From NCBI GenBank assembly GCA_024137785.1, contig JAHRHZ010000028.1:29344087-29408086 (forward strand): 64,000 nt of DNA. The letters are read 5' to 3'. Source of the stretch: Ginglymostoma cirratum (Eukaryota). A program made the position numbers and the translations under genes. The notes beneath the pieces were generated by a model that was not told the DNA's origin, did no database searches, and worked only from the letters and a program-made list of their open reading frames with translations. Shown here one piece after another: positions 1-64,000 of the stretch (position 1 is its first letter; the number at the start of each line of letters is the position of its first letter).

Positions 1-127
1 CGGGCCTAAACCCTTCATCAGAAAGGGTTTAGGCCCGAAACGTCAAGTTTTCCTGCTCCTAAGATGCTGCTTGACCTGCTGTGTTCATCCAGCCCCATGC
101 TTGTTATCTCAAACAAACAGAGGTAAC

Positions 128-2640
128 AGGTCTTGGGACCCTTGTCAGAACTAATGGTGACTGATAAAACGTTGGTTTATATACAGAAAATTGGGAGTGG
201 GATTGGGTAGGGAGTAAACGATAGGATAAAGGATAGAGCCCAAAGACAGAGAAGAGCAGTTGAATAGATAAAGGAGTTGATAACGATCTGGTTAGGAGAG
301 TTAATAGCTGTTAATGGGGATTGTTAGTGACTAACAATAGGTAGTGTATAATGGCAGGCTATGTGATAACAGGGTCTGGTGTGTGGGGTAGGGGCTAGGA
401 CATGTGAGAGTTTAGGCCCTAAAATTATTGAACTCAAAATATTGAGTCCGGAGGGCGGCAGGGTCCCCAAGGGGAAAATGAGGTGTCATTCATCCAGTTT
501 GCATTGGGCTTCACTGGAACACTGCAGCAAGCCAGAGACAGAGATGTTGGCCGAGGAACAGGGTGGTGCATTAGAGTGGCAGGCAACAGGAAACTCAGGG
601 TCTGTTTTGCAAGAAGATTGTAGATTCCGGCCTTGACTCAGTCTTCTCTCCTCTGGTCCAATCCCTGCCCACAAATATCCGTGATTCCTCTGATGCCGGT
701 TTCAAAACTTCTAGTTTGCAGGATTCAGCCACCTCTTCTTTACCATGGGCGTGCAATCCCTTTACACATCCGTTCCCCACCAGTAGGGTCTTAGGGCTCT
801 CCGCTTCTTCTTGGAGCAAAGATCTGAACCGTCCCCATCCACCACCAACTTCCTCCACTTGGCCAAGCTCGTCCTCACCCTCAACAACTTCTCTTCCAAC
901 TCCTCTCATTTTCTTCAGGTCCATTTTCCCTTCCTCAGAGCTGATAGTCACTGGCAAAACATTGGTTTATATGCAGAAAATAGGGAGGGGGATGAAGTAG
1001 GGAGTGAATGATAGGATAACGGATAGATCCCGAAGAGAGAGAAGAGCAGTCGGATAGACAAAGGAGTTGATAATGATCTGGTTAGGAGGGTGAATAGCTG
1101 TTAATGAGGATCCGCATGGGCCCTGGTTTTGTCTGTCTCTTCATGGGGCACATGGAACATTCCTTGTTCCGGTCCATTTCTGGCCCCTTTTCACAACTCT
1201 TTCTCTGATACATCGACGATATCATCGGTGCTGCTTCCCTCTCTTGTCTGGAATTGGAAAAGTTCATTGATTTTGTTTCCAATTTCCACCCTCTCCTCAC
1301 CTGGTTTATCTTTGACATCTCCCCTCCCTTCCTCAACATCTCTGTTTCCAATTCTGGATATTAGACTGGCCACTAATATCCACAATGAACCCACTGACTC
1401 CCACAGCTACCTGGACTATACATCCTCACACACTGCTTCCTACAAAGACTCCCAGGTCCTCTGTCTCCATCGCAAATGTTCAGATGAGGCCAACTTCGAC
1501 AAGGGAGTCTCTGAAATGTCCACCTTCTTCCTCAACCGAGGATTCCCCAGCCCCATTGTCAACAGGGCCCTCAGCCAGGTCTGAACTATCTCCAGCTCTT
1601 CTGCCCTCACCCCCTCTCTTCCCTCCCGCAACTGCGATAGGGTTCCCCTGGTCCTTACCTACTATCCCACCAGCATCCACATCCAGAAGACCATCAGATG
1701 CCATTTCCGTCACCTCCAGCGAGATGCCATCACCAGACACATATTTCCCTCCCCTCCCTTGTCTGCCTTCCGCAGGAACCATTCCCTCCGGGACACCCTG
1801 GCCCATTCTTCCTTCTCCCCCAACACACCCCCACAGCCCCACGGCAATTTTCCCCGTAACCGGCTAAGGTGTAACACCTGCCCATTTACCTCCTCCCTCC
1901 CCAAGGGCCCAAACATACCTTCCAGGTGAAGCAACACATCACCTGCACTTCCCACAATCTAGTCTACTGCATTCGCTGCTCACAATGTGGTCTCCTCTGC
2001 GTTAGCGAAACAAAGCGTAAACTAGGTGACTGCTTCACAAAACATCTATGCTCTGCTTACGGTGAAGACTCTGAACTACCTGTTCCCTACCATTTCAATG
2101 CACCACCCTGTTCCCTGGCCAACATCTCTGTCTTTGGTTTGCTGCAGTGTCCCAGCGAAGCTCAATGTAAGCTGGAGGAGCAACACCTCATTTTCCACTT
2201 GGGGACCCTGCAGCCCTCTGGACTAATATCAAGTCCAATAATCTTAGGGCCTGAACTCTCCCATGTCCCAGCCCCATCCCCACATACCAGGCCTTGTTAC
2301 CACATAGCCTGCTGTTACACACTACCTAATGTTAGTCACTGACAGTCCCTATTAACAGCTATTCACCCTACTAACCAGATCGTTATCAACTCTTTTGTCT
2401 CTCCAACTGCTCTTCTCTCTCTTCGGGATCTATCCTTTATCCTATCGTTTACTCCCTACCCCATCCTCCTCCCTATTTTCTGCATATAAACCGACATTTT
2501 GCCAGCTACCATCAGTTTTGAGGAAAGGTCCCAGGACCCGTTACCTCTGTTTGTTTTCTTCACAGATGCTGCCAGACCTGCTGAGCTTTTCCAGCAACAT
2601 CTGTTTTTGTTCCTGATTTACTGCATCTGCCGTTCTTTCA
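128..2640 (+). mobile_element. Penelope-like retroelement, degraded, with inverted copies of its 3' end at about 128-630 and 935-1110
   Basis: Frameshifted ORFs give RT C-terminal 'PTDSHSYLDYTSSH' and GIY-YIG-like 'HNLVYCIRCSQCGLLCVSETKRKLGDCFTKH' (1926-2342). Segments 128-630 and 935-1110 are reverse complements of the 3' part (about 2050-2520). Confidence 0.8.
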
Positions 2641-2809
2641 GTTTTTATATAACCAAAGTATTTTTTACTAATGAAAGCATACATTTCCCATCACAAATGG
2701 AGTCCTCAATGTATTAGAAAGAAGCAAAGACTATTCCTATAACTGCACATAATATAAAATAAAACAGAAAGTACTTAAAATGGTCAGAAATCAGGTCAGG
2801 GATCAAAAA

Positions 2810-3085
2810 GCCCCAACAAAGCTGGAGTTAATTGTAGTCGAGGGCACACTCTCCACTGATTGTAGTTGTACTTGACACCAAGGAAGATGGTCGTGGTTGT
2901 TGGAGGTCAATCATCTCAGCTCCAGGCCATCTCTACAGGAATTCCTCAGAGGAGTGTCCTAGGCCCAAACATCTTCCACTGCTTCATCGATGACCTTCCC
3001 TCCATCACTGTAGGGAAGTTCGCTGATGATTGCGAAATGTTCAGCACCATCCACCACTCCTCAGATACTGAAGCAGCAGTTTGGC
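2810..3085 (+). mobile_element. CR1/L2-clade LINE reverse transcriptase fragment
   Basis: Translation 'GIPQRSVLGPNIFHCFIDDL...KFADD' matches non-LTR RT motifs. Confidence 0.75.
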
Positions 3086-4128
3086 TGTAAGCAATATACT
3101 TCAAAACCTGATGAATGAATTTTAACATTACAGGTGAAAACACACGTGCTAACACCTCTAACCTGGCTTAGCAAGAAGACCCTGCCCCACTCAGTTCTGG
3201 TTCAGTTATGAATAAGGCAACAAAATGTGGCCTTGGCAGTGCTGCTACAATGTATCCTTAGACTGTGACCCAGGATCTGGGATCTACAGTCATCGGGGAC
3301 ATCTTTCCTGCATTGACCCCATCTAGATCCGTTAGAACTTTATAGATTTCTGTGAGAAATCTCCCTCCCCCACTCCATTGAACTCAAGTGAATGGACTCT
3401 TGGCCATGCCAGTCTCTTTTCATACATCAGTCCTGCCATCCCAGGAATCAGGTTGGTAAACTTTCGTCGCACTCCCTTTATGCAGGAAGGAGCCAGGGAT
3501 TACAGCTTCTCAGCACCAACTCTGCCAAAAAGCCCCCTACAATCTAATCTATAACATGCAAGACTTCCATTTGAGATCTCCAGCTGAGGAAAGTGGTTTT
3601 CACATGAATCATAGTCTGTGTAGATGTTTATAATGCTATTTTGGGATATCCTCTATGTGGAAAAACACATGGAATTTTGCTTTGGGGTTCTTGGTTTATT
3701 TTGAATGGGACAATTTCCTATTTGGGGGATTTCCTTTCAATCAGTACGTAGGCTACGTCTATGTTTTTTAGGCACAGAAAATCCCCTCTTGACAAATTAT
3801 ACAAGGGAGAAAGAAGCAAAGGAGGAAGAATTGGTAATCCAGGAAACCTGACTCACAATGCAATGTGTCAGGAGATCAGAAACCACCTCCCCCTACCCAC
3901 TGCCCACCCACTCCTGTTGAGTGTAATTTGAAAAACTTTGACAAAGGGTGTCCTTTTTTTCAGCTAATATTCAAGTAATGCACTACAATATGAAAAAGCA
4001 CTGAAAGTACCAAAATCATATGGACTGCAATGGCTCACCAACATAAGAGCTCACCATCAATGAGGGAAGGTCAGCAAATGCTCAAACTGTAAGAATAATT
4101 TTGTTTAAGTCCCTTCTAACATCACTTA

Positions 4129-4387
4129 CCCTTTATTCTACATGGATGTAAGGATATCCTCTGCTGTTGAGTCTTTAAAAATAAATTAGTTCCTCAATAG
4201 AAAGGTAATATTAATGATACACCTCGCTGTATCAGTGGCCTTACTGTAAGTTTGACTGTATTTAATTGCATTGTCTATACCGTTGTTAATGCGATCAACA
4301 CAGCAAACAGCCTGAAGCATACCTCAGAAAAGTCTGTCTCCCGCACAATTTATCATTAATGGCTACATAATGCCCACTACTGGTAAT
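4129..4387. repeat. Copy 1 of a local ~260-bp diverged direct duplication (copy 2 at 6395-6654)
   Basis: 'ccctttattctacatggatgtaaggatat...gcctgaag.atacctcagaaaagtctgtctccc' is shared and colinear in both copies. Confidence 0.85.
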
Positions 4388-5924
4388 ATGATGAATCATT
4401 CCATGTGCTTTGAAGAAATTGCCAGTTAACACTGTGAAACATTGACACAAATAGTTGCATATTAGAAGTAACTGCATAAAGCACATGAGGAAGAAATTAT
4501 GTCATTAGGGTTTGCTGAGGGACAGGGGAAAGTGATTGCGTAAATCATAAACACCAGTGTTGACTACCTGAACCAAATGGCCTGTCCCTGGACTATAATT
4601 TCCATTTCTCTGATTTACCCAAACAAAAAAAATAGCAGGTCTGCAATTAAGACAATCCACGTAAGGCAGACGACAGTGTTATGTTAGAGGTAAAAATGAA
4701 ACTTCATTTTTTTTTGAATGCCATCATCTGAATTTTAATAACTGAAGACTTTCATGGACTAAAATGGTTTTATGGTCTCAGTGATATTCTAACCACAGGG
4801 TGAACCAGTTCAATTTCAATATCGAAAATTTCAATGAGCAAGACCCAGTTTGAACTGAAGTTAACATATCATCAAAATGTCTCAAAACAGTCACTCAGAG
4901 CAGTACCCCGTTTCATTTTTACCTTGCTGGAAGTTTTACATATTGGATTGGAAGTCACCTTACAGCTTAGAAGAAAAAGTGAAGTCAAGCAAAGAAAAAC
5001 ACAAAGTAACTGTAATTTAGGCAATTGCTTTTGGGCAGAGTAGAGAGAAGAATTCCCTTCAAAACTGGATGGCTTCTCCCTGATTTTCTCTCAGGGCCTT
5101 CAGAAGCAGCACTCAGTCATAAAGCAAATCGCAGAAGCATTCATTCTCCAAGAACTCCAGGGCATCTACAATTTTTGTTACCTCTAAGGATACAACTCAT
5201 CAACTAAACAACCATATTCCCAGGTTAAAACCTAACACCTCGAAGACTTTAAGGACTTTTAAACTGCACTTTTTTCTTCCTTTTCAAACTAGATGTTGTC
5301 ATCTTTTAAACTTTATGCCTGTTTTGTATGTCTGTTTGACTTTGCAAACATATAGACATACAAACAAAAGTAGGCCACTTGGCCCTTCCAGCCTGCTTGC
5401 CACTTAATAACATAATGGCTGATCTAATTTTAATCTCAACTTCTGCATATCCCCAATAATCTTTCATCTCTTTTGTCGTCAAGAATCTGTCTACCTCTAC
5501 CTTCAAAATATGGAAAGAATCTGCATCCACTGTCTTTTTTGAAAGGGAATTCAAAAAGCGTGCAACCTTCTGAGAGACTTTGTTTTCCCTCATTTCTTTC
5601 TTAAATGGGCAACCACATATTTTAAACTATGAACCCCTAGTTCTAGGTTCTATTCAAAGTGAAAACATCCCTTCGATGTCCACCCAGTTAAAACCTCTCA
5701 GGATCTTATATGTTTCAATTAAGTCATCTTTAACTCGTCTAAACTCCAGAGGAGACAGGCCTATCTCCTCTTTTCTTATTAGGCAATTCACTCATTCCAG
5801 TGTTAGTTGAGTAAACCTTCTCTGAACTCCTTCTGACATGTTAACATCCTTCCATAGGTACGATGCCCAGTACTGTCGCAGTACCCCAGGGCTCTAGATT
5901 ACTTATGCAATTAAACTTCATCAG

Positions 5925-6350
5925 ACCATAAGACCATAAGACATAGGAGTGGAAGTAAGGCCATTCGGCCCATCGAGTCCACTCTGCCATTTAATCATGG
6001 CTGATGGGCATTTCAACTCCACTTACCCGCACTCTCCCTGTAGTCCTTGATTCCTTGCGAGATCAAGAATTTATCAATCTCTGCCTTGACGACATTCAAC
6101 GCCCCGGCCTCCACTGCACTCCGTGGCAATGAATTCCACAGGCCCACCACTCTCTGGCTGAAGAAATGTCTCCTCATTTCCGTTCTAAATTGACCTCCTC
6201 TAATTCTAAGGCTGTGCCCACGGGTCCTAGTCTCCCCACCTAATGGAAACAACTTCCCAGTGTCCACCCTTTCTAAGCCAAGCATTATCTTGTAAGTTTC
6301 TATTAGATCTCCCCTCAACCTTCTAAACTCTAATGAATACAATCCCAACA
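5925..6350 (-). mobile_element. CR1-type LINE 3' end, young copy
   Basis: ORF 6013-6354 'LGLYSLEFRRLRGDLIETYKI...RTRGHSLRI...FFSQRVVGLWNSLP' with a short tandem tail (accataag)n. Near-identical to 48615-48893. Confidence 0.85.
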
Positions 6351-6394
6351 CCAAACATTATCATGACTTTCACTGTTGATACGTGATAAAATTC

Positions 6395-6654
6395 CCCTTT
6401 ATTCTACATGGATGTAAGGATATTCTCTGTTGTTGAGTCTTTAAACACAAAATGGTTCCTGAATAGAAAGGTAATATTGATGAGACGCCTCTCTCTATCA
6501 GAGGCCTTACTGTAAGTTTGAATTATATTGATATGCATTGTCTATGCTCTTGTTGATGTGATCAACACAGCAAGCAGCCTGAAGAATACCTCAGAAAAGT
6601 CTGTCTCCCTCACACTTTATCATCAATGGCTACACAATGCCTGCTACCAGTAAT
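6395..6654. repeat. Copy 2 of the local ~260-bp duplication
   Basis: Colinear similarity to 4129-4387. Confidence 0.85.
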
Positions 6655-6869
6655 CTTGCAATTGGCTTCTTAATTTTGAACGTGAACTATGTTTTATTTG
6701 GGTGCAGCTTCCTAAAACGAATGAAAAATCTTTGTTACAGCTGACCAAGGGTGTTAAAAAGAGTGGCAAGGAGTCACCCACCCTCACTGACCCAACAAAG
6801 TCTCCCACAATCTATCTGATGTGACTTTGCATCAGTCTTCACAGTGGAAGGCACCCGCACCATACCAGA

Positions 6870-8320
6870 TTTCAGGCATTTCCCACAACTTTGTAGGAAG
6901 CCAAGGAAGGGATTGCTGGGCCCCTAACTGAGATATTTGTATCATCGACAGCCACGGACCTATCTGAACTTTGGCTAACATGGTGCCATTATCGAGAAAA
7001 GGCTGTCAGGAAAAGCCAGTGAATAATAGGCCGGTGAGCCTTACATCAGTGGTGGGTAAGCTGTTGGAGGGGATTCTGAGGGATAGGATTTACATGGATT
7101 TGGAAAGGCAAGGACTGATCAGAGATAGTCAATATGACTTTGTGTGTGGGAAATCGTATCTCTCCAACTTGATTGAGTTTTTTTGAAGTGGCGACAAAGA
7201 AGATTGATGAAGGCAGAGTGGTAGATATTGCCTACGTGGGCTTCAGCAAAGTGACAAAGTTCCACCTGGTTAGTAAGGTTAGGTCACGTGAGATGCAGGG
7301 GGAGTTAGCCTACTGGATACAAAATTACTTGAAGGTAGGAGGCACAAGGTGACGGTAGAGGGTTGCTTTTTGGACTGGAGGCCTGTGACCAGTGCTGTGC
7401 CACAAGGATGCTGGGTCCACTGCTTTTCATCATTTATATAAATGATTTGGATTTGAATACAGGAGGCATGGTTAGTAAGTTTGCAGACGGTAACAAAATG
7501 TGTGGCACAATGGGCAGTGAAGAAGATTATCTCAAAGTTCAACAGGACCTTGATAAGATGGGTCAATACGCTGAGAAGTGGCAATTGGAGTTTAATTTGG
7601 ATAAATGTGAGATGTTGCATTTCAGTTAAGCAAACAAGGGCAGGACTTATACAATCAATGTAGGGCGCTGGGGAGTGTTGCCAAACAAAGAGACCTGGGG
7701 TGCAGGTGCATAGCTCCTTGAAAGTGGTGCCACAGGCACGCTGTGTGGTGAAGAAGGCATTTGGTACGCTTGCCTTCATTGGTCAGAACATTGAGTATAG
7801 GAGTTGGGATGTCATGTTGTGGTTGTATAGGACATTGGTGAGGCCACTTTTTGAATACTGTGTTCAAATCTTGTCGACCTTCTACAGGAAGGATGCTGTT
7901 AAACTTGAGAGGCTGCAGAAAAGATTTACAAGGTGTTGCCAGGGCTCGAGGATTTTAGTTATCAGGAGAGGCTGAATAGGCTGGGACTGTTTTCCCTGGA
8001 GGGTCAGAGGCTGAGGGGTGGCCTTATAGAAGTTTATAAAATCATGAGGGGCACGGAAATGGTGAATAGCCAAGGTCTTTTTCCAAGGGTGGGGGAGTCC
8101 AAAACTAGAGGGCATATGTTAAAGGTGAGGAGGGAAAGATTTAAAAAGGACTTGAAAGATAACTTTCTCATGCAGACGGTGGTGTATGTATGGAATGAGC
8201 TGCCAGAGGAAGTGGTGGAGGCTGGGACAATTAGAACATTTGGAAGTTGTCTGGATGGGTATTTGATTAGGAAGAGTTTAGAGGAATAGAGCCAAAATTC
8301 TGGCAAATGGAGTATCTGGG
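6870..8320 (+). mobile_element. CR1-type LINE ORF2 (RT) 3' portion, frameshifted
   Basis: 'NNRPVSLTSVVGKLLE', 'LGPLLFIIYINDL...SKFADG', 'LYRTLVRPLFEYCVQ', 'RLRGGLIEVYKI...WNELP'. Confidence 0.85.
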
Positions 8321-9404
8321 TTAACATACAGGTTCAATTGGCAGTTAGGTAGACCAGTGCAAAGTTAGCGTACATTTTGAGTGGGCTAGAATACAAAGAT
8401 TTATGCTGAGGCTGTTTAAGGCTCTGGTCAAACTGCGTTTGGAATAATGCTGGCAGTTTTGGGCCCCACATCTAATTAAGGATGTATTGGCATTGGAGTG
8501 AGTCCAGAAGAGGTTCACAGGAATGATTCTAAGGATGAAGGGATTGTTATATGATCAGTGGTTGAGGATTCTGGGTGTGTACTCAATGCAGATTTGTAGG
8601 AAGAGTTTTGTAATGTCTAGAGGTATCAAAGACATGATTGATATTTTCAGCAGTAGTTAAGCTAAGACACAGGTGATGCTTGGTGATGTTACAGATGTGG
8701 AAATAGACAGACTCAGGGATGGTACGGATACACGACCAGAGCTATCTTGGTATCAAATATCACACCAGACTGCAAACATTATTGTTCGGTTTTAGACAGA
8801 TGCTGGAGAGAGGGGTGGAATCAATAACGAAATGTGAAGTTTGCAGCAATCTAATAATTTTGCAACAGTGGAAGAGGTGGTGGTGAGGTGGAAGTGAGGG
8901 CTTACCGTGTACATTTGGAAACCAAAGTTGTGATTTCAGACAAAAGACGAGGCAGCGCAAGGAGAAATGGAGATATTTATCCCTCAATCGGTATAGCAAA
9001 AACAGATAATCTGGTCATATGTACATTATAGGAATTATGTGCGAATTACAACAATAGTTTGATTTCAAAAGTACCTAAGTGACTGTGAAGGAACATACTC
9101 TCGTTGTGCAAGGTGCTATATAATTGTGAAGCTTCTCTGTCTTCCTCCCTGTGAACAAGTGATGCTCTGGAGGTGGATCAGCACAATCCACAAGACAATA
9201 AGATGCAGGTATGTCATTCAGCCCATTGAGTCTGCTCCACCATTCAGTGAGGTAAGTTTTAGTTGTAGAGTTAGAAATTGCACTTTAATTGAAATTAAAC
9301 AATTCTAAATGACTATTATTTTACAACAATAATTGCCACTTTTAAGAAGTTATACATTTGCAGGTATATTGTAAAGCGCAGGAATCAACAATAAGAAAAC
9401 TGAA

Positions 9405-9477
9405 CGCCCGAACAGGGACTTGAACCCTGGACCCTCAGATTAAAAGTCTGATGCTCTACCGACTGAGCTATCCGGGC
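9405..9477 (-). tRNA. tRNA-Lys (anticodon UUU)
   Basis: Reverse complement GCCCGGATAGCTCAGTCGGTAGAGCATCAGACTTTTAATCTGAGGGTCCAGGGTTCAAGTCCCTGTTCGGGCG is the canonical 73-nt vertebrate tRNA-Lys3. TATATA lies about 25-30 nt upstream (9502-9507) and a T4 terminator at 9396-9399. Confidence 0.97.
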
Positions 9478-9669
9478 TCTGGAAATACGACCTACCCATT
9501 GTATATAAAACCTTTAATAGCAGCTATGCGTTTTTGCCATAGATGATTTATAGTTGATGGTTCAAATTACCATAGCAACACGCCACACTATGCATAAAAT
9601 GAAATCTACACCAATTTGTTGAAAATACCGAATATATTTTTCCACAGAAGTAGATGCAAAAAGTTAGCT

Positions 9670-10195
9670 GCACACCGGAAAAGAGGTAAGTTTCCTGTGA
9701 CGAATTGATGGGCGCCATGCTTTTTGCTGGCAGAAGGACGCAATGGAGAGTTTTGCAGGCTCCATGTTTGTTGCTGGCGGTGACTGCGTGAATTGTCAAG
9801 ACGGTTTCCGGCTGGCGCCATGTTTGTTGCTGGCAGGGGGTTGGGAACAGACTGCTTCCGGTGGGCGCCATGTTTTTTGCTGGCGCCCAGTGGCAGGCGG
9901 CGGTGGCGGCACCGCGGCGTTTGGTCGACGAGAGGTTCGATTATAGCCGCGGATTGCCGGTCCCAGACCCGCTCTTGGTACTGGTTTTACCGTTATTACG
10001 TCGCTAAGTCAGTGAGGGATAAGTGTAGGTGGCGCAAAGTCGGGTTTTAAATGCCTTTAGATCGAGCGGATCGAAGGAGCGGGTAGGCCGCGGGGGGTCG
10101 GAGAGAAGCCTCGAACTGGACTGAGACGGTTGCCGGGCGCAGTAGCCGTCTGAGCCGGCTGAGACAAAGAGGCCGGTGTACTGCAGGAAATAGGG
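9670..10195 (+). promoter_or_regulatory. ZC3H11A CpG-rich promoter and probable non-coding exon 1 (candidate donor GTAATA at 10196)
   Basis: Local CpG enrichment, four GGC(G/T)CCATG(T/C)TT(G/T)TTGCTGGC motifs (YY1-like) and ETS cores CCGGAA/TTCCGG at 9675, 9806 and 9856. Exon 1 limits are inferred. Confidence 0.65.
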
Positions 10196-10576
10196 GTAAT
10201 ATTCAACCAGTGGATCTCTGATCGTGCGTGGTTTTCTCCCCAACAAGATCTACAAGTTTAAATGATGTTGTACTGTTCATATCTGAGCACTTTTTTTTGG
10301 TGGGTGGGAGATTTTGAATGAAGCTTTTTGATTTTTAGCCCTCCGGCAGTAATCAGCCTGATGGACTTCCTGGAGGTCTACCTTAACTCGGATTTGACGT
10401 GGCAACGCCATTGCCCTTCCTGGGTATTAATCCTGACTCAGTTTGCCATCTCCCATTTTCTGGGCTTTTCTTCCATGGGGCCCCATGATGACCTTTGGGA
10501 GGTGCATGTGCTTTTGGACTTTGTCACTGGGGTAACCTAACTTCCCTTGCAAAGTTGTTGAAATTGCTATCTGAAT

Positions 10577-13300
10577 ATGAGTTTGCAAAATCCAATCTGC
10601 CCTTTTGTGAGATAGGTTTGATCAGACTGAAAAAAGTTGTCCTGGGGGTTCCATTTTTTCAAAAGAATATGGTTATGCTCAGCTCCAGAGTGCTGAATTT
10701 TAAAAATATTTTTGGCTTTCTGCCCTTCAACTTGGGCTGACTTGACATTTTTCCGTTTGCACCCTGTTTTGAATTATGCAACCAAAGTTTTTGTTTGCTA
10801 ATATTTAAATTGTTTCTATTGAATTTTTTTTTTGCAATCCTGCCTTGTAAATTGCATGGCGGATGATATATGATGAGTGCATCATGATTCACCTGGAGGG
10901 CAAATATGAATGGAATATAACTCAAAGTCATGGAGAGGGGAGGAAATAATGTTTGTAGGTGGTTCATCTGCTAAATTAAGTGGAGTTGCTTGCCATGCCC
11001 CAGAATCTGAATACCATCTTTGTTGTGGCATTAATTTTTTTAAGACCTCTTCTGAGTGTTAACTTAATTTATTCCTGTGAAGAGGAGTCCTTAAACAGTG
11101 TTCTGCTGATGGAAGCTCCCATTGATTAGTTTTTTTTTAAAATGGGAACTCAGTCTTTGACTGAGAACAAATATGCTTTCCTCCAAATTGTCACTGGATG
11201 AGATGATATGGTTTTGTAAGTGCAGAGAATACATAATTGGCACTGGGGGCATCTTCTCATTGCGTTTTACTAAATTTGTGCTCTTCCCCAGGCTGTGTTT
11301 AAATTTTGCATGATTGTCTGCAGAAAACAGCAACACCAGCCTCTTTTTGTGATTAAATGTCCCTTCTGTGTCATCCCACTTTGTCAATATACCTTTGTCT
11401 GTGGGAACTCTACAAACTGTAAAACAGATGCATTTTTAACAAAGGCTTAAGCATGTGTTTGTACAGAGCTAAACCACTTTTGGTATCATACTTAAGTAAA
11501 GCGCAATGAGCAGTAGATGAACATAAATATCAGCATGTAAAGCAGCATTATGCCTCTTATGCATAACATTCCCAAAATGGGCATTCTGATCAAATTGGCG
11601 TATTTTTGTTCTCTATGCTCCTGCCCAGCCCTCAAGCTGGTGGTAGAGCTAGGTGAAGCTCTGTGACAGAGGTATTCTTCTGGGAACCCTACTACAAGCA
11701 TGGTCTATTTTCAGATTGTCAAGTAATTAACCAGATGTTGCATCTTTTGTAAATACATCTTGTATTCAGATGGAGACCAAGCCCACTGACTTCAACATTT
11801 GCAGTTATCCCCAAAATTCCATCCCCCAAGGTCCCCCATTGTGCAACCATTTCTGAGATGTTTCAGTGTCGTGAGGTGCTGTGAAAATGCAACACTTTAT
11901 TTTGTTGCTTTGGGTCCATGTTAGAGACCTGTCATTTCTATGCCCTGTGCATCCCGGCAGTTGTTCTGACTGATCAGCTTTCAGCATTCAAATCACACTT
12001 TAACTAAATCAGTTCCAGAGTTGAAGCTTTTTTTTAAGTTTCCGTTTGTTCTCTTCAATGGATACAGCTGCAGAATTCTTAACCCATTCATTTGACACAA
12101 CCTAACTGAACCCCTCCTTTTAGACTCAGTTCATCTGAATTTGAATCCCAGCTTGGAGTCATGGTCAAGGTGCTCTTTCTGAACGCAATGGTAGCAACTC
12201 CTAATTTTTAGCTGTAATTTTGCTATGTTTGAAAACTAACTGGTTGCAGCTAACTTCTGGGCATTCGCTCTGAAATATTGAACCTTCCTGATTTTAAAGC
12301 TGCAGTATCTCCTTTTGCACATAATGTGTTCCTCTGTCTAGTGATCTGTTGATGTTGATCATGAGCTATGGTCACTCAGGAGAATATTTGATCCTATTAT
12401 CAAGTGGGTGAGTTGTGCTTCAAGCACCCAGTTTCCTGCAGAAATGGTGCTTTGCGCAGAAACTTGTAGTGTCTTCACTTGAAGAAAAAGCTGCAGTGAC
12501 TTCTCATAAGTCCAACTTCTGCATGCTGATGGCTATGTTGGGTGTTATGAATAATCCTCTCTGGGTAAACTGTAAGATCTAACTTGCTGCAAAATATTCT
12601 TCCTCTGGGTACTGAATCCCATCAGGATACATAGTGTCCATTTTGATTCACTTGCATTAGCTGGCACTGCTTGAGCTTACCAACCTTTGATCACGTTCAG
12701 AGGAGTTGTTCAGGCAGGAGCAGTAAATAACCCTACTGCAGGGCGTGTTAAGAAAAGTCTGTTTGCAAATGGGGATACTCCAGTGAAAAGGTGTTTTTTA
12801 TTGATGGAGGTTTGGGTGTCAAAGCATGCAGGGAATGCTGCTTACAAATTTGGGGAGGTTGTTTGTGCTTTTCTTCAATAGGTGCAGCTGTCCTGGAGAA
12901 GCAGAATCGGAACCCGCGTGTGTGTTTTTTTATTAATTAAATTAGCCATTTTCACCACAAAACAAATCCATAATCCAAGGCCAACCAAGGCTGCGGAATT
13001 TCGTGGAAGATTATAGAAAAAAAAGTAGGATGTTTCCCATCTGCTGTAAATGTAGCCGATGCCTGGCTACGTGATTATGAACTTTATCGGAGGAGTTGAT
13101 TTTTTAATCCCTGGCTTCCTGCAGTTCAACAGAGAAGAAGAAGGACTCATGCTAACATCTTCAAGTAGAGTATTTCTAAGGCACTTTGTGCATGCAGATC
13201 CCAAATATTTCTATGCAGTGTGTGAAGATGGAGGTGATGCTGAGCCATTTATAACTGATGGATTGAGTGTTGGTTGGCCTGCAGGGTCACGTTGACTGGA
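10577..13300 (+). pseudogene. ZBED6: Degenerate ZBED6-like hAT transposase remnant in ZC3H11A intron 1
   Basis: Colinear motifs versus human ZBED6 (recalled): LPCPR..SLLWH*FF (10990-11040; LPSTRAKTSIVWHFF), TKSVPEL (12003-12023; TKAVPQL), QAPSFLQ (12421; HVPCFLH), RKSCSDFS (12483; RKTCHHFS), WVNCK (12562; WKNLK), WVL..HSVHFDSLALAG (12606-12665; WLL..YSVHHSLGRASG), KSRMFP/SAVNVAD (13021-13060; KSFMFPSAVAVVD), FIGGVDFLI (13083-13109; FSGGDDPLI). Same intron and strand as mammalian ZBED6. Confidence 0.7.
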
Positions 13301-14199
13301 TGTCTGAAGAAACCCAACCATATTGCTGACCATTCAAAGGTACATCTACTGTTCTTTCCGATAGGGTAACTTTCCTCCATTAGTGTAGTATTAGTTTACA
13401 GTAAACACATACTGACTTTCGTATTCATGCAAGTGTGGATTAAAAGATAACCTGCTTGCATTCCTCTTCAAATTAATTTTCACGTAATCTGGTCCAAGAA
13501 CTAACATACATATAGCCATTGCAGTTATAGGTTGAGTTGGAGATTGAGACCAATTCACATTGGGTCCTTGGAACTAATATATTTATTACCTTTGTATTTT
13601 GAGGCACTTCACCATCACATTTGAAATGCTGCCTGTAAAATATCTGTTACCTGTACACTGACTGTGTCCTTTGATATTGATATGGTTAGTGCAATTTTCT
13701 TTACTTTGCCCTCCTAATTTATTCTACAGTATGTCATAGATTAATAGCATATTGCTAATATGAAGCCTTTCATTGTAAACCACCACTTTAAGTTACTTTG
13801 TCTATAGCAGCTCTAGGCCATGAATCCTCAGTTGGGTTTTGTCCAAGAGTATTTATAAGAATACGGGGATTTTGATTGTCACTTTTCTCACACAATGATG
13901 TTTTTTAAAGCCTTTTTTTCAACAAAAGAATATAATGGATGAAAACTGTCATGTTGATTTGTATCTGATGGGTGAACTCTATATTGTAACTACAGCATGC
14001 TACCCCTTGTGTAAATCACTCATTTTGCAATCTTGTTTTTCTTTTGGTTTAGATAAACGGTGAAGAAGGTTCCAGAAGATTAGCATCCTGTCGTCTCGCC
14101 GATACAGATAATCTTATATTGCAACTGAACAGATAAGAGTGTGGACAAAGTAACAGTGAAATCTTTTGTTTGTTTGGAAGGAGCTGTTATAATCCAGCC

Positions 14200-33909
<19,710 letters not shown>

Positions 33910-36668
33910 AAAACTTAAACTTTGTTCGGACCTGCTCAAACAGATTCAAACTCTGCCTCTGGAATAAGCAGACATTAACCATGGACCTACGTTTTGTATG
34001 CAGTGGGGCTGTGTAATTTATAAAGCTGTAAACAAAGCTATGATTACGTACCGTGTACAGTTGGAAACCATATCTGTTGTAAGCACGTGCTGGTTTTATG
34101 ACCAGCTTAATTCATTGATTATGACCTTATGACACTGACCACCTCCCAAAAAAAAAAGCAGGCAAAAGGTGGTGTGATATTAACCTGCCTTCAGGTTTAC
34201 ACAGTTTGAAGAAAACCCAGTGATGAGGCTTATTAGCAGCTTAAGTTGTTTTTCAGTCAGCAATGTTGAAAGAGCCTTGCCCATATCTTGATGTTCAGCA
34301 CTAATAGATGTGTGCATTCTTTCCTTTGTAATGGGTTCATCCTTAGGCTTGGCTCATTGGCCTTTCCTTACCTCATCTGCCATCAGAAATGGGGACGCAT
34401 AAGGTTAATTCTCTGGGGATTTCATTTATGTGTGGAGCTGTTCCTAACCTAAAGCTAAGTGAAATTATTTGGAGCAGCCTAGTTTATTTTTTTTAAAGTA
34501 AAAACTTTTAGATTGTACATGCAGGCTTACAATTAAGAGTCCTGATAGTGTATGCTTTAGAAAAATGATTACAAATTATTCCACCTGATGAGAGAAATTA
34601 GGATTTCAGGACTCCTAAGCGTATTTTAAAGTGGGAGAAACTTAGGTCTGCGTCAAGAATGTTGTTGTAAACTGTCCTGTCTGATACGGTTCTTGAATGT
34701 TACTGGGACTATTATGATGTTACATTAATAGTTTGAGAAACATGTGTTTTTAGTTCCCAGAGGGTTCCGACTTGTATCTGGACAGTTAATTTGTCACTTT
34801 TGCAAAAAAAATGGTGTTTACCTCTTAATATATTGTTTTGTGTCTCTTTTCCCTCTGCCACCTGTTTACAGCCCATTGTGAATCTGTCATTATTGTCTCA
34901 AGTTCACCTTGTACCACCCCACATGCTTGGGGTCAAGTTGGAAGGGGCTCTGAACTGAATGTGTGGGTATTTGTAGAGAGAACTTGGTATTTGCAGACCA
35001 TTCTGATCTCTGTCCATGGACGTATGTAGCTACTTTGTATGATTTGTTGTATTCACATCCTGACTGTAGTATAACAGCAAGTGGAAGAAAGTGTGGTTAC
35101 TCTGAAATTTTCTTACAGCAACAGCCAGCATACAGGAGATGTTAGGATGATATTGGTATTTACTTGAGGTGTAGTCTTCTGAATACAATCAGTGTTTTGG
35201 TTTGGGAAGGTGGCATAGTCTTTCTTTAACAAAAAATTGAAACTGTTTGCTGCAAGTTCAGTTGCTAGGCTGAATTTTGAAGAGGATTAAACTCATTGGG
35301 ATGTTCTACTTGGTATGCAAAGCTGGAAGATTTGGGGTCTGTAACTTCAACACTTTTGAAGGATATGACCAGAGATTTCTCAAGGATGTAGTAAAGCTAT
35401 CAATAAATAATCCAACAGTGTCTAAGAATCTAAACGTCTATATTGTAACACTAGGGTTGGCCAGACTATCTGCTGTTTCCAGGACAGTGTTGAAAGATAA
35501 GTACCCTAAGGACTCCTTAATGCACAGTCTTGTTGTGCTGAAGTTAGTATTGTTTATCCGTAAAGCCTGCTGTATGCCAATTGTTCATATTGTATTAAGG
35601 GCACGGCCAAGCTTTTGATTTTCTGGTCACTACATGATGGGCTGAAAGAACTGAAGAAAATCTGCCCCAACAGGATGTATGCTTATGAACTTCGGAGATT
35701 TGCAAGGAGCAGAGCCAGTTACTTCACTGGTACAGGCGTGTTAATATTAAAGCATATCCACCTTGTGTAGAGCTTTGTTGTCAGAGGTGAGGGAAGACAA
35801 ATCGGTTCACTCCAAGGTAAATGTGTAGTGCCTTAGTTTTAACTATTTGCTTTCTGCTCGGCAGAAGTAACTTAATTTCTAACGTGTGACTAATTAATAG
35901 TTTCTGCCCCCACTCCCAATCAAAGCAGCAAATTACAAGTAAGCAACGAAAACACTGCAGCTCCGATCTTTGTGCTCCAGAAATAATTCTGAAACTATTC
36001 AAAAGGCAGCAGGAACTGCACTGTAGAAATCAGCGCTGACATGGTCCTGAACTGGAAAGAAACAGAAGACCAGAATGAAAGCGCCAGTGCTGCAGTCTTA
36101 AACTCCAGTCGCTAGTTGGTTGTTTTGAATCAAAGTAGACATAGATGCTGGAACTACGAGAAATAAATGAATTAGTTGTGATCATGGAGACCACCTTTTT
36201 TTTTTCATTTGCTACTTATTTGTATCTTTAAGTTGATGGACGCCACTCCTGCCTAACTGGCTGATGAGAAAACACATTTTTAAAACAATTGAAAACCCTA
36301 CACATTGTATATGCACACGATGCAGTGAAGTAAAACACAAATGCAACTTCACGTTCCAGAGCAGTTGCTATCCTGTAAAATACCAGAGGTGCTTCTTCAA
36401 AGCAACCTGTCAATATTCTGCAGAGGCAATGCTAGCTTTCTTTATGAAACATTGTAAAATATTTTTGTTCAATTATGGTCTGCATTTAGGTTGACTAATA
36501 GAATTTGTGTGTTTTAGGATCTAAAGCAGATGGTCTGTTTCTAATATTTCTGTACTTGTGTCCTCTGACTTGTGTACTTTTTCTTCTCATTGTTCAGATG
36601 TGCATCCATGTTGCTGGGTGATTTTATTTATGACTGTGCAGACACTGAATATATAACATTTTCTTTGT

Positions 36669-36674
36669 AATAAA
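36669..36674 (+). terminator. Probable ZC3H11A polyadenylation signal (3' UTR about 33910-36690)
   Basis: AATAAA with several upstream TGTA elements and a downstream GT-rich 'gttgtgt'. Repeats resume shortly after. Confidence 0.55.
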
Positions 36675-37939
36675 AGGACTATATTGTTCACGTTGTGTAA
36701 TTTGCTCTGAATATCATGGATCCTTGGAAAAGTCTAGGAATGCGTCACGTGAATATCAGCGCACATTAGAACAGGTTATTGCTTTTGTTAACTGACCACA
36801 TCACATGGATAATTCGACAGTACTTGAAAACCAGTGGCTTAGTGTAGACTACCCAATGAGGAGAAATGAAATCAAGTTTTGAGTTTATCTCATTGCTGGC
36901 CTCTTTCCCCTTTTCCTCATTTTAGGTGTCTGAATATAGGTTATTTTGCCTTTTGTGCCTGCACTGTCACTGTAGAATTGAGACTGAATGAGCTTAAGTT
37001 TTGTGTTCCCATCCTATTTCCATATCCCTCAATTCCCTTGAAGACCAATTCTGTTTTGAGCACAATCTCTCATATTTTGAATGTGTTTCACCTGATGTTC
37101 AAGGTAGAAATCTTTTACTAACCCTCTTTGATTTTCTCCTTCTAAAACACGCCTTAAAATCAAACTTTAAGACCAAGTTGTTGGTCAGATGTGTTAATGT
37201 CTCCTTAAGGTAACTGTAACATTTTGTATAATACAAGGTAAAGTCACCATAGTTTGGCTAGACCATAGGGCTCTTCTCTCATTCGAGAATTGACTAGTAG
37301 TGATTTAATCTGAGGTTACCATGCCTTAGGTTGGGAGAGAGGCTGAAAAGGAAAGTTCTTTGTTGTAACCTTGATAGGTGCAGGAATTGAACATCACAGA
37401 CTGGCTATCCAGCCCACTGAGCTAACTGACCCCTCTATATAATTTAAATACTAAAAAAATATTCGAAGCCAAACTGGATGATCAGGGAACAAGTGGTCCC
37501 TAGCTACTTGAATACAAAGTTGATTAAGGCAGTCAGTGATCAAAAGCAAAATGCCACAGATACTGGAAATTTAAAACAAAAGAAACAAAACGCTGGAAAT
37601 AGGAAACAGGTTAGACTATTACAGAGAAAAGGCAGACAAGTGGGGTTGAGGATTATCAGATCATCCATGATCGCACTAAATGGCAGAACAGACTGATGGG
37701 TTGAATGGCATCTAAGAAGTGAAACAGTTGCCTTTCAGGTTTAGGACAATCGGAACTGAGGAAGAAAAGCAATGGGGTAGATGTGCAAAACCTATTGCCA
37801 GCTTTCCTCACTTCTAATGAAAGGTCAACCTGATAGCTCTGCTTCATTGCATGGTTGGTGCTTGATCAGCTGTGAAGAAATTTTCTGTTCTTAGATCTGA
37901 GTAATAGTAAACAGTAATTTGTCTGAAACATACGATGTC

Positions 37940-38710
37940 ATTTCCCAGTGGTTGACTTTAGGACTACTGCTCTTCTTGATACATTAATGAAATGGATTCA
38001 TATGGCAACTTCTGAGTCTGTAGATGACACAAATTTGAGAAAGGTCGTAAACAAGCTTAAGGAGGACACGGACTGGCAAAATGGGCAGGTGTATGGTGAA
38101 TGATATTTAACACATGAAGGTGAATTATTACATTTTGGTCAAAAGAAATATAAATTAAAGGCCAATTCAGGAACAGAAATTTGGGCTATCCATACATGTC
38201 TTTGAAAATAAAAAGCAGAGAAAGCTATTAAAAAGACATGGAATTCTTTGCTTTTTGAAAAGGTCTTCTGCTCACAAACAAGGGTATTTTTTTTTAAAGA
38301 AAGCCTTTAATGAAATGCTGGTGCAGGCCCAGCTGGAGTATCGAGTCTGATTCTGTGGGCCACACTATAGGAAGGATATCAAGGCTTTAAGTGCAGTGGA
38401 TCTTAATTTGTTTGGTACCGGGGATGGAGAAATTAAACAAAATGTGGATTCAGTAAAGTTGTTTATAACACCATGAAATATTTTGCTAGAATAAATAAGG
38501 AAATGTTATTTTCAGTAGGGGGGACGTTTGATAACAGATCTAAAGTAACTGGTGAAAGAATCAGTAGTGACGGAAGGAGAAAATTTTAAAATACTGTGAT
38601 TTATGTTCTATAATACACTATCTGAAAGGGTAAAGAAAGCAGGCACACTACGAACTTTCAAAAGAGAACTGGATATATGTGGGAAAGAGTAGAGGGATAG
38701 GATTAACTGA
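37940..38710 (+). mobile_element. Old CR1-type LINE 3' remnant
   Basis: Degenerate 'cccagtggtt..ttaggactactgctcttcttgatatacattaatga', 'gatgacacaaa', 'ccagctggagta', 'ccacactataggaaggat'. Confidence 0.55.
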
Positions 38711-40667
38711 ATAGCTTCCAACAACCTGAACATCTACCTCATTGAACCTGACTAGCCCCTCCAGTTGCAGGGCATGCAGATTCACATTGGACTGCTAAGT
38801 CACCTCAGGATGCACAACTCATAGCTGGAATAGCCCGCTGGAAATCGAGCCCTGCTGAAAGTTAAAAATTTTAACAAAAGTCACAAAGTTTCCAATTTTC
38901 CTGTCTGAACAACTCATTGACAGAAAACATGAGCCAAACTCTGTACATAATGGGCTACTATTTGTTAGAATTGAATAGTTGTTTACCTGTGGACAGAATC
39001 AATGATAAGCTGACATATAACTCTACTAACCAGTTTAATAAACACCTCCTGCATACACGTACATGCAAACAAAAAAGACAGGTCTGGATGAAAGGGTATT
39101 GAATATTGGTGAAACAGTTCAAGGGCACCAGTCTTCAGGACTCGATGGAGGAGTTCATTTTGTTTCCCAAGTCCTTTAGTTCTCTGATCTTATCCTTTAG
39201 GTTTTTCATCCCTTTACAGAAGGCACGGAGTGACTGATTCACAATTAAAAGGTATTTGCTTTATTGGTTAAAAGCAATAGCTTACAGCAACTAACGAAAT
39301 AAAGAAAAGTGGCTTTCCTTAGCTTCAGGTATTTTACCGGAGAGAAACGCACCACCTCCTCTTCCAGAGGTCGAACGGTTTCTTTCTACATTGCTCAATG
39401 TAGAACTCAACCACAAATTGACCGGCAATCCATAAACCAATCTGATAGTTGTCAGGTTAATGATATTTGGCATCCATAACTGGTCACAATTCCACAAACC
39501 AATCAGTTACTTGTTGCTGGCCAAAATCTTTGTACATGTGCCCTTGTGCCATGCTATCTATTGACATCCTCCTTGACTGCTTGCAAAGCAACAATGTATC
39601 CATGACTTAAGACAGGTTCAGTAACTTGCTTTTAAAAGTACAGCAGTTTCTTCCTCAGTTATTTGATGTAAAATAGTTCCACAATAAATCAATCCACAAT
39701 CAAATATAATGTAACCTAAAAAGATACATCTCTTACATTACAAGAGTAGAAAGAAATCATCCTTGGTCTCAAGGGTCTGGTTAAGAGGAAGTTTCTGCTT
39801 TCTGAACAGTCAGGTTGGATTCCAGTCTTTAGTCTGCTTTCTTATCACAGATGCTGTCCTACCTGCTTATTTTCTCCAACACTTTTTGTTGCGTGAACAG
39901 CAGACCAAAATTGCAATGATGTCACAAAATTACACATTACTGAATGTAAATAGTACATTGAGGGCATGGTTAGAACACAATGTATTACACCTCATTATAC
40001 TACACTAGATTAGAGCTTTAGAGTCTTGAAAGCACATGGACATGGACACAAAAAGATTAGTCCTTACCTAACATAATAAGTCAGAGCCTTATTTATCTAT
40101 GATTAGCATATACAGCAGTATTTAACATATAATGAACATGGAAATAGAGAAAACGGCACAAAAGGCCATTGGGTTCTTTGAGCCTGCTCTGGCTTTCAGT
40201 ATGATCATGGTTGATCAATAGTGTTGATCTGAAGTCTAAGTCTCAACATAGTCCTTGGCGTTGCCTTGTCTTCAATCAGTCTGTGAAGAATACAGCATTA
40301 ATGGTGTGGCATCAAACCACACAACAAGGAAGTGCTGCTGATAAAACAAGACACATTCTGTCAAAAGCTTTCCTCTTGCACTTATTGAGAAGAAACGCTA
40401 ACTCCATGGGAAAACCGACATTTATCTGTTTGGGAGGAGGGTGCTGCAGGATGGATATGTTGGCAAAGAACTCAATGCATCAAATAATGATCAGTGACAG
40501 TTAACTGCGAGCCATGGTTTAAATTTAAAACCAGATAGGTTGAAAGAATAAATATCTCGTGTTGGTTCAGTTTCCCCACCTCCACTAAAACACAGAAAAG
40601 TTGTGATAAGGTTGTTAATGTTCTTGTTGCTGAGAAGGTTTCCCAGAACCAATGTCTCTTGGCACAG

Positions 40668-41231
40668 AGATAGTAGGAACTGCAGATGCTGGAGAATCTG
40701 AGAAATAAGGTGTAGAGCTGGATGAACACAGCAGGCCCAGCAGCATCAGAGGAGCAGGAAGGCTGATGTTTCCNNNNNNNNNNNNNNNNNNNNNNNNNNN
40801 NNNNNNNNNNNNNNNNNNNNNNNNNNNNNNNNNNNNNNNNNNNNNNNNNNNNNNNNNNNNNNNNNNNNNNNNNNNNNNNNNNNNNNNNNNNNNNNNNNNN
40901 NNNNNNNNNNNNNNNNNNNNNNNNNNNNNNNNNNNNNNNNNNNNNNNNNNNNNNNNNNNNNNNNNNNNNNNNNNNNNNNNNNNNNNNNNNNNNNNNNNNN
41001 NNNNNNNNNNNNNNNNNNNNNNNNNNNNNNNNNNNNNNNNNNNNNNNNNNNNNNNNNNNNNNNNNNNNNNNNNNNNNNNNNNNNNNNNNNNNNNNNNNNN
41101 NNNNNNNNNNNNNNNNNNNNNNNNNNNNNNNNNNNNNNNNNNNNNNNNNNNNNNNNNNNNNNNNNNNNNNNNNTCCAGCTCCTCTGATGCTGCTGGGCCT
41201 GCTGTGTTCATCCAGCTCTACACCTTGTTAC
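40668..41231. mobile_element. Fold-back Penelope-derived insertion spanning a gap, directly upstream of the SNRPE promoter
   Basis: Inverted termini; imperfect TSD ctcttggc(a/g)cag at 40656-40667 and 41232-41243. Confidence 0.7.
40774..41173. other. Gap (400 N)
   Basis: Run of N. Confidence 0.99.
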
Positions 41232-41258
41232 CTCTTGGCGCAGCTGCTCTCCGTATCA

Positions 41259-41359
41259 GGCCCCGCGTCCTCGTTACCATACCAGCGGGGCCCCGCCTCC
41301 TCGTTACCATACCAGCGGGGCCCCGCCTCCTCGTTACCATACCAGCGGGGCCCCGCCTC
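41259..41359 (+). repeat. 30-bp tandem repeat x3.4 in the SNRPE promoter
   Basis: Unit ggccccgcctcctcgttaccataccagcgg at 41259, 41289, 41319 and partial at 41349. Confidence 0.93.
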
Positions 41360-41430
41360 TTTCCGCGCGCACTGCGCGGCGCAGGGGGAGGTCGGAGGTC
41401 ACGGCGCGTGGAGCGGGAGCCGCCATTTTG
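41357..41430 (+). promoter_or_regulatory. SNRPE core promoter: TCT-like initiator CTCTTTCC (41357-41364) and YY1 site GCCGCCATTTTG (41419-41430)
   Basis: Motif matches in CpG-rich sequence 65-140 nt upstream of the ATG. Confidence 0.55.
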
Positions 41431-41494
41431 TCTTCATTTTCTTTTTGTTTGTTTTCTCTCTTGTTGAGGCGGTCGCCGGGTCGGAGCCGAAGTC

Positions 41495-50037
<8,543 letters not shown>

Positions 50038-50178
50038 AAATGGATTCACAGGAGCTTCATTACCTACTTTCTATGGAAAACATTAACACAAGCTGTTTGA
50101 TAGCATTTCGGATACCGTTCATTAACTGCAGAACCAGGGCTTAAAAGTTTTTTTGTATCTCACTACAGTAATTTCTGG

Positions 50179-50184
50179 AATAAA
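50179..50184 (+). terminator. SNRPE polyadenylation signal
   Basis: AATAAA 141 nt after the stop, with upstream TGTA. Confidence 0.7.
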
Positions 50185-52214
50185 AGTTTATAACTCTCTA
50201 TCCTTCCATGTTATTTGCAGTTGAACACAAAGATTGAAACAGTTGTGTTTATTTTAGTTTGTAACTGATTACTGCCAACACAAACTGGATAGCAAGCTAC
50301 CTGGAACCAAGAGGAAAGCATGTTAGGATGCCACCTGAAATGTTAGTTTGAAGTTCCTTGTCTTGAGCAAGTATGTAATGTTGCATTTTCTGTTGTCTGA
50401 CAATCGAATATTGGAACCAAATAGGTTCTTTCCCCATCTAATGACTTAGATGAACTTAACCATAACAGCAGCTACATGGTTGCAGTTAATTACTGTTGGT
50501 ATCAGGCAGAATGTCAGCCATCATTTTTGCAGTAAGTGAATAAAAAAAACAGGAAAATGCATAAAGCTTTGATTAGTACATCATTGAAAAGCAATTATGT
50601 TGTAAGGTTGCCATGCGAGTTGGACTGAGGAGAAATTCTACTGGTACCCTATAGTGCAATATGGTCGAACCTTGTATGGTATGCCAGTGAAAATTCATAT
50701 CAACCAATATCTTGAATTTGAGGTTCCAGTGAAATTTGTTTTTTTAACCAAATACTTTAACATTCCTCTGAAGAAAAGAAGCAGCAAACTTGTACATGAC
50801 ATAAAGCAGGACAGTATAAGACAAAGTTAATTGTTGCCTCGCTACAAAGGGATTGTGTTAGAACTACCTGATATGCCGTTCCTGTCCACTCCAAAAGAAA
50901 GTAAAAAGATATTTACATGATTACATTCTGACAAAAATAAATTCGGTAGAAAACCAGCAGTGTAATTTTCAGCTAAACCTCTCAATTTTCAAATTTGTAT
51001 ATTATTACCACAGAACAAAGTTTATGATGAACAGTTGTATCGCAAAAAAAAAACTCTTTTGGTTTGCCTTGCACAGACCAGATAACCTACATAACGCAAA
51101 ACCAATTCTTAGTTATTTTCCTGTATTTGAAAAGAAGGAATGTGCAGAGGATCTTCCCATTGGTCATTCAGTTCAGGTGGCATAGATGTATCGCATATTC
51201 ATTCACTGCTGTGTCTTGTGTCCAAGCAATGGAATACATTTTAACAGCCGATGTAGATTACATTTCCTGAGAAGTTTTATACAATTATGGTAGACCTAAT
51301 GGATCAGGCAGTGGGTACAATGATGTCTTGCCATTCTGGCTTCATTTACAGAACTAAACATTCCCTATATGCCATTCTGTTTTTTATGCCCTCTCCACAA
51401 CAAGCTGCAGCTAACATGCCAACTTATAGACAGTTCATAAACTGTCACTCAACAGTGAACACCATCTTTATCTTCGTTATAACCACTTGATTTCAAATAG
51501 TGACATTGTACTGCCTTACAGTAATTTAGATATATTCTTTGTATACAATTGATATAATGTGTGCATAAATCTGCATCGTTAATATCATGATTCTCTTAAC
51601 TCTGTGTATTCAACAATTTCATGGGTTACATTCAGTGTTGTTTATATGTTGAGAGTATTTGAAACAGCTGAAGTACTAAAATGTCAAAAGCAAACTTTAT
51701 TCCCTCTACTGACCTCAGAAAGAAAAGGGAAATGAACCTGGATTTTGATTACGTTCCCATCATGTGAAATTGTAGAAGTCATCCTGTATGAATGCATTTC
51801 TAGCAGCTGCTTCTGAGATTTTTGCTGTCGAAACAGTTGTGTTTTTTGGAGGATAAGGTTGATAAAATGTAGAGAATGTATTAACGTGTGAGGGGATTTC
51901 AGTAATATAGAATGGGATTCCATAGTGGTATATATAGACAGTGAAACCTTAAGAGTTGTCATATAACCTGCAACAAAAGATGACCTAAGTAGCAACAAAT
52001 TTACATATTCAAAGTCAATTTAAATGTAGCTTAACTTATAAAAGTAACATTGTCTTATTTAGTTTGTCAATGTGTCACTTAATTTTGCAGTTATTTGTCA
52101 CTATTACCGCTACCTGCAATGAGAAATTTCTTCATCCAGAGTAATGAGCTTGTGGAATTCTTTGCCCCAGAACGCAGCTGAGGCCAGAATATTGAATGTT
52201 TTTAAGAGTTAGAC

Positions 52215-52940
52215 GTAAGAAACAGGCATAGGTCATTTGGCCCCTGGAGCCTGCTCTACCATTGAACAAGTTCATGACAGATCTTTTTGTGAACTCAGCT
52301 CCACTTACTCCCTGCTCACCATAATCCTTAATTTCTTTACTGTTCAAAAATCTATCTGTCTTTGCCTTGTAAACTATCAATGAGGTAGCTTCAACTGCTT
52401 CACTGGGCAGGGAATTCCACAGGTTCACAAGCCTTTGGGAGAAGAAGTTCCTCCTCGAGTCAGTCCTAAATCTGATACCTCTTATTTTGAGGCTGTGTTC
52501 TCCCCTGCCCCCCCCCTCCAACCCAAGTTCCAATTTCACCCAACAGTGGAAATAACTTTCCTACTTCTATCATCTATTCCCGTCATAATTTTATGTTTCA
52601 ATGAGATTCTGCTTCTCCCAGCCCATTTATCTAAATTCCAGAAAGTATCATCCAATATATTCAAAATCCTAAGCCAGCACCCTCAAATCTAGAATCAACC
52701 AAGTGAAACTATTTTGTAAATTCTCTGGTGTCAGTACATTCTTTCTCAATTAAGGAGACCAAAACTGTACACTACTCCAGGTGTGGCCTCACCAGCTCCC
52801 TATATTAGCTGAAGCATAACCTCCCTGTTTTTAACCTCCCTCCCTCTAGCAATGGAGGATAATATTTTACTTGCTGCCTTAATTACCCGCTGTGTCTGCA
52901 AACTAACTTTGTGATTCATGCGCTGGGACAGCCAGGTCTT
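52215..52940 (-). mobile_element. CR1-type LINE 3' portion
   Basis: 'HSLKIRGIRFRTDSRRNFFSQRLVNLWNSLP'. Confidence 0.75.
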
Positions 52941-53599
52941 TCAGTGCATATAGTTCTTAGGGCAAATGGGATCAAAGTGTACGGGGAGAAAGTGGGAACA
53001 GTGTTCTGAAACGAATGATCAAACATGATATTTAACAATGGAGCAGGATCGAATGGCCTTTTTTAAAACCCATTTTATATATTTCTAAAATAAGAAATCA
53101 AAGGGTTTTTTTTTGCTTGATTCTAGTGGGTGTTGTAGATGCCAGTGAAGAGTTTTACAAAATCTATTTCAATAAGCCATACTCTGAATTTCTCATTCAA
53201 GTATTTTAGCCACTTGTAAAAAGCCATGTGATAATTTCCAAACAGAAACTTCAGTGGGTGAAAGATTTCCCAGATTAATCTACCTTATCTCAAGTAACTT
53301 CTGTTGTGAGGGAATAATCTATTCAAAGACCAAAAGCCCTCTCTCGTCCTTATTTATAATTAAGAGGTAAAGGTAATGCGGCAAAACCAACAAAGATTGA
53401 AAAATGTAAGAAAATGTGAAGTACATTGAGGTGCAGTGTTTGATGTGAAGTTCTAATTTAAAAGCCTCAAAATAATGGATGAAGGAAGTTGGGGACTTCT
53501 GATCTTTTGTTATCCTGGAACTAAACTCAAGTATGAATAATGGAATTTAAAAGAAATGAGTGAAGAAGTGGTTCAAAGAACTGCTGGAGTGCACAAGGA

Positions 53600-54380
53600 G
53601 CCTTTAGCTGTCTGTGCCAGGTCCCTGAGTGAGCAATGCACCTGGTGCTTTTTCTCTCATAATTTTGCACGTTCTTTCAGATAATCCAACCCCCTGTTGA
53701 ATGTTTGAATTGAAGCTGCCTCCATTACATTCAGTAAGCACGTTCCAGATCTGAACCAGCCACTACATAGAAATGTTTTGTGTCTGCATTGCTTCTTTGG
53801 CCAATTACCTTAAATCAAGTTCCATCTTATTCTTGATCCTCCTATCAGTGGAGCTGTTTTTCTTCCCTATCTACATTGACCAGATGCCTGTATCAAATCT
53901 CCTTTCAACCTTCTCTAAGGGAAACAGTCTAACTTTTCCAGTCTATCTACATAACTGGAATTCCTCATTTAAATTCTGAATCTTTTCTGTGCTCTCTTGA
54001 ACGTCTTCAGTTCTCCTAAAGTGTGATGCCAGAACACATTACTCCAGTTGAGGCGAAAAGATTCCGTATACAATGGCATGTAACCACCATGGTGTTATAT
54101 TCTTTACTCCTATAAATAAAGCTTGGGATGCTGTATGTTTTGTTAGCTGTGCTCTCAATCTGTCCTGCTACTTACAGTGTTTTATGTATAGCTATCTCAA
54201 AGACCCTCTGCTCCTGTATCCCCTTTGGTTTGTACCATTTAAATTATAATTGTATCTCTGTGTTCTCTCTACCAAATTGATCCACTTTTAATTTGCCACT
54301 TGCTTGCCCATTTCACTGGTCTTTGTCCTTTTATGAACTCCTACATTATTCTCACGGTTCACAGTGCTTCAAATTTAGTA
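53600..54380 (-). mobile_element. Old CR1-type LINE remnant
   Basis: Degenerate ORF2 3' end on the minus strand (e.g. 'tatcaaatctcctttcaaccttctc', 'tactccagttgagg'). Confidence 0.5.
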
Positions 54381-54395
54381 TCACGCATAAATGTT

Positions 54396-54484
54396 AGATA
54401 ACAAGCATGGGGCTGGATGAACACAGCAGGTCAAGCAGCATCATAGGAGCAGGAAAACTTGACGTTTCGGGCCTAAACCCTTCA
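54396..54484 (-). mobile_element. Solo Penelope 3'-end fragment, 11-bp TSD gcataaatgtt
   Basis: Nearly identical to 16511-16598 and 24-110; TSD at 54385-54395 and 54485-54495. Confidence 0.8.
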
Positions 54485-56139
54485 GCATAAATGTTGATTT
54501 TTTTTCTGTCATTAATAAACATTAGGAAGAGCCAGAGAGGCCTTGGGAGTGCTGACCCTTTGGAAACTACACATCAAACTATCCTCTGGCCTGGAAAGCA
54601 TCCATAACCACTAATTCCTGTCACTCAGTCCATATCCATTTTGCAGCTGTTTCCTGAGGTTAATGGTGAGAATATGATCATGCCAATCGACAAAGTGCGT
54701 TTTAGGTTGTATCCTAATCTCAGAAGAATCTCCAGATATGTTTCATTCATGGAACTAGACATCACTGGCTGTGCCAGCATTTAATGTAAATGCCTGATGG
54801 TCCTTGAGATACAAATAGTGACCCCAAACATTGAGAAACTCCTCTACTTTCCTTCAAGTATTGGCTGTAGTTTTTGTCTTATTTGAAGTTTATTGTCTTA
54901 TTTGAAATAGCACCTCTGGAAATGCAGTATTCCTTCAGTGTGCATCAGCTTGGATTATTTGCTGAGTTATTTATTTATTCATTTTGCGGGATGCAAGCAT
55001 CACTGGCTAGCCAGCATTTATTGCCCGTCCTTATTTGCACTTGAGAAGATGGTGGTGAGCTGCTTTCTTGAACTACTGGAGTCCACCTGCTGTGAGTTGA
55101 CATGCAATGCCATTAGGAAGGGAATTCTGGGATTTTGACACAGCAACAATGATATATTTCCAAGTCAGGATGGTGAGTGACTTGAAGAGGAACTTGAAGG
55201 TGGTGGTGACGTTCCCAATCTCTAGGGTTCGTTTTAGACTTCTGCTGTCTTAGATCAAAGGCAAAAGTGCCATAACTGAGCTGTTAGCCAATACCTTGAT
55301 GTAATTGACCATAGGAGAGACAGTAAGGGATAATGACTATAAAATCTCCAATATAATTAATTACGTAGAGTTCAACTGTTTGGGTATGATAAAATTAAGC
55401 AATCTTAGTGCTGACGTGTCTTTGTCAAAAGTGGAGGTGCAGGACCAATTTTTATCTTTGGGGGGCAGCAGTGTCCTTTCTAAATGCCAGCTTTTACTCT
55501 GCTTGTATAATTCATTGAGGATGATTAATTACTCCTATCCCAGTGTCTTGAATATAGTTAATTTTTCATTCCTACAACACTCTTGGAGTTTTGCATATAT
55601 CTTTTTGTGTGAAATGGGTGAGATTGGTGGATAAAAAAAAATTATTTTGTCCTGTGTTTTACGTAGCAAATGGTATATTCTGCCCGCTTTTTACTGTTTC
55701 TAAAAAATGATTTCGGAGTTTTGTTTCCGTCCTGTGTTTTCTACCCATGATGTATTGGAGTCAGGAGCAAAGGTATCTGTTATGTTCTTCTGTTTTGATG
55801 TAAATGTACCAATGACACAAGGATTGGCAAGGCAACAATGTGTGTGTATGAAGGTAAGATAATATCCAAAACTATGTACAGCTCACCTGATTTTGATAAC
55901 TGCTGCTTATAGAGATGTCCCAAGAAATCATGGAGGCTAATATATCACAAATGGTGAGCTATGTAATTGTTGGCAATAGTTTAAAATCTGTCTCCTTAAA
56001 AGTGCATGTCATCTTTTAACAACATCCCTCTTTTTTCCCAATTAAAAGTTCTGCATGAACGAATCAAACAAATGTTTGCATGTCTAAACAAATTCCAAAA
56101 TCACAGCTATGATTAGCAAGTAGGCAAAAGTAAGCATGG

Positions 56140-57040
56140 CAGTGAAGAAGGCAAATGGTTCGTTAGCTTTTGTAGCAAAAGAATTTGAGTACAGGAGCAG
56201 GAATGTTTTGCTGCAATTGTACACGGCTTTGTTGAGACCACACTTGGAGCATTGTGTGCAGTTTTGATCTCCTAATCTGAGGAAGGATGTTCTGGCTGTG
56301 GAGAGATTGCAACAAAGGTTTTGTTTCAGTTAGGACTATATTCACTCGAATTTAGAAGGATGGCGGCGGATCTCATAGAAGTCTGTAAAATTCTAACAGG
56401 ACTGGACAGGGTAAATGCAAGAAGGATGTTCCGAATGACTGGGGTGTCCAGAGCCAGGGATCGGGGTTCAATTCCAGTCTTGGATGACTGTCCACGTGGA
56501 GTTTTCTCCGGGTGCTCCGATTTCCTCCAACAGTCCAAAGATGTGCAGGTTAGATGGATTGGCCATGCTGAAATTGCCTGTGGTGTTTGGGGATGTGTCG
56601 GCTAGGTGGGTTAGCCATGGGAAGTGTATGTGATTACAGGATATGGTCAGAAGCTGGGTCTGGGTGGGATGCTGTATGGAGGGTCGGTGTTGACACGGTG
56701 GGCTAAATGGCCTCCTTCCAGACAGTGGGGATTCTATGGTCCTAAGACCAATAAGTGACCAACGATCACAGTTTAAGGATAAGGGGTAGGCCAATTAAGA
56801 CTGAGATGAGAAATTTCTTCACATAGAAAGTGGTGAGCCTGTGGAATTCTTTGCCACAGAAAATAGTCAAGGCCAAAACATTGAATGCTTTCAAGAGAAG
56901 GATATAGTTGTTTGGACTAAAGAGTTTAAAGGGTACGGGGAGAAAGTGAGAACATGGTGTTGATTTGAATGCTGTGATCATATTTAATGGTGGTGGAACA
57001 GGCTCAAAGGGTATTTTCTATGCTTCTATTTTCCATGTTT
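56140..57040 (+). mobile_element. CR1-type LINE 3' portion with nested tRNA-derived SINE (about 56455-56740)
   Basis: 'LGLYSLEFRRMAADLIEVCKILTGLDRV'; SINE body 'ccaaagatgtgcaggttag.tggattggccatgct'. Confidence 0.75.
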
Positions 57041-58759
57041 CTGTTACCATTAATAGATTAATCTTATTAAGTTGCATGCCAACCATGGCCTAACTGATCA
57101 GCATTCTCATCTCGGGCTGTATATATTGATGTTTGGTTTCTTGTGTCCCCGTCTTGATGAGTGGAAGACAAAAAGCTTCAGAGCATAGGGTGGGGGCAGT
57201 CTGATTGTTGGGTTTAAATGGTAAAAGCATTTGGTAGGGTAGATAAAGAAAAATTGTAAAGGAAGGCACCAGTTTAATTAAGAAATTAGGGTGTTAATCA
57301 TAATAATACAATGTACTATGCAGCATTTGAAGAAGTGCAAAGAAACTAGGGAGAAAACATTGCAGAAAAGCACAGGACTTTTAAGGGCCTTGAAGGTTTT
57401 GCTATTGCAAAATAGCCAAATCACCTATAAGATAAAAAGACAGAGACAAATGAACAGTGACCCTCAAACATTTATAAAGAGACATTAAAAATGCTTTTTT
57501 GGGGTATGGAATGAACTGTGAAAGCTGTTTAATAGTCATAGAGACAAACAATAGGTCTTATAAACTCAACTGTGATAGAGGTCAGACATCTTCAGGGACA
57601 GAAGGGTAGAGTTTATCACCAACTCCTCTTGATGGTTGAGACAAAGACACTGTAAACAAATTATACTGGATTCTGAGTCTAATTTTTGTAAAATCTTATT
57701 TGGTTGAATATCCAAATGTGTTTTTAAAGTGGATTTAAACATTGTGTATACATTTGAAGTAGAATATTCATGTTATAATTATCTTTGATTATGTAGCTAC
57801 CACTCAGTATTAAAGGAATACAGCATCAATAACTTACTTTCTCAGAGTAGTCACTATGTGCGTAAGTGAAGTCATTGTCTTTGAGCAGTGTATATTCTAT
57901 GACACAGTTTCATTCCTGTAACGAATTGGCTCTCACAATAAATATTCCTAAGAGAGATCACCGTGAGTCCACATCTACATAGCAACAACCTAAAATTCTT
58001 GATTTAGGATTCTAAGTGCTGATATTGGTGACCTTAAACAGAAAGTTGATTCCATCATGCTATACATTGTAGATTTCTTCTCCTGTGAGATGATTTTGCA
58101 GTTTTGACAACACATATGAGGCAGGACATTTCATTTCAGGATCCAGCCTATTATTGGAAAAGATGGCAAAGTTTCTTTAATGATCTGAAATTTCTTTTAG
58201 TTGATGTTTTAAGCTTGACTGAGGGGGGTAACTTTGCGATGGTAGAAGCACTAACAAAATTATCTCCTCCACTGGGGGAATTAGGAACAAGACATAATCA
58301 ACTCCCTGATGGCTTTGTGGGTCTACCTACAGCAATTGTACTGTGGCAGTACCAAAAGGCTGCTCATCACCACTTTCTCAAAGGCAAATAGGAACCTGCA
58401 ATAATTGTTGGCTCAGCCAGTTCCCGAAGTGAGTATAGATATTTTCTAAACAACCCACTTAGAGATGTTACGACACAACTATGGCGTAGGTGGGACTCCT
58501 GGCTCATAGGTAGGGATACTACCACTGCACCACGAGTGCATGTAGAAAGGATCTTAAAATTAAAGTCAGCAGTGAAATTGGAAAGCTTTTTTTTGCACAA
58601 GATCCTAGAAGTGTAGGACTTTTATCCAAAACAGCTGTGGACAGTCGGTCTGTTCTGAGATCAAGAACTTTTTGTTCAGTGAGGGTAACGCAGCTGAGGA
58701 GCAAAGGAAAGTATGTGGATTTGAGATCAACTGTGATTTAGCTGAACCCTTTATTCTTT

Positions 58760-59115
58760 ATTCATTCACAGGATGAGGGCGTCGCTGCCGAGGCAGCATT
58801 TATTGCCCATCTCTAATTGCCCAGAGGGCAGTTAAGAGTCAACCACATTGCTGTGGGTCTGGAGTCACATGTAGGCCAGACCAGGTAAGGATGGCAGTTT
58901 CCTTCCTAAAGGACACTTTTCCCTAAAGGACATTGGCAAACCAGATGGTTTCCCCCCCGCCGACCCCGACAATCGATTCATGGTCATCATTAGATTCTTA
59001 ATTCCAGATATTTATTGAATTTAAATTCCATCATCTGCTGAGGTGAGATTTGAACCCAGGTCTCCAGAACGTTATCTGGGTCTCTGGATTAACAACCCAG
59101 TGATAATACCACTAG
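58760..59115 (-). mobile_element. tRNA-derived SINE
   Basis: Minus-strand A/B boxes (tagtggtattatcactgg...cctgggttcaaatc) and body 'gcaatgtggttgactcttaactgccctctg'. Confidence 0.7.
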
Positions 59116-59412
59116 GCAGCATTGCTAACCACTGAGCCGCCTTTGGTATTATTCTTCTGACTTAAGATGTAAATGTGCTGATACCAGCACTTTCTATTTT
59201 TATTTCTGATTTCCAGTATCCTCAATATTTTGCTTTTAGTAGACTAATATTTGGAATGGCAGGTTGCTTTATGAGGAAAAGCTGGACAGGACTGGGCTTG
59301 TATTCACTGCTGTTTAGAAGAGTAAGAGGCAACTTGATTAAAACATATAAGATCCTGTGGGCCCTTGATAATATGAATATGGAAAGAATGTTTCCTTTTA
59401 TGATAAAATCAA
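59114..59412. repeat. Near-identical ~300-bp local duplication (other copy at 60828-61126)
   Basis: Both copies encode an identical peptide over about 77 aa in the ORF track (59175.. and 60889..). Confidence 0.92.
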
Positions 59413-60171
59413 AACTAGGCCATCATGCTCCCCATGCTGGAGGTGCTAAATGGCATCCTCCTGTTCCTAATATTCCAATGTTTTTAAGTAATCAGTAACA
59501 GTAATCACAATGTTAATAATTAAAACAATACTGGGCATGCGAGGAAAATTGAACACTGCAACCTGGTAATAGATTGCATCTCTTTAACTAAGAGTAATGT
59601 CTGGTGGGGGGTGGAGGGGTAGTACTGATGGTTAAATGAAAACTGAGGTTCCTTAGACCGGCACGGAATGGTAAATGTTGGAGAAAATTCCATTGCACAG
59701 GTAAGTTAATCATTTACTTGGAAATTTTATAAATTTTATGTTGTTTTTCTCTGCAGATTAAGCTGTGGAATGTTACTGCTGGCGACTGGAACTTTTCCTG
59801 TTTCAGGCCCCGTGGTGGATATCTCACTGCTAAGTGTAACACAATGTTCTCCATCCATTGAAGCAACTGCCTGAACCTCAGGAGAACATCCCCTTACTGC
59901 ATTAGTCTGATAGTTTCCCTTCTCCCATATTCCACACTCACCCTTCATAAGGCAGTCTGACTGACATTGCTGGAATGAAATGCCAGTTCGAGGCTATTGT
60001 GTGCCTGAATCCAAAGCCACTGGGAATTAGATGGAGTCTGGCTAAATCCATCACATTCTACTGATGGAGCATTAAATTGACAAAGCTGTTAAACCCATCT
60101 GCCCCCTCCGGTGGACATACCATTTACTGTGAGGGGAATTGAATCCAAAAGTAAGGCGTTTCAAAGAAGAG

Positions 60172-60374
60172 AGATAGTAGGAACTGCAGATGCTGGAAAA
60201 TCTGAGATAACAAGATGTAGAGCTGGATGAGCACAGCAGGCCAAGCAGCATCAGAGGAGCAGGAAAGCTGAAAAATTTTTTCTGAAGAAGGGTCTATGCC
60301 CGAAATGTCAGCTTTCCTGCTCCTCTGATGCTGCTTGGCCTGCTGTGTTCATCCAGCTCTACATCTTGTTATCT
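60172..60374. mobile_element. Fold-back Penelope-derived insertion, 14-bp TSD gtttcaaagaagag
   Basis: Long inverted arms around a central ctgaaga-agggtctatgccc-gaaa-tgtc hammerhead-like core; TSD at 60158-60171 and 60375-60388. Confidence 0.8.
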
Positions 60375-60554
60375 GTTTCAAAGAAGAGTCTGTTTCTCTT
60401 TCCACAGATATTGTCAGACCTGCTGAGTTTCTCCAGTACCTTTATTTCAGATCTTCAGCATTTGCTGAATTTTGCTTTTACAACAGTAAGGAGGCAATTC
60501 TCCAGTTTTATAGGGCATTGCTGAGACCACATCTGGAGCATTGTCTACAGTATT

Positions 60555-60855
60555 CATAGAATCCCTACAGTGTGGGAACAGGCTCTTCAACCCAACAAGT
60601 CCACCTCAACCCTCAGACCATCCCACCCAAACCCATCCCCATAATCTATACATCCCTCAACACAATGGGCAGCTCAGCATGGCCAATCTACCTAGCCTGC
60701 ACGTCTTTGGGCTGTGGGAGGAAACCGGAGCACCCAGAGGAAACACACACAGACATAGGGAGAATGTGCAAACTCCACATAGACAGTTGCCCAAAGGTGC
60801 GATCGAATCCAGGTCCTTGGTGCTGTGAGGCAGCAGTGCTAACCACTGGGCCGCC
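60555..60855 (-). mobile_element. tRNA-derived shark SINE (HE1-like)
   Basis: Minus strand: ggcggcccagtggttagcactgctgcctcacagcaccaaggacctggattcgatc...tgtggagtttgcacattctcc. Confidence 0.75.
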
Positions 60856-61334
60856 TTTGGTATTATTCTTCTGACTTAAGATGTAAATGTGTTGATTCCA
60901 GCACTTTCTGTTTTTATTTCTGATTTCCAGTATCCTCAATATTTTGCTTTTAGTAGACTAATATTTGGAATGGCAGGTTGCTTTATGAGGAAAAGCTGGA
61001 CAGGACTGGGCTTGTATTCACTGCTGTTTAGAAGAGTAAGAGGCAACTTGATTAAAACATATAAGATCCTGTGGGCCCTTGATAATATGAATATGGAAAG
61101 AATGTTTCCTTTTATGATAAAATCAAGAACTGCTTAAAAATATGGGATCACCCATTTCAGATAAAAGACAAATTGTTTTCTCACAGACAATAGTACCTCT
61201 TTGGAAGACATTTCCTTGAAAGGCAGCGCAAGGCTGAATCCTTGAATATTTTTAAGGCAGAAGTAGATGGATTCTTGATTAGCGAGGGATTAAAAATGAT
61301 CGGGGGAGGAAGGAATGTGGATTGTTTTCCTTAC

Positions 61335-61660
61335 TGGGGCGGCATGGTGGTTCTGTGGTTCGTACTGCTGCCTCACAGCACCAGGGACCCGGATTTGATT
61401 CAATCCTCGAGCAACTGTCTGTGTGGAGCTTGCATGTTTTCCCAAAGTCTGCCCCGGTTCCCTCCCACAGTCCGGAGATGTGCATGTTAGATAAAAAGGC
61501 CATGCTAAATTGTCTTGTGGTATCTGAGGATGTGCAGGCGAGATGGATTGGCCACGGGAAACGGAGGGTTACAGGGCAAAGGTAGGGGATGGGTCTGCTT
61601 GGTATAGACTCAATAGGCCAAATGGCCTGCTTCCAAACTGTAGGAATTCTATTCCAATTA
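61335..61660 (+). mobile_element. tRNA-derived shark SINE (HE1-like)
   Basis: ggggcggcatggtgg...actgctgcctcacagcaccagggacccgg...tgtgtggagcttgcatg. Confidence 0.75.
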
Positions 61661-61758
61661 ATGGACCAAATGGCCTGCTTCCAAACTGTAGGAATTCTAT
61701 TCCAATTAATGGACCAAATGGCCTGCTTCCACACTGTAGGAAGTCTATTCCAATTAAA
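61615..61758 (+). repeat. 48-bp tandem repeat x3 at the SINE tail
   Basis: Unit ggaccaaatggcctgcttccaaactgtaggaattctattccaattaat. Confidence 0.92.
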
Positions 61759-62289
61759 GATAGGTGTAAATATGTTGGAAGCAGTTCAGAGAAGGTTTAC
61801 CAAGACTGCAGCACTTTCTAAATCGACCATGATCTTACTGAATGAAGGAGCAGTCCCAAAAAGTCAAGAAAACAAATGGAATGCTGGCCTTTATAGTTAG
61901 AGGCCTGGAGCACAAGGATGCAGAAGTTATGCTACAGCTATACAAAATCTCCCAGTTAGACTGCAGTTTTAGTGCTGTGAGCAGATGAGCCATACCTTAG
62001 GAAAGATATATATTGCCTTGCGGGGCGTAGAATGTACGTTTACAAGAATGATACCTGGACTGAATGCTCCTATGTTCTGTCCCTAATACCATATGTTTGT
62101 ATTTGCACCATGGCACAATTTTGAAGAAAAGCAGAGAAGTTCTCCCCTGGTCCAGGCCAATATTCGTCCCTCAATCAACATTTGAATTGATTTGATTCAT
62201 TATTGTCACATGTACCTAGGGTACGGTGAAAGGTTTGTTTTGCGTGCAGTGCAGGTAGATCACACCATACAAAGTGCATTATCAATAAA

Positions 62290-62600
62290 CCTTAGAATCC
62301 CAAAAAGTGTGGAAACAGGCCATTCAGCCCAACAAGTCCACACCAACCCTCTGAAGAGTATCCCACCCAGAGCCATTCCCCTATCCCATCCCTGTATCCC
62401 TGCATTTCCCAAGGCTAATCCGCCTAACCTACACATCCCTTTTCACTTTGGGCAATTTAACATGACCAATCCACCTAACTTGCACATCTTTGGACTGTGG
62501 GAGGAAATCAGAGTACCTGGCAGAAGCCCACGCAGACACAGGGAGAATGTGCAAACTCCACACAGACAGTCGCCCGAGGTTGGAATTGAACCTGGCTCCC
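62290..62600 (-). mobile_element. tRNA-derived shark SINE (HE1-like), 5' truncated
   Basis: 'cagggagaatgtgcaaactccacacagacagtcgcccgagg' same family as 60555-60855. Confidence 0.75.
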
Positions 62601-64000
62601 TAGTGGTAATAGAACAGGGTGAAGAATGCAGTGCTATGGCTGCAGAGAAGGTGCAAGAGAGCGAGATCAACATTTAAGTGTAAAATTTGAAGGTCCATTC
62701 AGAAGTCTGATAACAGCGGGCACCAAGCTGTTATTGAATCTATTCGTACGTGTATGTAAACTTTTAGAATCTTTAAAGCTGAAAGTAGATTTAAGAGAAT
62801 ATTGTTAGTAATTCCGATAGACTTAGAGTTGAGGTTTAGAAGGATTATAACATATATGAGAATAAGATCTGCCATAGACAGCTGACCAAAAATTCTCCAA
62901 ACTTTGGTGCCATCTTGAATATCACAAACTATTGACTATCCCATCATTATCCCATTGCTATTTGTTGGAAGGTACTGAATGCAGATTGGCTGCTATGTTT
63001 CCTTGCAACAGAGACCACACTTTAAAAAAAATGACTTTGACACACCCTATAGTGTGTCAAAGCACAATGTAAATGCAAGTCTTCCTTTTACTAAATTGGA
63101 TCTACGCAACCAGGAACAGAGAGGAAACTGACTTATGTAGAAATTGGCAAAAAAAAAAGAGAAAATGCTGCAAATGTGCCATAGGTCAGTCAAGATGTGC
63201 ATCAAGAAAAAATGGCTGCCATCCATCACCATTTTAACTCCATCAATCTAGGATGATTTGACTCAAATCCCCGAGGTGTTGAAACAATCACACCATTCAG
63301 TTTCTTTTTTGTTCCTGATTGTACAAACAGACTTTTATTCCTGGCAGTAAGAGCTCAGCACGGTGAAGAAAATAAACTGAGAAGTGAAAAAGTTGGCATA
63401 ATTTTGTTTGTTTATGGTTGGCCTTTGCTGATGGCTCTTTTCATATTTTCTTTGTGAAGGAAGTATAGCAGGAAACCATTCGGTCACTCCACCCAGCAAT
63501 AAGAATGTAACCGATCTGATTTAGATTTTATTTCCTCTTTCCTATCTGCCCCAATAAACTTTGACTCCCTTGTAGCTCAAAAATCTGTCAAAATGATCCT
63601 TGACTAATGGCCCAGGCTCCACTACACTCTAGAGTAGAGAAATCTAAAGATTAGTAACCCTTTCAGAGGAAAAAATTCCTCCAACTCCCATCGTAAATGG
63701 GAGACGTCTTATTTTAAACCTGTGCCCCTCAGTTCTCAGCTTCCTCAATGTGGGGAAACATTGTTTCAGTAATTACTTTATCAAGAACACTCAATCTTAT
63801 GCTTCAGTTTGCCTGCATTAAATTGGTGCCAGTGTATCCCTGCCTGTTCAGTTGTGACATGTTTTGTTTCATTTTTATACAATTTGCAGCATCCCAATCT
63901 GATTGTGACAGAGACCTTTATATATAGATGGGCACAGTGTCTGGACAGACCATCTTTCTGATGGGATATTAAATGAATCTCTATCCCACCCCCCTCCCCC

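Follow-up and report, generated by a model that had tools for sequence, protein, structure and literature searches.

ZBED6 is a regulator of muscle growth that binds GGCTCG and represses IGF2. The question raised by the present locus is whether ZC3H11A intron 1 of a shark, Ginglymostoma cirratum, holds the remains of this gene, as a preliminary description proposed from a chain of ZBED6-like motifs. In the part of PMC2780926 drawn on here, no functional ZBED6 is placed outside placentals, the role is taken to have been gained after the marsupial split, and dead copies at the orthologous site in platypus and opossum are mentioned as unpublished data; the portion of PMC8035546 used here gives ZBED6 as not detectable in opossum. 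The sections of PMC3606216 used here make the ZBED6 lineage sister to C7ORF29/ZBEDX, including frog genes, with a ZBED6-ZBEDX node at 299 to 469 My (figures read from the page layout) on the same clock that dates placental ZBED6 to 20 to 32 My. The published tree thus leads one to expect a ZBED6 lineage older than mammals; its presence in this intron is another matter. In the literature covered, outside which subscription papers fell, no report of a ZBED6 remnant in a cartilaginous fish was found.

In the window, i.e., the whole 64,000-nucleotide stretch analysed (N content, 800), the host gene was identified as ZC3H11A on the basis of spliced exons that join into a CCCH-finger protein (14200-14253, then the two finger-coding exons), of the match to PF15663, and of likeness to a newt protein named ZC3H11A-like, which shares 83% identity with the product of the first finger-coding exon (Table 1). 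Exon 1 lies in a region (9700-10100) with a GC content of 0.57-0.58 and 12-23 CpG per 200 nt, and its donor, TG/GTACTG, is weak. From this donor, reads of the RNA run X21 together with a contig of the set X1 lead to three acceptors, the splice reads from 9977 going to 13125 (n=1), 13285 (n=4), and 14181 (n=3), and the 13339-14053 junction is covered by 15 X21 reads. The intron limits first proposed, 10196-14052, were thus wrong: the reads give an intron 1 of 9978-13124/13284, followed by a second intron. No splice junction at 10196 is listed among the RNA reads, and the donor proposed there was rejected, since the reads place it after 9977. The location of the motifs in intron 1 of ZC3H11A, on the sense strand, is confirmed by the RNA junctions, PF15663, and the newt likeness.

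Table 1. Features of the ZC3H11A locus and of the candidate ZBED6 remnant (positions in the window)
Feature	Position	Strand	Evidence or remark
ZC3H11A exon 1, non-coding, CpG-rich stretch	9870..9977	+	5' end not fixed
Intron 1	9978..13284	+	Acceptors 13124 and 13284; selective retention in polyA RNA
Exon 2, non-coding	13125..13339	+	Starts at 13125 in the long and at 13285 in the short form
Intron 2	13340-14052	+	RNA reads
Exon 3	14053..14253	+	ZC3H11A start codon 14200; alternative acceptor 14180
ZC3H11A coding exon, CCCH fingers	14856..14975	+	PF15663, E 3.6e-21
ZC3H11A coding exon, CCCH fingers	15269..15400 (3' end approximate)	+	PF15663, E 1.3e-14
Candidate decayed ZBED6 reading frame	10577..13200	+	Motif chain; no open frame; single copy
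Candidate BED1 remnant (S..WH*FF, then C/KRS)	10990..11090	+	Sequence
Candidate BED2 remnant (RAK, W, AV, NI, CK)	11465..11640	+	By eye against alignment rows 1-4; absent from the preliminary description
Candidate core block (VRDL, TKSVPEL, IHLT...*T, FLN, NG-TPNF, LLC, P.FL, RKSCSDFS, WVNCK, WVL, SVH, LTNL)	11920..12690	+	By eye against alignment rows 6-21
Best single match, NGS(+1)TPNF	12187..12208	+	20/25 columns identical to mouse, likewise horse ZBED6 (by eye)
Candidate C-terminal cluster (KSRMFP / SAVNVAD / FIGGVDFLI)	13021..13115	+	DDPLI part confirmed by eye; other human counterparts putative

Around the gene, an LSM-domain exon on the + strand (47179-47268) presumably belongs to SNRPE, which in human, too, follows ZC3H11A on the downstream side. 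In the promoter, at 9710-9890, a short unit is present in three to four repeats, two copies of which carry CGCCATNTT, a sequence found 4 times in the window versus 0.86 expected and which we take to be a YY1-type site. The X1 contig carries ahead of 9870 an additional 27 letters that are absent from the window at <=3 mismatches. Two related repeat fragments occupy 1100-2350 and 15400-16650, the second being interrupted by an assembly gap; both, in our view, resemble Penelope-type endonuclease ends.

The RNA evidence consists of one raw polyA run (X21, 233 reads), of X22, which gave no reads, and of the contig sets X1, whose library type is not on record, and X6, which was taken as RNA by guess. 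Over 15 bins of 10082-12991 in intron 1, X21 depth was 1.2-14 (mean, 5.8), versus 0.4 and 0.05 in the intron 2 bins and 0 in those of intron 3. Likewise, one 3207-nt contig of X1 spans 9948-13153 at a depth of 141, versus 13.5 in intron 2, and a contig of X6 covers 12510-13337 joined to three spliced exons. The depth of intron 1 being far above that of introns 2 and 3, the shark shows selective retention of ZC3H11A intron 1 in polyA RNA. This retention covers a large share of the polyA transcripts. Depending on retention and on the acceptors 13124, 13284, and 14180, the leader measures 127 to 3617 nt, and 76 upstream ATGs precede the ZC3H11A start in the retained leader versus 1-8 in the spliced forms. 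The X6 contig begins at 12510 with a 25-nt loose end, reflecting either a start inside the intron or truncation of the cDNA; we assume from its look that the loose end is a template-switch adapter. Mammalian ZBED6 is expressed by the same route, from a transcript retaining ZC3H11A intron 1 (PMC5834713 and PMC5910864, in the parts used here), the likeness in the shark being at the RNA level. Hence, selective retention in the shark argues that the ZBED6 expression route likely predates mammals, whichever reading of the intron holds.

The three frames of 9978-13339 contain 184 stops and the longest open stretch counts 82 codons, so that no protein can be made from this region. Reads and contigs differ from the assembly by small insertions at 10823, 12027, 12035, and 12632 and by 7 substitutions (alleles or assembly errors), and these four indels cannot account for 184 stops. 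Lacking the intronless open frame of >900 codons, the candidate remnant does not qualify as a ZBED6 gene and is a pseudogene at most. It is present once in the shark's own 4.36-Gb genome, 9980-11900 and 11900-13350 each giving 1 match in a search that skips very common words. One protein encoded in this genome shares 99% identity with a protein of Rhincodon typus, which places the animal close to the whale shark. Intron 1 is without repeats, which does not make it special, as a 14.5-kb stretch of the same gene is also without repeats. No stop depletion was found in the intron, and its TpA ratio of 0.59, the lowest of 21 blocks, is a weak signal; an Rfam search of the intron gave one weak match only (E 0.1). 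The longest ATG frame of the region, 13059-13292, has 78 codons, of which 48 from 13149 lie inside the long exon 2 and could form an upstream ORF; as a protein, this frame was rejected, having no Pfam family.

Re-translation of the window placed all 14 motifs of the chain as claimed, among them TKSVPEL (12003), QAPSFLQ (12421), RKSCSDFS (12483), WVNCK (12562), KSRMFP (13021), and FIGGVDFLI (13083), and the R-to-W spacing of 79 nt versus 81 expected was correct; position, strand, span, and host gene all fit ZBED6. The 14 motifs require 11 frame changes. Of the human counterparts given in the preliminary description, the 8 covered by the DNA alignment in supplement 2 of PMC3606216, i.e., TKAVPQL, TVHW..NNG, HVPCFL, RKTC..FS, WKNLK, LTSL, LMTY, and DDPLI, all agree by eye with its human ZBED6 row. 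The human N-terminus, BED1 (the putative counterpart of the BED1 candidate in Table 1), the motif KSF..AVVD, and the residues just ahead of DDPLI fall in parts left out of this alignment, which lacks the N-terminus, BED1, and two further stretches (192 and 297 columns). Of its 34 rows, the first 30 were compared by eye in the case of human, mouse, and frog ZBEDX as well as human ZBED4; the comparison took in rows 11-20 of dog and rows 1-20 of cow and horse.

Five anchors were added in this analysis, VRDL (11920), IHLT (12086), FLN (12176), TPNF (12197), and LLC (12220), and most core anchors lie inside a 25-nt diagonal band across ~700 nt. IHLT and FLN are in the same frame at the human spacing of 90 nt, and a TGA occupies the position of a W that is invariant in the family (alignment A1). 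LITF was rejected as the counterpart of LMTY, the adjacent anchors sitting in another frame. Toward the 3' side, the end of the C-terminal cluster overlaps the pyrimidine tract of acceptor 13124. D.LI.W and QR were seen by eye at 13095-13140, and the end of the putative dimerisation domain would extend into non-coding exon 2.

The claim that the remnant is full-length is not supported, as the hand scores of both BED2 (57 versus a null of 72 +- 7, i.e., not above chance) and the dimerisation domain (33 versus 50) lie below their nulls. The intron is not among the PF05699 matches, no Pfam match was found at the BED1 candidate, and no counterparts of the strong family motifs HW.STFYML and LLDP were seen by eye.

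The chain may also be a chance likeness. The intron would then be an ordinary AT-rich one, retained on its own grounds (its weak donor, or control over the dose of an mRNA-export factor), and ZBED6 would have entered it later, in the tetrapod or mammal line, to be expressed at once via retention. We consider this less likely than homology. In its favour, anyone who knows the target and is free to change frame will find chains of this kind in any stretch of 3 kb. Hand scores of the segments (BLOSUM62), which are lower bounds, were compared with the computed optima of decoys derived from 79 stored hAT proteins. On this footing the best core segment reached at most 28 units, and the best decoy segments averaged 35-37. 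Within a band of 13 nt, the top five core segments summed to 114, versus a decoy mean of 113 +- 5, a value reached by 73/158 shuffled and 22/40 real hAT decoys. With free chaining, the hand score was under the decoy mean in 4/4 settings. The chain being at the null mean, colinearity alone proves nothing, and the argument from colinearity on which the motifs had been put forward fails when taken by itself, decoy proteins chaining equally well. With a 1000-diagonal position prior, the core score was reached by 38/158 (human) and 13/158 (mouse) decoys, and with a 300-diagonal prior by 6/158 and 2/158, respectively.

A hAT profile built from 18 ZBED1-like and related proteins, with frameshifts allowed, gave 19.4 bits versus 18.3 +- 2.0 in 60 shuffles; Pfam gave a match in 0/3 frames of the intron and for 0/2 short open frames; a PDB sequence search gave 3 unrelated matches (E 0.77-4.5); and a word search with 12591-12878 gave 0/98 candidates. 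One frame of 11925-13301 had 0 phmmer matches among 1.84 billion proteins, which is weak evidence against intact relatives because this frame holds only part of the anchors. The best tblastn match to ZBED1-like hAT proteins (E 0.034) lay in a frame fitting no anchor. The many frame changes and the lack of stop depletion fit chance as well, as does the spread of the matched residues, which show no enrichment at the positions that ZBED6 and ZBEDX have in common (about 30/65 versus 115/285, by eye). The BED1 and BED2 candidates are not alike, 199-364 of 500 shuffles reaching their likeness.

Three observations stand against chance. The candidate BED1 and C-terminal clusters would lie in the right order and at roughly the spacing expected. 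Shark and mouse both depart from human at 5 anchor residues, and at 3 of these the shark has the mouse residue (by eye); it thus agrees with a non-human mammal at sites unused in picking the anchors, which were fixed on human first. Finally, the NG-TPNF segment, which was initially placed against human (IPDF), turned out to be nearer to horse and to mouse, TPNF being exact in the latter. An 18-letter pattern derived from five mammalian ZBED6 rows has one exact match in the 64-kb window, and it falls on the diagonal of the original chain. Within a decoy's best protein band, a match of such strength occurred in 0/400 and 0/820 cases with top segments masked and in 5/400 unmasked, and the joint score was reached by 4/820 decoys. 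Since this statistic was chosen afterwards and decoy degeneracy was simulated, we read it as roughly 0.02-0.05. Anywhere in the matrix, a match like NG-TPNF is ordinary (14/24 decoys), so that its weight stems solely from its diagonal. Its position on the same diagonal suggests, at the level of sequence comparison, that the chain rises above chance.

A separate insertion in the shark line of another hAT element of the Ac family, resembling ZBEDX, ZBED4, or a transposon, followed by decay, is very improbable: decayed hAT copies do exist in the same genome (L049 and L050, at 113 and 129 bits with the profile) and newts carry several transcripts annotated ZBED6 (10.1101/2022.10.19.512763, in the part used here), but at the site of the best match frog ZBEDX shows a gap and ZBED4 a different sequence, the stretch is single-copy, none of the 25 longest of the 63 repeats listed is a terminal inverted repeat, the stretch has no likeness to the shark's ZBED1-like genes, and two insertions in one intron and one orientation would be unlikely.

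Altogether, we infer from by-eye and hand-scored comparison, and short of proof, that intron 1 probably holds a heavily decayed ZBED6 orthologue. For the ancestral origin put forward initially, position, strand, span, host, intron retention, and the additional DNA match are in favour, and the colinearity offered as its own argument is at chance level. We propose that a hAT-derived gene sat in ZC3H11A intron 1 of the last ancestor shared by sharks and mammals, where it would have been translated from an intron-retaining transcript of the host promoter, like placental ZBED6. Selection would have kept it long enough to remain faintly recognisable. In the shark line, the frame would then have been lost, the sequence decaying as numerous stops and small indels built up, and retention would have outlived the gene, probably via the weak 5' splice site. 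The retained form is today predicted, from the 76 ATGs ahead of the ZC3H11A start, to be an unproductive isoform that would lower ZC3H11A output rather than a source of protein. More broadly, we lean slightly toward a history in which ZBED6 was already a domesticated two-BED gene of this intron, fed by retention, in the jawed-vertebrate ancestor, and was lost repeatedly (sharks, monotremes, marsupials, and others), placentals alone keeping it; the intron retained in the shark would be the surviving half of the arrangement.

A true remnant in the shark would make the insertion more than twice as old. It would also imply a gene functional long before mammals and lost many times, since neutral DNA would presumably not stay recognisable for so long. 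Thus, the question would shift from how placentals gained ZBED6 to why only placentals kept it, and intact or better-kept copies would be predicted in slowly evolving fishes.

The shark genome offers other hAT-derived sequences for comparison. Four intact single-exon ZBED1-like hAT genes (L012-L015; G000 C263, C8, C147, and C1) encode 658-670 aa, and relatives of L015 occur in birds, amphibians, and fishes as well as in sharks and rays. L049 and L050, with many stops and frameshifts and similar in look to each other, share this hAT origin and genome, but they score far above the intron, whose 19 bits equal the null. At L010:130-1740, a 536-codon frame carries hAT dimerisation and Hermes DNA-binding domains and, as we judge it, resembles the ZNF618 C-terminus. 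No ZBED4- or ZBEDX-like gene surfaced in the shark's own genome (lower bounds), a query with a shark ZBED1-like protein gave 82 matches, none named ZBED6, a search for ZC3H11A-ZBED6 fusions gave 1 candidate, the newt ZC3H11A, and a metagenome scan for a ZBED6 protein gave 0.

ZBEDX/C7ORF29 and ZBED4 belong to the same Ac-derived clade and have some motifs in common with the chain (K.VP.L, HLT, RK.C..F), whereas they reside at other loci (LRRC61 and ALG12) and are without the NG..PNF segment in the parts of PMC3606216 used here. With placental ZBED6, the shark stretch shares ZC3H11A intron 1, the sense strand, a single copy, a span of ~2.7 kb, an intron-retaining transcript, and the order of motifs; it differs in being without an open frame or Pfam BED/hATC and in a similarity at or just above chance. 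The platypus and opossum ZBED6 copies would be a parallel in state, dead and at the orthologous site; the candidate shark copy is far more decayed and would shift the insertion from before the monotreme split to before the split of sharks and bony fishes.
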